Shown: positions 1-64,000 of the stretch, in pieces
How positions within the stretch are numbered: the first letter of the stretch is position 1
Layout of the letters: each line of letters starts with the position of its first letter
DNA from: Chthonomonas sp. UBA6659
Lineage (GTDB): Bacteria; Armatimonadota; Fimbriimonadia; Fimbriimonadales; Fimbriimonadaceae
Direction: 5' to 3'
Assembly: GCA_002455425.1 (NCBI GenBank)
Contig: DKKT01000071.1
Span: 214,835-278,834 of the forward strand
DNA length: 64,000 bases
Notes under the pieces: model-generated
The model's database searches: none
The model's input: the letters and a program-made list of their open reading frames with translations, nothing else
Told to the model about the DNA's origin: nothing
Position numbers and translations under genes: made by a program

Positions 1-497
1 TCACGCTGCTCTTCGCATCCGTGATGGCCCTGCCCCGCACGTTTCTGGTGGAAGACGAGCAGGGCACCTTCGATCTGCTCCGTCTGATCAGCGAACCGCA
101 ACCCGTTTTTGTGGGCAAAACACTCTACAACCTCACTCAGATGCTCGTGACCGGCTTCGTCCTCGCGATCCTGCTGATCGGGTTCGCCGGACTCCAGGTG
201 ACGGTCGTCTGGCTTTATATTCTTGCATTGGTAGCGGAGTGTATGGCGCTGGCAGGGGCGGTAAGCTTGTGTGGCGCGCTCGCGATCGGGGCCGCGAACC
301 GCTGGATCTTGGCGGCAGTCTTATCGGTGCCGCTCCTCCTGCCCCAGGTCGCAATGGGTGTCGGCGCTTTTCGAGCCGCTCTCGGCGAAGGAACGATCGC
401 GGGCGGGACGCAAAACGTCTTGGGATTGTTAGGATTCGGGGTCGCCGCACTGGCCTTGGGACCAGTGCTCGCGGCCTCGGTGTGGAAAACGGAATGA
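1..497 (+). CDS. ccmB: heme exporter protein CcmB (cytochrome c maturation ABC permease), 5' truncated at window edge
   Basis: Open frame runs to position 1 (…TLLFASVMALPRTFLV…). Polytopic hydrophobic protein placed immediately upstream of ccmC with a 4-nt ATGA overlap, the typical ccmABCD order. Confidence 0.65.
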   Translation, partial: TLLFASVMALPRTFLVEDEQGTFDLLRLISEPQPVFVGKTLYNLTQMLVTGFVLAILLIGFAGLQVTVVWLYILALVAECMALAGAVSLCGALAIGAANRWILAAVLSVPLLLPQVAMGVGAFRAALGEGTIAGGTQNVLGLLGFGVAALALGPVLAASVWKTE

Positions 498-1249
498 GAC
501 CGATGCATTACGTGTTGATGGTGGGGATGGCGGCGGCCACGCTTCTTGCCTTCCTCGTGCCCGATGCCGACCAGTTCCAGAAGCCGGAGCTGGCCCGGAT
601 CTTCTTCTTCCACTTTCCTTCCGCACTGATCTGCAGCGTTTTCATCTTCCTCTCGGGTTGGTTCGGATTTTGGCTTCTCCGGACCCGGGACATGAAGTGG
701 GACGTGCGCAACGCGGCCTCGGTCGAGATGGGCGCCCTGTATGGGGTTTTCACCATGGCAACCGGCATCCTCTTCTCGGAAGTGCAATGGGGGACGTGGT
801 GGCAGTGGGATCCTCGGCAAACCTCCTTTCTCCTCGTTCTCGCCATTTTCGGGGCCGGTATCGCGATTCGGGGAGCGTTCTCCGATGAGCGCCGGAGGGC
901 GACGATCTCCGCCGCCTATTCCGTCGCGTCGTTGTTGCCGAGTCTCTTCCTCATCTTCGTCTTTCCGCGTCTGCCCCATATTGAGCAGATGTCGTTTCAC
1001 CCGTCTCAGACCGTCACCGGCGGTCTTCTCGACGGCTGGTACCGGGTCGGCGTCCTCAGCGTGGGCTTCATGCTGGCATGGCTGACGGTGATCGTCTATC
1101 GCATGCGAGTCCGCGTCGGCGAACTCGAATTCCAACGGGAGCAATTCGATGGATCTTTGGAAGCTGTTGGCGGCGGTGCCGCCCCTCATCGTGTGGTTCG
1201 GGCTGTTTCTGTATCTGAAGAACGTCGAGACACGCCTCAAGAAGTCTGA
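494..1249 (+). CDS. ccmC: heme exporter protein CcmC
   Basis: 251 aa. WGTWWQWDPR tryptophan-rich (WWD) motif and multiple TM helices. ATG overlaps the ccmB stop (ATGA). The C-terminal ~35 aa (QREQFDGSLEAVGGG…) do not look CcmC-like and overlap the ccmD-like ORF. Confidence 0.85.
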   Translation: MRPMHYVLMVGMAAATLLAFLVPDADQFQKPELARIFFFHFPSALICSVFIFLSGWFGFWLLRTRDMKWDVRNAASVEMGALYGVFTMATGILFSEVQWGTWWQWDPRQTSFLLVLAIFGAGIAIRGAFSDERRRATISAAYSVASLLPSLFLIFVFPRLPHIEQMSFHPSQTVTGGLLDGWYRVGVLSVGFMLAWLTVIVYRMRVRVGELEFQREQFDGSLEAVGGGAAPHRVVRAVSVSEERRDTPQEV

Positions 1250-1286
1250 GGACGCGATGCGCGACTGGACGTCCTCGTCGGGGTAG
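1149..1286 (+). CDS. ccmD: CcmD-like small membrane protein (46 aa), absent from the ORF track (<60 aa)
   Basis: MDLWKLLAAVPPLIVWFGLFLYLKNVETRLKKSEDAMRDWTSSSG: single TM helix followed by a charged tail, in the expected position directly after ccmC. Lies in a different frame and overlaps the ccmC 3' end by ~100 nt. Confidence 0.45.
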   Translation: MDLWKLLAAVPPLIVWFGLFLYLKNVETRLKKSEDAMRDWTSSSG

Positions 1287-1342
1287 GCGAATAGTCCTGG
1301 CCCTGCAACAATCGTCCCGCTGAGCCGATCTATTTCGAGACG

Positions 1343-1858
1343 ATGATGCTCACGTGCTCGCTTTTCGTACTCGCGCTCGTCGGCGCGCAGGATACGCCGC
1401 CCGCCTCGGAGTCGAGGCCTCCCGCGATCGTGATGCCTGCACCGCCGATGCCGGCACCGGTCGTGAAGCCGGTCGTCAAGCCGAAGGCTCCGGTCAAGCC
1501 GGCCAAGTCGATCAAGATCGATCTCAAGACCCAGACGCTGACCGCGCTCGAAGGCGACGATCCCGTCTACGTCTTCAATTGCAGCACCGGTCGGAACAAC
1601 GCGACCCCCCGCGGCGAGTTCCCGATCCGCCAGAAGCTCCGCCACAACCGGGCGCTCCCCAAGTACGGCGGCGCTCCGATCCCTTGGTCGCTCCGTCTCG
1701 ACATCGTCAGGAAAGGGAGGCGGGTGCCGATCGCGATCCATGCCTACAAGCATGTTCCCCGGTATCCCGCGTCTCACGGCTGCATCCGGCTCAAGCCGGC
1801 TGACGCCGAGCGGCTCTTCCCTTGGGCCGAAGTCGGCGTCCGGGTTTCGATCCAGTAA
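1343..1858 (+). CDS. L,D-transpeptidase (YkuD domain) with signal peptide and Pro/Ala/Lys-rich linker
   Basis: C-terminal catalytic motif HGCIRL (His/Cys of the YkuD fold). N-terminal hydrophobic signal sequence. Confidence 0.75.
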   Translation: MMLTCSLFVLALVGAQDTPPASESRPPAIVMPAPPMPAPVVKPVVKPKAPVKPAKSIKIDLKTQTLTALEGDDPVYVFNCSTGRNNATPRGEFPIRQKLRHNRALPKYGGAPIPWSLRLDIVRKGRRVPIAIHAYKHVPRYPASHGCIRLKPADAERLFPWAEVGVRVSIQ

Positions 1859-1861
1859 CGG

Positions 1862-2332
1862 TCAGCCGAGGAGATCGGCGATCGCGACCTCGCCGCGTGG
1901 CAGCGCGCTGTCGAGCTGGATGTTCGCCGTGCGGAGCCGTTGGGCCAGGACCTTGGCCACGTTGGTCATCAGGATCGCCCGGAATTCCGTATCCTCGTTC
2001 ATCAGCTGTCGGATGCCCTTCGAGGGAAACCAGGCTACTTCGGTCGCGCCGACCGCGGTGACAGTGGCCGACCGCGGCTGGTCGTCGACGAGCGAGACTT
2101 CACCGATCAAGCTTCCCGGGCCGACTTCGGCGACGGTTTCGCCGCTGAACGACTTGATGCGGGCTTCCCCGTCCAGGATGATCATGAGGTCGCTCGTCTT
2201 GTCGTACTGACGGAGGATGACGTCGCCGCCCTCGAATCGCTGGACTTTCGCGAGCGACGTGAAGCGCTCGATCTGGGCCGGAGTCATCCCCCGCAAAAGG
2301 TAGTTGTGCCGAACGGCGTCATTGACCAACAT
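1862..2332 (-). CDS. cyclic nucleotide-binding domain protein
   Basis: cNMP-binding beta-roll motifs (FGEISLVDDQPRSATVTA…). ATG chosen at 2332; the track ORF starts upstream at a TTG. Confidence 0.7.
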   Translation of the reverse strand: MLVNDAVRHNYLLRGMTPAQIERFTSLAKVQRFEGGDVILRQYDKTSDLMIILDGEARIKSFSGETVAEVGPGSLIGEVSLVDDQPRSATVTAVGATEVAWFPSKGIRQLMNEDTEFRAILMTNVAKVLAQRLRTANIQLDSALPRGEVAIADLLG

Positions 2333-2510
2333 GAAGTCCACCCTCAAGAACCGATTTCGGGCTCGGACCGAGCCCGTGCGGAGATCATAGCCGCGATGCC
2401 GACGCGAATGTCGCCCCTTGGGTCAGAGGTCCCGAAAGGAGAGTACTCACCGTTCCCCCTGGCGCATCCGGATCGTGCGGGAGGATCTCTGGCAGGGGCA
2501 CAATGAAGTT

Positions 2511-4604
2511 ATGCTCAATCGTCTCGCCCGGGAGACCTCGCCCTACCTGCGGCAGCACGAGGAAAACCCGATCGATTGGTACCCCTGGGGGGACGAGGCC
2601 TTCGCCCGCGCGGCGAACGAGGATCGGCCGATCTTCCTGAGCGTCGGCTACAGTTCCTGTCATTGGTGCCACGTGATGGCCCACGAGTCGTTCGAAGACT
2701 CCGACGTGGCCGAACATCTGAATCGCGATTTCGTGTCGGTCAAGGTTGATCGCGAGGAGCGTCCCGACGTCGACGAGGCCTACATGACGGCCGTTCAGCT
2801 CAGCAGCGGGCGCGGAGGCTGGCCGATGACGCTCTTCCTCACCCCCGACCGCAAGCCGTTCTTTGCCGGCACCTACTTCCCGCGCGACGACCGCAACGGC
2901 CACCCCGGATTTCTGACCCTCGTCCAAGGGGTCGCCCACGCGTGGCAAACACGCCGCGCTGAACTGATCGAGGCCGCCGACACGTTCACCCAGGCGCTTC
3001 GCGAGGCCCTCGGCGCCGCCATCGAGCCGCGCGGCATCACGCTCAATCGGCGGTTCGTGGACGACGCGATCGAAGCCCTCCACGGAGACTTCGATCCTGA
3101 CTTCGGCGGCTTTGGCGGTGCCCCCAAGTTCCCGCCCCACTCCGCCATCGCCTTTCTCCTCGACGCATCCCGGCGCCCAGCCGGGCTCGGCGCTCACCTC
3201 GGCGTGCCCGACCTCGCTGACCAAGCCCGAACGATGGCGTCGACGACGCTCGAGAAGATCGTCCTCGGGGGCATTCACGACCACGTCGGCGGTGGTTTCC
3301 ACCGTTACTCGACCGACGACCGGTGGTTCCTGCCGCACTTCGAGAAGATGCTCTCCGACAACGCCCTGCTCCTCAAGGCATTTGCCCGGGCCAAAGGGCT
3401 TGATCCGCGAACCGATGCGTTGTTCGCAAGGGCCGGGAACGGGATCGTCGACTGGCTCAAACGGGAAATGACGTCCCCGGAAGGGCTGTTCTTTGCCGCG
3501 CTCGATGCCGACAGCGATGGGGAGGAGGGTCTCTTCTATCTCTGGAGTCTCGACGACATCCGCGACGCTCTCTCAGGGCCCGATCCCGCGTTCGAAGCCG
3601 CGTTTGGCCTCCGCGAGGAGGGCAATTACTTCGATGAGGCAACCCGACGTCGGACCGGACTGAACGTGCTCGCACGAACCGAAGACGGCGCGGAGTCGTT
3701 CGATCGCCAATTGAGTACGCTCAGGAGCCGTCGCGCGATCCGAGAACGACCTCGGCTCGACGAGAAGGCGATCGCCGCCTGGAACGGAATGGCGATTCGA
3801 GGTCTCGTCGAGTTCGGCGAAGTCGCTTTGGCCCGTCGCTGCGCAGAGGCCTGGCTTGAGGCCGAACGCCAGTTCGGTCGCCTGCCGCACCAGGTGGTCC
3901 ACGGCGAGCCGAGCGGGCTCGCGTTTCTCGATGACTATGCCTTCCTGGTCGATGGGTTCGTTGCCCTCGGCTCCGCCACGGGGTCGCCCCTGTGGCACGA
4001 TCACGCTCGCATCTGGATCGGCGAGATCGACCGAGGCTTCTCCGACCGCGTTCACGGGGGTTTCTTCGCGACGTCCGGCGAACACGAGGCCCTCTTTGGG
4101 CGGACCAAGCCATTCACCGATGGAGCAACGCCGTCTGCCAACGCGACCCTCGCTTCCGGCCTCGTCGAGCTGGGCGAAACGACTTCGGCGATGGCCATCG
4201 TCCGAGCCGGGCTTGGCTGGATGCAGCGGGCACCTCTGGCCACTGAGTCGCTCTACGAAGTCCTCGCCCGATGTCTGGATGGTCGGGAACCGTTGCCTCG
4301 CATCGCGGTCGAGGAGTTTGCCGGCCGATCGGGCGCGACGCTGTGGTTGTTCCTCGACGAGGGCTCGCTCACCTACGCCGACCCGGCCCCGCCGGGTCTT
4401 GAGCCGGTCCGGGTCACCGCCGACGGCCCGGTCGAAGTACGGTTCCCGGAATCGGAGGACGGGGTCCTCACCGGCGCGATCCCGATTCGGGTCGCGTGGA
4501 GACCTGACTCTCGTCCGGGGATCTTGGACGTGACTTTCCAGGTTTGCACCGCCGAGCTTTGCGAGCTTCCGCAGACGCACTCGGTCCGCCTCGCCCCCGC
4601 ATGA
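2511..4604 (+). CDS. thioredoxin-domain protein of the DUF255/YyaL family (thioredoxin fold plus six-hairpin glycosidase-like domain)
   Basis: N-terminal SPYLRQHEENPIDWYPWGDEAF … SSCHWCHVM, the hallmark of DUF255. Internal ATG at 2511 preferred over the 2418 ORF start. Confidence 0.75.
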   Translation: MLNRLARETSPYLRQHEENPIDWYPWGDEAFARAANEDRPIFLSVGYSSCHWCHVMAHESFEDSDVAEHLNRDFVSVKVDREERPDVDEAYMTAVQLSSGRGGWPMTLFLTPDRKPFFAGTYFPRDDRNGHPGFLTLVQGVAHAWQTRRAELIEAADTFTQALREALGAAIEPRGITLNRRFVDDAIEALHGDFDPDFGGFGGAPKFPPHSAIAFLLDASRRPAGLGAHLGVPDLADQARTMASTTLEKIVLGGIHDHVGGGFHRYSTDDRWFLPHFEKMLSDNALLLKAFARAKGLDPRTDALFARAGNGIVDWLKREMTSPEGLFFAALDADSDGEEGLFYLWSLDDIRDALSGPDPAFEAAFGLREEGNYFDEATRRRTGLNVLARTEDGAESFDRQLSTLRSRRAIRERPRLDEKAIAAWNGMAIRGLVEFGEVALARRCAEAWLEAERQFGRLPHQVVHGEPSGLAFLDDYAFLVDGFVALGSATGSPLWHDHARIWIGEIDRGFSDRVHGGFFATSGEHEALFGRTKPFTDGATPSANATLASGLVELGETTSAMAIVRAGLGWMQRAPLATESLYEVLARCLDGREPLPRIAVEEFAGRSGATLWLFLDEGSLTYADPAPPGLEPVRVTADGPVEVRFPESEDGVLTGAIPIRVAWRPDSRPGILDVTFQVCTAELCELPQTHSVRLAPA

Positions 4605-4724
4605 TGGCGGGTGTCCGTCCTTCGGAGGACACCGTAACGGAGACTTGAAGTCGCCGGACGCACCACCCAGAATCAGGGTGAAGATCGGCGCAAGCCGACA
4701 AGCCGAATGGCAAGGAGAAGAGCG

Positions 4725-5774
4725 ATGCGAACGCGATGGATGCTTCTCACAGCAATAGGGATTGCTTGGCCGACGGCGGCATGGAGCAACACCTACACCG
4801 ACAATTTCGAGGATGGGACGTACGCCCCGATGTGGGTGCCGTGGAGCGTGGATGCTCCCCTTCCCATCGAGCAAAACGGGAGAATGGAATTCTTCCTCCC
4901 CGGCACCAGCTTCGGGCCGATGTTCTCGACGGGACTGCGCGGAGCCATGCGCCTGTGCGGCGACTTCGACGTGAAGTTCACGTTCGACCACCCGATCTGG
5001 CCCAAGAACAACGGGGTGCGGACGGGGATGACCCTGGGCAACAAGCATGGGGCCTACACCCTTGAGCGCACGAACCTTGGCCTCGGCATGGGCGACCATG
5101 TCCTCAGTGACATCGGCGGCAGCTTGACGATGTTGCCGTATGGCGGAACCCAAGGCAACCTCCGCATCCGCCGAGTCGGGATGGAAATGACCGGCTACGT
5201 GTGGAATGGTGAATGGCAGCCGCTTGGCACGTGGTTCGGCGCGATCGGACCGATGGATGTGGATCTCTGGGTCTGGTCCCACGACGCCTACTTCGGACGC
5301 CAGGACGTCCTCGCGACGTTCGACGACTTCATGGCCGCGGACAGTGCCTCGATCGTGAATGGTGCCGTCAACCTCGGCGATTACATCGGCCCACTCCTGG
5401 GCCAGCGAATCGAGATCTTGCTTGTTCAGGATGGCGCGGTCATCGATTCCCAGATCGTGACCCTCGATGAGTGGGGCCAGTTCCAGTTCGCGACGGAGGT
5501 CGCGGGTGAGGTCCGGGTCATGGCCAAGGGCACACACTGGCTGCGACGCTCCAGCCCGCCGATTCAGCTCGCTCCGAACGGCCTCCAAGTCGTCGACTTC
5601 GCCCTCACCAACGGCGACGTGGACAGCAACAACGTCATCGACAGCGACGACTTCGATCTCCTCGTGATCAACTTCGGTGAGCAGAACTTCATCGGGGACC
5701 TCGACGGGAACACGATGGTCGACAGCGATGACTTCGACATTCTCGTCGCCCACTTCGGCGAGCAGGGCGACTAA
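4725..5774 (+). CDS. secreted protein with two C-terminal dockerin-type Ca-binding repeats
   Basis: RBS aaggagaag before ATG 4725. Signal peptide MRTRWMLLTAIGIAWPTAAWS. Repeats DVDSNNVIDSDDFDLLV and DLDGNTMVDSDDFDILV resemble dockerin type I. Confidence 0.6.
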   Translation: MRTRWMLLTAIGIAWPTAAWSNTYTDNFEDGTYAPMWVPWSVDAPLPIEQNGRMEFFLPGTSFGPMFSTGLRGAMRLCGDFDVKFTFDHPIWPKNNGVRTGMTLGNKHGAYTLERTNLGLGMGDHVLSDIGGSLTMLPYGGTQGNLRIRRVGMEMTGYVWNGEWQPLGTWFGAIGPMDVDLWVWSHDAYFGRQDVLATFDDFMAADSASIVNGAVNLGDYIGPLLGQRIEILLVQDGAVIDSQIVTLDEWGQFQFATEVAGEVRVMAKGTHWLRRSSPPIQLAPNGLQVVDFALTNGDVDSNNVIDSDDFDLLVINFGEQNFIGDLDGNTMVDSDDFDILVAHFGEQGD

Positions 5775-5783
5775 TCAACCACA

Positions 5784-5846
5784 GCCGGCCGGCCGGAGCG
5801 GGAAACCGTTCCGGCCGGTCGGGGGGGGCAAAAGTCCTGTTTTTTC
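5784..5846 (+). terminator. GC-rich hairpin (ccggccgg arms) followed by a G8 run and a T-tract after the dockerin-repeat gene
   Basis: Palindromic gccggccggccgg…ccggccggtcgg, then ggggggggcaaaagtcctgttttttcgg. Confidence 0.35.
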
Positions 5847-6005
5847 GGACCGACGCCCCGATTTGGCACTTTCTGTGCGAACCTTGTAGGGCGAGCGGCC
5901 GTCCAACCCTCGCCTTCCGCTGAAAATGCGGAAAATACGCATGCCGAGCCGTGGATTTCTCCACGTCGGTGCAGTACACTAAGCTACCTTTTTCGGAGGC
6001 TATCG

Positions 6006-6887
6006 ATGAAGAAAGCGTTTACGCTTATCGAACTTCTGGTTGTTATTGCAATCATCGCCATTCTGGCAGCCATTCTGTTCCCCGTCTTCGCCCAGGCTAA
6101 GGAAGCCGCGAAGAAGACGGCCGACCTGTCGAACGTGAAGCAGTCCTCGACGTCGTTCCAGATGTATCTGGCCGACACCGATGACGTGTGGCCGCTTGCC
6201 ATCGGGCAAGATGCCGCCGGCGTCTGGCTGTGGAACTTCAACCACTACATCCCCGCCGACTATCCGAGCGCCGCGGGTGGCGATGGCAGCTATGCCCGCC
6301 GCATCGTCGCTTCGGTCAGCAGCTGGGCCAACTCCATGCAGCCGTATTCGAAGAACTACGACATCCTCGCTTCCCCGGGTACCCCGGCGGTCAGCGCGGG
6401 TGGCGCTTCTCTCGCCACGGTTGCGGCCGGCAAGCGCCGAGCCAACAGCACCCTGACGTACAACGGTATCCTCCACGGCTTTGGCCAGTCGGGTATCGCT
6501 ACGCCGTCCAAGCTCCCCGTCCTCTGGAACGGTCGCGGCAAGGCTCAGACGATCGGTGCGGCTCTCGCCAACCCGGTGCTCTACTGTAACCAGGCGAACC
6601 TGCCTTGTACGTACATCCCGGCCGCCTCCGGATGCTCCAGTGCCATCAACGGCCAGCAGTCGGCGATGTTCGTGCTGTCCGGTTCGATGTGGGTCTACAG
6701 CAAGGGCGCCAACTTCGCCATGGCCGACGGTTCTGCCAAGTTCCGCCGACTCGGTGCGACGCTCTCCCCGCGAGATACCGACTACAACACCGACCCGTAC
6801 ACCGGATACGACGCCAACGGCTTCCCCGGATTCTACTGGTGGGACCTCTGCCACAGCTGGTTGTTCCGCCCGAACATCGAGTGGTAA
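6006..6887 (+). CDS. prepilin-type N-terminal cleavage/methylation domain protein, DUF1559-like (H-X9-DG family)
   Basis: N-terminus [37 protein letters not shown] is a class III signal / type IV pilin-like methylation motif. RBS ggagg upstream. Confidence 0.8.
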   Translation: MKKAFTLIELLVVIAIIAILAAILFPVFAQAKEAAKKTADLSNVKQSSTSFQMYLADTDDVWPLAIGQDAAGVWLWNFNHYIPADYPSAAGGDGSYARRIVASVSSWANSMQPYSKNYDILASPGTPAVSAGGASLATVAAGKRRANSTLTYNGILHGFGQSGIATPSKLPVLWNGRGKAQTIGAALANPVLYCNQANLPCTYIPAASGCSSAINGQQSAMFVLSGSMWVYSKGANFAMADGSAKFRRLGATLSPRDTDYNTDPYTGYDANGFPGFYWWDLCHSWLFRPNIEW

Positions 6888-6934
6888 GCTAATGGGGACA
6901 GGGGTCGTTTGACTTCGGTCGAGCGATCCGAAAC

Positions 6935-6970
6935 GAAAGTCTCGGTTCGCCCCGGCGAACCGGGACTTTC
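6935..6970 (+). terminator. 17-bp perfect-stem hairpin (one U·G pair) between the prepilin-like gene and the mini-lipoprotein gene
   Basis: gaaagtctcggttcgcc / ggcgaaccgggactttc inverted repeat. No U-tract follows, so terminator versus regulatory hairpin is undecided. Confidence 0.3.
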
Positions 6971-6992
6971 ACTCTTCTAGGAGGTCTGTTGA

Positions 6993-7169
6993 ATGCGTAA
7001 ACTAGCAATCCTCTTGGCCATGGCGTTCATGGCATCGATCGTGATCACCGGATGCGGCGACAAGGCGGAACCGCCGCCCGAGGGTAAAGCCGGCGGAAGC
7101 GCCAAGACCCCGCCCGGGGTGGAGACCGGCGGAGGCACCGAAGGTGGCAAAGCCCAAGTTCCTCAATAA
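6993..7169 (+). CDS. mini-lipoprotein (58 aa), paralogue 1
   Basis: MRKLAILLAMAFMASIVITGC… with lipobox I-T-G-C. Strong RBS (taggaggt). Gly/Thr/Pro-rich tail. Absent from the track (<60 aa). Confidence 0.55.
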   Translation: MRKLAILLAMAFMASIVITGCGDKAEPPPEGKAGGSAKTPPGVETGGGTEGGKAQVPQ

Positions 7170-7346
7170 GCTCAGCAAGATCAGGATCGCCCCGCTCGAG
7201 TTCGGGCGGGGCCGTCGTGATGGGTTCCTCAGGCGTTTTCCTCCGCGAAGTATCCTGCGATTTCTTGTCGCATGTGTATCACGCTTCGCGATTTGAGAAT
7301 CCTCCTAGTACAAGGGCGGCCATGACCACTCTCGGAGGAACTCGAG

Positions 7347-8582
7347 ATGAAACTACTCTTCACTGTCATGATCGGAGCGCTTTCGGCGCACATGGTCTTC
7401 GCTGGCATCGTCAATGTCTCCACCGAGTCGGGGAGCGACGATCGGATGGCACCCTCCATCTGCCGCATCACCGTCGGTGGCACGAACGTCGTCCGCGTCG
7501 CCTATCTGGAAGGATGCTCGGGCGGAGTCCTTTCCGGCACCAACATCCGAATCAAGGACATCAACCAGTCGACGGGCGCGATCGTCGCCACGGTACAGAT
7601 GGCCTCAGGCACCTACGGCGCTCCCCGGATCAGTCGAGACGGACAGGGGATTGCGTACTGGAAGCTTCGCACTATTGGGGGATCGACGGTCGCCGTGCCC
7701 CATTTTCGAAGCCTTTCCCTCTCAGGCCTGTCGATGGGGAGCGAAGAGTATCCCAGTGACCAAGGCTATGCTCGGAACCAAAGCAATGGGACAATCTACA
7801 CGGGGGCATCGACGGACATAACGGTCGACAACAACTGGCCGCCGGCAATCACCGATGGCACGTCGCCGACGCTCGTTTGGGAAGACAGGTTTTCCGAGGC
7901 GGCTGGAGAGCTCGGCGCATACACCCCACTCGTCAAATGGGTCCCTGGAGGCTCGATCGACGACGTCGATGATTCCCACGGTTGCGTGTCCCCTGGGATC
8001 AGCGACGAAGGCACATACCTTGTGTATGCAAACGGGGGGCAGATCTATCGAGCCACCTCATGGTCGCTGCCCGGAACACAGGTGAGCTACAATGGCAATG
8101 GAACTAGCGCTTATCCCGCGATCAGTGGCTCTGGCCAGTACGTCGTCTTTGAGTCGACATCCTCGAACTTCAGTGGTGTCGCCCATGACGTGGCCGACGT
8201 CTATTGGTGGGACGCAAACAGCGCGACAACCGTCAACCTAGCCTACGCGACTGGGTCCGGTCCCGCATACTCGACGGCGATCAGGGCGTCCATCTCGCCG
8301 GATGGGGGCTTCATTGGCTTTGACTCGACGTGGTTCAACTGGACGACCACGGACATCTTCTGGCCGACCAACGATGTTGCGCCCTACGCGTTCAGGGTTG
8401 AGCGCGGCTCAACTTCGACGCGGCGCATGTTGAGTCACGGAAACCAGGCTACGGATGACGGGTACGTTGCCGCGAACGGGGCGCGCGTCTCGATGGAAGA
8501 CGGCGGGTACGCCGCATGGGATACCTCGGATGGATCGTATGCCAGCAGAACCGGCCGGGATATCTTGCTGCGTCTCCCGTAG
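7347..8582 (+). CDS. secreted WD40-like/PD40 beta-propeller repeat protein
   Basis: Signal peptide MKLLFTVMIGALSAHMVFA. Repeated …Y.ASIS.DG… / YVVFES motifs typical of TolB-like propeller blades. RBS ggagg. Confidence 0.55.
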   Translation: MKLLFTVMIGALSAHMVFAGIVNVSTESGSDDRMAPSICRITVGGTNVVRVAYLEGCSGGVLSGTNIRIKDINQSTGAIVATVQMASGTYGAPRISRDGQGIAYWKLRTIGGSTVAVPHFRSLSLSGLSMGSEEYPSDQGYARNQSNGTIYTGASTDITVDNNWPPAITDGTSPTLVWEDRFSEAAGELGAYTPLVKWVPGGSIDDVDDSHGCVSPGISDEGTYLVYANGGQIYRATSWSLPGTQVSYNGNGTSAYPAISGSGQYVVFESTSSNFSGVAHDVADVYWWDANSATTVNLAYATGSGPAYSTAIRASISPDGGFIGFDSTWFNWTTTDIFWPTNDVAPYAFRVERGSTSTRRMLSHGNQATDDGYVAANGARVSMEDGGYAAWDTSDGSYASRTGRDILLRLP

Positions 8583-8608
8583 AACTGGGCCTGTGTCCGC
8601 CGCAGAGT

Positions 8609-8644
8609 GGCCCGAGATTCTCTCGGGCCGCTTCTTTGTGTGTG
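8609..8644 (+). terminator. rho-independent terminator candidate after the beta-propeller gene
   Basis: ggcccgaga-ttc-tctcgggcc hairpin followed by gcttctttgtgtgtg. Confidence 0.4.
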
Positions 8645-8731
8645 TCCTCCGCGGGAACCCCCGCGCGGCCACGCTGTTGATTGGATTAGGTCCGCGAAGT
8701 CTAGCGTGGGCCAGTCTAGGAGGTAATCACC

Positions 8732-8890
8732 ATGCGCAAATTCGCGCTCATCGTCGCCATGGCCGCCATGGCCTCGATCATCGTCACCGGCTGCACGCCC
8801 AAGACCGATCCCAACGCAGGTACCGAGACCTCCGGCGGCAAGACGCCGGACGGTAAGGAGACCGGCGGTCAGGCCGAACAGCCCAAGTAG
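8732..8890 (+). CDS. mini-lipoprotein (52 aa), paralogue 2
   Basis: MRKFALIVAMAAMASIIVTGC… with the same lipobox and the same tctaggaggt RBS context as 6993..7169. Confidence 0.55.
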   Translation: MRKFALIVAMAAMASIIVTGCTPKTDPNAGTETSGGKTPDGKETGGQAEQPK

Positions 8891-8954
8891 GTCCGCCAGC
8901 AACGAAAGGGCCCCGGCTGATCGCCGGGGCCCGAGCGAGAAGGGGGGCGAGATC

Positions 8955-9311
8955 TCAGCGCCTGCGCCGGAATGGACCCTCGGCAACCACGTCGCCGTTC
9001 TCGTCGAGCAGCAGGGCGATCGAGGTCTGGTCAATGGCAGGTGCCCCCCGCGACCAGCGCTGCGTCACCCGGGCTCGGCCGAGTCCGTTCGTCACGACAT
9101 CCCAGACATTGTCCCCGATCTGCAGGGTGAACGACGCATTGCGAGGCAGTCGCTCGCCTTCGAACTGGAGTTCGGCCTGGGCGCCACGGGCCTTGAAGAC
9201 GGCTTTTGTCTTGCCCAGACCCACGAGGTCGGCTCGATACTCGGCGCGGGTCTGGCAGAGGCCGGCAACGGCCAGGATGAGCGTCAGGAACAGTGCGGTC
9301 AGCAGTTTCAT
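8955..9311 (-). CDS. small secreted hypothetical protein
   Basis: Internal start MKLLTALFLTLILAVAGLCQ gives a signal peptide. Divergent from the ECF sigma gene. Confidence 0.4.
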   Translation of the reverse strand: MKLLTALFLTLILAVAGLCQTRAEYRADLVGLGKTKAVFKARGAQAELQFEGERLPRNASFTLQIGDNVWDVVTNGLGRARVTQRWSRGAPAIDQTSIALLLDENGDVVAEGPFRRRR

Positions 9312-9399
9312 CGGTTGGTTACTCCTTGCACCACCCTCTGGGCGGTCGTGGCACGCAAGAGGCACCCGTTTCCGCCCGTGATACACTCACAGGAAGAAA

Positions 9400-10008
9400 A
9401 TGTGGAAGGACGCCGACGTCGAAATCGAACGACTCTTGACGCGGTGCCGCGCCGGCGATCGCGACGCTTGGACCAAGCTCGTCGAGCGACTCCAAAGCAC
9501 GGTTTTCGGCGTGACACGCCGACTCGGGCTGAGCGAAGCCGATGCCGCTGACGTCTTCCAGGCCACGTTCATCGCGCTGTACCGCAACCTCGACCGGATC
9601 GATCAAGCCCTGACGCTCCCCCGGTGGATCGCCGTAACCGCCACCCGCGAATGCTATCGGGTACGTCGAACCTACCCGGAAGCGACCGGCTCGGCCGACG
9701 AGCGAACCCTGGAGGACACGATCGCCGTCGAACAGCGCTCGGCCGAGGAGATCGCGATCGAGAGTGAGCGAGCATTGGTCCTTCGCGAAGGCCTCGAACA
9801 ACTCGGAGGTCGATGCCGCGTGCTTCTCACGCTGCTGTACGGAGAAGTCGAGACATCCTATATCGAGATCGGCGCAAAGCTCGGGATGCCGATCGGCGCG
9901 ATCGGCCCGACCCGCGCGCGGTGCCTTGAGAAGCTGCGGAAGATCCTCGAGAGGGAAGCCTACTTCCGCGAAGTCGACGTATCACCGGAGCGCGTCCGTA
10001 CCTCTTGA
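9400..10008 (+). CDS. ECF-type RNA polymerase sigma factor (sigma-70 family, regions 2 and 4)
   Basis: Region 2 motifs (DAADVFQATFIALYRNLDRID) and a region 4 HTH (YIEIGAKLGMPIGAIGPTRARCLEKLRK). Confidence 0.8.
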   Translation: MWKDADVEIERLLTRCRAGDRDAWTKLVERLQSTVFGVTRRLGLSEADAADVFQATFIALYRNLDRIDQALTLPRWIAVTATRECYRVRRTYPEATGSADERTLEDTIAVEQRSAEEIAIESERALVLREGLEQLGGRCRVLLTLLYGEVETSYIEIGAKLGMPIGAIGPTRARCLEKLRKILEREAYFREVDVSPERVRTS

Positions 10009-10553
10009 ACCCGACCATGCGACCCTGCCGACGATTCGAACAAGCGCTGATCGTCCTCGCCGAAGGCGGCGAGGCTCCTGAAGCTGCGGCTCACCTCGAT
10101 CAGTGCGAGGGGTGCACGCGGCGCCTCGCCGAGTATCGCCACCTGCTCGGCGAAGGCGGGATCGCGAGAGTGACGCAAAACGCCCCCGCCGAGTGGATCG
10201 CCCGAGCCGCCGCGATCTTCCCGGAAGCACGCCGAGCCGCCGTGCTTCGCCACTCCCTGAGCCAGGTCGGGGCCCGTCTCCGCGACACCGATACCCTCCA
10301 GATCGCCTACGAGGTCGATGGCGTGGTCCTTCGCGTTCAGTACGCACGCCTCGGCACCGGCTGGCAAATCACCGGCCGCGTCCCCGACCTCTCGTGGACC
10401 GTTCAGCACCGAGGCGCATCCGTGCCGCTCGATCCCGAAGGCGGCTTCCAGATCGACGTTCGTGAGACCGCCGACACCGGCTTCGATCTGGTGCTTCCCT
10501 CCGGGCGCGTTGCGATCCCCGGCGTCGCCGAGGCTCTCGGTGAGCCCGTCTAG
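10005..10553 (+). CDS. zinc-binding anti-sigma factor (ZAS-type), apparently cytoplasmic
   Basis: ATGA overlap with the sigma gene. H-x3-C-x2-C motif (HLDQCEGC). No hydrophobic membrane-spanning segment is visible. Confidence 0.6.
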   Translation: MNPTMRPCRRFEQALIVLAEGGEAPEAAAHLDQCEGCTRRLAEYRHLLGEGGIARVTQNAPAEWIARAAAIFPEARRAAVLRHSLSQVGARLRDTDTLQIAYEVDGVVLRVQYARLGTGWQITGRVPDLSWTVQHRGASVPLDPEGGFQIDVRETADTGFDLVLPSGRVAIPGVAEALGEPV

Positions 10554-10668
10554 CCTCGTCGCTGCCCTGGAGGTCTGCAGCGTTGCGTCGGGTCGCCGCC
10601 TTCTGCGACGTCACCGGGGAACGCCGGGCGTCTGTGCCGCCTACATCGATCGGGTCATCGCGATCTTC

Positions 10669-13131
10669 ATGAGCGATCCCGGCGACGTGGGTCGACTCGC
10701 CCGGCATTGGCGGGCGATCGTCGAGTACGGAGACGATCCCGCCCAGGGGTATCGGGCTCACGGCATCGCATGCCGGGCGCGCGGGCGCTGGTCCGCCGCC
10801 GCCGAGAGCTTCATCCATGCTGGACGTCTCGCCCGTGACCCGATCGCCCGGGCATCGCTGCCGATCGGGGCGATCGACAGCCTCGCTCGCGATGGCCGCA
10901 TCGAAGAGGGTGTCCTACTCGGTCGAAGGTTGGCTCGCCGGCTGCTCCGGCTCGGCCAATCCGATCTTGCCGGGCGCGCCCTTCTCAACGCCGGCAACGC
11001 GGTCCTGTGGGCCGACCGTTATCGGGAGGCGAAACAGCTCCTCGAGCGAGCGATCGAGCGGCTCGAAACACCGAGCCTCGCGGTCGGAGCCCGGCTCGGC
11101 CTTTCCACTTGCGAGTTGTACGGCGGCTCGACCGCGCGCTCTCTCGAACTGGCCGACCAGGCCCTCGCTGAGTTCGAGGCGCTCGACCAGGACTACTCGG
11201 CCGCCCTTTGCCGCCTGAATCGTGGGCAGGCTCATCTGCTCCTCGGTCGGCCGGATCAGGCCCTGTCCGACCTCCTCTCCGCTCGGGATCGACTGTCCGG
11301 ACCCGACTTGGCTCGCACGGAGGAGTTCCTCGGTGACACCTACCTTCGCCTTCAGCTTGCCCCTGAGGCGATCGATGCCTACGAGCGCGCTCTCGCTCTT
11401 GGCGCGACGCCCCTGAACACCGCCAACTGCCGGCTCGGGCTCGGCATGGCTCGCGATCTCAGCGGCCGCCCGAGAGAAGCGCGCACGGAGTTCGCCCGAG
11501 CCGAGCGGGCTTACCGAAAGGTGAACAATGCCGTTTGGGAGTCGGTCGCGGCGCTTGACGCGGCGCGCCTCGCCCACGACCGGTCGCGAGCGACGCGAGT
11601 AGCGGACCGCCTCAAATCGGTTGGAGGTCCATACCACCGGTGTTGGTCCTCGATCGTGGTCCTTGAGATGGCGGGGTCGAATCCACTTCCAGCAGAGATT
11701 GCCCGCGCTCTGCGCGACGTCCGTCGTGGTGGATTCATCGATCTCGAATGGCGGCTCTGGGCGCTTCGGGCTCGATCCGCGGCCCCACGCGAACGTTTGC
11801 GGCTCTACCGCCGAATGCTCGACAGCATCCTGGAAGCGCGTCTCTTGATTCGGTCGCACCTGGCCCGCACGCAATACCTCGTCGACAAGAGCGAGGCGGT
11901 CCGAGAGTACCTGAGTCTCCTTCTCGCTCGTGGCCGAGCTCCCGACGTCCGCGAAGCGCTTGAGGCAGTGACGGCGCTCCGCTCGGCGGCTCTGGTGGAT
12001 GAAGTGCTCTCCGCTCGACCCGGAGCCCTCAGCGCCGAGAGTCGCGCCCAACTGGAAGTTCTTCGGAGCGAACTGTCCGTGTCGGGCGAGTCGAGTGGAG
12101 GAAGTCGGCGGGCCCGGGTGGGCCGCCCTTCGGTCAGCCTACGACGAGCGTGGCGGGAGATATGTCACCACACGGTGAACAGGCTTTCGAGTCCTTTCGG
12201 TCCCGCGACGCCGGCCACCGTCTTCGTGCTCGGAGATCGAGCATACCGACTTGGTCAGGGACGCTCAACGCCCCTTGGGCTGGGTCCGGCGGACCTCCGA
12301 CGCGAACTCCGGATGATCGAGTACGATCTCCTTGAGCCCACGATCTGCCCCGATGGCGACCCCGCTGCGGTGCTTTGCCGGATCGAGCGACTGGCCGAAC
12401 GTCTCTTCGAGAGCGGAATGGGGTTCATCGGACCGATCTGCCCGGATGGTGAGTTGTGGCAGGTGCCTTGGCAAGCCGTCATCTCCGCGCTCGATCCGGC
12501 GCGCTCGGCGTTGCTGGTGCCGACTCCTCGCTTCGGGGGCACCGCCATCGATCTCCGGTTGCCGCGCCGCCCGGCCGTCACGATTTGGGCCGGACAAGCC
12601 GGTGACATTCCCCACGTCCGTGCCGAGGTGAGGGCCGTGCTCGCCGCCTTCCCGGAGGCGCGGGTCTGCACGACCGCCGCCGAAGTGCTCGAGTCGCTTG
12701 AAGGGGGCAGGATCGATCTTCTTCATGCCGCCACCCACGGACGGCTCGACGCCTCGAACCCGATGTTCTCTTCGCTCGAGCTCGGCGGCCAGAGGTTGTT
12801 CGCGGCCGATCTCGCACGAGCCCGCGTCCGACCCAAGCTCGTCTTCCTTTCCGCCTGCGAGACGGCGCGGCTAACGGCACTCAACCGGGACGAACCGGAC
12901 GGCCTCGCCCGAGCGTTCCTCGCTCTTGGTGCAGAGGCGGTCGTCGGCAGCCAATGGCCGCTCGACGATGCGATCGCCTCGATCTTCACTGGCCACGCGA
13001 TCGAGGCGCTTGCCGGAGGCGCGACCCTCGGCGAGGCGATGAGGTCGGGACGAAACAAGGCGAGGTCCTTGCGCAGTCACCCCTATTTTTGGGCCTCGAT
13101 GGTATCAATCGGCGGATTCTCGGGTACTTAG
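10669..13131 (+). CDS. TPR-repeat / CHAT-domain protein (caspase-like peptidase domain)
   Basis: C-terminal CHAT signature with a His…Cys dyad (LLHAATHG … VFLSACETA), preceded by long TPR-like helical repeats. First ATG after the anti-sigma stop is at 10669; an in-frame GTG at 10540 is an alternative. The track ORF start at 10318 overlaps the anti-sigma gene and is rejected. Confidence 0.65.
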   Translation: MSDPGDVGRLARHWRAIVEYGDDPAQGYRAHGIACRARGRWSAAAESFIHAGRLARDPIARASLPIGAIDSLARDGRIEEGVLLGRRLARRLLRLGQSDLAGRALLNAGNAVLWADRYREAKQLLERAIERLETPSLAVGARLGLSTCELYGGSTARSLELADQALAEFEALDQDYSAALCRLNRGQAHLLLGRPDQALSDLLSARDRLSGPDLARTEEFLGDTYLRLQLAPEAIDAYERALALGATPLNTANCRLGLGMARDLSGRPREARTEFARAERAYRKVNNAVWESVAALDAARLAHDRSRATRVADRLKSVGGPYHRCWSSIVVLEMAGSNPLPAEIARALRDVRRGGFIDLEWRLWALRARSAAPRERLRLYRRMLDSILEARLLIRSHLARTQYLVDKSEAVREYLSLLLARGRAPDVREALEAVTALRSAALVDEVLSARPGALSAESRAQLEVLRSELSVSGESSGGSRRARVGRPSVSLRRAWREICHHTVNRLSSPFGPATPATVFVLGDRAYRLGQGRSTPLGLGPADLRRELRMIEYDLLEPTICPDGDPAAVLCRIERLAERLFESGMGFIGPICPDGELWQVPWQAVISALDPARSALLVPTPRFGGTAIDLRLPRRPAVTIWAGQAGDIPHVRAEVRAVLAAFPEARVCTTAAEVLESLEGGRIDLLHAATHGRLDASNPMFSSLELGGQRLFAADLARARVRPKLVFLSACETARLTALNRDEPDGLARAFLALGAEAVVGSQWPLDDAIASIFTGHAIEALAGGATLGEAMRSGRNKARSLRSHPYFWASMVSIGGFSGT

Positions 13132-13134
13132 AGA

Positions 13135-14334
13135 GTGATGAAGGGATTGCGTTTCGTTTCCGTCTTCGTCTTGGCGGGATGGGCCGGGGTCGCGCAGGCG
13201 GCGTTGCTGATCGCTCAGCTGAACACGAACACCGCCGCGGGAGCGGTGGCGACTCGATATGGCATCCAACTCCTTGATGTCACGCCGGGCGCGCCGTTCG
13301 CACGCTTCAACGTGCCGGCCGGGCTGAACGCGGACACGATCCAGGTTCGGATGGTGAGCGAGGGCCGTGCCATCTGGTGCGAGGATGACGCCCAGGTCAT
13401 CATGCCCGAACACTCCGGTGCGGGCAAAGGATCGACGATCTCCGCGGTCGGAGATCGGTCCACGCTTCAAGGGCTCAACAGCACCTTTCTGCGCCAAATC
13501 CAGTGGTCGTCGAGCCTTGCCGCAACCTCCGGACGCCGGGTGAAGCTCGCGATTCTCGATACCGGAATCAGCCCGCAGCAACCCGCCTTGTGGGCCAAGG
13601 TCTCGGCGAGCATGAACGCGATCGAGGGCGGTCAGCCTCCCCATGATGTCGCGCGTGGGCGTGACACGAGTGGCAATGGGCGGCCGGATGAAGCCGTTGG
13701 TCACGGAACCATGGTCGCGGGCCTCGTCGACCAAGTCGGGCCGCAGGTCCAACTCGTGATCGCTCGAGTCGCCGACAGCGATGGCGTCGCGACCGCGTGG
13801 ACGATCATCGAAGGCTTGGCGTTCGCGGTGAATCAAGGCGCGGAAGTTGCCAACGTGAGTCTGGGCGCGATCCAGCGCATCCCCGCCCTGTCCGATGTCC
13901 TCGATTGGACGGAGCAAAGAGGTCTCCTCGTCGTGGCGGCGATCGGAAACAACGGTCAGCGGCGCTCGCTCTCACCGGCGACGATTTCGAAAGTCGTGTC
14001 GGTGGCCGGCGTTCAATCCGGCGACGCGAAGGCGTCGTTCAGCAACTGGGAAGGGAAGACGCTCGCGTGCGCGCCCGCCTCGGGCCTCAAGAGCTTCTGG
14101 TGGGATGGCACCCTCGGAGTCTGGTCGGGTACCTCGTTCGCGGCTCCCCTCGTTTCGGGAGCGATCGCGGACTGTCTGAGGCGGCGGACGACACGACTCA
14201 CGCCCGACGCGATCCGGAAGCTGTTACGAAATGCGGGCGACGACGTGAACGCTCAGAACCGCAGCTATCGAGATCAGTTGGGCAGGCGGTTGAATATCGC
14301 CAAACTGGATGACGCCATCCGCCGCGGGCGGTAA
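13135..14334 (+). CDS. S8 family (subtilisin-like) serine peptidase with signal peptide
   Basis: Catalytic triad contexts DTGIS (Asp), HGTMVAG (His) and GTSFAAPLVSG (Ser). Confidence 0.8.
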   Translation: MMKGLRFVSVFVLAGWAGVAQAALLIAQLNTNTAAGAVATRYGIQLLDVTPGAPFARFNVPAGLNADTIQVRMVSEGRAIWCEDDAQVIMPEHSGAGKGSTISAVGDRSTLQGLNSTFLRQIQWSSSLAATSGRRVKLAILDTGISPQQPALWAKVSASMNAIEGGQPPHDVARGRDTSGNGRPDEAVGHGTMVAGLVDQVGPQVQLVIARVADSDGVATAWTIIEGLAFAVNQGAEVANVSLGAIQRIPALSDVLDWTEQRGLLVVAAIGNNGQRRSLSPATISKVVSVAGVQSGDAKASFSNWEGKTLACAPASGLKSFWWDGTLGVWSGTSFAAPLVSGAIADCLRRRTTRLTPDAIRKLLRNAGDDVNAQNRSYRDQLGRRLNIAKLDDAIRRGR

Positions 14335-14386
14335 CGGCGGTGATGGTCGAGCCCGCGGTGGTGCCGCGGGCTCGGAGAGGCACGCC

Positions 14387-15673
14387 CTACCCCTGAGCGA
14401 TCTCCCTCGCACGGGCGTCGTGCAGGTACGGATTCATCGCGAGTGCCTCGGCTGCCAACGACCTCGCCGCTTTGCGGTCTCCGAGCGCATGACGGATCTG
14501 CGCGGCCCGTGACATCAACACGGCATCGCGCGTTCCGTGTCGGAGGGCCCGCTTCATCGCCCGATCCGCTTCCTCAAACCGCCCGGCCTTGAAGTAGGCC
14601 CAAGCCAGCGTCGAGTAAGCCTGAACGCTGGTATGGTCGGAGACCTCGGACTCGACGAGGGCGAGCGCCTGGTCGATGTGGAGATCGTGATCGAGCCAGA
14701 AGGACGCGAGATTCAGTTCGTCACCATAGACGCCGAAGGAGCGGTGCGATGCGATCAGAGTCGGAATCCTCGCGTGGGTCGCCGTCGCCTTCGCTTCGTC
14801 GCCAATTTCGCGATACAGGTCCCCGAGTTCGGCCAGGTACGGGATCTGGGTCATACCGTCGGTCGCGATCTCGAGGTGATCGATGGCCTTCGCAAGCGAG
14901 CCCTCCGACCGGAGGAGCCGCGCCACCCCCGCATGGGCGGGTTTGCTCATCGGTGTCGCCTCGAGCGCGAGTTCGTACTGCTCCCGAGCGAGCTTCAGGT
15001 TGCCGGTCTTGAGCGCCATGTCTGCCAACTGAACGCGGCACCACGCCACGTGCTCCTCGAATCCTGCACCGGCCTGGATCGCGCGTGCCATCATCTCCAT
15101 CGCGCCGACCGGATCGCCGTAAACCCACCGGAGATGGGCGGCACGGCTGTATGCGGCCAGCGAGGGCTTCGCGTCGAGCATCTTCTGGGTGGCGTCAAGT
15201 GCCTTCTCGTACTGGCCTAGCTCCGTGTACGCATCGCTCAGCACGCCCCACGCCTCATCGTCGTAAGGACTCGCCGCGACCGCCCTCCGTGCGTGTCGGA
15301 TCGCCGATCCGAACTGATGGAAGATCGTCAGAGCGTAGGCGAGCCGGTGCTGCGCAACCGGTTCTTCCGGATGCAGCGCGACCGCCTTTTCGAACGCTTT
15401 GCGTCCGTCGACGTACCATTGGAGGTCGCCCGTTTCGCGGCCCTTCTGCATGGCGACGCTTCCAAACTCGAGCAACGCGGCGAGGTCGTTCGGCTGCTTC
15501 GACAACATCCTCCGCGCCTTTTCCACCCGCGAGTCGATCTTGGACGCGGTCCGAAGGGCGGCCGGGCGGTGCGCGGAGGATCGGGTTGCTCCGCATCCGG
15601 AGAGAAGGACCGCGATCGTGATCGCGGCCAGAGACGTGATGGCGAAGAGCTTCATGGTGTGAATCGGTTTCAT
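14387..15673 (-). CDS. TPR-repeat lipoprotein
   Basis: Signal/lipobox LLSGCGA followed by multiple TPR-like helical repeats. Confidence 0.6.
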   Translation of the reverse strand: MKPIHTMKLFAITSLAAITIAVLLSGCGATRSSAHRPAALRTASKIDSRVEKARRMLSKQPNDLAALLEFGSVAMQKGRETGDLQWYVDGRKAFEKAVALHPEEPVAQHRLAYALTIFHQFGSAIRHARRAVAASPYDDEAWGVLSDAYTELGQYEKALDATQKMLDAKPSLAAYSRAAHLRWVYGDPVGAMEMMARAIQAGAGFEEHVAWCRVQLADMALKTGNLKLAREQYELALEATPMSKPAHAGVARLLRSEGSLAKAIDHLEIATDGMTQIPYLAELGDLYREIGDEAKATATHARIPTLIASHRSFGVYGDELNLASFWLDHDLHIDQALALVESEVSDHTSVQAYSTLAWAYFKAGRFEEADRAMKRALRHGTRDAVLMSRAAQIRHALGDRKAARSLAAEALAMNPYLHDARAREIAQG

Positions 15674-15691
15674 AGATAGTTCTCCAAAAGG

Positions 15692-16591
15692 TTAGCGAGG
15701 TGGCTGCGAGAGAGGGTATCGAATCCGATGGTCGGGGAACTGGTCGGTGCGGGCCTGGCTCCATCGCATCCAGCGCACATGGCCGTCGGCGTAGACGTAG
15801 TTCGCGCCTCCGTTGTGGCGGTCGTAGGCGATCCACCCCTGGTCGGGGCGACTCCCGGCTCCCCATCGGACCATGGCGGCTTCTCCGGCCCATGTGTCGT
15901 AGTCGTCCTGGGGAACGTAGTGGAACGAGCTCCCGCCATCGAGGAATCCGGCTGAATTTCGCTCCGAAAACATGATCACGTTGGGGTCTTCGAGACCCGA
16001 AAGCACGGACTCACTGGCAAACGTGGGCAGAACACCTTCCAGCGCGTACCGGCAGCTCTTGTGAGAGAAGATCGAGTTGAGCAAGTAGCTCCACATGCTC
16101 AACTGCTTCTGGTGCGCCATGCATTGTTCGCTTCGGGGAGCAACCGAGCATTCCGTGCCGATCTCTTCGATCCCTCCGTTGAACGCGTCGATGTCTCGGG
16201 CGAGGTGGGTGCTGCGCGGTGCTCGGTCACTCGGGCAGAAGAGCAGTTCCCGGCTCTTCAGGTAAGGCTGAAAGAAAATGGCCCAGGGCTTCTCGGCCTG
16301 GCTATTGCCAAAGCCGCCACCTTCACAGTCCGCGGCATCGGTCGGCAATTCGGTGACGAGTGTGCCGTCGTCGAGAACCCAGTCGTCGTGGTGGTGGAAG
16401 AGGGAGCCCTCGTTGTCCGTCATGTACATCTGGGCGGCTTGGCCGAGCTGGCGCATGTTCTGAAGGCAGGTCGACTTCCGGGCGGCTTCGCGGGCTTGAG
16501 CGAAGGCGGGGAAGAGGATGGCGGCGAGGATCGAGAGGATTGCGATGACGACGAGAAGTTCGATGAGGGTGAACGCGGTTCTGGTTTTCAT
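15692..16591 (-). CDS. prepilin-type N-terminal cleavage/methylation domain protein, DUF1559-like (second copy)
   Basis: [50 protein letters not shown] – same architecture as 6006..6887. Confidence 0.8.
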
Positions 16592-16647
16592 GGGCTTGGG
16601 GGTGACGGTGCTCCCCGCCGAAGCGGGGAGCCGATGGTCGTCGAAGA

Positions 16648-18063
16648 CTAGTGAAGGGTGCCGGTCGGGCCGCCATGCGGCGCCGAGAGGTACGGGAAGA
16701 CCTGGTTGTAGGCCATGTCGTTGGTGTCGACGAAGTCGCCGAGGGAAGTGATCGTCGAATACTGCGGGCCGCTTGCGATCGCGGTCAGGGCGATGTCGAC
16801 CACGTCGTCACCGGGGCGGCGACCGTTCGGCCAGCCAGACGGAATCGCCTTGCTTTGGAACGGGCTCTGGATCGTGTCGCCGCCGAGGAAGCTCAAACGG
16901 TGGAACGCACTCTGACCCGCCACCGGAACCCCGGCCGTCGAGCAGTCGACTCGAAGGAGATCGGGAATGAAGATATCGACGAGGTCGTTGCGGTTTTGGA
17001 CTTGGAACGGGGTTCCGAAGACCGTGTTGAGGAGGAAAGCCAGTTCGCAGTTCTGCGCGTACTTCTTGAAGAGAAGGGGGTCTCGGCTCGGAGTTTCCCG
17101 ATTGTAGAGGTCCTTGTCTCTGAGGGCGACAAGGGTCTCGTTGAACAAGGGGTTACCCATCCGTCCGACCTGAATCCAGGGTCCCTGGATGTTGTCGCCA
17201 TCGGTCGCGAGCACCGTCGTCTTGCGTCGCGAGGTCGTCGCCCACGCACCGACCATCGGAACCTCGTTCGCACCTACGACACGTCCGAGCGGAATCTGCA
17301 AGGTGATCGAGTGGACGTTGAACCCGCTGAAGCCATCCTTGCCCGGATTGCGGACACCGAGGAGGTCGAAAATCCCGGGGACGTCGGCATAGAACGGATC
17401 GTCGCGCTGCCCGGCGAAGACGCGTGTCCCATCCCGGAGGGTGTAGATCGTTTGTCGCGTGTAGTCGTCGAGATCGTTGGACATCGTCGCACCGTTCTTC
17501 ACTCGACCCGTGTTGTCGTAGTAGGCAGGTGTCGTGCGGGGGCCGACGTTGACCGGCGGCACCGCCATCGAGGAGCGATTCAGGATCTCGGTTCGTCCTC
17601 CGGTGACCCGCTCGACGACGTACGTCTGAGTGAGGTTCTGCCGGGCATCCCCGACGTTCAGGATCGGGCCGGCCTCAGTCCCCAGGCCGTATGAAAGGAT
17701 CGTGCCCTTGTTCTTGTAGCGGGTCGTGAAGCGGAAGTTGTACGTGATGTCGTTGCGGCCATTCCAGATCAGGGCTCCATCACGACCGCGAAGCGCCTTG
17801 TTGATGTGGAAGCTGTACTGGACGTCATCCGCAAAACGGTAGTAATTGACGCCGTTGCCCGGATCCTCAAGCGGGATCACGTTCATCATCAGATTCAGGT
17901 AACTCTGGTTTCCAGACTTCGAGATGAACGCGTACACGTCGGAGATGTTCGCGCTCGGATCGGTCATGATGAGGGGCGCGTCGTTGTGGCTCGCCGCGTT
18001 CGCGGCGAGCGTGGCCGCGCCGAGGGCAAGGCCAAGAGTGAGGGTCTTCAGGGTTCGATTCAT
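16648..18063 (-). CDS. DUF4331-like secreted protein
   Basis: After the signal peptide, …[23 protein letters not shown] matches the N-terminal SSHREAPxI…D.TDvYaF signature of DUF4331. Start at 18063 (RBS ggagg) preferred over 18096. Confidence 0.55.
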
Positions 18064-18224
18064 GATTCCTCCAAGAGCTGGTTCAAGCTCGTTCACCCCT
18101 GAACAAGGGAGACGGGTATGACCAAACCCTCACGCGAATCTGAATGGGGAGTGAACATCGCGGAGAGAGAATCCTGGGACGGCCTGTGCGGCCTGAGTAC
18201 AATGGTCGAAACGCCTCGAATCCT

Positions 18225-18512
18225 ATGAGCCAGACAACACTGCAACCCGAACTTCTCGATCGCGATACCAAGGCCGGTCGATGGATGGTCGTCATCCACA
18301 ACAACGAATCGAACTCCTTCGAACAGGTGATCGATGTGCTCATTCGCGCCACGGGCTGCGACGTTCAGGAGGCCTACATCGAGACTTGGGAAGCCCACAC
18401 CTACGGAAAAGCACCGGTTCACTTCGCCGGGCGAGAGGAGTGCGATGCGGCCGCGACCCTGATCGGGTCGATCGGGGTGAAAACGGAAGTGCGCCCTGAG
18501 TGGAACGACTAA
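18225..18512 (+). CDS. clpS: ATP-dependent Clp protease adaptor ClpS (paralogue 1)
   Basis: 95 aa. ClpS core (VVIHNNESNSFEQVIDVLIRATGCDVQEAYIETWEAHTYGKA). Confidence 0.75.
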   Translation: MSQTTLQPELLDRDTKAGRWMVVIHNNESNSFEQVIDVLIRATGCDVQEAYIETWEAHTYGKAPVHFAGREECDAAATLIGSIGVKTEVRPEWND

Positions 18513-18802
18513 CGGTTCCGTTCACTGCGACCACTGTCGCCCCCGAGATCGCGGACAGCGATACGAGCACCGGGGGTGGCTGGATCGTGACCGTCTTCGA
18601 TAACGACTACAACACGATCGAGGAGGTCATCCAGATCCTCATGTTCGCCACGAAGTGCGACCTCGAGGAGGCGCAAATCGAAACCTGGGAAATCCACCAT
18701 CTTGGTCGGTCGGTGGTTCACCACGGCGCCGCCGAAGAGTGCCGGACCATCGCCACGACCATTGCGACGATCGGCATCCGGGTCGAGATCAGCCAAGAGT
18801 AG
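18500..18802 (+). CDS. ClpS-like adaptor (paralogue 2), GTG start overlapping clpS1 by 13 nt
   Basis: 100 aa. Same fold signature (VTVFDNDYNTIEEVIQILMFATKCDLEEAQIETWEIHHLGRS). Confidence 0.65.
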   Translation: MERLTVPFTATTVAPEIADSDTSTGGGWIVTVFDNDYNTIEEVIQILMFATKCDLEEAQIETWEIHHLGRSVVHHGAAEECRTIATTIATIGIRVEISQE

Positions 18803-19113
18803 TCAGTCGAGCCGGAAGATTTCGATCAGGCGCTCCGGTGATCGCCCTGGCTCGACCGGGGTCTCCAGGTAATCGGCCATGAACGCCTCCCACTGCGCCA
18901 CCGCCTTGCTCGCGGCAAGGTCGCGCTGGACCGCCTCCCAGTCGTCGCACTCAAGGAACCCGAACTCGTGCCCGTCACGCCAAGCAAAGATCGAGTAGTT
19001 TCGAATCCCGGCCGCCTTGAGGGCAGCGAGGACCTCGGGCCAAACCGCCTCATGGTGCCGTCGATACTCGTCCCAACGATCCGGTCGGACCTTCAGGTGG
19101 AAGCAGACGCGCA

Positions 19114-19114
<1 letters not shown>
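18803..19114 (-). CDS. rhaM: L-rhamnose mutarotase (RhaM/YiiL family)
   Basis: 103 aa. Pattern F.L.V.PD..DEYRRHH..VWPE…LK..G..NYSIF…QWEAFM matches YiiL. Confidence 0.65.
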
Positions 19115-20436
<1,322 letters not shown>

Positions 20437-21075
20437 CTACCCGCTTGCGTTGCTCGCCCGGATCAGGCGTTGGATCCGCAGAGCTCGCTTGTTCTGCGGC
20501 TGGCGCTCGAGCGCGCGATCGATCTGTTCCTGCGCCTCCTTCACGCGCCCTTTCTGGAGCAGGACGGCGGCATAGGTCGCCAGAAACGAGGGCTCTCCCT
20601 GAATCAGCGACAGCGCGTCGAGCGCATGCGCTTCCGCCTCATTCAGGTCACCCTGGAGCAGCGCCACGTTCGCCAAATCGTCCCGCGCCGCTCCCGCCAC
20701 GATGATCGTCTCTCGCGAGCCGCGTTCGGGCATCAGCGTCATTCCTTGCTCGAGGCTCTTCTTAGCCTCGTCGAGGTTACCGAGCGCATACTCGATCTTC
20801 CCCAGCGCGAGGTGGGGCGCGAACTGCAGCGGGTCGAACGACACCAGCGCGCGAAAGAGCTTCGAGGACTCGCGCAGGTCGGCCCGGTCCTTCTCCGTAA
20901 GCTCGTCCCCCCAGATGAACGCCTCCAACGGCTTCTTCGAGAGCTCCCGCGCCTTGGCAAGGGTCTGGGCGAACTCCTCTTCGCTTCCCAGGCGGATCGC
21001 CTGGGTCCCGTCCCGGCTGCCGCAGCCGATCACGAGAAGGAGGAACACCGCGATCCAACACCCCGGGCGAAGCAT
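20437..21075 (-). CDS. TPR-repeat lipoprotein
   Basis: Internal start gives MLRPGCWIAVFLLLVIGCGS (lipobox), followed by TPR repeats. Confidence 0.55.
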   Translation of the reverse strand: MLRPGCWIAVFLLLVIGCGSRDGTQAIRLGSEEEFAQTLAKARELSKKPLEAFIWGDELTEKDRADLRESSKLFRALVSFDPLQFAPHLALGKIEYALGNLDEAKKSLEQGMTLMPERGSRETIIVAGAARDDLANVALLQGDLNEAEAHALDALSLIQGEPSFLATYAAVLLQKGRVKEAQEQIDRALERQPQNKRALRIQRLIRASNASG

Positions 21076-21123
21076 GCCTCCAGTGTACTCAGGGACCTTT
21101 GACAGGATCGAATTCGGTTTGTC

Positions 21124-21387
21124 ATGGAACAAGCTCCTCAGCGACCAGGGCGTTCCTGGCCGCGCAAGGACGAAGAGATGCTCATTTCAGACGCGAAGGG
21201 TTTTGTTGGTCAGTGGGTCGAGGTCGTTTACAAGGACAGGGTCGGTGCCGAGGTGGTCGATACCGCCGAAGTGTTCGATGTCAACTTTGTGCCCCTGTAT
21301 GGTCCTTGCTTGATCACCGATATCGGTGAGATCCGGCTTGATCGCGTCGTCGCCTGCGTGATGGTCGTTCGCAACAAAGCTTCTTAG
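21124..21387 (+). CDS. small hypothetical protein (70-87 aa depending on start)
   Basis: Intergenic-sized gap between two minus-strand genes. ORF with moderate codon bias. No recognisable domain. Confidence 0.25.
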   Translation: MEQAPQRPGRSWPRKDEEMLISDAKGFVGQWVEVVYKDRVGAEVVDTAEVFDVNFVPLYGPCLITDIGEIRLDRVVACVMVVRNKAS

Positions 21388-21409
21388 GGCGCAGCCGGGC
21401 TGAGCTGCC

Positions 21410-22081
21410 TCAGCCCCGAACCGGCAGGAACGAACTTACCCAGGCACCGAAGCCTTGAGGCGTCCGGGTCTGCATGTACACGATCCCGGGACCGGTCAGT
21501 TCGACGACGACGCCCTCTCCCGAAGTCAGCGTCCCAAGGAAGCTCTTCGTCGCCCGCCGCAGTTGATAGCCCATTCCGTCTGAGAACGCCACGAGGTGGC
21601 CGGTGTCGACGATGTACTGTTGCCCCGGTCCAAGTTGGATCGGGTGGATCGCACCGAAGCTGCTGAGCAGGAGCAGGCCGACGCCCGACATGCGCAGCAT
21701 GAACAGGCTTTCGCCGCTGAAGAACCCCTTGAGACTCGCGATTGTCTCCATTCCCAGATTGACGTCTCCGGCCAGGTAGCACCCGCTCGTAACGATCATC
21801 GGCTGCTGGTTCAACTGCATCGCGATGATGTCGCCCGGGGTCGCCGGAGCGAGAAGAAGCTCGCCCGCACCTGCCGTCGCCGTGAACGTCGACTGAAACA
21901 GCGTCTCGCCCCCGAGCAAGCGTCCGAACATCTTCCCGATTCCGCCCTGCATCTTCGATTCCAGATGGAGGGTTGGCGACATGCTGAGCATCGCGCCGCC
22001 TTCGGCCCGAATCGCCTCACCCATTTCGAGGAGCACACGTGCGACGGCGTAGGACGGCTGGTAGAGCACTTCGTAGCGCAT
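21410..22081 (-). CDS. AIM24/TIGR00266 (DUF124) family protein
   Basis: Gly-rich beta-rich sequence with repeated …GGE.L..….G.G.…G…… pattern characteristic of TIGR00266. Confidence 0.55.
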   Translation of the reverse strand: MRYEVLYQPSYAVARVLLEMGEAIRAEGGAMLSMSPTLHLESKMQGGIGKMFGRLLGGETLFQSTFTATAGAGELLLAPATPGDIIAMQLNQQPMIVTSGCYLAGDVNLGMETIASLKGFFSGESLFMLRMSGVGLLLLSSFGAIHPIQLGPGQQYIVDTGHLVAFSDGMGYQLRRATKSFLGTLTSGEGVVVELTGPGIVYMQTRTPQGFGAWVSSFLPVRG

Positions 22082-22093
22082 GGTCGCCGGGTT

Positions 22094-22957
22094 TTACCTG
22101 GTGTCGCCGAGCAGTTCGCGCTTGAAGAAGTCGACGATACGATCCTCAGCCCGGAGTTCGCGGAACTCGTGCGAGGCTCGCGGAACGAGCCGAAGTTCCG
22201 ACCGCACCCCCTCCTTCTTGAGGGCGTCCTGAAGCAGGCGGCTTTGTTCCGGAAACACCACGGAGTCGTCTTCGCCGTGAACGATCAGAAAAGGCGGATC
22301 GTCCGGCGAGGCCGAAGCGGCCGGATTCGCCTTGGCCGCTAGATCGGCCATCTCGACCACCGAACCCCCAAGGAGCAGTTCCTCCGGCCAAAGCCCGTTC
22401 CGATCCTGGAGTCGCGCTACCCTCAGTTTGGCCTCCATCCGGCTGTCCCGCAGGGCCACGAGCCGGGCAAAATCGGTCGGCGCCGAGCAGACGACGACGG
22501 CTTGGACCTTGGTCTCGCCGTCCCCCGTCGTGCCGAGGAGCGCGGCCAGGTTGCCCCCCGAGTTGATGCCCCACACGCCGATCTTCGCCGGGTCGATGCC
22601 GTAGCGCTCCGCGTTCATGCGCGTCCACCGAACGGCCTCCCGCGCGTCCTCGAGCGGGGCTGGGAACTTCGCCCCCGGAGCAAGGCGTGTGTCGACCGCG
22701 ATGCAGACGAAGCCCTCCCGGGCCAAGCGCGAGAACGGCTCGGGCGGTCGATCCTTGCTGCCCGTGGTCCAGTTGCCGCCATGAAAGAACAGGATCGCTG
22801 GGCGGGCCGCGCGCGCCTCCTTGCCCCTCAGAACGTCGACCGTGAGGCTCATCGTCCCGACGGGCCGGTATACGACGTCGCGATCGAACAGAAGGTCGAC
22901 CCGCTTGGGGTCGGTCTGGGCAGCGAGCAGGGCCGTGAGAACCAGAGCGACGGTCAT
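22094..22957 (-). CDS. alpha/beta hydrolase (esterase/lipase-like), secreted
   Basis: HGGNW oxyanion motif, nucleophile elbow region GVWGINSGGNLAA, C-terminal HGEDD. Start at 22957 gives a signal peptide (MTVALVLTALLAAQ). Confidence 0.65.
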   Translation of the reverse strand: MTVALVLTALLAAQTDPKRVDLLFDRDVVYRPVGTMSLTVDVLRGKEARAARPAILFFHGGNWTTGSKDRPPEPFSRLAREGFVCIAVDTRLAPGAKFPAPLEDAREAVRWTRMNAERYGIDPAKIGVWGINSGGNLAALLGTTGDGETKVQAVVVCSAPTDFARLVALRDSRMEAKLRVARLQDRNGLWPEELLLGGSVVEMADLAAKANPAASASPDDPPFLIVHGEDDSVVFPEQSRLLQDALKKEGVRSELRLVPRASHEFRELRAEDRIVDFFKRELLGDTR

Positions 22958-22997
22958 GGCAGTGCCGGTCAGTCTACCGGGATGGCGGGGCATACTG

Positions 22998-23744
22998 ATG
23001 TGGATGGATGCTCCGGAGCCCAAAGGCATCAGCAGCCTGCTCGTTCCCGGTAAGGCGCGCAGCGAAACCCTGACTGACGGCATCTTCGCCATCGCGATGA
23101 CCCTGCTGATCCTGAACATCAACGTTCCCCCTGCCGGGCAGATTGCGTCGGCTGTGGACTTGGTTCAATGGATGCGGGGCGAGTGGCACAACTACCTGAC
23201 CTACTTCTTTGCCTTCGTCACGCTCGGCATCTACTGGATCCAGCACCACAACGTGTTCCACGCGATCGATCGCGTCGATCATGCCCTCATCTGGATGAAC
23301 GTCCACTTTCTGCTCTTCATCGCGTTCCTCCCCTTTTCGACCCGGCTCGCGGACCTCTATTACGGTAACCCCGTCGCGATCGCGGTGTTCGGCTTGAACC
23401 TCATCGTGCTCAGCGCCTTGCTTCTGGCGATCTGGCGCTATGCCGAAGCCCGGCGCTTTGTTCATGCCGATGTTTCTCCGGCCTATGCCCAGCTCGTGCG
23501 CCTGCGACTTCTCGCGATTCCGATCGTGGCGATCCTCTCGATGCTGCTCACCATCATGTGGATTCCGGGCAGCCTCCTCATCTATCTCCTGCTGTTGCCG
23601 TTCTATGCGTTCCCGGGACGCATCGATCGCAAGACGGAAGAAGTGCTCTCGGGCGATGGCCAGATTCGGCCGTTCATGGGTGTCCGCGCTCCTGCGGTTG
23701 TCGAGAAGATGCCCTCGTTCAAACCTTTCGGGAAACGTACATAG
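22998..23744 (+). CDS. TMEM175-like (DUF1211) potassium channel family protein
   Basis: RSETLTDGIFAIAMTLLIL matches the R.E..SDGvFAiaiTLLv signature helix. About 6 TM helices. Confidence 0.6.
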   Translation: MWMDAPEPKGISSLLVPGKARSETLTDGIFAIAMTLLILNINVPPAGQIASAVDLVQWMRGEWHNYLTYFFAFVTLGIYWIQHHNVFHAIDRVDHALIWMNVHFLLFIAFLPFSTRLADLYYGNPVAIAVFGLNLIVLSALLLAIWRYAEARRFVHADVSPAYAQLVRLRLLAIPIVAILSMLLTIMWIPGSLLIYLLLLPFYAFPGRIDRKTEEVLSGDGQIRPFMGVRAPAVVEKMPSFKPFGKRT

Positions 23745-24465
23745 CCTCGATTTCGTCGAGCTTGATCGGCCGCTTGCCCCAGTCGCCGGCGGTGCCGCCC
23801 CAGATGTGCTCGACCCGAAGCCCGGCATGGTGAAGCATCGCCACCATTTCAGGCGGGATGAACAGTCGCTCCCGGATCTTCATCGGGGTCTTTCCCTCCG
23901 GCAGTTCGAATTCGTCCTCATAGAACGAAATCATCGTCGCGGGATCGAACTGGCCGGCCTGGACGGCTTCGTCCGTCATCCGCCGGATCGTCGCGTAGGC
24001 GTTGAGCGCCGTCATCACAAAAGGGGCGCCGGGCCGGAGCGCACGCCCGATCGCCCGGAAGATCTCCAGATCGTGGGCCACCGGCTCTTCGTGATGCTCG
24101 ATCAGCCCCACCGCTCCCTCGCACAGGCAGATCGCGGCGTCGAAGTCGGTGCCGGAGAAGGCCCGAGCGTCCGCCTTCACCCACTCGACCTCGACGCCGG
24201 CAGCGTCGGCCTTGCGACGGGCCTCCTCGAGCATGCCCGCCGAGAAGTCGACCCCGGTTACGCGAAACCCGCGCCGAGCCAGTTCGACGGCGTGACGGCC
24301 GGTCCCGCACCCCATATCGAGGACCCGGGCCTCAGGGGAAAGCGCCATCACCTCGATCAAGAAGTCGCATTCGACCCGCGTGTTCTTTGTGAACGGGTTC
24401 TCGTCGTAATGCGGCGCGTGAACATCGAAAAACTGCCGCCACATCGACGGCTTGTCGGGAATCAT
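23719..24465 (-). CDS. class I SAM-dependent methyltransferase
   Basis: Motif I VLDMGCGTGRH. Post I/II motifs. The track ORF (to 25041) is extended antisense into dxr; the ATG at 24465 is chosen. Confidence 0.65.
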   Translation of the reverse strand: MIPDKPSMWRQFFDVHAPHYDENPFTKNTRVECDFLIEVMALSPEARVLDMGCGTGRHAVELARRGFRVTGVDFSAGMLEEARRKADAAGVEVEWVKADARAFSGTDFDAAICLCEGAVGLIEHHEEPVAHDLEIFRAIGRALRPGAPFVMTALNAYATIRRMTDEAVQAGQFDPATMISFYEDEFELPEGKTPMKIRERLFIPPEMVAMLHHAGLRVEHIWGGTAGDWGKRPIKLDEIEAMYVSRKV

Positions 24466-24504
24466 GTTGCCAACATACCTGGTCCAAAAGCCGTAAACTT
24501 GGCC

Positions 24505-25599
24505 GTGCTTCGACTCGCCGTCCTCGGCTCGACCGGCAGCATCGGTCGGCAAACTCTCGATGTCGTCCGGGACCTGCCTGACCGGCTCCAGGTCGTTGCT
24601 CTCGCCGCCGGCCGCAACCGCGCCACGCTCGATGAACAGGCGCGCGAATTCGGTGTCGCGAATACTGTTGTGTTCGAAGAGGACGGGATGGATGCCCTCG
24701 TGCAAATCGCCGCCGATCCGGACGTCGACGTCGTCGTTGTCAGCGTTGCCGGCGTCGTCGGGCTCCTCCCGACTCTCGCCGCGATCGAAGCCGGAAAGCA
24801 CATTGCGCTCGCGAGCAAGGAGGTCCTTGTTGCCGCCGGCGAGATCGTGATGCCGCTCGCCCGCGAGAAGGGCGCCCTCATCACACCGATCGACAGTGAG
24901 CACAGCGCCCTCTTCCAATGCATGCTCGGCTCGCGTCCTGACCAGATCGATCGTCTGATCTTGACCGCATCCGGCGGGCCGTTTCGGGGTCGGACGGCAG
25001 AGTCCCTCGGCGCCGTGACCGTCGATGAGGCCCTTGCCCACCCCACTTGGCGGATGGGCGGGAAGATCACCGTCGACTCCGCCACCCTAATGAACAAGGG
25101 CCTGGAGATGATCGAGGCGCGGTGGCTCTTCGACGTGCCCGTCGACCAAATCGACGTGGTCGTCCACCCCCAGAGCATCGCCCACTCGTTCGTGAAGTTT
25201 CGCGATGGGAGCGTCCTCGGCCAGTTCGGCTGGCCGAACATGCGCCTCCCGATCCAGTACGCCTTGCTCTACCCCGAGCGGATCCCGAATCAGCTACCCC
25301 CCTGGAATCCGCTCGACACCCCGGGGTTGACGTTCGAAGCCCCCGATGAAGTCACATTCCGGGCGCTCGGTCTCGCGCGGCACGCCGCGCGGGTCGGAGG
25401 TACGCTCCCGTGCGTCCTCAATGCCGCGAACGAAGAGGCCGCCAACGCCTTCTTGAGGCGCGAGATCGGTTTCCTTGCGATCGCCGACCTCGTCGAGCAA
25501 GCGATGGAGGCGCACCGACCGACGGCACCGACGCTGGATTCGTTGCTCGCCGCCGACGCATGGGCGCGCGCAACGACGCTCGAATCGATACGTAAATAG
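24505..25599 (+). CDS. dxr: 1-deoxy-D-xylulose 5-phosphate reductoisomerase
   Basis: VLRLAVLGSTGSIGRQTLDVV (NADPH-binding N-terminus), …DSEHSA…, …LTASGGPF…. GTG start at 24505 (or TTG 24499). The upstream part of the 23440 track ORF is antisense to the methyltransferase. Confidence 0.85.
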   Translation: MLRLAVLGSTGSIGRQTLDVVRDLPDRLQVVALAAGRNRATLDEQAREFGVANTVVFEEDGMDALVQIAADPDVDVVVVSVAGVVGLLPTLAAIEAGKHIALASKEVLVAAGEIVMPLAREKGALITPIDSEHSALFQCMLGSRPDQIDRLILTASGGPFRGRTAESLGAVTVDEALAHPTWRMGGKITVDSATLMNKGLEMIEARWLFDVPVDQIDVVVHPQSIAHSFVKFRDGSVLGQFGWPNMRLPIQYALLYPERIPNQLPPWNPLDTPGLTFEAPDEVTFRALGLARHAARVGGTLPCVLNAANEEAANAFLRREIGFLAIADLVEQAMEAHRPTAPTLDSLLAADAWARATTLESIRK

Positions 25600-25607
25600 G
25601 AAAGTCC

Positions 25608-27224
25608 ATGGATTCCCTTGTGCAACTCGGTCAATACCTGCTCGCCGGGATCGCGTTCCTTATCGTGATCACGGTCTTGGTGGCGGTCCACGAGCTCGGA
25701 CACTATTGGGCGGCCAAAGCGTTCGGGATGAAGGTCGACGCCTTCGCCGTCATGATGGGGGGCATCCGGACCTCCGACTTGAGCAAACGTCTGAAGGAGC
25801 CCCTTGCGCCCGCGTGGCGCGTCACCGTGTCGGCGCTGATCGCCGTCGCGATGGTCGCGATCGGTGGCCTCGAAGGATTTCCGATCGTCCAGACCCTAGG
25901 TCTGTTCCTTCTCGCGATCGCGCTGCCGGTCTGGGTCGCGACCCGCATCGGTGCGCTCTATAGGTTCTCGATCGGGCGGATGCTCAAGCCGCTTGCCGGG
26001 TCCTGGCTGGCAGGGATGGCGTTCCTTCTCATCACGACCGGGCTCAAGAACGTCGACACGATCCAAGCCCTGACCGTCCTCTTCTTCGCCTCCTCGGTCG
26101 GTGTGCTCCTGCTCTATTACCAGCCGGTCCTCCACAAGGCCGAGGATGCCCCGATGGGCGAGGGTGAGCTCGACATCGATGGCGAAAAGGTCCCGGTTCA
26201 GTTTCGACCCGTGATCGCGCGTCGAGCCAAAGACGGTACCGAGTTTTCGCTCCTGCTCCTCCCTCTCGGGGGGTTCGCCGCGATTCGAGGCATGCATCCA
26301 AAGCCGGACGGCAGCGAAACCCAAGTCGAAGCCGGCTTCTACAGCAAGTCTCCGCTCGCTCGCTGGATCGTTCTCTTTGCCGGACCTCTGTTCAGCGTCC
26401 TCTTCGGACTCATTCTCTACACCCTTCTCTTCGTCACCGTGGGCGAAGACCGCGCCGTGAACCAGCCGATCCTCGGCCCGGTGCGCGAAGGTGCGCCCGC
26501 GGCCGTGGGCGGCCTCAAGCCCGGTGACAAGGTCGTGAGCGTGGCCGGCACGCCCGTCTCGACCTTCTACGACATGCTCGTCATCGTTCGTGACCGTGCC
26601 GGGCAACCCCTGGAGTTCGTCTACGAACGCGACGGGAAGCGGGCCACGACCACGATCACGCCCCAAGCCGACCAGGCGCCGACCCCGGTGATCTCGAACA
26701 AGCTCGAACCGACCGAAGCACGCAAGGTTCAGGGCAAGATCGGGGCGGGCTGGACCAGCCGACGTGTGGCCCTGTCCCTCCCTGAGGCGATGGCGCGGGC
26801 TTGGCAGGCACCGGTTCGGATGGTCGAAGGCTTCGTGGGGCTGATCAAGAATCCAGCTCGTGCCAAAGACGAGGTCGGGGGAGCCGCCACGCTCGCGACG
26901 GTCACCTATCACGCGCTCGAAGAGGGGCTCGCCGTGCTTCTCGGGCTTGCGGCCGGTCTGAGCATCTCGCTGGGAATCATGAATCTGCTCCCCGTGCCGC
27001 CCCTCGATGGGGGCCAGATGGTGGTGGCGTTCGTCGAAATGCTCCGACGCGGTCGACGGCTCAGCATCGAAGTCCAGCAGATGGTCAGCACGGTCGGGAT
27101 GGTGCTTGTGCTTGCTCTCGTCATCGGGGTGCTTGCCGTCGATTTGAACCGTTTTCTGGGGCGTCCCGCGACTCCTCCGAACGGCCCGACGAACTCGAGT
27201 TCAGCCCCTCCGGCGAACAAGTGA
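25608..27224 (+). CDS. rseP: RIP metalloprotease RseP (site-2 protease) with PDZ domain
   Basis: HELGHYWAAKAFGM (HExxH) in TM1, PDZ region, C-terminal LDGG motif (NLLPVPPLDGG). Conserved dxr-rseP synteny. Confidence 0.85.
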   Translation: MDSLVQLGQYLLAGIAFLIVITVLVAVHELGHYWAAKAFGMKVDAFAVMMGGIRTSDLSKRLKEPLAPAWRVTVSALIAVAMVAIGGLEGFPIVQTLGLFLLAIALPVWVATRIGALYRFSIGRMLKPLAGSWLAGMAFLLITTGLKNVDTIQALTVLFFASSVGVLLLYYQPVLHKAEDAPMGEGELDIDGEKVPVQFRPVIARRAKDGTEFSLLLLPLGGFAAIRGMHPKPDGSETQVEAGFYSKSPLARWIVLFAGPLFSVLFGLILYTLLFVTVGEDRAVNQPILGPVREGAPAAVGGLKPGDKVVSVAGTPVSTFYDMLVIVRDRAGQPLEFVYERDGKRATTTITPQADQAPTPVISNKLEPTEARKVQGKIGAGWTSRRVALSLPEAMARAWQAPVRMVEGFVGLIKNPARAKDEVGGAATLATVTYHALEEGLAVLLGLAAGLSISLGIMNLLPVPPLDGGQMVVAFVEMLRRGRRLSIEVQQMVSTVGMVLVLALVIGVLAVDLNRFLGRPATPPNGPTNSSSAPPANK

Positions 27225-27283
27225 CGACCGTCAGTCCTGGGGCGCGCGCAACGATGGTGCCCCAACCTGAGTAAATTCCAACT

Positions 27284-28204
27284 ATGCCGGTTGCCGATAT
27301 TCGAGGTCTGACGGTTCGCTATGGATCGTTCACGGCTCTCGACAACTTCAGTGCGGTCATCCCTGAAGGGTGCGTCGGCCTTCTCGGACCGAACGGTGCC
27401 GGAAAAACGACGCTGATCAAGACCCTGCTTGGCTTCGTGACGCCGGCCTCGGGGAGCGGGATCGTCATGGGGCTCGACGCCTTCCGAGACGGCCCCAAGC
27501 TCCGCCAGCGCATCGGATTCATGCCCGAACAGGACTGCCACATCCCGGGCATGACCGCGGTTGGCTTCGTGGCTTACGCCGGCGAGCTCGCCGGAATGCC
27601 CTCCGCTCAGGCCCTCCGCCGGGCTCACGAGGTCCTCGAGTACTGCGGTCTCGGCGAAGCCCGCTACCGCAACGTCGAGACCTACTCGACCGGCATGAAG
27701 CAGAAGATCAAGCTTGCCCAAGCGCTCGTCCACGGTCCAAGGCTGTTGCTCCTCGACGAACCGACGAACGGGCTCGACCCAAGGGGCCGTGAGGAGATGC
27801 TCAAGCTGATCCGTTCGATCTCTCATGGGAAGGACGTCAACGTCCTCGTGAGCAGTCACCTCCTCCCCGACATCGAGCGGACCTGCGACCAGATTCTCCT
27901 CGTATACCAAGGACGCCTGCGTGAGCAAGGCATGATCGAGGACCTGAAGCGCCTCGCCGGCTTGCCCGTCGACGTCCAGCTCCGCGAAGTCAGCGACGCC
28001 TTCTTACGAGAGGTCACGATTCGAGGGATGACGTTCCTCGGGATGGTCGGCTCGACCACGTACCGTCTTCAAGCGCCGGTCACCCTGGAGGAGTCGGCTG
28101 CGCGGGTCTTCGACGCGGCGCGGAGTGCCGAAGCCCAGATTCGCGGATTCGAAAAGGCCGAGCGGACCCTCGAAGAGGCCTTTCTGGAGGCTGTCCATGG
28201 CTAA
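27284..28204 (+). CDS. ABC transporter ATP-binding protein
   Basis: Walker A GPNGAGKTT, signature YSTGMKQK, Walker B LLLDEPTNGLD. Confidence 0.85.
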   Translation: MPVADIRGLTVRYGSFTALDNFSAVIPEGCVGLLGPNGAGKTTLIKTLLGFVTPASGSGIVMGLDAFRDGPKLRQRIGFMPEQDCHIPGMTAVGFVAYAGELAGMPSAQALRRAHEVLEYCGLGEARYRNVETYSTGMKQKIKLAQALVHGPRLLLLDEPTNGLDPRGREEMLKLIRSISHGKDVNVLVSSHLLPDIERTCDQILLVYQGRLREQGMIEDLKRLAGLPVDVQLREVSDAFLREVTIRGMTFLGMVGSTTYRLQAPVTLEESAARVFDAARSAEAQIRGFEKAERTLEEAFLEAVHG

Positions 28205-29174
28205 CGCTCCGATCGCCGATCTTTCCTACCGCGGCTACGACGGCCCTCTGGAATCGCCGACTCAGCGCTGGTGGGTCATCGCCAAGACGAACGTGCGCCG
28301 CACCTTCAAGAACAAATGGTATTGGGTCGCGACGATCACCTCGGGTTGGTATTACCTGCTGATGATGATCATCGTGTACTTCGTCGAACTGGCGGCGGAG
28401 TCCAACCCGCGACAGCAGGGCCCGTTCGCCCTTGCGACCTTCATGAAGCGGGTGATCTGGGTCGACCAGTTCGTCCACGGGTTGTCGTGGGCACAGATCA
28501 TGATTTTCGTCGTAACCCTGATCGCCGGGGCCGGCGTCATCGCAAACGACAACCGGGCGAATGCGCTGCTCGTCTACCTCTCCCGGCCGTGCTCGAAGTT
28601 CGATTACGTGATCGGGAAGTTCATCGGGGTCTTTCTGCCGATTCTCTTGACCGTCGCCCTGCCGTCCCTGGTCTATTTCCTGTACGGGGCTCTGAGCTAC
28701 CGCGCGTATGGTTTCCTTTCGAACGATCCCTGGATGATCGTCAAGATCCTCCTCGTCTGCCCGCTGATCGCCGCCTTCTACAGTGCGCTCATCATCGGCG
28801 TGAGTTCCTTGTTCAACCAAGGGCGCATGGCGGGGGCGGCGTTCGCCGGCCTCTACTTCCTCACCAACTTCTTCACCCAGATGATGGTCATCGCCTGGCA
28901 AGCCAGCACCCGGGTGTCGCGCGGCGTGTTTCGCGCCGAAGAGGGTAACCCGCTTGCGGCGAAGCTGTACTACGCCAGCGTCGATGGCACCATGATCGGC
29001 ACGACGAAGGCGATCATGAACACCGATGGCTCGCCCTACTTCGGCCTTCCGAGCCCCGTCGCCATGATCCCGGCCCCGCCGCTCGTCCCGATGCTTCTCA
29101 TCTCCGGGATCGTGACCTTCCTTTCACTGTGGCTGGCCTGGTCCAGGATTCGCGCGGTCGAGGTGGTCAAGTGA
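28197..29174 (+). CDS. ABC-2 type transporter permease
   Basis: Multi-TM hydrophobic protein, translationally coupled to the ATPase (8-nt overlap). Confidence 0.65.
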   Translation: MANAPIADLSYRGYDGPLESPTQRWWVIAKTNVRRTFKNKWYWVATITSGWYYLLMMIIVYFVELAAESNPRQQGPFALATFMKRVIWVDQFVHGLSWAQIMIFVVTLIAGAGVIANDNRANALLVYLSRPCSKFDYVIGKFIGVFLPILLTVALPSLVYFLYGALSYRAYGFLSNDPWMIVKILLVCPLIAAFYSALIIGVSSLFNQGRMAGAAFAGLYFLTNFFTQMMVIAWQASTRVSRGVFRAEEGNPLAAKLYYASVDGTMIGTTKAIMNTDGSPYFGLPSPVAMIPAPPLVPMLLISGIVTFLSLWLAWSRIRAVEVVK

Positions 29175-30091
29175 AGCCGATCGTCGAACTCCGCAACGCG
29201 TCCCGCTGGTACGGCCAGGTCATGGGCCTCAACGACGTCACGTGCCAGATCGGCCCCGGCATCACCGCTCTCCTCGGCCAGAACGGAGCCGGCAAATCGA
29301 CGATGATGCGCCTGATCACGGGCCAGCTTCGCACGACCACGGGCGAGGTCCTCGTCGGCGGGATGCAGCCGTTCGCGAACCCCGAGGTCTACAAGCTCCT
29401 CGGCTACTGCCCCGAGATCGACAACTTCTACGAATACATGACCGGGCGTCAGTTCGTCCAGAACCTCGCTCGCCTCGCCGGCCTCAGCCCGGAAAGGGCC
29501 AAGAGCCGCACGCAGGAAGTTCTCGAGATCGTCGGTATGGCGGACCGTTGCGATCGGAAGATCGCCGGTTACTCGAAAGGCATGCGGCAGCGCATCAAGC
29601 TCGCTCAGGCGATGCTCCATGATCCCCAAATCATCCTCCTCGACGAGCCGCTCAACGGACTCGATCCGGTCGGTCGGCGGGACTACATGGACCTTCTGGG
29701 CTACCTCGCCGACCAAGGTAAAGGCATTGTCGTGAGTTCACACATCCTCTTTGAAGTCGAACAGTTGACGCGGAGCATCCTCCTGCTTCACCGAGGACGA
29801 CTCCTCGCGACCGGCGACATCCGCGTGATCAGAGAGCTGATCGACAAGCACCCGCACCGGATCCGCATCGAGACCCCCGATCCTCGGGCGTTCGCCCAGA
29901 ATCTCGTCGGATTGCCCTACGTGCTCAGCGTCGAAGTGACCGCCGAGGGCCTCGAACTCCGCACCCGCGAACCCGGCATGTTCTACGACGCCCTCCCCGC
30001 GCTGATCGTCGATCACGGATTGCGGATCGACGGGCTCTGGAGTCCGGATAACAACCTTGAATCGGTGTTCCGATATCTGGTGGAGGCCTAA
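29171..30091 (+). CDS. ABC transporter ATP-binding protein (second)
   Basis: GTG start overlapping the permease stop. Walker A GQNGAGKST, signature YSKGMRQR, Walker B ILLDEPLNGLD. Confidence 0.8.
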   Translation: MKPIVELRNASRWYGQVMGLNDVTCQIGPGITALLGQNGAGKSTMMRLITGQLRTTTGEVLVGGMQPFANPEVYKLLGYCPEIDNFYEYMTGRQFVQNLARLAGLSPERAKSRTQEVLEIVGMADRCDRKIAGYSKGMRQRIKLAQAMLHDPQIILLDEPLNGLDPVGRRDYMDLLGYLADQGKGIVVSSHILFEVEQLTRSILLLHRGRLLATGDIRVIRELIDKHPHRIRIETPDPRAFAQNLVGLPYVLSVEVTAEGLELRTREPGMFYDALPALIVDHGLRIDGLWSPDNNLESVFRYLVEA

Positions 30092-30094
30092 GCG

Positions 30095-30862
30095 GTGCCG
30101 CTCTTCCTCTACACTTTGGCCCTGCGTGACTTCCTGCGGCCGCGTCGCATCGTCGTGTGGATCCTCGTGGCCCTCAGTCTGCTCGCCCTCGGCCTGGTCT
30201 GGCGCTCGGTCTATGCGGGGAGCCCTCGTGAGGACTACGCCAGCCTCAGCTCGATCTTCGTGTTTCGGCTGATCGCGCTCTCGTCGGCGATTTTCGCGAC
30301 TGCGATCGTCACGCAGGAGGTCGAACAGAAGACGATCGTGTACCTGCTGACCCGCCCGATCCCTCGATGGCAGTTGCTCGCTTCTCGGATGCTCGCTGCG
30401 GCCACGGTCGTGTTCGGTGTGACGGTCCTAGCGATCCTGGCGACATCGATCGCGATCTATGGCTTTCGGTTTGGGTCGAACCCGCTCCTCGTCAATGATC
30501 TCAAGGCCGCCGCGGTCGGGTCGCTGGCCTATGTGTCGCTATTCACGATGTTCACGCTTGTGATCAATCGGGCTATGGTCGTGTGCCTGATCTACGCCTT
30601 CCTCTGGGAGGTCGGCATCCCCAATTTCAGCGGCGACCTCTTCTACACGTCGATCTTCAGCTACCTCCAAGCGATCGCCGAACATCCCGCCCTCCCGACC
30701 CAGCAGATGCTGGTTTCGGCCCTGGCGGGCCAAGGTGGAGACGCCGCCCTCGTGGCCGGCACCGCCTGGCCCGTGTTGCTCATCCTCATCGGGTCGCTGA
30801 CCGGGCTCGCGATGTGGTGGTTCACCCACTTCGAATATGTCCCGCGCGAAGACGCCGAATAA
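30095..30862 (+). CDS. ABC-2 type transporter permease (second)
   Basis: Six hydrophobic segments. Immediately follows the ATPase. Confidence 0.65.
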   Translation: MPLFLYTLALRDFLRPRRIVVWILVALSLLALGLVWRSVYAGSPREDYASLSSIFVFRLIALSSAIFATAIVTQEVEQKTIVYLLTRPIPRWQLLASRMLAAATVVFGVTVLAILATSIAIYGFRFGSNPLLVNDLKAAAVGSLAYVSLFTMFTLVINRAMVVCLIYAFLWEVGIPNFSGDLFYTSIFSYLQAIAEHPALPTQQMLVSALAGQGGDAALVAGTAWPVLLILIGSLTGLAMWWFTHFEYVPREDAE

Positions 30863-31057
30863 CCGGATCAATACCAGGGGAACCGCGTGCCCCACGTTTT
30901 CTTACCAGGATCGATCGAAAACCCGTAAGAACGCGTGAAATCAAAGTAAAAATACTGGGTTCTCCCCGCACAATCCCTGGAATATCCGACCTGTAACCCG
31001 TCGTGGGAGTAGCCCCGGGGCTTAGGATGAGCCCCCAACGGGAGACACGGAGGAACC

Positions 31058-32500
31058 ATGTCAGCTTTTCGCGTAAACACCAACGTCATGGCGATGAACG
31101 CCCTGAGAAGTCTGTCTCTGACAGGCACCGACTTCTCCAGTTCTATGAGCAAGCTCTCGACCGGTTTCCGGATCAACTCCGCGGCCGACGACCCTGCGGG
31201 CCTCATCGTGTCGGAGACCTTTCGCGCCCAGATTTCGGGCATCCAGCAGGCCATGCAGAACGGCCAGGATGCCGTCAACTACGCCAAGACCGCAGAAGGC
31301 GCACTGAACGAAGTGAACAAGCTCTTGCGTGACGCTCGAGCTCTGGCGGTTTCGTCCGCGAACTCGGCCACGATGACGGACGCCCAGAAGCAGGCCAATC
31401 AAGCCCAGCTCAATTCGATCGCGTCGTCGGTCAGCCGCATCGCCCAGCAGACCCAGTTCGGTTCGAAAAAGCTGCTTGACGGGTCCGCCGGTACCTATGC
31501 GGTGTCCACGAGCGGAGCCAACGTCTCGTCGATGTCGTTCAGCGGCGTCTTCAATGGCAACGCCGTCACCACCAACTCCACGGTGACCGTGACCAACTTG
31601 ACGGCCGCGACCCGAGCGTCGGTCACCGCCACGCGAAGCTTCGCCGCCGCCGACACCACGATGACGAACGCCGGATCGTTCACGATCAACGGTGTCAGCT
31701 TCAACGTCACGACCAACGACACCATCAGCGACGTCGTGGCCCGGATCAACAATTCGTCCTCGCAGACCGGCGTTACCGCCAACTGGTCCGCCGGTGCAGG
31801 GGTCACGCTCACGTCGACCGGTTTCGGCTCCGACCAGAAAGTCGATCTCATCGACTCGAACGCCGTCCTGCGCACGGCCGCAGGTACGCAAAGCGCAAGC
31901 GGCACCGACGCCTCTGCCGACGTCGTGATCGACACGGACGGAGCCGGCACCTTGGCGACCGTATCTTTCGCGAGCGGTCGGGGCCTGGTCCTTCGCGACA
32001 AGTACGGCAACGCCATCACGTTGACCGAGGCCGGCAATGCCGGTGCCGGTGGCGGCTGGGGCCGTGTGAACGTCGGTGCGAGCATCTTCCAGATCGGCGC
32101 CAATGCGGGCCAGACCACGAGCCTCTCCCTCGGCAATTTCGCCGCCTCGAACTTGGGCCGGGGAGCGGTTTCGGGTCTGGACCTCAGCAATCTGGACGTG
32201 ACAACGCAGGCCGGTTCCGACAACGCCATCCGCGTCATCGATAAAGCGATCGAAGACATCACCGCCGCGCGAGGCAACATCGGCAACTTCCAGCGCAACG
32301 TGCTCGAATCGAACAGCCGGGCGCTCGGCATTGCCAAGGAGAACCTGAGCGCTTCCGAGTCCTCGATCCGAGACGTCGACGTCGCCAACGAAATGACGAA
32401 CTTCACCAAGCTCCAGATCCTCCAGCAGAGCGGCCTTGCGATGCTGGCGCAGGCGAACAGTGCACCGCAAGCCGTGCTGTCGCTCCTGCGAGGTGGATAG
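31058..32500 (+). CDS. fliC: flagellin
   Basis: Conserved N-terminal D0/D1 (MSAFRVNTNVMAMNALRSL…LSTGFRINSAADDPAG) and C-terminal (…TKLQILQQSGLAMLAQANSAPQAVLSLLRGG) helices, with a Thr/Ser/Ala/Gly-rich variable middle. Confidence 0.9.
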   Translation: MSAFRVNTNVMAMNALRSLSLTGTDFSSSMSKLSTGFRINSAADDPAGLIVSETFRAQISGIQQAMQNGQDAVNYAKTAEGALNEVNKLLRDARALAVSSANSATMTDAQKQANQAQLNSIASSVSRIAQQTQFGSKKLLDGSAGTYAVSTSGANVSSMSFSGVFNGNAVTTNSTVTVTNLTAATRASVTATRSFAAADTTMTNAGSFTINGVSFNVTTNDTISDVVARINNSSSQTGVTANWSAGAGVTLTSTGFGSDQKVDLIDSNAVLRTAAGTQSASGTDASADVVIDTDGAGTLATVSFASGRGLVLRDKYGNAITLTEAGNAGAGGGWGRVNVGASIFQIGANAGQTTSLSLGNFAASNLGRGAVSGLDLSNLDVTTQAGSDNAIRVIDKAIEDITAARGNIGNFQRNVLESNSRALGIAKENLSASESSIRDVDVANEMTNFTKLQILQQSGLAMLAQANSAPQAVLSLLRGG

Positions 32501-32570
32501 TTGATCGACTTTGCTTCCCTTACGCGAAAAGAAGGCCCGGGCTATGCCCGGGTCCTTTTCGCGTGGGATG

Positions 32571-33821
32571 CTACTTCGTCTGTGGGCTGAAGCTCGGGTT
32601 CGCGAAGTCGCCCTTGCCCCCGGTCAGGTTCTGCTCCGTTCCTCCGTCCGATGGGATCGCGTAGAGCGATCGCTTCCCCTCGCTGTCTCGCTTGGCGAAC
32701 ACGAGCTTCGTGCCGCTTGGATGCCAGCTCGGCTCGTAGATCGTGCCCTGGCTCAGGGGGCGGGCGCGATCGATTCCGCGCTCCTCGACCGGAAGCACGA
32801 CCAGGCTCGCGGGAACGAACTGTTCCTGTTCGTCCACCGTCCCCGCCACGACGGCGACGCTCTTGCCGTCCGGGGAGAGCCGTGGCGACGCGAGGACCTG
32901 CCGCTCTTTCGTGATGAAGAGATTCAGGGTCTTCGGGCCACCGGGCGTCTCCGGGTTGATCACGATGAGCCCGTTCAGATATGGCGTCGTCGCCTTGCCG
33001 TCCTTGATGAATTCGGCAGGCACTTCGGTCGGCCACCGGAATCCCTGGATGGACACCACGACCTCGCCTGAGGGCGCGACGTCGAAGTCGATCTTGTTTC
33101 CGGCCGCGATCGGTGCCGGGGGAGCGATCTGCAGGCCCTTGTCCGTCATCTCCGGCTCGACGCCTTGGTAAACGAGGATTTCGTCCCCGTTCTCGCGCAC
33201 CATCTTCGCCACGATCCACCGGCGGCCGGGGCCCCACTGGGCCTCCTGGAAGCTCTTGCCGAGATCGCGGTACATCGAATCGAATTGGCCGCTCGAACCG
33301 CCTTCCTCGTCCATCGCGCGTTCCTCCGTCGTCGGAGGCAGGACCTGTCTCCCACTGCCCGTTTTGGGGTCGTATTGCACGACGAATCCGCCCGCGGTGA
33401 TGAGGAAGTCGACGTTGGCCTGTGGGTCGCCTTTGGGCCCACACCAGAGACTGCCTTTGCTGCGCGAACCCGACGACCGCTTTTCGACCTTGCCCGATTG
33501 TGGATTCCAGCGGAAGATCTCGTAGGCTCCACCGGCGCGGTTGCTGCTGAAGAAGACGCGGTTCCCGTCGGGGCGCCACACCGGCTCTTGATCGCTCGAA
33601 CCCGCTCGATGGTCGGGGGCCGCGACGATCGCGCCGTCCGGCTTGATCACGATCACCTGACTTCCCTCGTCCAGTCGCTGGACGGCTACGACCCAGTCGG
33701 CCGTGTCCGCCTTGCCGAAGTCGAAATCTCCCTGCAGGCTCCGAAACCACTGGAAGGCGACGACGAGCACGGCTATCAATCCGATGCCCACCGCAAAGCG
33801 TATCGCGAGCTTCTTGTTCAT
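32571..33821 (-). CDS. TolB-like PD40/WD40 beta-propeller repeat protein with N-terminal membrane anchor or signal
   Basis: MNKKLAIRFAVGIGLIAVLVVAF anchor. Repeated PD40 blades (…SPDGKSVA…, …WHPSGTKLVF…, …WRPDGNRVFFSS…). Confidence 0.6.
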   Translation of the reverse strand: MNKKLAIRFAVGIGLIAVLVVAFQWFRSLQGDFDFGKADTADWVVAVQRLDEGSQVIVIKPDGAIVAAPDHRAGSSDQEPVWRPDGNRVFFSSNRAGGAYEIFRWNPQSGKVEKRSSGSRSKGSLWCGPKGDPQANVDFLITAGGFVVQYDPKTGSGRQVLPPTTEERAMDEEGGSSGQFDSMYRDLGKSFQEAQWGPGRRWIVAKMVRENGDEILVYQGVEPEMTDKGLQIAPPAPIAAGNKIDFDVAPSGEVVVSIQGFRWPTEVPAEFIKDGKATTPYLNGLIVINPETPGGPKTLNLFITKERQVLASPRLSPDGKSVAVVAGTVDEQEQFVPASLVVLPVEERGIDRARPLSQGTIYEPSWHPSGTKLVFAKRDSEGKRSLYAIPSDGGTEQNLTGGKGDFANPSFSPQTK

Positions 33822-33890
33822 CCGGGTGACGCTATTGTATCCCCCCGGACACGCGAACGGGCCCGACAAGGTCGGGCCCGTTCGACGAGT

Positions 33891-34427
33891 CTACCAACGC
33901 GCGCGGGTCTCGTCGTGCCCGACAAACCCTCCGCTGCCCCCGATGCCGATGACCTCGACTCGGAGCGTCGCCCAGAAGAGCCAGTAGCCCCGCCAGGTCC
34001 ACGCAGTCGTGCTGATCGCCTGGGCCGGGCTAGTGAAGAACAGAGTGTTACTCGTGTTGTAGAACTTGAACTGAACTGCAGTCGGAGGTGACCCGATTCC
34101 TTGGGGTGCCCGCCAATACCCACCGAATCGCTTGATCGGAACTAGGAATCTCCACTCCACGTCTCCGCCCCAGCAGACCATCGCGTGATTCCCGTTGAAA
34201 GGGGGCAGGAACGTCGGCGTCATGTTCTGGACGATGTGAAGTTGCGCGCCCGGCGTAATCGGGTTCGTCGTGGCCCAAGGTCCCATCGTGGAGAGCGTCG
34301 TGTACACCCCCAGAACTTGACTGTCGTAGTTTTCGAGAATGTTTGGCAAGAACGGACCGATCGGAATCTGGGCACAGGCGAACCCGCCCAGCGCCGCGCC
34401 GATCAACGCAGCAAGGCATTTCTTCAT
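33891..34427 (-). CDS. secreted paralogue A of a novel five-member family (178 aa)
   Basis: Signal peptide (…GFACAQ). Family motifs ENYDSQ, FLPPFNG, KRFGGYWR, FFTSP, GHDETRARW. Confidence 0.7.
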   Translation of the reverse strand: MKKCLAALIGAALGGFACAQIPIGPFLPNILENYDSQVLGVYTTLSTMGPWATTNPITPGAQLHIVQNMTPTFLPPFNGNHAMVCWGGDVEWRFLVPIKRFGGYWRAPQGIGSPPTAVQFKFYNTSNTLFFTSPAQAISTTAWTWRGYWLFWATLRVEVIGIGGSGGFVGHDETRARW

Positions 34428-34477
34428 TCGGACCTCCGGCTCGCGCCTCGCGCGAGCGCGCGTTCAGGCTCGGCGGT

Positions 34478-34993
34478 CTACCACCACCGAGCGCGGGTGT
34501 TGTCGTGTCCCACGAAGCCGGGGCTCGGGACGCCCTCGATGATCACACTGCCACACGCAGTGAAAAGGAAGTAGCCGTACCACTGCCAGCTCGTGGTGGT
34601 GATGGGTAGCACGGGGCTCGTGAACCAGGGTGCGCCGGCGGTGGTGAAGAACCGCATGCGAAGGCCGGTCACCCACGTGGCGGCTGATCGCCATCGCCCC
34701 CCAAAACGTCGAAGCGGGAAGTTGAACCGCCAAGCGACATCGCTTTGGATGCCGTACATGCACTGCGTGCCGTTGAATGGCGGGAGAAACGTGAACGAGC
34801 CGACATCCATCGGCGCACCGGTAATCGCATTCGCCGTCGCGAATCCGCTCATCGCGGGAAAGAACGCGTAGAGGCCGGCCACCATCGAATCGTAGTTCTC
34901 GATCAACGGGGACGCAAAGACTGGATTCGGCATCTGCGAGTGGGCCGCACCGCTGAGGACGCCAAGCACAACAAACGGGATGAGTCTTTTCAT
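34478..34993 (-). CDS. secreted paralogue B of the novel family (171 aa)
   Basis: Signal peptide (…AAHSQ). Motifs ENYDSM, FLPPFNGTQCMYG, RRFGGRWR, WFTSPVLPITTTSWQWYGY, GHDNTRARWW. Confidence 0.7.
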   Translation of the reverse strand: MKRLIPFVVLGVLSGAAHSQMPNPVFASPLIENYDSMVAGLYAFFPAMSGFATANAITGAPMDVGSFTFLPPFNGTQCMYGIQSDVAWRFNFPLRRFGGRWRSAATWVTGLRMRFFTTAGAPWFTSPVLPITTTSWQWYGYFLFTACGSVIIEGVPSPGFVGHDNTRARWW

Positions 34994-35022
34994 AGGTCTA
35001 TCTCCGGAGCATGATCAAAGCA

Positions 35023-35538
35023 CTACCACCAACGAGCGCGAGTGTTATCGTGGCCGACGTAGCCCGGCGTGGGGACTCCCTCGATGATGACGCTGCCTAC
35101 GAATACGAACGTCCAGTACCCGTACCACTGCCAGCTCGTCGTGTTGATCGGCAGGACCGGGCTTGTGAACCAAAGCGTGTTTGCCAGCGTGTAGAACCGC
35201 ATCCGGAAACCGGTCGTCGCGGTCGAAGCCGACCGCCAGCGCCCCCCGAATCGGCGCATGCCGAAGTTGAACCGCCACTGGACATCGGTCGAGATACCGT
35301 ACATGCACTGGAGCCCGTTCCAAGGGGGAAGGAAGGTGAAATTCCCGACGTCCATCAGCGCTCCGGTGATCGCAGTGACCGTCGCGTTGCCCGACATCGC
35401 AGGGAACGTCGGGTAAACGCCCGCGGCCATGGTGTCATAGTCCTCGACCAGGGGCGTGAAGAACGGCGGATTCGCGATCTGGGCATTTGCCGCAACGGCG
35501 ATCGCGGACAAGGCGAGAATGGGAAGCAGTTTCTTCAT
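35023..35538 (-). CDS. secreted paralogue C of the novel family (171 aa)
   Basis: Signal peptide (…VAANAQ). Motifs EDYDTM, FLPPWNGLQCMYG, RRFGGRWR, WFTSPVLPINTTSWQWYGY, GHDNTRARWW. Confidence 0.7.
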   Translation of the reverse strand: MKKLLPILALSAIAVAANAQIANPPFFTPLVEDYDTMAAGVYPTFPAMSGNATVTAITGALMDVGNFTFLPPWNGLQCMYGISTDVQWRFNFGMRRFGGRWRSASTATTGFRMRFYTLANTLWFTSPVLPINTTSWQWYGYWTFVFVGSVIIEGVPTPGYVGHDNTRARWW

Positions 35539-35562
35539 AGTATTTGCAAGTCTCCGTGTGTC

Positions 35563-35594
35563 TTCGTCGGCCTCAGTGGGTTGAAGCCGACGGG
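35563..35594 (-). terminator. hairpin between paralogues D and C (cgtcggc…gccgacg)
   Basis: 7-bp+ inverted repeat located just after the stop of paralogue D on the minus strand. Could be an intra-operon attenuator. Confidence 0.25.
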
Positions 35595-35601
35595 AAAGCC
35601 C

Positions 35602-36132
35602 CTACCACCATCGGGCGCGGGTGCCATCGTGGCCGACAAAGCCCCCGAACGGGACACCGAGAACTTCGGCCTTGTTGCAGAGCGCGAAGAGGAAGTGGCC
35701 GTACCACGTCCAAGACGTGGTGTTGATGGGGAGCACTGGGCTCGTGAACCACACCGTGCCCGAAGGCAGCGTATAGCGAATCTGCATGCCGGTCGTGGCG
35801 GTCGAAGCGGCCCGCCAATAGCCTCCGAAACGCCGCATCGGAATGATGAAGCGCCAGTCCACATCGGTCTGGTTCCCGAACATGCACTGAAGCCCATTGA
35901 ACGGCGGGAGGAAGCCGAAGCTACCGACGTCGAGCGGTGCTCCCGAGATCGTATTCGCCGTCGCGAACGGAGTTCCGCCCACGAACATCGCCGGGAAGCC
36001 TGCGTAAGAGCCCGCCGGCATGGTGTCGTAGTTCTCGACGCAAGGGGTCGGGAACCAAGCTTGAGGTAGCTGCCCGATTGCGCTGGACGCCGCCAAGGCC
36101 CCGGTCAAAGCAAAAAGGATGCGTTTCATCAT
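35602..36132 (-). CDS. secreted paralogue D of the novel family (176 aa)
   Basis: Signal peptide (…SSAIGQ). Motifs ENYDTM, FLPPFNGLQCMFG, RRFGGYWR, WFTSPVLPINTTSWTWYGH, GHDGTRARWW. Confidence 0.7.
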   Translation of the reverse strand: MMKRILFALTGALAASSAIGQLPQAWFPTPCVENYDTMPAGSYAGFPAMFVGGTPFATANTISGAPLDVGSFGFLPPFNGLQCMFGNQTDVDWRFIIPMRRFGGYWRAASTATTGMQIRYTLPSGTVWFTSPVLPINTTSWTWYGHFLFALCNKAEVLGVPFGGFVGHDGTRARWW

Positions 36133-36155
36133 GATATCTCCTGCCTTGGAACCGG

Positions 36156-36686
36156 TTACCAGGGTCTGGCACGAGTGTCGTCATGACCGACATAGCCTGG
36201 GCCTGGGACGCCGATGACCTCGACGCGACTGAAGAACTGGAAGGTCCAATAGCCGTACCAGGTGTAGCCGGTGGTGGTGATCGGAAGAGGCGGCGAAGTG
36301 TAGAACAAGACGTTCGAGGTGTTGTAGAACCGGAACCGGACGGCGGTGGTTCCAGCTCCACCGACGGCCGTTCGCCAATAGCCCCCGAACCGACGCATCG
36401 GAGCGGTGAACCGCCACTCGACGTCGCACTGGCGACCAAACATCGCCTGAGTCCCGGTAAGCGGGGGAAGAGGCGCGCCGGTTGTTGCGAGAACCGCCAT
36501 CAGACCTGCCGGAGGGATCGCCGTCGTCACGGCCCAAGGCCCCATGGATGGGAACGAGCTGTAAGCGCCGATCCCCATCGAGTCGTACTGCTCGTTGATC
36601 CACGTCGGGAAGGGCGGGATCGAGATTTGGGCCTGAGAAGCGGCAGCCACCGTCGCCAAGGATGCCAGAGCCAAGAATCGCCTCAA
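36156..36686 (-). CDS. secreted paralogue E of the novel family (176 aa)
   Basis: Signal peptide (…ASQAQ). Motifs EQYDSM, LPPLTGTQAMFG, RRFGGYWR, FYTSPPLPITTTGYTWYGY, GHDDTRARPW. Confidence 0.7.
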   Translation of the reverse strand: MRRFLALASLATVAAASQAQISIPPFPTWINEQYDSMGIGAYSSFPSMGPWAVTTAIPPAGLMAVLATTGAPLPPLTGTQAMFGRQCDVEWRFTAPMRRFGGYWRTAVGGAGTTAVRFRFYNTSNVLFYTSPPLPITTTGYTWYGYWTFQFFSRVEVIGVPGPGYVGHDDTRARPW

Positions 36687-36756
36687 GAGAGTCCTCCAAC
36701 TGTGTTCGTTGACATATTGCCTTTGACACTAGTGTAAGGCAAGTGGGACGAGGTGA

Positions 36757-40179
<3,423 letters not shown>

Positions 40180-40277
40180 GGAAGCGATTGTGACCGAAGC
40201 CCGCCGAGGCGTATCACACGCGTCAGGGCAACATCCTTTCAACGTTCGGCTCGCAGTTGTGCGGGGCGAGAGGAGAG

Positions 40278-41045
40278 ATGATGAGACGATTCACAGTTTT
40301 GTCTCTGGTTGTTCTGGGTGGACTGCAGGGAGCTTCGGCGATCGACGTCGTGATCCCGTATTCGACGGCGTACGGAACGAATCCAAGTTCGCCGGGCACG
40401 GGTCTATGTGGCGATTATTGGAACATGGGCCCGTTCTACGACAATTCAACGGCATGGGCGCATGCGGGGGCGAACCCGGCTGATGCAACCTTCAAGAGCA
40501 CGCTTCTGGACTACCCGAACGGCGGCATCGACACCTTATTCGACGGGAACTCCCTCAACGACTGGTTGGGCATCGACGCCGGCACCTTGATGCCCGCGGC
40601 GGTCGGGTCGAATGCTTTGGAGACGTCCCTTTGGCGTTTTCGCGGAGCGATTTCGATCTTGGACGCGTATGACCAGGATTCGGGTGCCCCCGGCATCAAC
40701 GTCACGTTCGGCCTCGGTTCGGACGACGGGAGCGGGCTCCGAATCGGGGGGATCGACGTGATCGACAACGGCGGCGACCACGGCTTCGGCTACATCGTTC
40801 AGCGAGTTTCCTTCGAGGCCGCTGGACTGTATCCCATCGATATCATCGCCTACGAGAACTTCGGCATCACCGGGATCGAGTGGGCAAGTTCGATCCCAGG
40901 TGGCCCAGATTCGGGCGTTCCGAGTGGAACCGTCGGAGTCGTTCCGACTTCGGTTTTGTACGACTGCGTCGTGCCGGAGCCCGGCTCGCTCCTCGCGATC
41001 GGCTTCGGCGTCACCCTGCTGGCTCTGCGCCGCCGTCGACGGTGA
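40278..41045 (+). CDS. PEP-CTERM sorting-domain secreted protein
   Basis: RBS aggagag. Signal peptide. C-terminus VVPEPGSLLAIGFGVTLLALRRRRR (PEP motif + TM + Arg cluster). Confidence 0.75.
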   Translation: MMRRFTVLSLVVLGGLQGASAIDVVIPYSTAYGTNPSSPGTGLCGDYWNMGPFYDNSTAWAHAGANPADATFKSTLLDYPNGGIDTLFDGNSLNDWLGIDAGTLMPAAVGSNALETSLWRFRGAISILDAYDQDSGAPGINVTFGLGSDDGSGLRIGGIDVIDNGGDHGFGYIVQRVSFEAAGLYPIDIIAYENFGITGIEWASSIPGGPDSGVPSGTVGVVPTSVLYDCVVPEPGSLLAIGFGVTLLALRRRRR

Positions 41046-41066
41046 AGTCCGCTTGGCGTTCCGGGC

Positions 41067-42083
41067 ATGCTTTGCCCGGAACGCCAAATCCTCTTGACGC
41101 TCGCGGTCGTATCTACGAGTGAGATGAAGCCGAACTACCCCGTTCCTTTCGCGCCTGGGGTCGATGTCTCTGCTTACCAGGCCCAGCGAGCGAACACGAT
41201 TCCGAATCCGATCCCCTTCTTGATCTTCGTCGGGTTCACGACGGCCGGCGTCTTGGTCTTTGGGCCGACCCCCCAAACCCCGATCGCGCTGTTCGGCATG
41301 ATCGCGTGCGCCGGCGTCGGCGGGCTGCTTGCCTCGGCCATTCGTGTCGCCGCCCAATGGGAGAAGGCACTCGTCTTCCGGCTCGGCAAGTATGTCTCGA
41401 CGAAGGGGCCGGGGATGTTCTGGATTCTGCCCTTCTTCGACGCCGTGAGGACGGTGGACACACGCATCATGACCCTCGAGATCCCGCGGCGACAGGCGAT
41501 CACCAAGGACAACGTCCCGGTGTCACTGGACGGCGTGATCTTCCTCCGGGTCAGCGACCCGGGCGAGGCGGTGATCAAGGTTCGCGATTACCAGCATGCG
41601 ATCCAGCAGTACGCTCAGACCGCGCTCCGCGACATTATCGGAAGCATGACCTTGGATGAGATCCTTGCCGATCGGGAGCTTGTGGGGCAGAAGATCGAGC
41701 ACCTGGTCGAGACGGAAGTGGACGGCTGGGGACTTGAAGTCGCCGGCATCCGAATCCAGGACATCGAGCTTCCCGAGGATCTCAAGCGGGTGATGGCCCG
41801 CCAGGCCTCGGCCGAGCGCGAAAAGCGAGCCACGATCACCAAGGCTGAGGGCGACCGGGAGGCGGCGGTCAACCTCGCCGCGGCGGCAGACATGATGTCG
41901 ACAAGTCCAGGAGCGCTCCAACTCCGGACCCTCCAAACCCTGGACGGCCTTGGGACCTCTCCCTCGAACACCGTCATCATCACCCTCCCGATGGAAATGG
42001 TCGATGCTCTCCGGGCAGTCCCGCAATTCGCCGACCTTCTCGCCAAGCAGTCGGAAAAGAAGCCGATCCACCCTGGCCCGTGA
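41067..42083 (+). CDS. SPFH/band-7 (stomatin-like, slipin) family membrane protein
   Basis: N-terminal TM segments followed by an SPFH core (…VSLDGVIFLRVSDPGEAVIKVRDYQHAIQQYAQTALRDIIG…) and a coiled-coil. Confidence 0.75.
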   Translation: MLCPERQILLTLAVVSTSEMKPNYPVPFAPGVDVSAYQAQRANTIPNPIPFLIFVGFTTAGVLVFGPTPQTPIALFGMIACAGVGGLLASAIRVAAQWEKALVFRLGKYVSTKGPGMFWILPFFDAVRTVDTRIMTLEIPRRQAITKDNVPVSLDGVIFLRVSDPGEAVIKVRDYQHAIQQYAQTALRDIIGSMTLDEILADRELVGQKIEHLVETEVDGWGLEVAGIRIQDIELPEDLKRVMARQASAEREKRATITKAEGDREAAVNLAAAADMMSTSPGALQLRTLQTLDGLGTSPSNTVIITLPMEMVDALRAVPQFADLLAKQSEKKPIHPGP

Positions 42084-42102
42084 CGTCGTGCTATAACCGG
42101 CC

Positions 42103-42876
42103 ATGCTGGCAGCGCCGACCGATGGGCTCTCTCTCGCGCTGCTCGTGCTCGCCGGAATCGTGGCCTCCGCGATCAACGCCGTGGCCGGGGGTGGCTCTCT
42201 CGTCTCGTTTCCGACCTTGGTCGGGCTCGGCGTTCCTCCGCTCATCGCGAACGCGACCAATGCCGTCGCGCTTTGGCCCGGCTCGCTGGCGAGCGCGATC
42301 GGCTTCTGGAGCAAACTCGCTACCGTCAAAGACGACCTCGTCCGGCTCCTGCTCGTGACGCTCATCGGCTCTGCCGGGGGAGCCTGGCTCCTCATCTCGA
42401 CGCCTCAGTCGGTTTTTCGGGCTGTGATCCCCGGGTTGCTCCTCGTCGCGACCCTCCTCCTCGCCTACCAGCCTCGGATTAAGACCTGGTCGCAGGGGCG
42501 GACCCACCGGGCGGCACCCTGGATCGCCGCTCTTCTTCAGTTTCTGGTCGCGATCTATGGCGGCTATTTCGGGGCGGGGATGGGAATCCTGATGCTCGCC
42601 GTCTTCGGCCTCTATCTCGCCGGCGACATCCACGAGCACAACGCAATCAAGAGTTGGCTCGCCGTCGTCATCAATGCGACGGCAACGCTCGTGTTCCTAT
42701 TTGCCGGAGTCGTCCTGCTCGTTCCCGCGCTGGCGCTGATGGTCGGCGCGCTCGTCGGCGGCTACTTGGGAGCGGTGTGGTCCCAGAAGGTCGAAGCCGA
42801 GCTCCTGCGCAAGGCGATCGTCGTCCTTGGCTTCGTCTTGACCGCGTGGTTCACCTATCAGGTGGTGGCAGGATGA
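42103..42876 (+). CDS. TauE/SafE (TSUP) family anion exporter
   Basis: Two-repeat 4-TM architecture with …AINAVAGGGSLVSFPTLVGLG… and …YGGYFGAGMGILMLAVFGL…. Confidence 0.75.
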   Translation: MLAAPTDGLSLALLVLAGIVASAINAVAGGGSLVSFPTLVGLGVPPLIANATNAVALWPGSLASAIGFWSKLATVKDDLVRLLLVTLIGSAGGAWLLISTPQSVFRAVIPGLLLVATLLLAYQPRIKTWSQGRTHRAAPWIAALLQFLVAIYGGYFGAGMGILMLAVFGLYLAGDIHEHNAIKSWLAVVINATATLVFLFAGVVLLVPALALMVGALVGGYLGAVWSQKVEAELLRKAIVVLGFVLTAWFTYQVVAG

Positions 42877-43655
42877 GGTGGGGCGTCGTGATCGCCGCCG
42901 GCGGGGAAGTGGAACCCGAGCTGGACGCTGTGCTTGGCGTGCGGCGCAAGGCGATGGCGGTGATCGCGGGACGAACCAGCCTCGCCCACACGCTCGCCGC
43001 TGTCGAAGCCGCCGACCTCGGTCCTTGCGTGACCGTCACCGGGGTCGAGATCGCGAGCGAGGTGACCTACGGCACGTTTGTGCCCGAAGGCGCATCAGCC
43101 GTCGAGAACGCCCATCTTGGCCTTCAGGTGCTCGGCGAGCACGTCCAGGGGGTGCTCTTCCTTCCTGCCGACACACCCTTGTTGCGCGCCGAAGACCTCG
43201 TTCGGTTCACCGAAACCGTACTACGCCGAGCCGACGCGGAGGGCAAGCCGCATCGGTGGTACGCGACCGGTCTTTCGCCTTCTGCCGAATTCGCCCGCGT
43301 GTATCCCGGCGTTCCGTTCGAGAGCTTGCGGCTTCGGGAGGGGCCTCACCTCAGCGGCGCGCTCTACGCGTGTAGCCGGGACGGGCTGGTCCACATTCTC
43401 GAACTTGCCACGTCGATACGTCGCTCCCGCAAGAACCAGATGAAGATGCTCTGGAAGCTGGGGCTCTGGAACCTCGTCCGGTATCGGGCAGGGCGCATCT
43501 CACTGTCCGAAGCCGAGCGGATTCTGGCTCAAGCGCTCGGGGGTGCAGCCTGGATCGACCCGAACTGCCACCCCTCGACGTGTCTCGACTTCGACAATCC
43601 GGAGGACTGGCAGGCTCTCCTGAGGCTGGTAGAAAACGGAAACAGGCCCGACTGA
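42873..43655 (+). CDS. nucleotidyltransferase family protein (MobA-like NTP transferase fold)
   Basis: ATGA overlap with the TauE gene. N-terminal VIAAGG glycine-rich NTP-binding loop. The track ORF start at 42654 is rejected. Confidence 0.5.
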   Translation: MRWGVVIAAGGEVEPELDAVLGVRRKAMAVIAGRTSLAHTLAAVEAADLGPCVTVTGVEIASEVTYGTFVPEGASAVENAHLGLQVLGEHVQGVLFLPADTPLLRAEDLVRFTETVLRRADAEGKPHRWYATGLSPSAEFARVYPGVPFESLRLREGPHLSGALYACSRDGLVHILELATSIRRSRKNQMKMLWKLGLWNLVRYRAGRISLSEAERILAQALGGAAWIDPNCHPSTCLDFDNPEDWQALLRLVENGNRPD

Positions 43656-43699
43656 GTCGCGCTCAGTCGGGCCTGTCGTGGACCGCCTCGTGGCGGTCC
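43643..43699. terminator. two consecutive GC-rich hairpins between convergent genes (bidirectional terminator candidate)
   Basis: caggcccgactgag-tcgcg-ctcagtcgggcctg (14-bp stem) then ggaccgcc-tcgt-ggcggtcc. Confidence 0.45.
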
Positions 43700-43703
43700 A
43701 GGC

Positions 43704-43898
43704 TCAAACTTCCTTGACGTTGGTGGCCTTGTAGGTGGCCTCGTTGACGAACTTGAAGAGCTTGCTGCCCTGGTACTCGGCGGTGAGAGCGTAGCGAATC
43801 TGGGTGCCCGACTTCGTCTTGCGCTCCATCGTGGTCTTGCGGACATCCGATTCCGGAACGTCCACGTGCGATCGTGTCTTGAGATTGTAAAACTGCAT
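43704..43898 (-). CDS. small conserved hypothetical protein (64 aa)
   Basis: Very strong GC3 codon bias (expression-like). MQFYNLKTRSHVDVPESDVRKTTMERKTKSGTQIRYALTAEYQGSKLFKFVNEATYKATNVKEV. Confidence 0.5.
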   Translation of the reverse strand: MQFYNLKTRSHVDVPESDVRKTTMERKTKSGTQIRYALTAEYQGSKLFKFVNEATYKATNVKEV

Positions 43899-44063
43899 CT
43901 GTCCCTCCGTTGGCCTTTTCGGTTGGTTCGAGGGCCACGTCTTTGCGCGTCGAGACGCATGACCGAGGCTCCCTCGACTCTAGGCTCTTTCGAGTCCTCG
44001 CTAAGTTTGCAATCTGGAGGGCCGTTCGTGCAAGATGGGAAGTGAAATTCGCCGGTATTTGGC

Positions 44064-44084
44064 TTGAATTTGATTCCTGAATTG
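44064..44084 (+). promoter_or_regulatory. AT-rich hexamer-repeat element (Fur-box-like) 12 nt upstream of the fur start
   Basis: TTGAATTTGATTCCTGAATTG – TGAATT/TGATTC/TGAATT hexamers in an otherwise GC-rich genome. Confidence 0.25.
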
Positions 44085-44096
44085 GGTGTTGTGCAA

Positions 44097-44597
44097 ATGA
44101 AAACCGCGAAGAGGCCGTCGCCGACGGCCATGAAGTCGTCGACGAGGCCCGAGGACGTCCGGGCATTTGAAGAGCGTGCGATCCACCGGCTGAGAGCCGA
44201 GGGATTCCGGATTACTATGCCGAGAGTCCAGGTCATCCGTACTCTGGCCCAAAGCAACGAGGCCCTCAGCGCCTACGGGATCCACGAGCGCATCCTCGCC
44301 AATGGCGGGCGCATCGACGTGGTCAGCGTCTACCGAATCCTGGCGACCCTCAACGAGGTCGGCCTGATCCATCACATCGGGGTGGTCGATGGCTACCTCG
44401 CCTGCCGACTCGGCGGCGAGCACGTCCATCAGACCGAGCACCTCGTCTGCAGTGACTGCGGCAACGTCCAGGAGGTCGAAGTGCCGGCGGCGGCCCTCAG
44501 CGCGGCCGAAGCGCAGATATCCCAGATGGGGTTCGATCCGAGTGTGATCAAGATCGAGGTCGTTGGGCGCTGCAATCAATGCTCTAAATCCGGCTAG
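44097..44597 (+). CDS. fur: Fur family transcriptional regulator
   Basis: Winged-helix N-terminal domain. Metal sites HHIGVVDGYLACRLGGEHVHQTEHLVCSDCG … CNQC. Confidence 0.8.
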   Translation: MKTAKRPSPTAMKSSTRPEDVRAFEERAIHRLRAEGFRITMPRVQVIRTLAQSNEALSAYGIHERILANGGRIDVVSVYRILATLNEVGLIHHIGVVDGYLACRLGGEHVHQTEHLVCSDCGNVQEVEVPAAALSAAEAQISQMGFDPSVIKIEVVGRCNQCSKSG

Positions 44598-44618
44598 CCG
44601 CGACGCTATACTGCGACT

Positions 44619-45278
44619 ATGTCCGTGACCATTCGTACCGTCATCGTCGACGACGAGGCGCCGTATCGCAACGCCCTCCAGAAGACGCTCTCCCTGATGC
44701 CGGAGTGCGATATCGTCGCGGTCTGCGTCGACGGGCAGGAGGCGCTCGAGGTCTGCCTCAAGAACCCGCCCGACGTCCTCCTGACCGACATCAACATGCC
44801 CAGGATGAGCGGAATCGAGCTCATCAAGAAGCTCAAGCAGCAAGAGAAGTCAGTGAACGTGGTCGTTCTCACCGTCAATGAGGACGATGACACCATCTTC
44901 GACGCGATCAGCGCAGGAGCCCTCGGCTACCTCCTCAAGACCTCGACCCCTCAGGAGGTCGTCGACGCGATCCGTGTCGCCGAAACCGGCGGAGCGAAGA
45001 TCAGCCCGAAGATCGCGGCCCGCATCATCGGGGCCTTTCCGCCCCGCGATGCGAGACCCAAGGCGGTCGAGGCCGATTTCTACGTGCTTAGCCCGCGGGA
45101 AGAGGAGATCCTCGATCTCATGGCCAAGGGGATGCGCAACAAGGAGATCGCCGACAAGCTGTTCATCGCCGAAAAGACCGTCAAGAACCACGTGAGCAGC
45201 ATCCTCGAGAAGCTCCAGGTCAACAGCCGCACCGAGGCCGTCATCATGCAGCTCGAGCGGAAGGCGGGCGGATCCTGA
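44619..45278 (+). CDS. two-component response regulator, NarL/LuxR family (REC + LuxR HTH)
   Basis: VIVDDE…D (receiver Asp pocket), …DINMP…; C-terminal [40 protein letters not shown]. Confidence 0.85.
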
Positions 45279-45318
45279 CCCTCCGTCGGATTCGTACCGA
45301 CAATCTCCTCGGCGGCCC

Positions 45319-46068
45319 ATGAACCCAGAACTCGACCTTTCCCGGAAAGAACAGATCGAAATCGACTTCTGGCGCGACTCCGAAGCGGAGCGCCCGGAGG
45401 CCGACTCCCTTGACGTGCTCGTCAACAAAATGGGCGAGGCCAAAACCCTCCTCGCCAAGATTCGCCACTTCCAGGCGGTCTTCGCACGATCGCAAACGAT
45501 TCTCGAACTCGGGGCGGGACAAGGCTGGGCGTCCTGCGTCGTGAAGCGGCTGTTCCCTGAGGCCAAGGTCATCGCGACCGACATCAGCGAACATGCCGTC
45601 GCGTCGATCGGCAAATGGGAGCGCGTCTTCGAGGTCAAGGTCGACGAAACCTTTGCCTGCAAGTCGTACGAGATACCGGTCGAGGACGGCTCGCTCGATC
45701 TCGTCTTTTGTTTCGAGGCCGCGCACCATTTCGTGAAGCACCGCGCGACCTTCGCCGAGCTTGCAAGGGTGCTGCGACCCGGTGGGGCGGTGCTCTACCT
45801 CCATGAGCCGTCCTGCAAACCGTACATCCATAAGCGCGCCCACCGGCGCGTGAACCGGAAGCGACCCTCGGTGCCCGAAGACGTGTTGATCTACTCGCGA
45901 ATCCAAGAGTTGGCCGAGGCCGCCGGCTTCGACGTCACGCTTCGGTTTGATCCGACGATCCAGAACCGAGGCGGCTTCGAAACGTTCTACTATCTCACGC
46001 TCCAGAAGGCCCGATTCCTGCAGAAGCTGCTCCCCTGCAGCATGGACTACCTGTTCGTCAAGCGGTGA
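45319..46068 (+). CDS. class I SAM-dependent methyltransferase
   Basis: Motif [11 protein letters not shown]. Rossmann-like fold. Confidence 0.65.
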
Positions 46069-48248
46069 TCCGCGAGGGAATTCGCGGCCAGGCATCGAAA
46101 TGGGAGCCGATGACTGCTCTCCTTCCGCTTTGGAACCCCCAGCCCGCAACCGTCGACTGGCTCCTCGACCCTTCCCGATATCGGGCCGAGCTGAAGCAGT
46201 CGGCCGACGCCGAACTCGTGCTGACCAATGGTCTCGTTTCGCGCGTGTTCCGACTCGGGCCCGCATTCGCGACGGTCGGGCTTCGTGAGGAGCGCAGCGG
46301 GACCGAATGGTTGCGCGCGGTCAAGCCGGAGGCGATCGTGGAGATCGCCGGCAAGCGCTATCCGATCGGCGGGCTCGCGGGCCAGCCGAACCGAGCTTTC
46401 CTGACTTCGGACTGGGTCACGCGAATGTCGGTGATGCCGGACGCTTTCACGTTTCGAGGATTCGAGGTCGGCAAGCCCGCAAAGCGTCTGGATTGGAAGC
46501 CACTCTTCGGGATCCGGGCGCCGTGGCCCCCTCCGGGGGTGGCGTTGACCCTTCGGTTCCGCCCCCCGGCCGGGCTTGAAGGGATCGAAGCGAGAATCTA
46601 CTACGAACTGTACGATGGGATTCCGGTTTTCTTGAAGCGTCTCGAACTCGAGAACAACGGTCTGAGAACGGTCAGAATCGATCGGTTCATCGCCGAGAAT
46701 CTCGGTCTTGCCGAGGCGGAGTCGATCGTCGACGACAGCGACACATGGATCAAGCCACCCCTGACCGTGTTGACCGATTTCTCCTTCGGAGGGATGGCGA
46801 CGCGGAACTCGAACAAGACCGTCCACTGGGTTCCCGACCCCGACTACAAGACTCAAGTGAACTACAACCTCAAGACGCCCTGCGATCTGGAGGTGAAGCC
46901 CCCGATCGGTCCCGCAACCCAGCTGGCCCCGAGCGAGACCTTCCGGTCGTTCCACGTCTTCACCCTGATCCACGATTCGACCGATCGTGAACGCCAAGGA
47001 CTCGCCCTGCGCAAGCTGTTCCGGCGTCTGGCTCCCTGGTCCCAAGAGAGCCCGCTCATGCTTCACCTGACTTCGACCGACCCGAAAGTCGTCCACACCG
47101 CGATCGATCAGGCTGCCGACTGTGGCTTCGAGATCGTCATCATCTCGTTCTGGAGCGGCCTCGATATGGAGGACCAAAGCGAGGCGAACCTCGCCAAGTT
47201 CAAGGGTTTCGCCGACTACGCGCATGCCAAAGGACTCAAGCTCGGGGGCTACAGCCTCCTCGCGAGTCGGAGCGTCGGCCCCGAGACCGACGTGATCGAT
47301 CCCAAGACCGGCAAGCCGGGAGGCGCGATCTTCGGCATCTCGCCCTGCCTCGTCAGCACATGGGGGCTGGAGTACTTCCGCAAGATCAAAAACTTCCTGG
47401 ACAAGACCGGATTCGACCTCCTCGAGCATGATGGGAACTACCCCGGCGACGTCTGCGCATCGACCACCCATGCCGGTCATGAGGGTCTCGACGACTCCCA
47501 GTGGAAGCAGTACGCGGTGATCGCCGAGCTCTATCGCTGGTGTCGGGGCCGCGGCATCTACCTCAACGTGCCTGACAACTACTTCCTCGCGGGTTCGAAC
47601 AAGACCGGCATGGGGTACCGAGAGTCGAACTGGTCCCTTCCCCGCGCCCAGCAGCACCTTCACGCTCGACAAAACCTGTTCGACGGCACCTGGGAGAAGA
47701 CTCCAAGCATGGGATGGATGATGGTTCCCCTGGTCGAATATCAGGGCGGCGGGCCTGAGGCCACCATCGAGCCGCTCCGCGAGCATCTTGCCGACTACGA
47801 GCGCCATCTGATCAACAACCTCGCCTACGGTGCCCAAGCCTGCTACCGTGGTCCGCGACTTTACGACGCCCCCGAGACCCGGGCGATGGTCCAGAAGTGG
47901 ATCGCCTGGTTCAAAAAGTACCGGAAGATCCTCGAGTCCGACGTCGTTCATGTGCGGCGCCCCGATGGACGGAATCTCGATGCGATCGTCCATGTCGATC
48001 CCGGTGCTGCGATTCCGGCGATGGCACTGGTGTGGAACCCGACCGACGCCGAGCGAACCGAGGAACTCCGGATCCCGCTCTATTTCGCCGGACTCTCCGG
48101 CACGTGCTCGATCGCGCCGGAAGACGGCGGTCGGGCTTACCGCAAGCTCGCCGAGGGAGCGATCCTGCCGCTCAAGGTCACGGTTCCGCCCCAGGGATTC
48201 CGCTGGTTCGTGATCCGAGCCGGCTCGACCTCGACCAAGGCACAATGA
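46065..48248 (+). CDS. large hypothetical protein, possibly a TIM-barrel glycoside-hydrolase-like enzyme
   Basis: 727 aa, no signal peptide. Alternating beta/alpha hydrophobic pattern in the middle (GFEIVIISFWSG … KGLKLGGYS … FDLLEHDG). Translationally coupled on both sides. Function is not established. Confidence 0.35.
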   Translation: MIREGIRGQASKWEPMTALLPLWNPQPATVDWLLDPSRYRAELKQSADAELVLTNGLVSRVFRLGPAFATVGLREERSGTEWLRAVKPEAIVEIAGKRYPIGGLAGQPNRAFLTSDWVTRMSVMPDAFTFRGFEVGKPAKRLDWKPLFGIRAPWPPPGVALTLRFRPPAGLEGIEARIYYELYDGIPVFLKRLELENNGLRTVRIDRFIAENLGLAEAESIVDDSDTWIKPPLTVLTDFSFGGMATRNSNKTVHWVPDPDYKTQVNYNLKTPCDLEVKPPIGPATQLAPSETFRSFHVFTLIHDSTDRERQGLALRKLFRRLAPWSQESPLMLHLTSTDPKVVHTAIDQAADCGFEIVIISFWSGLDMEDQSEANLAKFKGFADYAHAKGLKLGGYSLLASRSVGPETDVIDPKTGKPGGAIFGISPCLVSTWGLEYFRKIKNFLDKTGFDLLEHDGNYPGDVCASTTHAGHEGLDDSQWKQYAVIAELYRWCRGRGIYLNVPDNYFLAGSNKTGMGYRESNWSLPRAQQHLHARQNLFDGTWEKTPSMGWMMVPLVEYQGGGPEATIEPLREHLADYERHLINNLAYGAQACYRGPRLYDAPETRAMVQKWIAWFKKYRKILESDVVHVRRPDGRNLDAIVHVDPGAAIPAMALVWNPTDAERTEELRIPLYFAGLSGTCSIAPEDGGRAYRKLAEGAILPLKVTVPPQGFRWFVIRAGSTSTKAQ

Positions 48249-48252
48249 GCCG

Positions 48253-49329
48253 ATGATTGGTGGCACCTCCCTTGGTTCGCTCCCGTACTTGCGCGACTAC
48301 CGCTCAAAGCGCGCGAGCAGTTTCGACCGCGAGGGCAACAACAGCGATTGGTGGTATCTCGACCCAGGCTCGCGAACCACGCTTCTCGACGTCGCCAAGT
48401 CGGGTTGCGTAAAGCACATTTGGATGACGGTCGGGAACGATGACGCCTTTCCCCGAAAGCTCGTCCTCCGGGCTTGGTGGGATGGCGAAGAGCATCCCAG
48501 CATCGAGTGCCCACTTGGCGACTTTTTCGGGATCGGCCACGGGCTGTTCAAGAACTTCGTCTGCGCGCCGTTCCAAATGAGCCCCCAAGACGGCCGGGGG
48601 ATGAACTGCTGGTTCCCGATGCCGTTCGACCAGGCCCGCATCGAGATCGCCAACGATGGAGACCAGCGCGTCAACCTCTACTTCTACATCGACTACGAGG
48701 AATACGACCGGCCGACGAGCGAACTTGCCCGGTTTCATGCCCAATGGCGTCGCGAGAGCGTGACCGACGGTTGGCTCACGGAGCGCTTGAACAACGAGAA
48801 TCTCTGGGACATCTGGAGTCAGCGTCCCAACGTCACCGGGGACGACAACTACGTCATCCTCGACGCCGTCGGAGACGGCGTCTACGTCGGCTGCCACCTC
48901 GACGTCGATTGCTTCCAGCGGCAAGGCAATGACTGGTACGGCGAAGGCGACGACATGATCTTCATCGATGGCGAACCGTGGCCGCCGTCCTTGCACGGGA
49001 CCGGCACCGAGGACTACTTCAACACCGCGTTTTGCCCCCGTGAGGAGTACCACGCCCCTTACCACGGCGTGCTCCACTACTCGGGGAATCGGGACTGGAA
49101 CTGGAAAGGCAAGAATTCGGTGTATCGCTATCACATCGAAGACCCGATCCGGTTCCGCGAGAGCATTCGCGTGACGATCGAGCATGGCCACGCGAACAAG
49201 CTCTCGAACGACTATTCGAGCACGGCCTACTGGTATCAGACCGAGCCGCACAAAGCGTTTCCCGCGTTGCTGCCTGTCGCAGCGCGGATGCCGCGGCCGA
49301 ACGAACCGGAGTTTCCGCCGGTCGTATGA
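48253..49329 (+). CDS. DUF2961 (glycoside hydrolase family 172-like) protein
   Basis: Jelly-roll-type sequence with …GDDMIFIDGEPWPPSLHGTGTEDYFN… and a C-terminal …YSSTAYWYQ, as I recall for DUF2961/GH172. Confidence 0.5.
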   Translation: MIGGTSLGSLPYLRDYRSKRASSFDREGNNSDWWYLDPGSRTTLLDVAKSGCVKHIWMTVGNDDAFPRKLVLRAWWDGEEHPSIECPLGDFFGIGHGLFKNFVCAPFQMSPQDGRGMNCWFPMPFDQARIEIANDGDQRVNLYFYIDYEEYDRPTSELARFHAQWRRESVTDGWLTERLNNENLWDIWSQRPNVTGDDNYVILDAVGDGVYVGCHLDVDCFQRQGNDWYGEGDDMIFIDGEPWPPSLHGTGTEDYFNTAFCPREEYHAPYHGVLHYSGNRDWNWKGKNSVYRYHIEDPIRFRESIRVTIEHGHANKLSNDYSSTAYWYQTEPHKAFPALLPVAARMPRPNEPEFPPVV

Positions 49330-49910
49330 TCCGCCTCCGATATCCGGTGGTCCTTGCCAGCGCCTCGCCGCGTCGACAGGAGCTTCTCCGTCGCTTCGTG
49401 CCCGAGTTCGAGGTCGTCCCTGCGCATCTCGATGAAGATGCTCTCACCTGCGAAGACCCCGCGCAGACCGCGTGTCGCCTGGCCCGAGAGAAGGCGCTTG
49501 CGGTGTTTGAATCCCATCCCGACAGCCTCGTGATCGCCGGCGACACGGTCGTCGCCCTTCCTCAGCCGGACGGGAGCTTCGTACAGCTCTCCAAGCCGAT
49601 CGACGCCTCCGATGCGATCCGCATGCTCTCGATCCTCTCCGGGCGGAGCCACTGGGTGATCACCGGTCTCGCCCTCCGGTGGCCGGCCGGTTTCTCCTGC
49701 GAAGCAGAGCAGACGCAGGTCTTTTTCCGCAAGCTCGACCCCGCGGAGGTCGAAGCGTACGTGGAGACCGGCGAGCCGATGGACAAGGCCGGCGGGTATG
49801 GAATCCAAGCCGGGGCATCGCCGTTCATCGATCGGATCGAGGGATCCTGGTCGAACGTCGTGGGTCTTCCCCTTGAGCGCCTCGAAGAGGCGCTCAAGGG
49901 GGTCAGATAG
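49326..49910 (+). CDS. maf: Maf-like nucleoside triphosphate pyrophosphatase
   Basis: VVLASASPRRQELL … IAGDTVV … GYGIQ motifs. Confidence 0.8.
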   Translation: MIRLRYPVVLASASPRRQELLRRFVPEFEVVPAHLDEDALTCEDPAQTACRLAREKALAVFESHPDSLVIAGDTVVALPQPDGSFVQLSKPIDASDAIRMLSILSGRSHWVITGLALRWPAGFSCEAEQTQVFFRKLDPAEVEAYVETGEPMDKAGGYGIQAGASPFIDRIEGSWSNVVGLPLERLEEALKGVR

Positions 49911-49912
49911 GC

Positions 49913-50908
49913 TCAGCGGATCGTCTTCGAAAGCCGCTCAAGTTCCGAGCGGCCGACATCCCCGACGAGGATGAGTGTGCGCTCTCCGCTCCGCCACGAG
50001 TAGACGTCGAACCGAGGTCCGCCCGCGAGTCGCTCCAGGCGTCGTTGATCGATCTCACCGGTGACTTGGTAGAACGAGAAGCGTCCTTTAGCTCCCGAAT
50101 ACATCTGCATCATGCCCTTCCGAGGGCCGAGATCGACCGGGCGGACGTCTTCAAGTTCGTAGGGCTCGGACGCCGGGATGCGCAGCGGGCTGAATCCAAG
50201 CTTCTTGGCGATCCGACCCACGAGGTCGTCGAGGGTCACGACCTTCGCGCCTCGTCGCAGTATCCGAAAGTCGTCCGGCGAGAACCGGGGGTTGAAGTTC
50301 ACCTTCGTGAACTCGAAAAAGCCGATGCGCGTGCCGACCGGGTCCAAGATTTCGCGCTTGAGGAGCATGCCGGTTGCTGGGTCGATCCACATCCGGTGGA
50401 CAACGTTGCCTTCGGGATCCGTGAGAATCATCTGCTTGGTGGCGACGCCCGCGATCTCACCGCCGGCATCGATCCTGAATCTCAGGCCACCTTCGCGGAT
50501 CTGGCGCGCGAGCATCCCCAAGCGTCCGATCATCTCCTCGCGTCGCGGACGCAGTACTTGGATCTCGTTCTTCTGAGGATCGTACTGGCGTCGTTCGCGA
50601 CCGTTTTCCACGATGATCTGGCCGGCGTTCGGGCTGTCGGGTGAGAATTCGATCCGCTGCCGTTCACCGTCCTTGAGGACGATTTCGGTATTGCGCACAC
50701 GGTCCGGACCGTTGCGGAACTCGACCACGCGCGTTCCGGAGAAGCGAAGCGTCGGTTGACTTTGGAGCATCTTGCGGAGAAGCTCAGGCCCAGGCCCACC
50801 CGGGCCGGGTCCGCCCGGGCGTCCGCGCGGACCCGGCTGGGCCATCGCGAGGGCACTCAGCCCAAGGATCGCCGCCACCAGCCCGCCCAGTCTCTCGATT
50901 CGGATCAT
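49913..50908 (-). CDS. periplasmic RseB/LolA-like regulatory protein downstream of the sigma/anti-sigma pair
   Basis: Signal peptide MIRIERLGGLVAAILGLSALAMA. Gly/Pro-rich linker. ATGA-coupled to the anti-sigma gene. Beta-rich. Confidence 0.4.
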   Translation of the reverse strand: MIRIERLGGLVAAILGLSALAMAQPGPRGRPGGPGPGGPGPELLRKMLQSQPTLRFSGTRVVEFRNGPDRVRNTEIVLKDGERQRIEFSPDSPNAGQIIVENGRERRQYDPQKNEIQVLRPRREEMIGRLGMLARQIREGGLRFRIDAGGEIAGVATKQMILTDPEGNVVHRMWIDPATGMLLKREILDPVGTRIGFFEFTKVNFNPRFSPDDFRILRRGAKVVTLDDLVGRIAKKLGFSPLRIPASEPYELEDVRPVDLGPRKGMMQMYSGAKGRFSFYQVTGEIDQRRLERLAGGPRFDVYSWRSGERTLILVGDVGRSELERLSKTIR

Positions 50909-51378
50909 AGCGTTCCTAGGTCTACCTCACTGAACGATCCGTTTTGTTGCCCGAGCCCGGTCGCGCGCTCGGCCGGGGAGCCCGTCCCGAGGTCGAGCAT
51001 GCTGAGCCCGTCCTGGTGCGCGGCGAGGAGATTCGCTTCCACCGACGCCTTCTCCCCCGAGCTTGTCGTGCCCGGGTTGGCCGTGGGCTTCAAGCCAACG
51101 AGATAGACGGTCAGCGTGAGGGCGCTTGCGAGACCGAGTCCCATGACCGAAGCCCAGCGCCATCGCATCTTGGGCTGCCGCACCGGCGTTCGCACCGCGT
51201 GGAGCCGCTCATTGAGGGCGCTGCGCCAGGCCAAGCTCGGATCCTCGTCGGTCAACTCCCCGACCCACGACCGAATCTCGGCATGCTCACGCGAATCAAG
51301 AGCCATCTCAAGCCGAATCTGCTCGTCTCGACTCAGGCCCTTCTCGCGCTTCAGTTTCTCTTCAAACTCAGAATTCAT
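50905..51378 (-). CDS. membrane-spanning anti-sigma factor
   Basis: ATG at 51378 overlaps the sigma stop (TGATG). N-terminal cytoplasmic helix region, one TM segment (WASVMGLGLASALTLTVYLVGL), periplasmic tail. Confidence 0.55.
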   Translation of the reverse strand: MNSEFEEKLKREKGLSRDEQIRLEMALDSREHAEIRSWVGELTDEDPSLAWRSALNERLHAVRTPVRQPKMRWRWASVMGLGLASALTLTVYLVGLKPTANPGTTSSGEKASVEANLLAAHQDGLSMLDLGTGSPAERATGLGQQNGSFSEVDLGTL

Positions 51379-52010
51379 CACTGCACCGTCTCCCCGTTCC
51401 AATATTTCCGTACGTAGCCCTGCAAATGAGCGCGTGCCAAGAACAAGCGACTCTTCACCGTTCCGACCGGAATCCCCATCGTCTCCGCGATCTCCTCGTA
51501 GCCCATGTCCTCCTTGTCATGAAGAAGGAGCACGGTCCGGAGCTTATCGCTCATCGTCGAGATGGCGAGTTCGACGACCCCTTGGAACTCCTCGTCGAGG
51601 ATCATCCCTTCGGGGTCCCAGCGCGAATCGGCGACGTCGATCGTTTCACTCTCGTCAGCCGCCGAGGCGTCGAGTCGCAGCTCGGTCGGATGGCGGTCGT
51701 TGCGTCGCACCCGGTCGACGCACAGATTGTAAGCAATTTTGAACAACCACGACCGGAGCGAACAGCGCCCGTCGAACCGTCCGAAGCCCTGGTAGGCCCG
51801 GATGAACACGTCCTGGGTGATGTCGAGGGCCTCCTCGGTGTTGGCGCACATGCGCTTCACGAAACCGAGCACTCGGGCTTGGTACGCATCGACGATCTTG
51901 CCGAAGGCTTCGAAGTTCTGGAGTCGGCACTGCTCGATGAGAGCCGCTTCCGACGCCGAATCGAGATGCCTATTGGCCGCCAATCGAGTAACCCCGCTGA
52001 ACACGCTCAT
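51378..52010 (-). CDS. ECF-type sigma factor (RpoE-like)
   Basis: Region 2 (…DITQDVFIRAYQGFGRFDGRCSLRSWLFKIAYNLCVDRVRR…) and region 4 (…MGYEEIAETMGIPVGTVKSRLFLAR…). Confidence 0.8.
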   Translation of the reverse strand: MSVFSGVTRLAANRHLDSASEAALIEQCRLQNFEAFGKIVDAYQARVLGFVKRMCANTEEALDITQDVFIRAYQGFGRFDGRCSLRSWLFKIAYNLCVDRVRRNDRHPTELRLDASAADESETIDVADSRWDPEGMILDEEFQGVVELAISTMSDKLRTVLLLHDKEDMGYEEIAETMGIPVGTVKSRLFLARAHLQGYVRKYWNGETVQ

Positions 52011-52127
52011 CACGGAGCGTAAACGCTGAAATCGAGCCAAGGTTCACTCCCCGGCCATGGAGGGACTTTGGTCCTGCCGACCGTGTCGAACGGAGAGACG
52101 CGCGATCCGGCTCGAAAGTTCGGTCCC

Positions 52128-54263
52128 TCAAAAGCGGTGGCTACCGGCCGCGATCCTGCTCACCTGCCCCTTCCAACGCAGTTCGGCGGGAATCGGAGTG
52201 TCGATCGCCAGCGCACCATCCTCGTAACTCACCTTGAGTTCGCCGTCGAAGTGCGCGATCTTCGCCTCGAAGCGCCGGAGTGAACCGGGTCGTGGTTCGA
52301 TGCGCGCCATACGCCAGCCCTCCGCGATGCTGGTCACCCCCGCCACCAGCTGGAAGAACCCGAGAATCGGGTGGGCCGACCAGGCGTGGCAGTCGCTCCG
52401 CACGGGTTCGGGGTTCTCGGCGAACGTCGTCAGGCCGTTCTCGATCATCTCTTTCCACGGTCCGAGCTCAGCGAGGTAGTCGGTCGGGCGCATCGCAAGG
52501 TGCTTGTAGTACTGGAAGTAGTAGGTGCAGCGCGCCGCTTTCGCGGCCTCGAGCTCCTGCCCCGGCCAGGGATCGGGCTCCAGGCCGACCATCTGCTGGC
52601 AAACCCGGTAGAGCGCTTCCGCATGCTCGGTCGGTGCCTGAGCCGCGTCGCGTTTGTGCCGATGGAGATGCGCCGCCTCAAGGATGTTCGCGGTCAGCTC
52701 GTCGGCATGGATCGTCGCGGTCGCAAACGGTTGGTGGACGAGGAGATCGGCCAGCGCGATCCGCGCCATCAGCTTTGTCAGAAGATGCACGGTCGACGTC
52801 GCTCCGCTCGGCGGCACTCCCATCGGCCATCCCGGAATCCAGTCGGCGAAGTTCCAGTACGTCCGTTGTTGGTCGCCACGAGTCAGCACCCGCCACTCGC
52901 GAATGATCCCGTGAGCCAACTCCTCATGATCGTGCCGATAGGGGGCCCGATCATAGAGCATCTGGTCGTAGAGCATGAGAATCCACCAGAGGCTGAACGG
53001 CGGAATGATCTGAGTCTGCCGGCTCGGGTAGCGACTCTGAGTCAACCCGTTGTCGCGCATCGACCAGCTTAAGGTCTCGATGGCGTTCCGCTGGAGACGT
53101 CGATCGGGCGCAAGGTAGTAGCCGATGAGCGCCTGAATCCGGGTGTCGCCCACGTACTGGAGCTGTTCGTAGTACGGGCAGTCGAAGTAGGTCTCCCCGG
53201 CGCAGCGCGCCGCCGTCCGGAACGCGATGTCCCATATCGGCCGAATCCACGGGTCGTCGCCCTCGAACGTCGAACGGGACTCAAGCGGATAGCCCGTCTC
53301 ATAGGCATCGATCGCTTCCAGGCGGACCGATCCCTCGGCCTTGAGTTGCACATACCGAAACGTCCTCCACCAGAGCGGTTCGAACTCGATGTTCCGATCA
53401 ACCTGAACGACGTCCTGATAGCCTTTGGCGCTCTTTCCGGCCACCTCGTCACGATGGCCCTTGCCTCCGCCCGCGGCCCACAGGCCCTCGTCGTAGGTGA
53501 GCGTGACCTTGCCGTGCCCCGTCAATCGAACTCGAGGGTAAGCGCAAAGCAGCGCTTCGAAATCGAGCATGACCGGGATGGTGAGGTCGACCGGCTCGAA
53601 AACCGTTCGATCGGGCGAAGACGCCACATCGCCCTGGAATCCGCGCCGCCGAACAGGGGGCTTCGCGCGTCGCTCGTACTGCATCATCGGAAGTGTTCGG
53701 GGAACGAGCATCCACGGCGTACCTCCGGTCAGGGCTCCTCGGTCGACCGCGCCCGCGATGCCGTGGGGTTTGCGCCAAGCCCGCTCCGCTTCCGGACCGT
53801 GGATCTCGCCCGGTCCGACGTCGATGTAAAACTCGCCGACCCCGGCGTGCATCATCGCAAAATCGATCTCGTCCATCCGGGCGATCTCCCACGTGCCCGG
53901 AGTCGAGAGCCCGGCAACATCACCCTCAAGCACCTCGCAGACGAACCCGGTACGGGCCGTATGTTGGGCCATCGGTGCCAATCGCCCGAAGTTCCAGACG
54001 ACCGCCTCCAGGACGTTCTCCCCCGCGACGAGGGTGAGCGGATAGGTCTCATAGAACCAATGATCGAGGTCGCCGCGCTGGGGGCCGAAGCCGATCATGC
54101 TGCCATTCAAGTACAGCTTGTATCGCTGATCCGCGGAGACGCGAATCCGTACCGGCTTTGTGGCCGTGAAACGACAGCGGTACAGAAAGGCACCGAGTTC
54201 GGTTCGTGGATCGTTCTCCGGTCCGATCCACTGGGCATTCCAATGAGGGGCTCGTTCCTCCAT
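52128..54263 (-). CDS. glycoside hydrolase, alpha-L-rhamnosidase (GH78)-like
   Basis: 711 aa. N-terminal …WNAQWIGPEN… and length/organisation consistent with a six-hairpin GH78 enzyme. Family assignment is from memory of motifs only. Confidence 0.45.
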   Translation of the reverse strand: MEERAPHWNAQWIGPENDPRTELGAFLYRCRFTATKPVRIRVSADQRYKLYLNGSMIGFGPQRGDLDHWFYETYPLTLVAGENVLEAVVWNFGRLAPMAQHTARTGFVCEVLEGDVAGLSTPGTWEIARMDEIDFAMMHAGVGEFYIDVGPGEIHGPEAERAWRKPHGIAGAVDRGALTGGTPWMLVPRTLPMMQYERRAKPPVRRRGFQGDVASSPDRTVFEPVDLTIPVMLDFEALLCAYPRVRLTGHGKVTLTYDEGLWAAGGGKGHRDEVAGKSAKGYQDVVQVDRNIEFEPLWWRTFRYVQLKAEGSVRLEAIDAYETGYPLESRSTFEGDDPWIRPIWDIAFRTAARCAGETYFDCPYYEQLQYVGDTRIQALIGYYLAPDRRLQRNAIETLSWSMRDNGLTQSRYPSRQTQIIPPFSLWWILMLYDQMLYDRAPYRHDHEELAHGIIREWRVLTRGDQQRTYWNFADWIPGWPMGVPPSGATSTVHLLTKLMARIALADLLVHQPFATATIHADELTANILEAAHLHRHKRDAAQAPTEHAEALYRVCQQMVGLEPDPWPGQELEAAKAARCTYYFQYYKHLAMRPTDYLAELGPWKEMIENGLTTFAENPEPVRSDCHAWSAHPILGFFQLVAGVTSIAEGWRMARIEPRPGSLRRFEAKIAHFDGELKVSYEDGALAIDTPIPAELRWKGQVSRIAAGSHRF

Positions 54264-54290
54264 AGGGCCGGATTATGACGGTATGGTGAC

Positions 54291-55121
54291 GTGGTGAGCG
54301 ACACCATCCGCCTTGCTTGTTGTCAACTGAACGTCACCTTCGGCGATCCGATCGCCAATGCCGGGCAAGCCGTCGCCCAGCTCGTCGATCTTGCACGACG
54401 CGATGTGCAACTCGCCGTGTTTCCGGAGTGCTACTTGACGGGGTACTGCGTTCGCTCACTCGAGGCCGCGCAGGCCATCGCAATCGCGACCGACCACGTC
54501 GCGCTCAAGGAAATCCGTACCGCCTCACAAGAAACCGGGTGTCTGGCCATCGTCGGATTTGCCGAGCGGCACCCGGATGGCTCGGTCTCGAACTCCGCGG
54601 CACTGTTCGAGCCCGGCTCCCCGCCCCGCTTCTATCGCAAGAGCCACCTGCCATTCCTCGGGCTCGATCGATTCGTCACACCGGGCGACGCTCTCGATGT
54701 CTTCGAGACCGCGATCGGCCGGATTGGCATCCTCATCTGCTACGACCAGCGCGCTCCGGAGCCGGCTCGAGTTCTCGCGCTCAAGGGTGCCGACGTGATC
54801 GTCCTTCCCACGAACTGGCCAGTAGGGGCGGAAACGTCCGCGGAGGTCGTTGCCCCGACCCGCGCCGCTGAAAACCGTGTCTTCTATGCTGCATGCAACA
54901 GAACCGGGACCGAGCATGGATTCACGTTCATCGGACGAAGCGGCATCTATGACCCGGTGGGTACGGCGTTGGCGCGTGCCGAAGACGGAGAGGCCGTTCT
55001 CATCGCCGATCTCGACCTCGCCCAGGCACGATCGAAACGAACCGTGAACATTCCCGGCGAATACGAAATGGCGATCTTCGATTCACGACGCCCCGAGCTT
55101 TACGGACGGATCGTCGAGTAG
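54291..55121 (+). CDS. carbon-nitrogen hydrolase family protein (nitrilase/amidase superfamily)
   Basis: Glu-Lys-Cys triad contexts (…AVFPECYLTGY…, …RKSHL…, …ILICYD…). Confidence 0.75.
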   Translation: MVSDTIRLACCQLNVTFGDPIANAGQAVAQLVDLARRDVQLAVFPECYLTGYCVRSLEAAQAIAIATDHVALKEIRTASQETGCLAIVGFAERHPDGSVSNSAALFEPGSPPRFYRKSHLPFLGLDRFVTPGDALDVFETAIGRIGILICYDQRAPEPARVLALKGADVIVLPTNWPVGAETSAEVVAPTRAAENRVFYAACNRTGTEHGFTFIGRSGIYDPVGTALARAEDGEAVLIADLDLAQARSKRTVNIPGEYEMAIFDSRRPELYGRIVE

Positions 55122-55126
55122 CGAGC

Positions 55127-55534
55127 TCACGCGGCGAACTGGCGAAGCATCCCTACCAGGTAACCCCGAGTGTCTTCGCGGTCGAGCCCCCGGAGGAGCT
55201 CATCGCCGGCCTCCTCAGCCGTGCTGAACTCGCGGATCGTGTCTCCGTCGAGGTCGAGGGAGACGGGCGTTCCCTCCAGGGGGACGTAGAAGCGACACAG
55301 CACGTGCTCGAACCGCTGTGCCTGATTCGTCAGCACAAGCCGAAACTGCTGCCCGTACTGGGTTTGAAATCCGGGCTCCAATCGAACAAGGGCATCGGCT
55401 GAGGCGATTTGGAGCGCCTGCTCGATGGCTTCGCGGAGTCGATTGATTGCGGCCAAGGCCTTCTGGAACGGAGTCTCGGGTGCCGCCCGCAGGTTTTCGC
55501 GAAATCGCTCAAGTCCGTCGCCCGGTGTCATCAC
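55127..55534 (-). CDS. hypothetical protein
   Basis: 135 aa ORF, start-coupled to the upstream EEP gene. No recognised motif. Confidence 0.35.
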   Translation of the reverse strand: MMTPGDGLERFRENLRAAPETPFQKALAAINRLREAIEQALQIASADALVRLEPGFQTQYGQQFRLVLTNQAQRFEHVLCRFYVPLEGTPVSLDLDGDTIREFSTAEEAGDELLRGLDREDTRGYLVGMLRQFAA

Positions 55535-55535
55535 T

Positions 55536-56546
55536 CTATGGTATCAGGATTTCCACGAGAATCGGAAGGTGATCGGAGGCTCCGACACCTACATTTCCGT
55601 CGAACTGCCAGGGAACGGGCACCCATTCGCCGAGACCGTCGAGAGCCGCAAAAGGATGGGAAGCCGCATATTCGAGTGACCGCTCCTTGAGCCTCGGGCC
55701 CACTCCATCGATCAGACTGCGACTCACGATGACATGGTCGAATTGGATCGGCCGGCCCCCAACCGATTTCTCGATCGCCACCGATCCCCGACCCTCGAGG
55801 AACGAGCCGGTTGCTCTCGAAGCCCGATACGCAGGGCCGCGGTCTTCTGCATACCCGGCTTCCGCTCCCAGTCTCCATGAAGCACCGTAGAGCGTGGCTT
55901 TCCGCTTGAGTGCGTCCCGATGCGTGCTGTTCACGGCGAAATCGGCTTGGACGAAGACTTGTTCCTGCGGTTCGGCATTCATATCGCCAACCACCACGGT
56001 GCCGATCCCCTTTTGTTCCGCATCCAAAATTCGTGGGCTCAATTCGCGGGCAGCGATCTCTCTTTGGAGGGCACCCTTCGGACCCTGCATTCGGCTTGGC
56101 CAATGACAGACAGCGAGCCTCAGTCTTTGCTGATTTCGTGTGACTTCTGCCAAGACGGTGCGGGGTCTCCCTCTTCCTGTCCGGTCGGCCCACAAACGCG
56201 AAACCGTCGTTCTTTGCGCGTCAAACCCGATCCCGATCCCAAAGTCTGCGCTCGGTGGTGAGCCACCCGGCTCGAAAAGCACCGACTCGTCCCGTCCGAA
56301 GACCCGACGAACGAGGTCACGTGCCAATCGGTCGTTCTGGACCTCGCAGAAAGCAAAGAGATCCGGCCCCTGGCCCGCGAACCATGACCGCGCACACGCC
56401 GCGATACGATCCAGCTTGGCATCCAACTCAGCGACGCTCTGCGGACCTCGCTCCTTTGAGCCGGCTTCGAACAGGTTCGAGAGATTCCAGAACCCTAAGC
56501 GGATTTCAGCCACGCCTCCAGTATGGTGCCCGCCACCCCTGGACAT
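55536..56546 (-). CDS. endonuclease/exonuclease/phosphatase (EEP) family protein
   Basis: …GFWNLSNLFE… N-terminal and …GASDHLPILVEI C-terminal EEP motifs. Start uncertain (56546 or 56639); the track ORF to 56855 overlaps rplC and is rejected. Confidence 0.55.
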   Translation of the reverse strand: MSRGGGHHTGGVAEIRLGFWNLSNLFEAGSKERGPQSVAELDAKLDRIAACARSWFAGQGPDLFAFCEVQNDRLARDLVRRVFGRDESVLFEPGGSPPSADFGIGIGFDAQRTTVSRLWADRTGRGRPRTVLAEVTRNQQRLRLAVCHWPSRMQGPKGALQREIAARELSPRILDAEQKGIGTVVVGDMNAEPQEQVFVQADFAVNSTHRDALKRKATLYGASWRLGAEAGYAEDRGPAYRASRATGSFLEGRGSVAIEKSVGGRPIQFDHVIVSRSLIDGVGPRLKERSLEYAASHPFAALDGLGEWVPVPWQFDGNVGVGASDHLPILVEILIP

Positions 56547-56772
56547 CGCCGTGAGGACGCGGGTATGATTCCCTCTTGCCGATCGAATGAATCGATCGAG
56601 CCCGACCGGCTTCGAGCCACGTCGCTGCCGACCCGACATCCGGGCAACGGCTCTTCCAGGCGACGACTGAGCACGTGAAGCTGAGCGGTAACGGCGTTTT
56701 CGCAAAGCGCTCGTGCGTGCGTCCCCTTTGGGCTGTGCGCGGGGCGGGTTTGCATGCCACCAAGGAGAAACG

Positions 56773-57417
56773 ATGCTGCCGGGAATTCTCGGAACGAAAA
56801 TCGGGATGACACACCTCTTCAATGAAGAGGGCAAGATGGTGACGGTCACGGTCATTCAGGCCGGGCCGGTCTTCGTCACGCAAATCAAGTCGGACGTCGA
56901 GCGTGACAATGGAAAGTCGGATGGCTACAACGCAGTCCAAGTGGGCTACGGCGACCAGAGCGATAAGCATCTGACCTTCCCCAAGTTCGGTCACTTGAAG
57001 AAGGCCGGGCTCGATCACAACCTCAGGACCCTCCGCGAGTTTCGCGTCGACGACACCAGTCCGTTTTCACTCGGCCAAGAGATCAAAGCCGACATCTTCG
57101 AAGCGGGCCAGCAGGTCACGGTCACCGGAATCAGCAAAGGACGTGGATTCGCAGGAGGCGTGAAGCGGTACGGCTTCGCCGGCCAGCACATGACCCACGG
57201 CTACATGACGCACCGCCGACCGCTCGCGAGCGGCGCGACCGGCCCCCAGCGCGTTTTCAAAGGAACCCGCAAGCCCGGCCGGATGGGCGGTGACACCGTC
57301 ACCCAGAAGGGCCTCAAGATCGTCAAGATCGATGTCGAGCGCAACCTGATCCTCGTGGACGGCAGCGTCCCCGGAGCGAACGGCTCCCTGGTCACGATCA
57401 ACAAGGTGGGCAAGTAA
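56773..57417 (+). CDS. rplC: 50S ribosomal protein L3
   Basis: RBS aaggagaaa. MLPGILGTKIGMTHLFNEEGK…. Confidence 0.95.
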   Translation: MLPGILGTKIGMTHLFNEEGKMVTVTVIQAGPVFVTQIKSDVERDNGKSDGYNAVQVGYGDQSDKHLTFPKFGHLKKAGLDHNLRTLREFRVDDTSPFSLGQEIKADIFEAGQQVTVTGISKGRGFAGGVKRYGFAGQHMTHGYMTHRRPLASGATGPQRVFKGTRKPGRMGGDTVTQKGLKIVKIDVERNLILVDGSVPGANGSLVTINKVGK

Positions 57418-58079
57418 TGGCGCAGCTCGAAGTCAAGAATCTTCAAGGCAAGGCCGTCGGCAAAGTCGATGTCGTCGATGCCATCGCCAAGGCGGAGCCG
57501 AGTTCGGCCCTGCTCCATCGCGCGGTCGTCGCCGAGGAGGCGAACAGTCGCCAAGGCACCCAAAGCGCGAAGACCCGATCCGAGGTCCGAGGCGGTGGCC
57601 GCAAGCCCTACCGGCAGAAGAAGACCGGTAACGCCCGACAGGGTTCGATCCGGTCCCCGCACTACCGGCACGGAGGCATGGCGCTCGCCGTCAAGCCGCG
57701 CGACTACGACAAGAAGGTCAACAAGAAAGAGCGACGGGCCGCGATTCTCGGAGCTTTCGCCGCACACCTGACGGCCGGCAATGTCGTCGCCGTCGACAAG
57801 ATCGCGTTCGACGCCCCGAAGACGAAGAACGCTCAGGCGTTCCTCGCCGCCCTCGGACTTTCCGAGACTCGCCGAATCCTCGTCGTACTCCCGCAGTACG
57901 ACGAAGTTGCTTATAAGAGCTTCCGGAACCTCCCGAACGTGGTGGTTCGCACCGCGCCGAGTGTCGGAGAAACTCCCGACAAGAGCGTGACCTTCTCGAC
58001 CCGCGACGTCCTCGTTGCCCACAAGATCGTGGTCGCCCAGGACGCTCTCGCGAAGATGCAGGAGGCCTGGACGAAATGA
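57417..58079 (+). CDS. rplD: 50S ribosomal protein L4
   Basis: …GGGRKPYRQKKTGNARQGSIRSPHYRHGG…. Confidence 0.95.
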   Translation: MAQLEVKNLQGKAVGKVDVVDAIAKAEPSSALLHRAVVAEEANSRQGTQSAKTRSEVRGGGRKPYRQKKTGNARQGSIRSPHYRHGGMALAVKPRDYDKKVNKKERRAAILGAFAAHLTAGNVVAVDKIAFDAPKTKNAQAFLAALGLSETRRILVVLPQYDEVAYKSFRNLPNVVVRTAPSVGETPDKSVTFSTRDVLVAHKIVVAQDALAKMQEAWTK

Positions 58080-58426
58080 AGAGCCCCTACCAGATCATTC
58101 TGCGACCGATCATCACCGAGAAGTCGGTGGCGCTGAGCTATGGCGATGTGCGAGTCCGCGAGGACGACGATCAGGTCCATACCTACACGTTCGAAGTCGC
58201 CCCGGACGCGAACAAGATCGAGATCAAGGCCGCGCTCGAAGCCATCTACAACGAGGGCAAGAAGGGTAAGGACGACAAGATCGAAGTCACGCGGGTCCGC
58301 ACGCTGATCCTCAAGGGCAAGAGCCGACGCGTCGGCCATTCCCGCCCGAAGGGTAAGCGGCCCGATCGTAAGAAGGCGATGATCACGCTCGCCAGGGGCC
58401 AAATCCTCGAGGATTACGGAGTCTAA
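58076..58426 (+). CDS. rplW: 50S ribosomal protein L23
   Basis: [17 protein letters not shown]…. Confidence 0.9.
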
Positions 58427-58428
58427 CC

Positions 58429-59262
58429 ATGCCGACGAAACGATTGAAGCCCACTTCGCCGGGACGACGACACCAGATCGTCTCGACTTATGCGGAAGTC
58501 ACCAAGGACAAGCCGGAAAAGTCGTTGCTCAAGGCCCGACCGAAGTCGGGAGGACGCAACTTCAGCGGGCGCCTGACGATCGCGAACCGCGGTGGCGGCA
58601 ACAAGCGCCGGTACCGCATGATCGACTTCAAGCGCAACAAGGACGGGATCGAGGCCAAGGTCGCGGCGATCGAATACGATCCGAACCGAACCTGCCGCAT
58701 CGCGCTCCTCCACTATCTCGACGGCGAAAAGCGATACATCCTTGCGCCGAAGGGACTGGCGGTGGGTACCCGCGTGCAAAGCGGGGTCGGCTCCGACATC
58801 CTCCCCGGCAACTGTCTTCCTCTCAAGAACATCCCGCTCGGTACGCTCGTGCACAACGTCGAGCTCCAGCCGGGTCGCGGCGGCCAGATGGTTCGGTCTG
58901 CAGGCACCGCAGCCCAGGTAATGGCGAAGGAAGGCGACTACGTCACCCTCCGCCTCCCCAGTGGCGAGATGCGCCGCGTCCACTGCGAGTGTCGCGCCAC
59001 CGTCGGTGAAGTCGGCAACGCCGAACATGAGAACGAACAGCTCGGCAAGGCTGGAAAGGCCCGTGGCAAAGGCCGCAAGCCCCACGTCCGAGGCGTCGTC
59101 AAGTCCCCGCGCGATCACCCCCACGGTGGTGGTGAAGCCAAATCGCCGATCGGACGCAAGAAGGGTCCTGTCGACCGATGGGGCAACAAGGCGCTCGGAA
59201 AGCGCACCCGCTCGAATAAGCGCACGGATCGATTCATCGTACGGAGACGCAAAACGAACTAA
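58429..59262 (+). CDS. rplB: 50S ribosomal protein L2
   Basis: …[22 protein letters not shown]… …[19 protein letters not shown]…. Confidence 0.95.
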
Positions 59263-59310
59263 CGGAGTGTGGGCCCCCAGGCCCCCTCCCGACCGAGAGA
59301 CACACAACGC

Positions 59311-59598
59311 ATGGCGAGAAGCATCAAAAAAGGGTTCTTCGTGGACGATCACCTTCTCAAGAAGGTGGACGAGATGAACGAGAAGGGCGAAAAGCGACTG
59401 ATCAAAACTTGGTCGCGACGCAGCACGATCATCCCGGACATGATCGGCCACACGTTTGCCGTTCACGACGGGCAGAAGCACATTCCGGTCTTCGTGACCG
59501 AAAACATGATCGGCCACAAGCTCGGCGAATTCGCCCCGACCCGGCGGTATCGCGGGCACGGTGGCGTGATCCCCGACCGCGGAACGAGGCTCCGATAG
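59311..59598 (+). CDS. rpsS: 30S ribosomal protein S19
   Basis: [19 protein letters not shown]… ATG at 59311 chosen. Confidence 0.95.
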
Positions 59599-59650
59599 GG
59601 GGCCGTCAGGTACAATCCGAAGCCTTGCGCGACCGAAGACCAGTACGACG

Positions 59651-60304
59651 ATGGAAGTAAGAGCAATCGCAAAGTTTGTCCGGGTACAGCCCCGCAAAGT
59701 TCGTCTCGTGGCGAATGAAGTGAAGGGTAAGCCCGCCGTGATGTCGGCCCATGTGCTCGGGTTTCACCCGAGTAAGGGCGCCTATGCCCTGCGCAAGGTT
59801 CTGGTGAGCGCGATCGCGAATGCCGCCGAAAACCATGGCATCTCTGGAGAGAACCTCCGCATTGCGGAGATTCGGGTCGATGAGGGTCCTCGTCTCAAGC
59901 GCATCGAACAGCGCGCGATGGGACGCGGCAATCGAATCCAGAAGCGGATGAGCCACATCACCGTCGTCGTCGAGGACTACGATCCGGCGGCCCCCGTCAA
60001 GCCGCATGGAACCAAGGCGAAGAGCCGACCGAAGTTCGATGCTCCGAAGAAGGGCAAGAAGACCGAAGCGAAGGTCGCTGCGCCGGCCGAAGAAACGCCG
60101 GCCGACGCGACGCCGGTCGAGGAAGTCGTGGCCGTGGAAGAGTCCGCTCCTGTCGAGGAAGCGAGCGCGATCGAAGAGACGGCTGTCGCTGAAGAGTCTG
60201 TGACGGAACCGGCTCCGGCCGAAGAAGCGCCGGTGGCTGAAGAAGCTCCGGTCGAAGCCGCGAAGGCGGACGACGCCCCTGCGGACGAAGAGAAGAAGGA
60301 CTAG
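59651..60304 (+). CDS. rplV: 50S ribosomal protein L22 with ~100-aa Ala/Glu/Pro/Val-rich C-terminal extension
   Basis: L22 core to ~residue 115, then a low-complexity acidic tail (…AAPAEETPADATPVEEVVAVEESAPVEEA…). Confidence 0.9.
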   Translation: MEVRAIAKFVRVQPRKVRLVANEVKGKPAVMSAHVLGFHPSKGAYALRKVLVSAIANAAENHGISGENLRIAEIRVDEGPRLKRIEQRAMGRGNRIQKRMSHITVVVEDYDPAAPVKPHGTKAKSRPKFDAPKKGKKTEAKVAAPAEETPADATPVEEVVAVEESAPVEEASAIEETAVAEESVTEPAPAEEAPVAEEAPVEAAKADDAPADEEKKD

Positions 60305-60333
60305 CACGCGGTAGGAAGTAGAGGAAACAAACC

Positions 60334-61125
60334 TTGGGTCAGAAAATTCATCCTGTTGGTTTTCGAATCGGAGTGATCCGTGGCTGGGATAGCCACTGGT
60401 TCTACGATAAGAAGGGCTATTCGCTTGCGCTCAAGTCGGATCACGACATTCGTGAGTTCATCCGAAAGCGCGTCGGCACGGGCAACGTCTCCCGTGTCGA
60501 GATCGAGCGCGCCGCGAACCGCGTGAAGGTCACGATCTTCACCGCGCGGCCCGGCGCGATCATCGGACGCGGCGGCAAAGGTATCGACGAACTCACCGAT
60601 CAGCTGAACCGGATGGTCCGCAAGGCCGATCCGACCTCGGTCGTTCAAGTCAACGTCACCGAAGTACGCCAACCCGAGCTCGACGCTCAACTCGTGGCTG
60701 AGGGCATCGCCCAACAGCTCGAAAAGCGTGTTTCCCATCGGCGGGCGATGCGGCAAGCGATGACCCGGTGCTTGCGCAACAACGGGCGCGGCATCAAGGT
60801 CGAAGTCTCCGGTCGCCTCAACGGGGCGGAAATCGCCCGAACCGAGAAGGACAAGGTCGGCAAGATCCCGCTTCACACCCTCCGCGCAGACATCGACTAC
60901 GGTTTCGCTACCGCGTTCACGATCTACGGAACCGTCGGGATCAAAGTCTGGGTCTACAAGGGCGAAGTGCTCCCCGAGCGCCAGCGCGCGGCCGAAGCCG
61001 CGGCGGCCGCGGCACCTCGCCGCCGCGTCGAGAGCGCCCCTGCCGCCCCCACCGAGCCGACCCCGGCCTCCGAAACCCCGGCTCCCGCACCCACTCAGGA
61101 GGAAACCGCCCATGTTGATGCCTAA
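60334..61125 (+). CDS. rpsC: 30S ribosomal protein S3 with Ala/Pro-rich C-terminal tail
   Basis: [23 protein letters not shown]… KH and S3-C domains. Confidence 0.95.
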
Positions 61126-61774
61126 GCGCGTCAAGCACCGCAAACAGCATCGCGGCCGGATGCGCGGCCTCGCCACCCGAGGCAACATGATCGACTTCGG
61201 CGATTTCGGGATCATGGCCCTGGAGCCGTGCTGGGTGACCAGTCGACAGATCGAAGCGGCCCGTATCGCGATGACCCGACACATCAAGCGTGGCGGTCAG
61301 GTCTGGATTCGCATCTTCCCGGATAAGCCAATCACCAAGAAGCCCCTCGAACAGCGAATGGGCAAAGGAAAAGCGCCGGTCGAGGGATGGGTCGCCGTCG
61401 TCAAGCCGGGTCGGATTCTGTTCGAGATGGACGGAGTACCGGTCGATGTCGCCCGAGAAGCCATGCGCCTCGCCATCCACAAGCTTCCGATGGCCTGCAA
61501 ATTCGTGACACGAGCCGACTTTGCCCAGGGCAACCCGCTCGAGGCGAAGAAGCTCGTGGCGCGACACGGCCAGGAGTTTGTGAACCAGCTCTTCGCAGGC
61601 AAGGATGGCGGCGAGAAGCCCGCGCCCAAGGCCCAAGCCGCAGCCAAACCGGCTCCGGTGGTGGCCGACGAGCCGGCGCCGGCCGAAGAGCCGGTGGTGG
61701 AAGAAGTGATGGTCGTGGAGGACGAAGTCCCGACCCAAGAGACGACGGTGGAGACCGAAGGCGAGAACGCCTAA
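61112..61774 (+). CDS. rplP: 50S ribosomal protein L16 with ~80-aa Ala/Pro/Glu-rich C-terminal extension
   Basis: [19 protein letters not shown]… L16 core ~138 aa, then a low-complexity tail. Confidence 0.9.
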
Positions 61775-61790
61775 GAGGATTGACGACTCG

Positions 61791-62000
61791 ATGAAGGATT
61801 TGAAGGCTTCGGAACTGAGAGAAAAGAGCGTTCCCGATCTGGAGGGATTGCTCGACAAAGAGCGCGCGGACCTCTACAAGGCTCGCCGCGATCTGGTGTT
61901 CCGCCAGATCACCGACACCGCCGGACTCAAGGTCCGACGACACAACATCGCAAGGATTCTGACCGTGATCGAAGAGAAGAAAAAGGGTTCCCAAGCATGA
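61791..62000 (+). CDS. rpmC: 50S ribosomal protein L29
   Basis: [39 protein letters not shown]…. Confidence 0.9.
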
Positions 62001-62269
62001 GCGAAAAGACGACGAGCATGCAGCGCGGCCGACGCAAGCTCCGATTGGGGCTGGTCGTCTCCAACAAGATGCAGAAGACCGTCGTGGTGAAGGTCGAGCG
62101 ACGCATCCAACACCCGCTGTACGGCAAAACCGTGTTGCGCAGTGAGCGATTCAAAGCTCACGACGACTTCAGTTGCGATGTGGGCGACACCGTGGAAATC
62201 ATGGAGACGCGCCCCATCAGCAAGGAGAAGCGCTGGCGCGTCACCCGGATCGTCGAGAAGGTGAAGTAA
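61997..62269 (+). CDS. rpsQ: 30S ribosomal protein S17
   Basis: …[33 protein letters not shown]…. Confidence 0.9.
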
Positions 62270-62307
62270 GAACCCGCCTTCGTTCCGCATGAAGTGAAAA
62301 AACCGAC

Positions 62308-62679
62308 ATGATACAGCAATTCTCTCGACTGAAAGTCGCCGACAACTCGGGTGCACGCGAAGTAATGTGCATCCGCGTTTTGAAAGGCTCCCAGCCGCGC
62401 TACGGCGGCGTGGGCGATCTCATCGTCGGTTCCGTCAAGGCCGCGACCCCGAACATGCCCGTCAAGAAGGGCGACGTCGTCAAGGCCGTCATCGTCCGGA
62501 CCCGGAAGCCGATCCGACGCCTTGATGGAAGCACCCTGCGATTCGATGACAACGCCTGCGTCGTCATCAACCCGACGAACATGGAACCGCGCGGAACGCG
62601 CATCTTCGGACCGGTCGCGCGTGAACTCCGCGATGCGAACTTCATGAAGATCGTCTCGCTTGCTCCGGAGGTCCTCTAA
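62308..62679 (+). CDS. rplN: 50S ribosomal protein L14
   Basis: [28 protein letters not shown]…. Confidence 0.95.
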
Positions 62680-62680
62680 C

Positions 62681-63100
62681 ATGCCGACCAAAGCCGAACT
62701 CAAGCAACAGAGCCAGAAGATCAAGGTCAAGATTCGAACCGGCGATCAGGTCATGATCATCTCCGGCAAGGACAAGGGACAAAAGGGCTTCGTCGCCGCC
62801 GTCTCCCCCAAGGAGCAGAAAGTGATCGTGCTCCAGCAAAGCGAAGAGAACCCCGATCAACCGATCCCCCTCAACGCCGCGATCAAGCACCGTAAAGCCC
62901 GAACTCAGGGCGAAAAGTCGGCCCGCATCAAGATCCCGGTGCCGATCCACATCAGCAATGTCATGCTCCTCGATCCGAGCAACGGCGCACCGACCCGAGT
63001 CGGCCGTCGGAAAGAGGGCGATAAGATCGTGCGCTATGCGAAGAAGAGCGGCCAGGTTCTGGTCGACCTTCCCAACATCGACCGCGACGAGAAGAAGTAA
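62681..63100 (+). CDS. rplX: 50S ribosomal protein L24 (with N- and C-terminal extensions)
   Basis: KOW motif …IRTGDQVMIISGKDKGQKGFV… ATG at 62681 chosen over the track start. Confidence 0.9.
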   Translation: MPTKAELKQQSQKIKVKIRTGDQVMIISGKDKGQKGFVAAVSPKEQKVIVLQQSEENPDQPIPLNAAIKHRKARTQGEKSARIKIPVPIHISNVMLLDPSNGAPTRVGRRKEGDKIVRYAKKSGQVLVDLPNIDRDEKK

Positions 63101-63112
63101 GGTTAGCGACCC

Positions 63113-63712
63113 ATGGCGAAGAAGGACAAGAACACCCAGGAAATGGCCGCGCCGGCAACTCTGCCGACGCCGCGCCTGCGCAAGCACTACAAGGAGAACG
63201 TGCTGCCCAAACTGATGGAGCAGTTCAAGTACACCTCCGTGATGCAGGCGCCGAGGCTCGACAAGATCGTCATCAACATGGGCGTGAAGGCCAACGACGA
63301 AAAGAACCTTGAGAACAGCATTCGCGATCTCCAACTCATCGCCGGCCAGAAACCGGTCGTCACGAGCGCGCGCAAAGCCATCTCGAACTTCAAACTGCGC
63401 CAGGGTATGAAGGTCGGCTGCAAGGTCACCTTGCGTGGCGACCGCGCCTATCACTTCTTCGATAGGCTCGCAACCGTCGTTCTCCCCCGCATCCGCGACT
63501 TCCAGGGCCTTTCGCCGAACTCGTTCGATGGTCGCGGTAATTACACGCTCGGCCTTCGGGACCAGATCATGTTCCCGGAGATCGACTACGACAAGATCGA
63601 CAAGACCCGCGGTCTCGAGATCAGCATCGTAACGAGCGCGCAAAACGACGAGGAAGGACGACGCCTGCTCACCCTCATGGGCATGCCGTTCGCCAAGACC
63701 GGAAATCGGTAG
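63113..63712 (+). CDS. rplE: 50S ribosomal protein L5
   Basis: …[37 protein letters not shown]…. Confidence 0.95.
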
Positions 63713-63723
63713 AGGAGCCACTG

Positions 63724-63909
63724 ATGGCCAAGGAATCATGGATCGTCAAGGCGAACAAGCCGGCGAAATACCAGACTCGCCAGGTGAATCGCTGCAAGCT
63801 TTGCGGCCGCAGCCGCGCCTACATTCGCAAGTTCGGCACGTGCCGCATCTGCTTCCGCGAGCTCGCCTCGACTGGCAAGCTGCCGGGCGTGACCAAGAGC
63901 AGCTGGTAA
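63724..63909 (+). CDS. rpsZ: 30S ribosomal protein S14 type Z (zinc-binding)
   Basis: 61 aa with CxxC…CxxC (CKLCGR…CRICFRE). Confidence 0.9.
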
Positions 63910-63950
63910 GCGGCCGCGCCGCTTTTTCCGGCGCGCATGGAGGCAGATGA

Positions 63951-64000
63951 ATGACCATCAACGATCCTATCAGCGATATGCTGACGCGCATCCGCAACGC
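63951..64000 (+). CDS. rpsH: 30S ribosomal protein S8 (3' truncated at window end)
   Basis: RBS ggagg. MTINDPISDMLTRIRN…. Confidence 0.8.
   Translation, partial: MTINDPISDMLTRIRN

Follow-up and report, generated by a model that had tools for sequence, protein, structure and literature searches.

Genes and features of the locus

The window, which is the whole stretch of 64,000 nucleotides analysed here, carries at positions 9400-14334 a set of four plus-strand genes for an ECF sigma factor, a soluble ZAS anti-sigma factor, a TPR-CHAT protein and an S8 subtilase (Table 1). All four genes were found where an earlier note on this DNA had placed them, and what changed was mostly the reading of their borders. 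The note had described the sigma and anti-sigma genes as coupled through an ATGA; instead, the sigma stop TGA (10006-10008) overlaps a TTG at 10005, which is an alternative anti-sigma start, and the first ATG is at 10017. In the window, the anti-sigma and CHAT genes overlap by 14 nt, with the CHAT start taken as GTG 10540. This start (863 aa) is most likely the true one, rather than ATG 10672 (819 aa), because the N-termini of homologs can be aligned over the 44 added residues, and the homologous genes overlap the gene upstream by 4-26 nt. Thus, the TPR and CHAT domains described before were recovered, but in a protein most likely of 863 aa and not of about 820 aa. The S8 gene nearly abuts the CHAT gene, as reported; the gap, previously counted as 4 nt, is 3 nt from GTG 13135 or 6 nt from ATG 13138.

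Table 1. Coordinates of the genes, motifs and flanking elements of the cassette in the window.
Feature	Position	Strand	Description
Small secreted protein (SSP), 118 aa	8955..9311	-	Sec-type signal peptide; facultative fifth gene, head-to-head with the sigma gene
Promoter-like element (putative function)	9358..9387	+	AGAGGC at 9358-9363, 18-nt spacer, extended -10 TGATACACT at 9379-9387
RBS-like AGGAAG	9391-9396	+	Upstream of the sigma ATG
ECF (group IV) sigma factor, 202 aa	9400..10008	+	Pfam r2 and r4; TIGR02937 above cutoff
Soluble two-domain anti-sigma factor, 178 aa	10017..10553	+	ZAS helical domain, residues 5-67; Ig-like beta-sandwich, residues 93-167
HLDQCEGC, H-x3-C-x2-C zinc motif	10092..10115	+	Makes a CHCC site with Cys4; translation checked
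Gly85-Ala86-Arg87, candidate protease site	10269..10277	+	Flexible loop from the sigma-binding domain to the beta-sandwich
TPR-CHAT caspase-like protein, 863 aa	10540..13131	+	TPR superhelix 1-514, disordered loop 514-555, CHAT ~556-863
Interdomain loop of the CHAT protein with GGSRRA, possible autoprocessing site	12079..12204	+	Conserved small-small-Arg motif
Predicted catalytic dyad, His733 (12736-12738) and Cys773 (12856-12858)	12736..12858	+	From the ortholog alignment
Secreted subtilisin-like S8 peptidase, 399 aa	13135..14334	+	Signal peptide ~residues 1-22, propeptide-like region, catalytic domain
GC-rich inverted repeat, 11-bp stem, 5-nt loop	14348..14374	.	Between the S8 stop and a convergent TPR gene

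At the 3' side, the inverted repeat likely marks the end of the operon; it has no T-tract, and the terminator scan made no call there. At the 5' side, 12 nt separate the extended -10 of the window cassette from the sigma ATG. Most loci have a TGnTAnnnT element 7-15 nt ahead of the sigma start, and the cassettes nearest to that of the window share AGAGG-N15-18-GTGATACA. The scan for a consensus sigma-70 promoter found nothing. Upstream of 28 sigma orthologs, neither an ECF-type -35/-10 promoter nor a regulon was recovered, and bipartite 5-mer/4-mer pairs did not rise above shuffled controls, except for an AGAGG...GATACA pair in a subclade. Judging from these upstream regions, the operon seems to carry a housekeeping-type extended -10.

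Conservation of the cassette and its proteins

We scanned GTDB species-representative genomes from the CHAT side. The order anti-sigma, CHAT, S8 is kept at every locus with enough sequence: 36 species-level loci of Armatimonadota/Fimbriimonadia, seven metagenomic loci and the window. The synteny check from the anti-sigma side covered two distant family members, and anti-sigma relatives at 23-29% identity still lie within the same cassette. In about 30 loci, the sigma gene immediately precedes the anti-sigma gene in the same orientation; it is inverted in three loci and absent in three, where the other three genes remain together. In nearly all loci, the anti-sigma gene runs 4-26 nt into the CHAT gene, a closer junction than that between sigma and anti-sigma, and the CHAT/S8 overlap is mostly 4 nt.

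The surroundings differ among loci and are unrelated to one another, with housekeeping or other unrelated neighbours such as SufBD, a secretin, IMPDH, Lnt and sulfate assimilation genes. Since the arrangement recurs at 36 genome and seven metagenomic loci amid such flanks, it is far beyond chance, and we rejected a chance adjacency of the four genes. The conserved gene order proposed as a check in the earlier note is therefore present in relatives, and separate transcription of the CHAT and S8 genes is disfavoured, as judged from their overlapping or nearly abutting reading frames. The comparative data show the four genes to be one translationally coupled operon, inherited as a unit across Fimbriimonadia. 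Matrices of pairwise distances for the four proteins, taken over 26 loci, are correlated with one another (r=0.48-0.72), and mean pairwise identities of 27-46% across cassettes indicate a deep divergence. Two MAGs contain two paralogous cassettes each, and the genomic position is variable. Its restriction to a single bacterial class makes the inheritance of the cassette look mostly vertical.

For the sigma factor, the Pfam Sigma70_r2 match (1.1e-9, 38.3 bits against a cutoff of 24) came with one to r4, and NCBIfam TIGR02937 (sigma70-ECF) reached 79.3 bits against a cutoff of 42.9 over residues 22-183. No NCBIfam equivalog was matched at cutoff, the nearest being SigW (67 bits against 209), and SigW is also the best solved relative (5wuq_A, E=9e-11). 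In its main text, the ECF reclassification paper makes no mention of CHAT or Armatimonadetes, and the protein may fall in a numbered ECF group for which a CHAT protein is already recorded in the gene context.

For the anti-sigma factor, the window protein alone gave no significant match in Pfam or NCBIfam. An exhaustive HMMER search revealed an unannotated family of 167 cluster representatives, where a word-indexed search gave one near-identical protein and a 90-sequence profile only four. The family profile matches RslA and RsiW (5wuq_C, E=8e-5), so that the best solved relatives of the sigma and anti-sigma factors, SigW and RsiW, share one PDB entry, 5wuq. Pfam zf-HC2 is matched by 22 of the 90 family members, and C4, H26, C30 and C33 are each at least 90% conserved among these 90. 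Thus, the ZAS-type anti-sigma that had been recognised by its HLDQCEGC motif is confirmed at the family level. The protein presents an RsiW-like helical N-terminal domain and an Ig-like C-terminal domain, the latter with no cupin match. With its zinc motif, helical fold and ECF sigma neighbour, it is assigned to ZAS (zf-HC2) class I, with putative sigma and zinc binding.

The same comparison bears on the absence of a transmembrane segment, which had been noticed in the window protein and could have come from a wrong gene model. After checking the gene models, the anti-sigma is predicted to be soluble and free of membrane segments in 34 of 34 orthologs (highest 19-residue hydropathy, 1.48), and a mis-modelled membrane-anchored anti-sigma was rejected on these comparative data. 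Between its domains, the loop at residues 81-90 has a mean pLDDT of 71 versus 93-98 in the neighbouring blocks. Within it, Arg87 is conserved in 118 of 120 sequences, next to Gly85 (95/120) and Ala86 (89/120).

The TPR-CHAT protein matched Pfam CHAT (1.8e-31, 110 bits against a cutoff of 24) and TPR_12 (6e-15). In its AF2 model (pLDDT 82.7), residues 1-514 are all-helical and residues 514-555 fall below a pLDDT of 50. The top Foldseek matches were Csx29 (8eey_B, 5.7e-13), DdvA (2.7e-12) and separase (~5e-11); top matches span more than 800 columns, with E-values of 6e-13 to 1e-10 and low global TM-scores (0.27-0.42). By sequence profile, Csx29 was the only CHAT match. H729, H733 and C773 are invariant in the 33 orthologs, most of which also align an Arg after small residues within the disordered interdomain loop; this small-small-Arg motif in the CHAT protein's own loop is similar to that of the anti-sigma loop with Arg87. 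Sequence and model together place the protein in the separase/Csx29/DdvA architecture, with a His-Cys dyad and a TPR superhelix, as a predicted endopeptidase. The remark in the earlier note that CHAT proteins are rarely given a bacterial substrate is dated in one respect, as Csx29-Csx30 and SAVED-CHAT-PCaspase are now known.

The S8 enzyme was confirmed as a secreted subtilisin-like peptidase. It matched Pfam Peptidase_S8 (9e-30, 104 bits against a cutoff of 21.8), and its triad, Asp (ILDTG, D141), His (GHGT, H189) and Ser (GTSFA, S333), and oxyanion N271 are at least 93% conserved among 39 orthologs. All 39 present a propeptide and a hydrophobic N-terminal segment that ends in an Ala-x-Ala-like site (KD12 minimum 1.48, median 2.34), a signal peptide call made from hydropathy and a cleavage-like site rather than with a dedicated predictor. 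The best solved relatives are thermitase and subtilisin. SSP homologs adjoin 11 of about 33 cassettes, always divergent from the sigma gene. The SSP had no sequence match in Pfam or PDB, and a relationship to the anti-sigma C-terminal domain was rejected (hhalign probability of 1.9%).

A possible protease-gated sigma switch

We suggest, with a confidence slightly short of even, that the cassette is a self-contained cytoplasmic sigma switch gated by a protease and provided with an exported arm, in which the CHAT protein would cut the anti-sigma. At rest, the N-terminal helical domain of the anti-sigma, with its putative zinc site, would hold the sigma factor, as RsiW holds SigW, and the Ig-like domain with its preceding loop would be presented to the TPR-CHAT protein, co-produced from the overlapping gene. 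A cytoplasmic cue read by the TPR superhelix of about 500 residues would activate the His733/Cys773 dyad. The protease would then cut the anti-sigma, with the bond after the near-invariant Arg87 in the A-G-A-R loop as the most plausible site, and it may cleave its own disordered loop (G-S-R-R) as well. The anti-sigma fragment would be cleared by general proteases, and the sigma factor would be freed to RNA polymerase. S8, plus SSP where present, would be exported and would serve outside the cytoplasm as a partner or output expressed along with the switch, rather than as the protease of the anti-sigma.

That CHAT acts on the anti-sigma has indirect support, from sequence and by analogy: the overlapping genes, their togetherness when the sigma gene is missing, the invariant dyad and the match to Csx29 and DdvA. 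Regarding the cleavage site, CHAT specificity is varied, with Met or Leu in craspases and Arg in separase (PMC11506125), and Arg87 could instead be structural or part of a binding surface. The switch model also leaves the invariably linked exported S8 unaccounted for.

A rather unlikely alternative is a redox or thiol switch, in which the anti-sigma would sense oxidative or electrophile stress through its CHCC zinc site, as RsrA does, and free the sigma factor, while CHAT and S8 would be co-expressed members or outputs, e.g., for protein turnover. The conserved CHCC ligands would suit such a sensor, the solubility is that of RsrA and ChrR, and regulon members are usually placed as CHAT and S8 are, downstream in the same transcript. 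However, the H-x3-C-x2-C motif is missing in seven of the 34 cassette orthologs, and because these keep Arg87, the C-terminal domain and the whole cassette, zinc or redox sensing should not be the essential input. Many ZAS proteins (RsiW, RslA, ChrR) use zinc structurally, and the housekeeping-like promoter means that CHAT and S8 are not obviously sigma-dependent. Outputs of the sigma factor would also not explain the three loci where both genes persist with the anti-sigma and no adjacent sigma gene, nor why the anti-sigma gene is joined more tightly to CHAT than to sigma.

We consider it unlikely that the two proteins switch partners without proteolysis. TPR-CHAT would then bind the Ig-like domain or the loop as a sensor, scaffold or anti-anti-sigma, or the anti-sigma would be a securin-like inhibitor or chaperone of the protease, with the CHAT substrates elsewhere. 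The invariant His/Cys dyad (33/33) points to catalysis under selection, and besides the exported proteins the cassette has no other conserved candidate substrate. These points weigh against a set of features that a binding partnership would share: a translational coupling that suggests a stoichiometric complex, an extra anti-sigma domain that sigma binding does not need, and a top structural match to separase, which is held by its pseudosubstrate inhibitor securin.

An anti-phage or conflict module would be compatible with the protease-gated mechanism and differ in its biological role: TPR-CHAT would detect an invader protein and trigger defensive transcription or proteolytic damage, as in DdvA/DdvS, Craspase and SAVED-CHAT/PCaspase. 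We find this role quite improbable. The closest relatives, Csx29 and DdvA, act in defence (PMC10028731, PMC11506125), and both the variable genomic position and the paralogous pairs in two MAGs would agree with it. However, PADLOC gave no full-length match, only weak domain-level ones (BovA at 3.7e-8 over the CHAT core, a generic subtilase and IetS), and the neighbours are housekeeping or unrelated genes rather than defence islands, with no cas genes. A Sec-exported subtilase would be an odd abortive-infection effector, and restriction to one class with apparently vertical inheritance also argues against this role.

Since S8 is an obligate neighbour with a role that the simple switch does not explain, we also considered a loop across two compartments, which is a very unlikely, speculative reading. 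The exported S8 would act on an extracellular substrate, possibly SSP, and release a peptide cue; after its uptake, the TPR superhelix would bind this cue in an RRNPP-like manner, whereupon CHAT would cut the anti-sigma after Arg87 and free the sigma factor. If true, it would wire peptide or quorum sensing to transcription through a caspase-like protease.

Finally, that S8 itself inactivates the anti-sigma, an option raised in the earlier note, is highly improbable. S8 accompanies the anti-sigma in all cassettes for which there is sequence, but it has a signal peptide (39/39 orthologs, along with the propeptide) and so should occupy a different compartment from the sigma, anti-sigma and CHAT proteins, which present neither signal nor membrane segment. 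Among solved structures, it is most closely related to extracellular subtilisins, and a site-1-type cut would require an anti-sigma that spans the membrane, unlike this one.

Comparison with known systems

To our knowledge, sigma release by a caspase-like TPR-CHAT protease is known so far only within CRISPR systems (Craspase). [quoted passage not shown] The cassette also brings to light a family of soluble anti-sigmas that had no annotation, and a predicted cytoplasmic caspase-like protease that is obligately paired with a secreted subtilase. Moreover, two soluble proteins of 178 and 863 aa with a candidate Arg site offer an in vitro route to the proposed step, the cutting of an anti-sigma by CHAT, that needs no membranes, guide RNAs or cyclic nucleotides.

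Soluble zinc anti-sigmas are found in RpoE/ChrR of Rhodobacter sphaeroides and SigR/RsrA of Streptomyces. ChrR is likewise a two-domain protein, whose anti-sigma domain is N-terminal and whose beta-rich C-terminal sensor domain is a cupin, whereas the window anti-sigma ends in an Ig-like sandwich without a cupin match. We know of no link of either system to a CHAT protease or a subtilase. In Bacillus subtilis SigW/RsiW (PDB 5wuq), the anti-sigma RsiW crosses the membrane once and is degraded by PrsW and RasP through regulated intramembrane proteolysis. The window anti-sigma is predicted to be soluble, with an Ig-like domain in place of the transmembrane and extracytoplasmic part, and its solubility in 34 of 34 orthologs does not fit a site-1/site-2 pathway.

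In the type III CRISPR cascades CalpL-CalpT-CalpS and SAVED-CHAT/PCaspase/PCc-sigma (bioRxiv 10.1101/2023.06.23.546230), a dedicated soluble protease likewise stands beside a sigma/anti-sigma-like pair, proteolysis signals to transcription, and there are two different proteases per locus, as in the window. In those cascades, cyclic oligoadenylates activate the proteases by way of SAVED domains; the window system has no SAVED, CARF or cyclase, and its second protease is an exported serine protease, not a cytoplasmic caspase.

The Type III-E Craspase (Cas7-11, Csx29, Csx30, CASP-sigma; PMC10028731) shares a TPR-CHAT protease and a soluble inhibitor of an ECF-like sigma, with cleavage relieving inhibition: Csx29 cleaves Csx30, the inhibitor (PMC10028731), and here the equivalent cut is proposed. 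The window protein is not Csx29 itself, as NCBIfam NF041237 scores 29 bits against a cutoff of 300, and no cas genes were found among the annotated neighbours of seven loci. Because the window system lacks Cas7-11, crRNA, Csx30 and Csx31, its activation cannot be RNA-guided. Its inhibitor is a canonical ZAS anti-sigma unrelated to Csx30, and S8 is present.

DdvA, a ZAS anti-sigma fused to TPR-CHAT, is in effect a natural fusion of these two products (PMC11506125). It is one polypeptide with a cytoplasmic ZAS domain, a transmembrane helix and a periplasmic TPR-CHAT, and RseP-type intramembrane proteolysis follows. The window system belongs to Armatimonadota and not Myxococcota, has no linked CBASS or CRISPR regulon, and consists of two separate soluble proteins whose genes (10017-10553 and 10540-13131) are in different frames; both families are membrane-free, which excludes a DdvA-type single polypeptide and leaves no membrane step possible. 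Its anti-sigma has its own Ig-like C-terminal domain, and the exported S8 is an obligate neighbour. For DdvA, cleavage by CHAT is itself still hypothetical, and mutating the dyad produced no phenotype in the conditions used (PMC11506125). Despite these differences, both combine a CHCC zinc anti-sigma domain, an ECF sigma and a TPR-CHAT of the separase/craspase type with an intact His/Cys dyad, and in both, cleavage by CHAT of itself or of the anti-sigma is the proposed trigger.

Gene layout and corrected gene models

The earlier note described a cluster of an ECF sigma factor, an anti-sigma factor, a TPR-CHAT protein and an S8 subtilase. Its four reading frames, head-to-tail on the + strand at 9400-14334, were confirmed by the comparative data and, except for the anti-sigma, by their Pfam or NCBIfam domains. 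The closest solved relative of the sigma factor was SigW of B. subtilis (5wuq_A, E=9e-11).

Features of the cassette and its upstream region (window coordinates; protein segments by residue)
Feature	Position	Strand	Details
Small secreted protein (SSP) gene	8955-9311	-	~120 aa, signal peptide, beta-rich; head-to-head with sigma gene
Extended -10-like TGATACACT	9379-9387	+	12 nt before sigma ATG; AGAGGC precedes at 18-nt spacing
ECF sigma	9400-10008	+	202 aa; Pfam Sigma70_r2 and r4; NCBIfam ECF superfamily model above cutoff
Anti-sigma	10017-10553	+	178 aa; HLDQCEGC at nt 10092-10115; Cys at residue 4
Three-helix bundle	anti-sigma residues 5-45		AlphaFold model
Fourth helix	anti-sigma residues 58-67		AlphaFold model
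Less confident loop	anti-sigma block 81-90		AlphaFold model, pLDDT 71
Beta-sandwich, Ig-like domain	anti-sigma residues 93-167		AlphaFold model
TPR-CHAT protein	10540 (start)	+	Pfam CHAT 1.8e-31, TPR_12 6e-15
Disordered CHAT interdomain loop	12079-12204, residues 514-555		pLDDT below 50; conserved small-small-Arg motif (GGSRRA)
S8 subtilase	13135-14334	+	Pfam match 9e-30
GC-rich inverted repeat	14348-14374		With convergent TPR gene, likely closes the operon

Several gene junctions had to be revised. Sigma and anti-sigma are not coupled by ATGA, as first described: at their junction (TTGA), the sigma stop codon overlaps a TTG, and the anti-sigma gene has its first ATG 8 nt further on. The CHAT protein had been read as ~820 aa from ATG 10672, but its most likely start is GTG 10540, which lengthens the protein to 863 aa and makes its gene overlap the anti-sigma gene by 14 nt. 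Support for this start comes from ten homologs, whose N-termini align with the 44 residues gained, and from orthologous CHAT genes, which overlap their upstream neighbor by 4-26 nt. The S8 gene does follow closely, although it starts 3-6 nt beyond the CHAT stop codon and not at the exact 4 nt proposed.

Upstream, a housekeeping-type extended -10 (TGnTAnnnT) was found only 7-15 nt before the sigma start codon in most loci, which implies very short or absent leaders. The subclade of the window shares an AGAGG-N15-18-GTGATACA element. In the window, these upstream elements lie within 9358-9399. No ECF-type promoter or regulon was identified in the regions upstream of sigma. The SSP gene, without any Pfam or PDB match, accompanied 11 of ~33 cassettes (the window, L006, L015, L017, L018, L020, L021, L022, L036, L037, and L041), always head-to-head with the sigma gene; where sigma is inverted (three cassettes), SSP is the first gene of the anti-sigma-CHAT-S8 operon.

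Elsewhere in the window, at 51378-52040 (-), lies another ECF sigma, of conventional type (Pfam r2 and r4_2). Downstream of it is a MucB/RseB-like gene (49913-50908, -), and the two appear to form an RpoE-type module for envelope stress that has no relation to the cassette. The cassette neighbors at 14387-18096 (-) and 6006-6887 (+) encode a TPR protein, a prepilin-type N-methylation/DUF1559 protein, a DUF4331 protein, and a further N_methyl protein, and none of these was conserved beside the cassette in other genomes.

Conservation of the cassette in Fimbriimonadia

All five close CHAT homologs examined on their contigs presented the order ~175-aa protein, CHAT, S8, with unrelated flanks. Scanning the CHAT alignment against one genome per GTDB species retrieved 36 full-length relatives, labeled Armatimonadota, Fimbriimonadia, Fimbriimonadales, Fimbriimonadaceae or Fimbriimonas except for one "bacterium" and one "Methanoregulaceae" metagenome-assembled genome (MAG). 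Another 44 matches, from Streptomyces, cyanobacteria and others, were restricted to the CHAT domain. We ran HMMs of the four window proteins on six-frame ORFs of all CHAT loci and found the anti-sigma, CHAT, S8 order at each Fimbriimonadia locus with enough sequence; conservation in relatives, which the earlier note had suggested as a check, thus holds. No anti-sigma, S8 or sigma was found by these HMMs beside the distant CHAT proteins.

In ~30 loci, the sigma gene immediately preceded the other cassette genes on the same strand; it was divergent, hence inverted, in three (L018, L021, and L022), and three others (L003, L004/L038, and L012) had none within 6-7 kb. Anti-sigma and CHAT genes overlap by 4-26 nt almost everywhere, and CHAT and S8 genes by 4 nt in most loci. 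The full cassette even surrounds two anti-sigma relatives of only 23-29% identity. Mean pairwise identities were 46% for sigma, 27% for anti-sigma, 34% for CHAT and 42% for S8, and the distance matrices of the four proteins correlate (r=0.48-0.72). Judged from these comparisons, the cassette is an old, co-inherited unit; chance adjacency is excluded by the same data. The distribution of the cassette also suggests that the window most likely comes from a member of Fimbriimonadia.

Some individual loci deserve mention. The three loci lacking a sigma gene nearby carry the anti-sigma-CHAT-S8 trio with an intact ZAS motif, so either the cognate sigma must lie elsewhere or the trio must have a sigma-independent role. 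Two MAGs contain two paralogous cassettes each (L009 and L027 in JBGSIJ01; L010 and L035 in JBBQMJ01), implying that the specificities of the copies are insulated, as they are in paralogous sigma/anti-sigma pairs. A 228-kb contig labeled 'Methanoregulaceae archaeon' (L015, JADZEW010000021.1) carries a complete cassette; the contig is probably mis-binned because the distribution is otherwise exclusively Fimbriimonadia. Two loci, L026 and L029, have a CHAT reading frame broken into two HMM matches in different frames, which points to a frameshift, by assembly error or in a pseudogene.

A candidate proteolytic switch

By itself, the window anti-sigma had no Pfam or NCBIfam match. An exhaustive HMMER search gave 167 cluster representatives, nearly all of 170-185 aa and matching end-to-end; therefore, the family is real, though unannotated. 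Its profile matched RslA and RsiW (5wuq_C, E=8e-5), the latter being the SigW partner in the same crystal entry as the best match of sigma, and 22 of 90 members individually matched Pfam zf-HC2. The CHCC zinc site (C4, H26, C30, and C33) is at least 90% conserved at each position in the 90-sequence alignment. The AlphaFold model reached a pLDDT of 90. As the earlier note had claimed, the anti-sigma is membrane-less: no ortholog has a stretch hydrophobic enough to span a membrane (maximum 19-residue Kyte-Doolittle mean, 1.48). A membrane anchor hidden by a wrong gene model was rejected, solubility being a family-wide property.

Regarding the proteases, CHAT His729, His733, and Cys773 were invariant in 33/33 orthologs. 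The AF2 model (pLDDT 82.7) comprises an all-helical TPR superhelix (residues 1-514), the disordered loop, and the CHAT domain. Foldseek ranked Csx29 of Craspase first (8eey_B, 5.7e-13) and DdvA second (8rw5/8rot, 2.7e-12), followed by separases; Csx29 was also the sole CHAT structure matched by sequence profile. At least 93% of S8 orthologs retain each residue of the triad and the oxyanion Asn, and 39/39 begin with a basic stretch, then a hydrophobic segment, an Ala-x-Ala-like site, and a propeptide-like region. No such N-terminal hydrophobic segment occurs in sigma, anti-sigma or CHAT proteins, so S8 is predicted to be exported and the other three to be cytoplasmic.

Taken together, gene arrangement and domain content make a solid case for the joint production, from coupled genes, of the ECF sigma, a cognate class-I anti-sigma that is soluble, and a TPR-CHAT protease that looks active. 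We infer both the mechanism and the biological role of the cassette. Tentatively, we favor the CHAT protease as the dedicated inactivator of the anti-sigma: the large TPR domain would be the obvious sensor of the input signal, and the protease would inactivate the anti-sigma by a candidate cut at Arg87 in its A-G-A-R motif. This reading is favored because no pair in the cassette is linked more tightly than anti-sigma and CHAT, which stay together even without an adjacent sigma gene, and because of the conservation of Arg87. It was present in 118/120 sequences, within the lower-confidence loop between the sigma-binding and Ig-like domains. Metacaspases and orthocaspases have Arg specificity. 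The same is reported for separase (PMC11506125). Known systems point the same way, since DdvA naturally fuses the anti-sigma and TPR-CHAT modules (PMC11506125) and the TPR-CHAT protease of Craspase cleaves a sigma inhibitor (PMC10028731). The interdomain loop of CHAT contains a comparable small-small-Arg motif (GGS-RR), where the protease may process itself.

A redox switch operated by ZAS alone, in which the proteases would be cargo, is unlikely. The H-x3-C-x2-C zinc motif is missing from 7/34 anti-sigma orthologs (L001, L005, L009, L017, L027, L036, and L041), and these still keep Arg87, the Ig-like domain, an adjoining sigma gene and the whole cassette, which argues against zinc or redox chemistry as an essential input. 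We consider it quite improbable that anti-sigma and CHAT are non-proteolytic partners or relate to each other in a securin-like way. An anti-phage role would be compatible with the protease-switch mechanism, but gene context and PADLOC support it poorly and we regard it as rather doubtful. The earlier note had also offered S8 as the protease of the anti-sigma; this half of its proposal is very improbable, as S8 sits in the wrong compartment, whereas the CHAT half is plausible. Inactivation by CHAT does not account for S8, which is invariant and translationally coupled, yet exported, nor for SSP; these two may be outputs, partners or components of the sensing route.

Comparison with known systems

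Among articles searched in full text, only those on DdvA, Craspase, and SAVED-CHAT brought CHAT together with ECF or anti-sigma. What appears new here is a putative soluble switch that stands alone, has ZAS and TPR-CHAT split into separate proteins, is obligately accompanied by a secreted subtilase, and is confined to Fimbriimonadia. The cassette is well defined and deeply conserved, lacks annotation, and lends itself to experiments; it could decide the question of whether ZAS anti-sigmas are cut by TPR-CHAT proteases.

The nearest relative of its sigma/anti-sigma pair is SigW/RsiW; however, the cassette is unable to use regulated intramembrane proteolysis. ChrR is likewise a two-domain soluble anti-sigma, but with a different C-terminal fold. 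DdvA is by definition a single transmembrane polypeptide, which the cassette is not. As for Csx29, the equivalog score was 29 bits vs. 300, and there is no cas context. By analogy, the proposed mechanism resembles those of Craspase-Csx30-CASP-sigma and CalpL-CalpT-CalpS and the one proposed for DdvA, while the cassette belongs to none of these systems.
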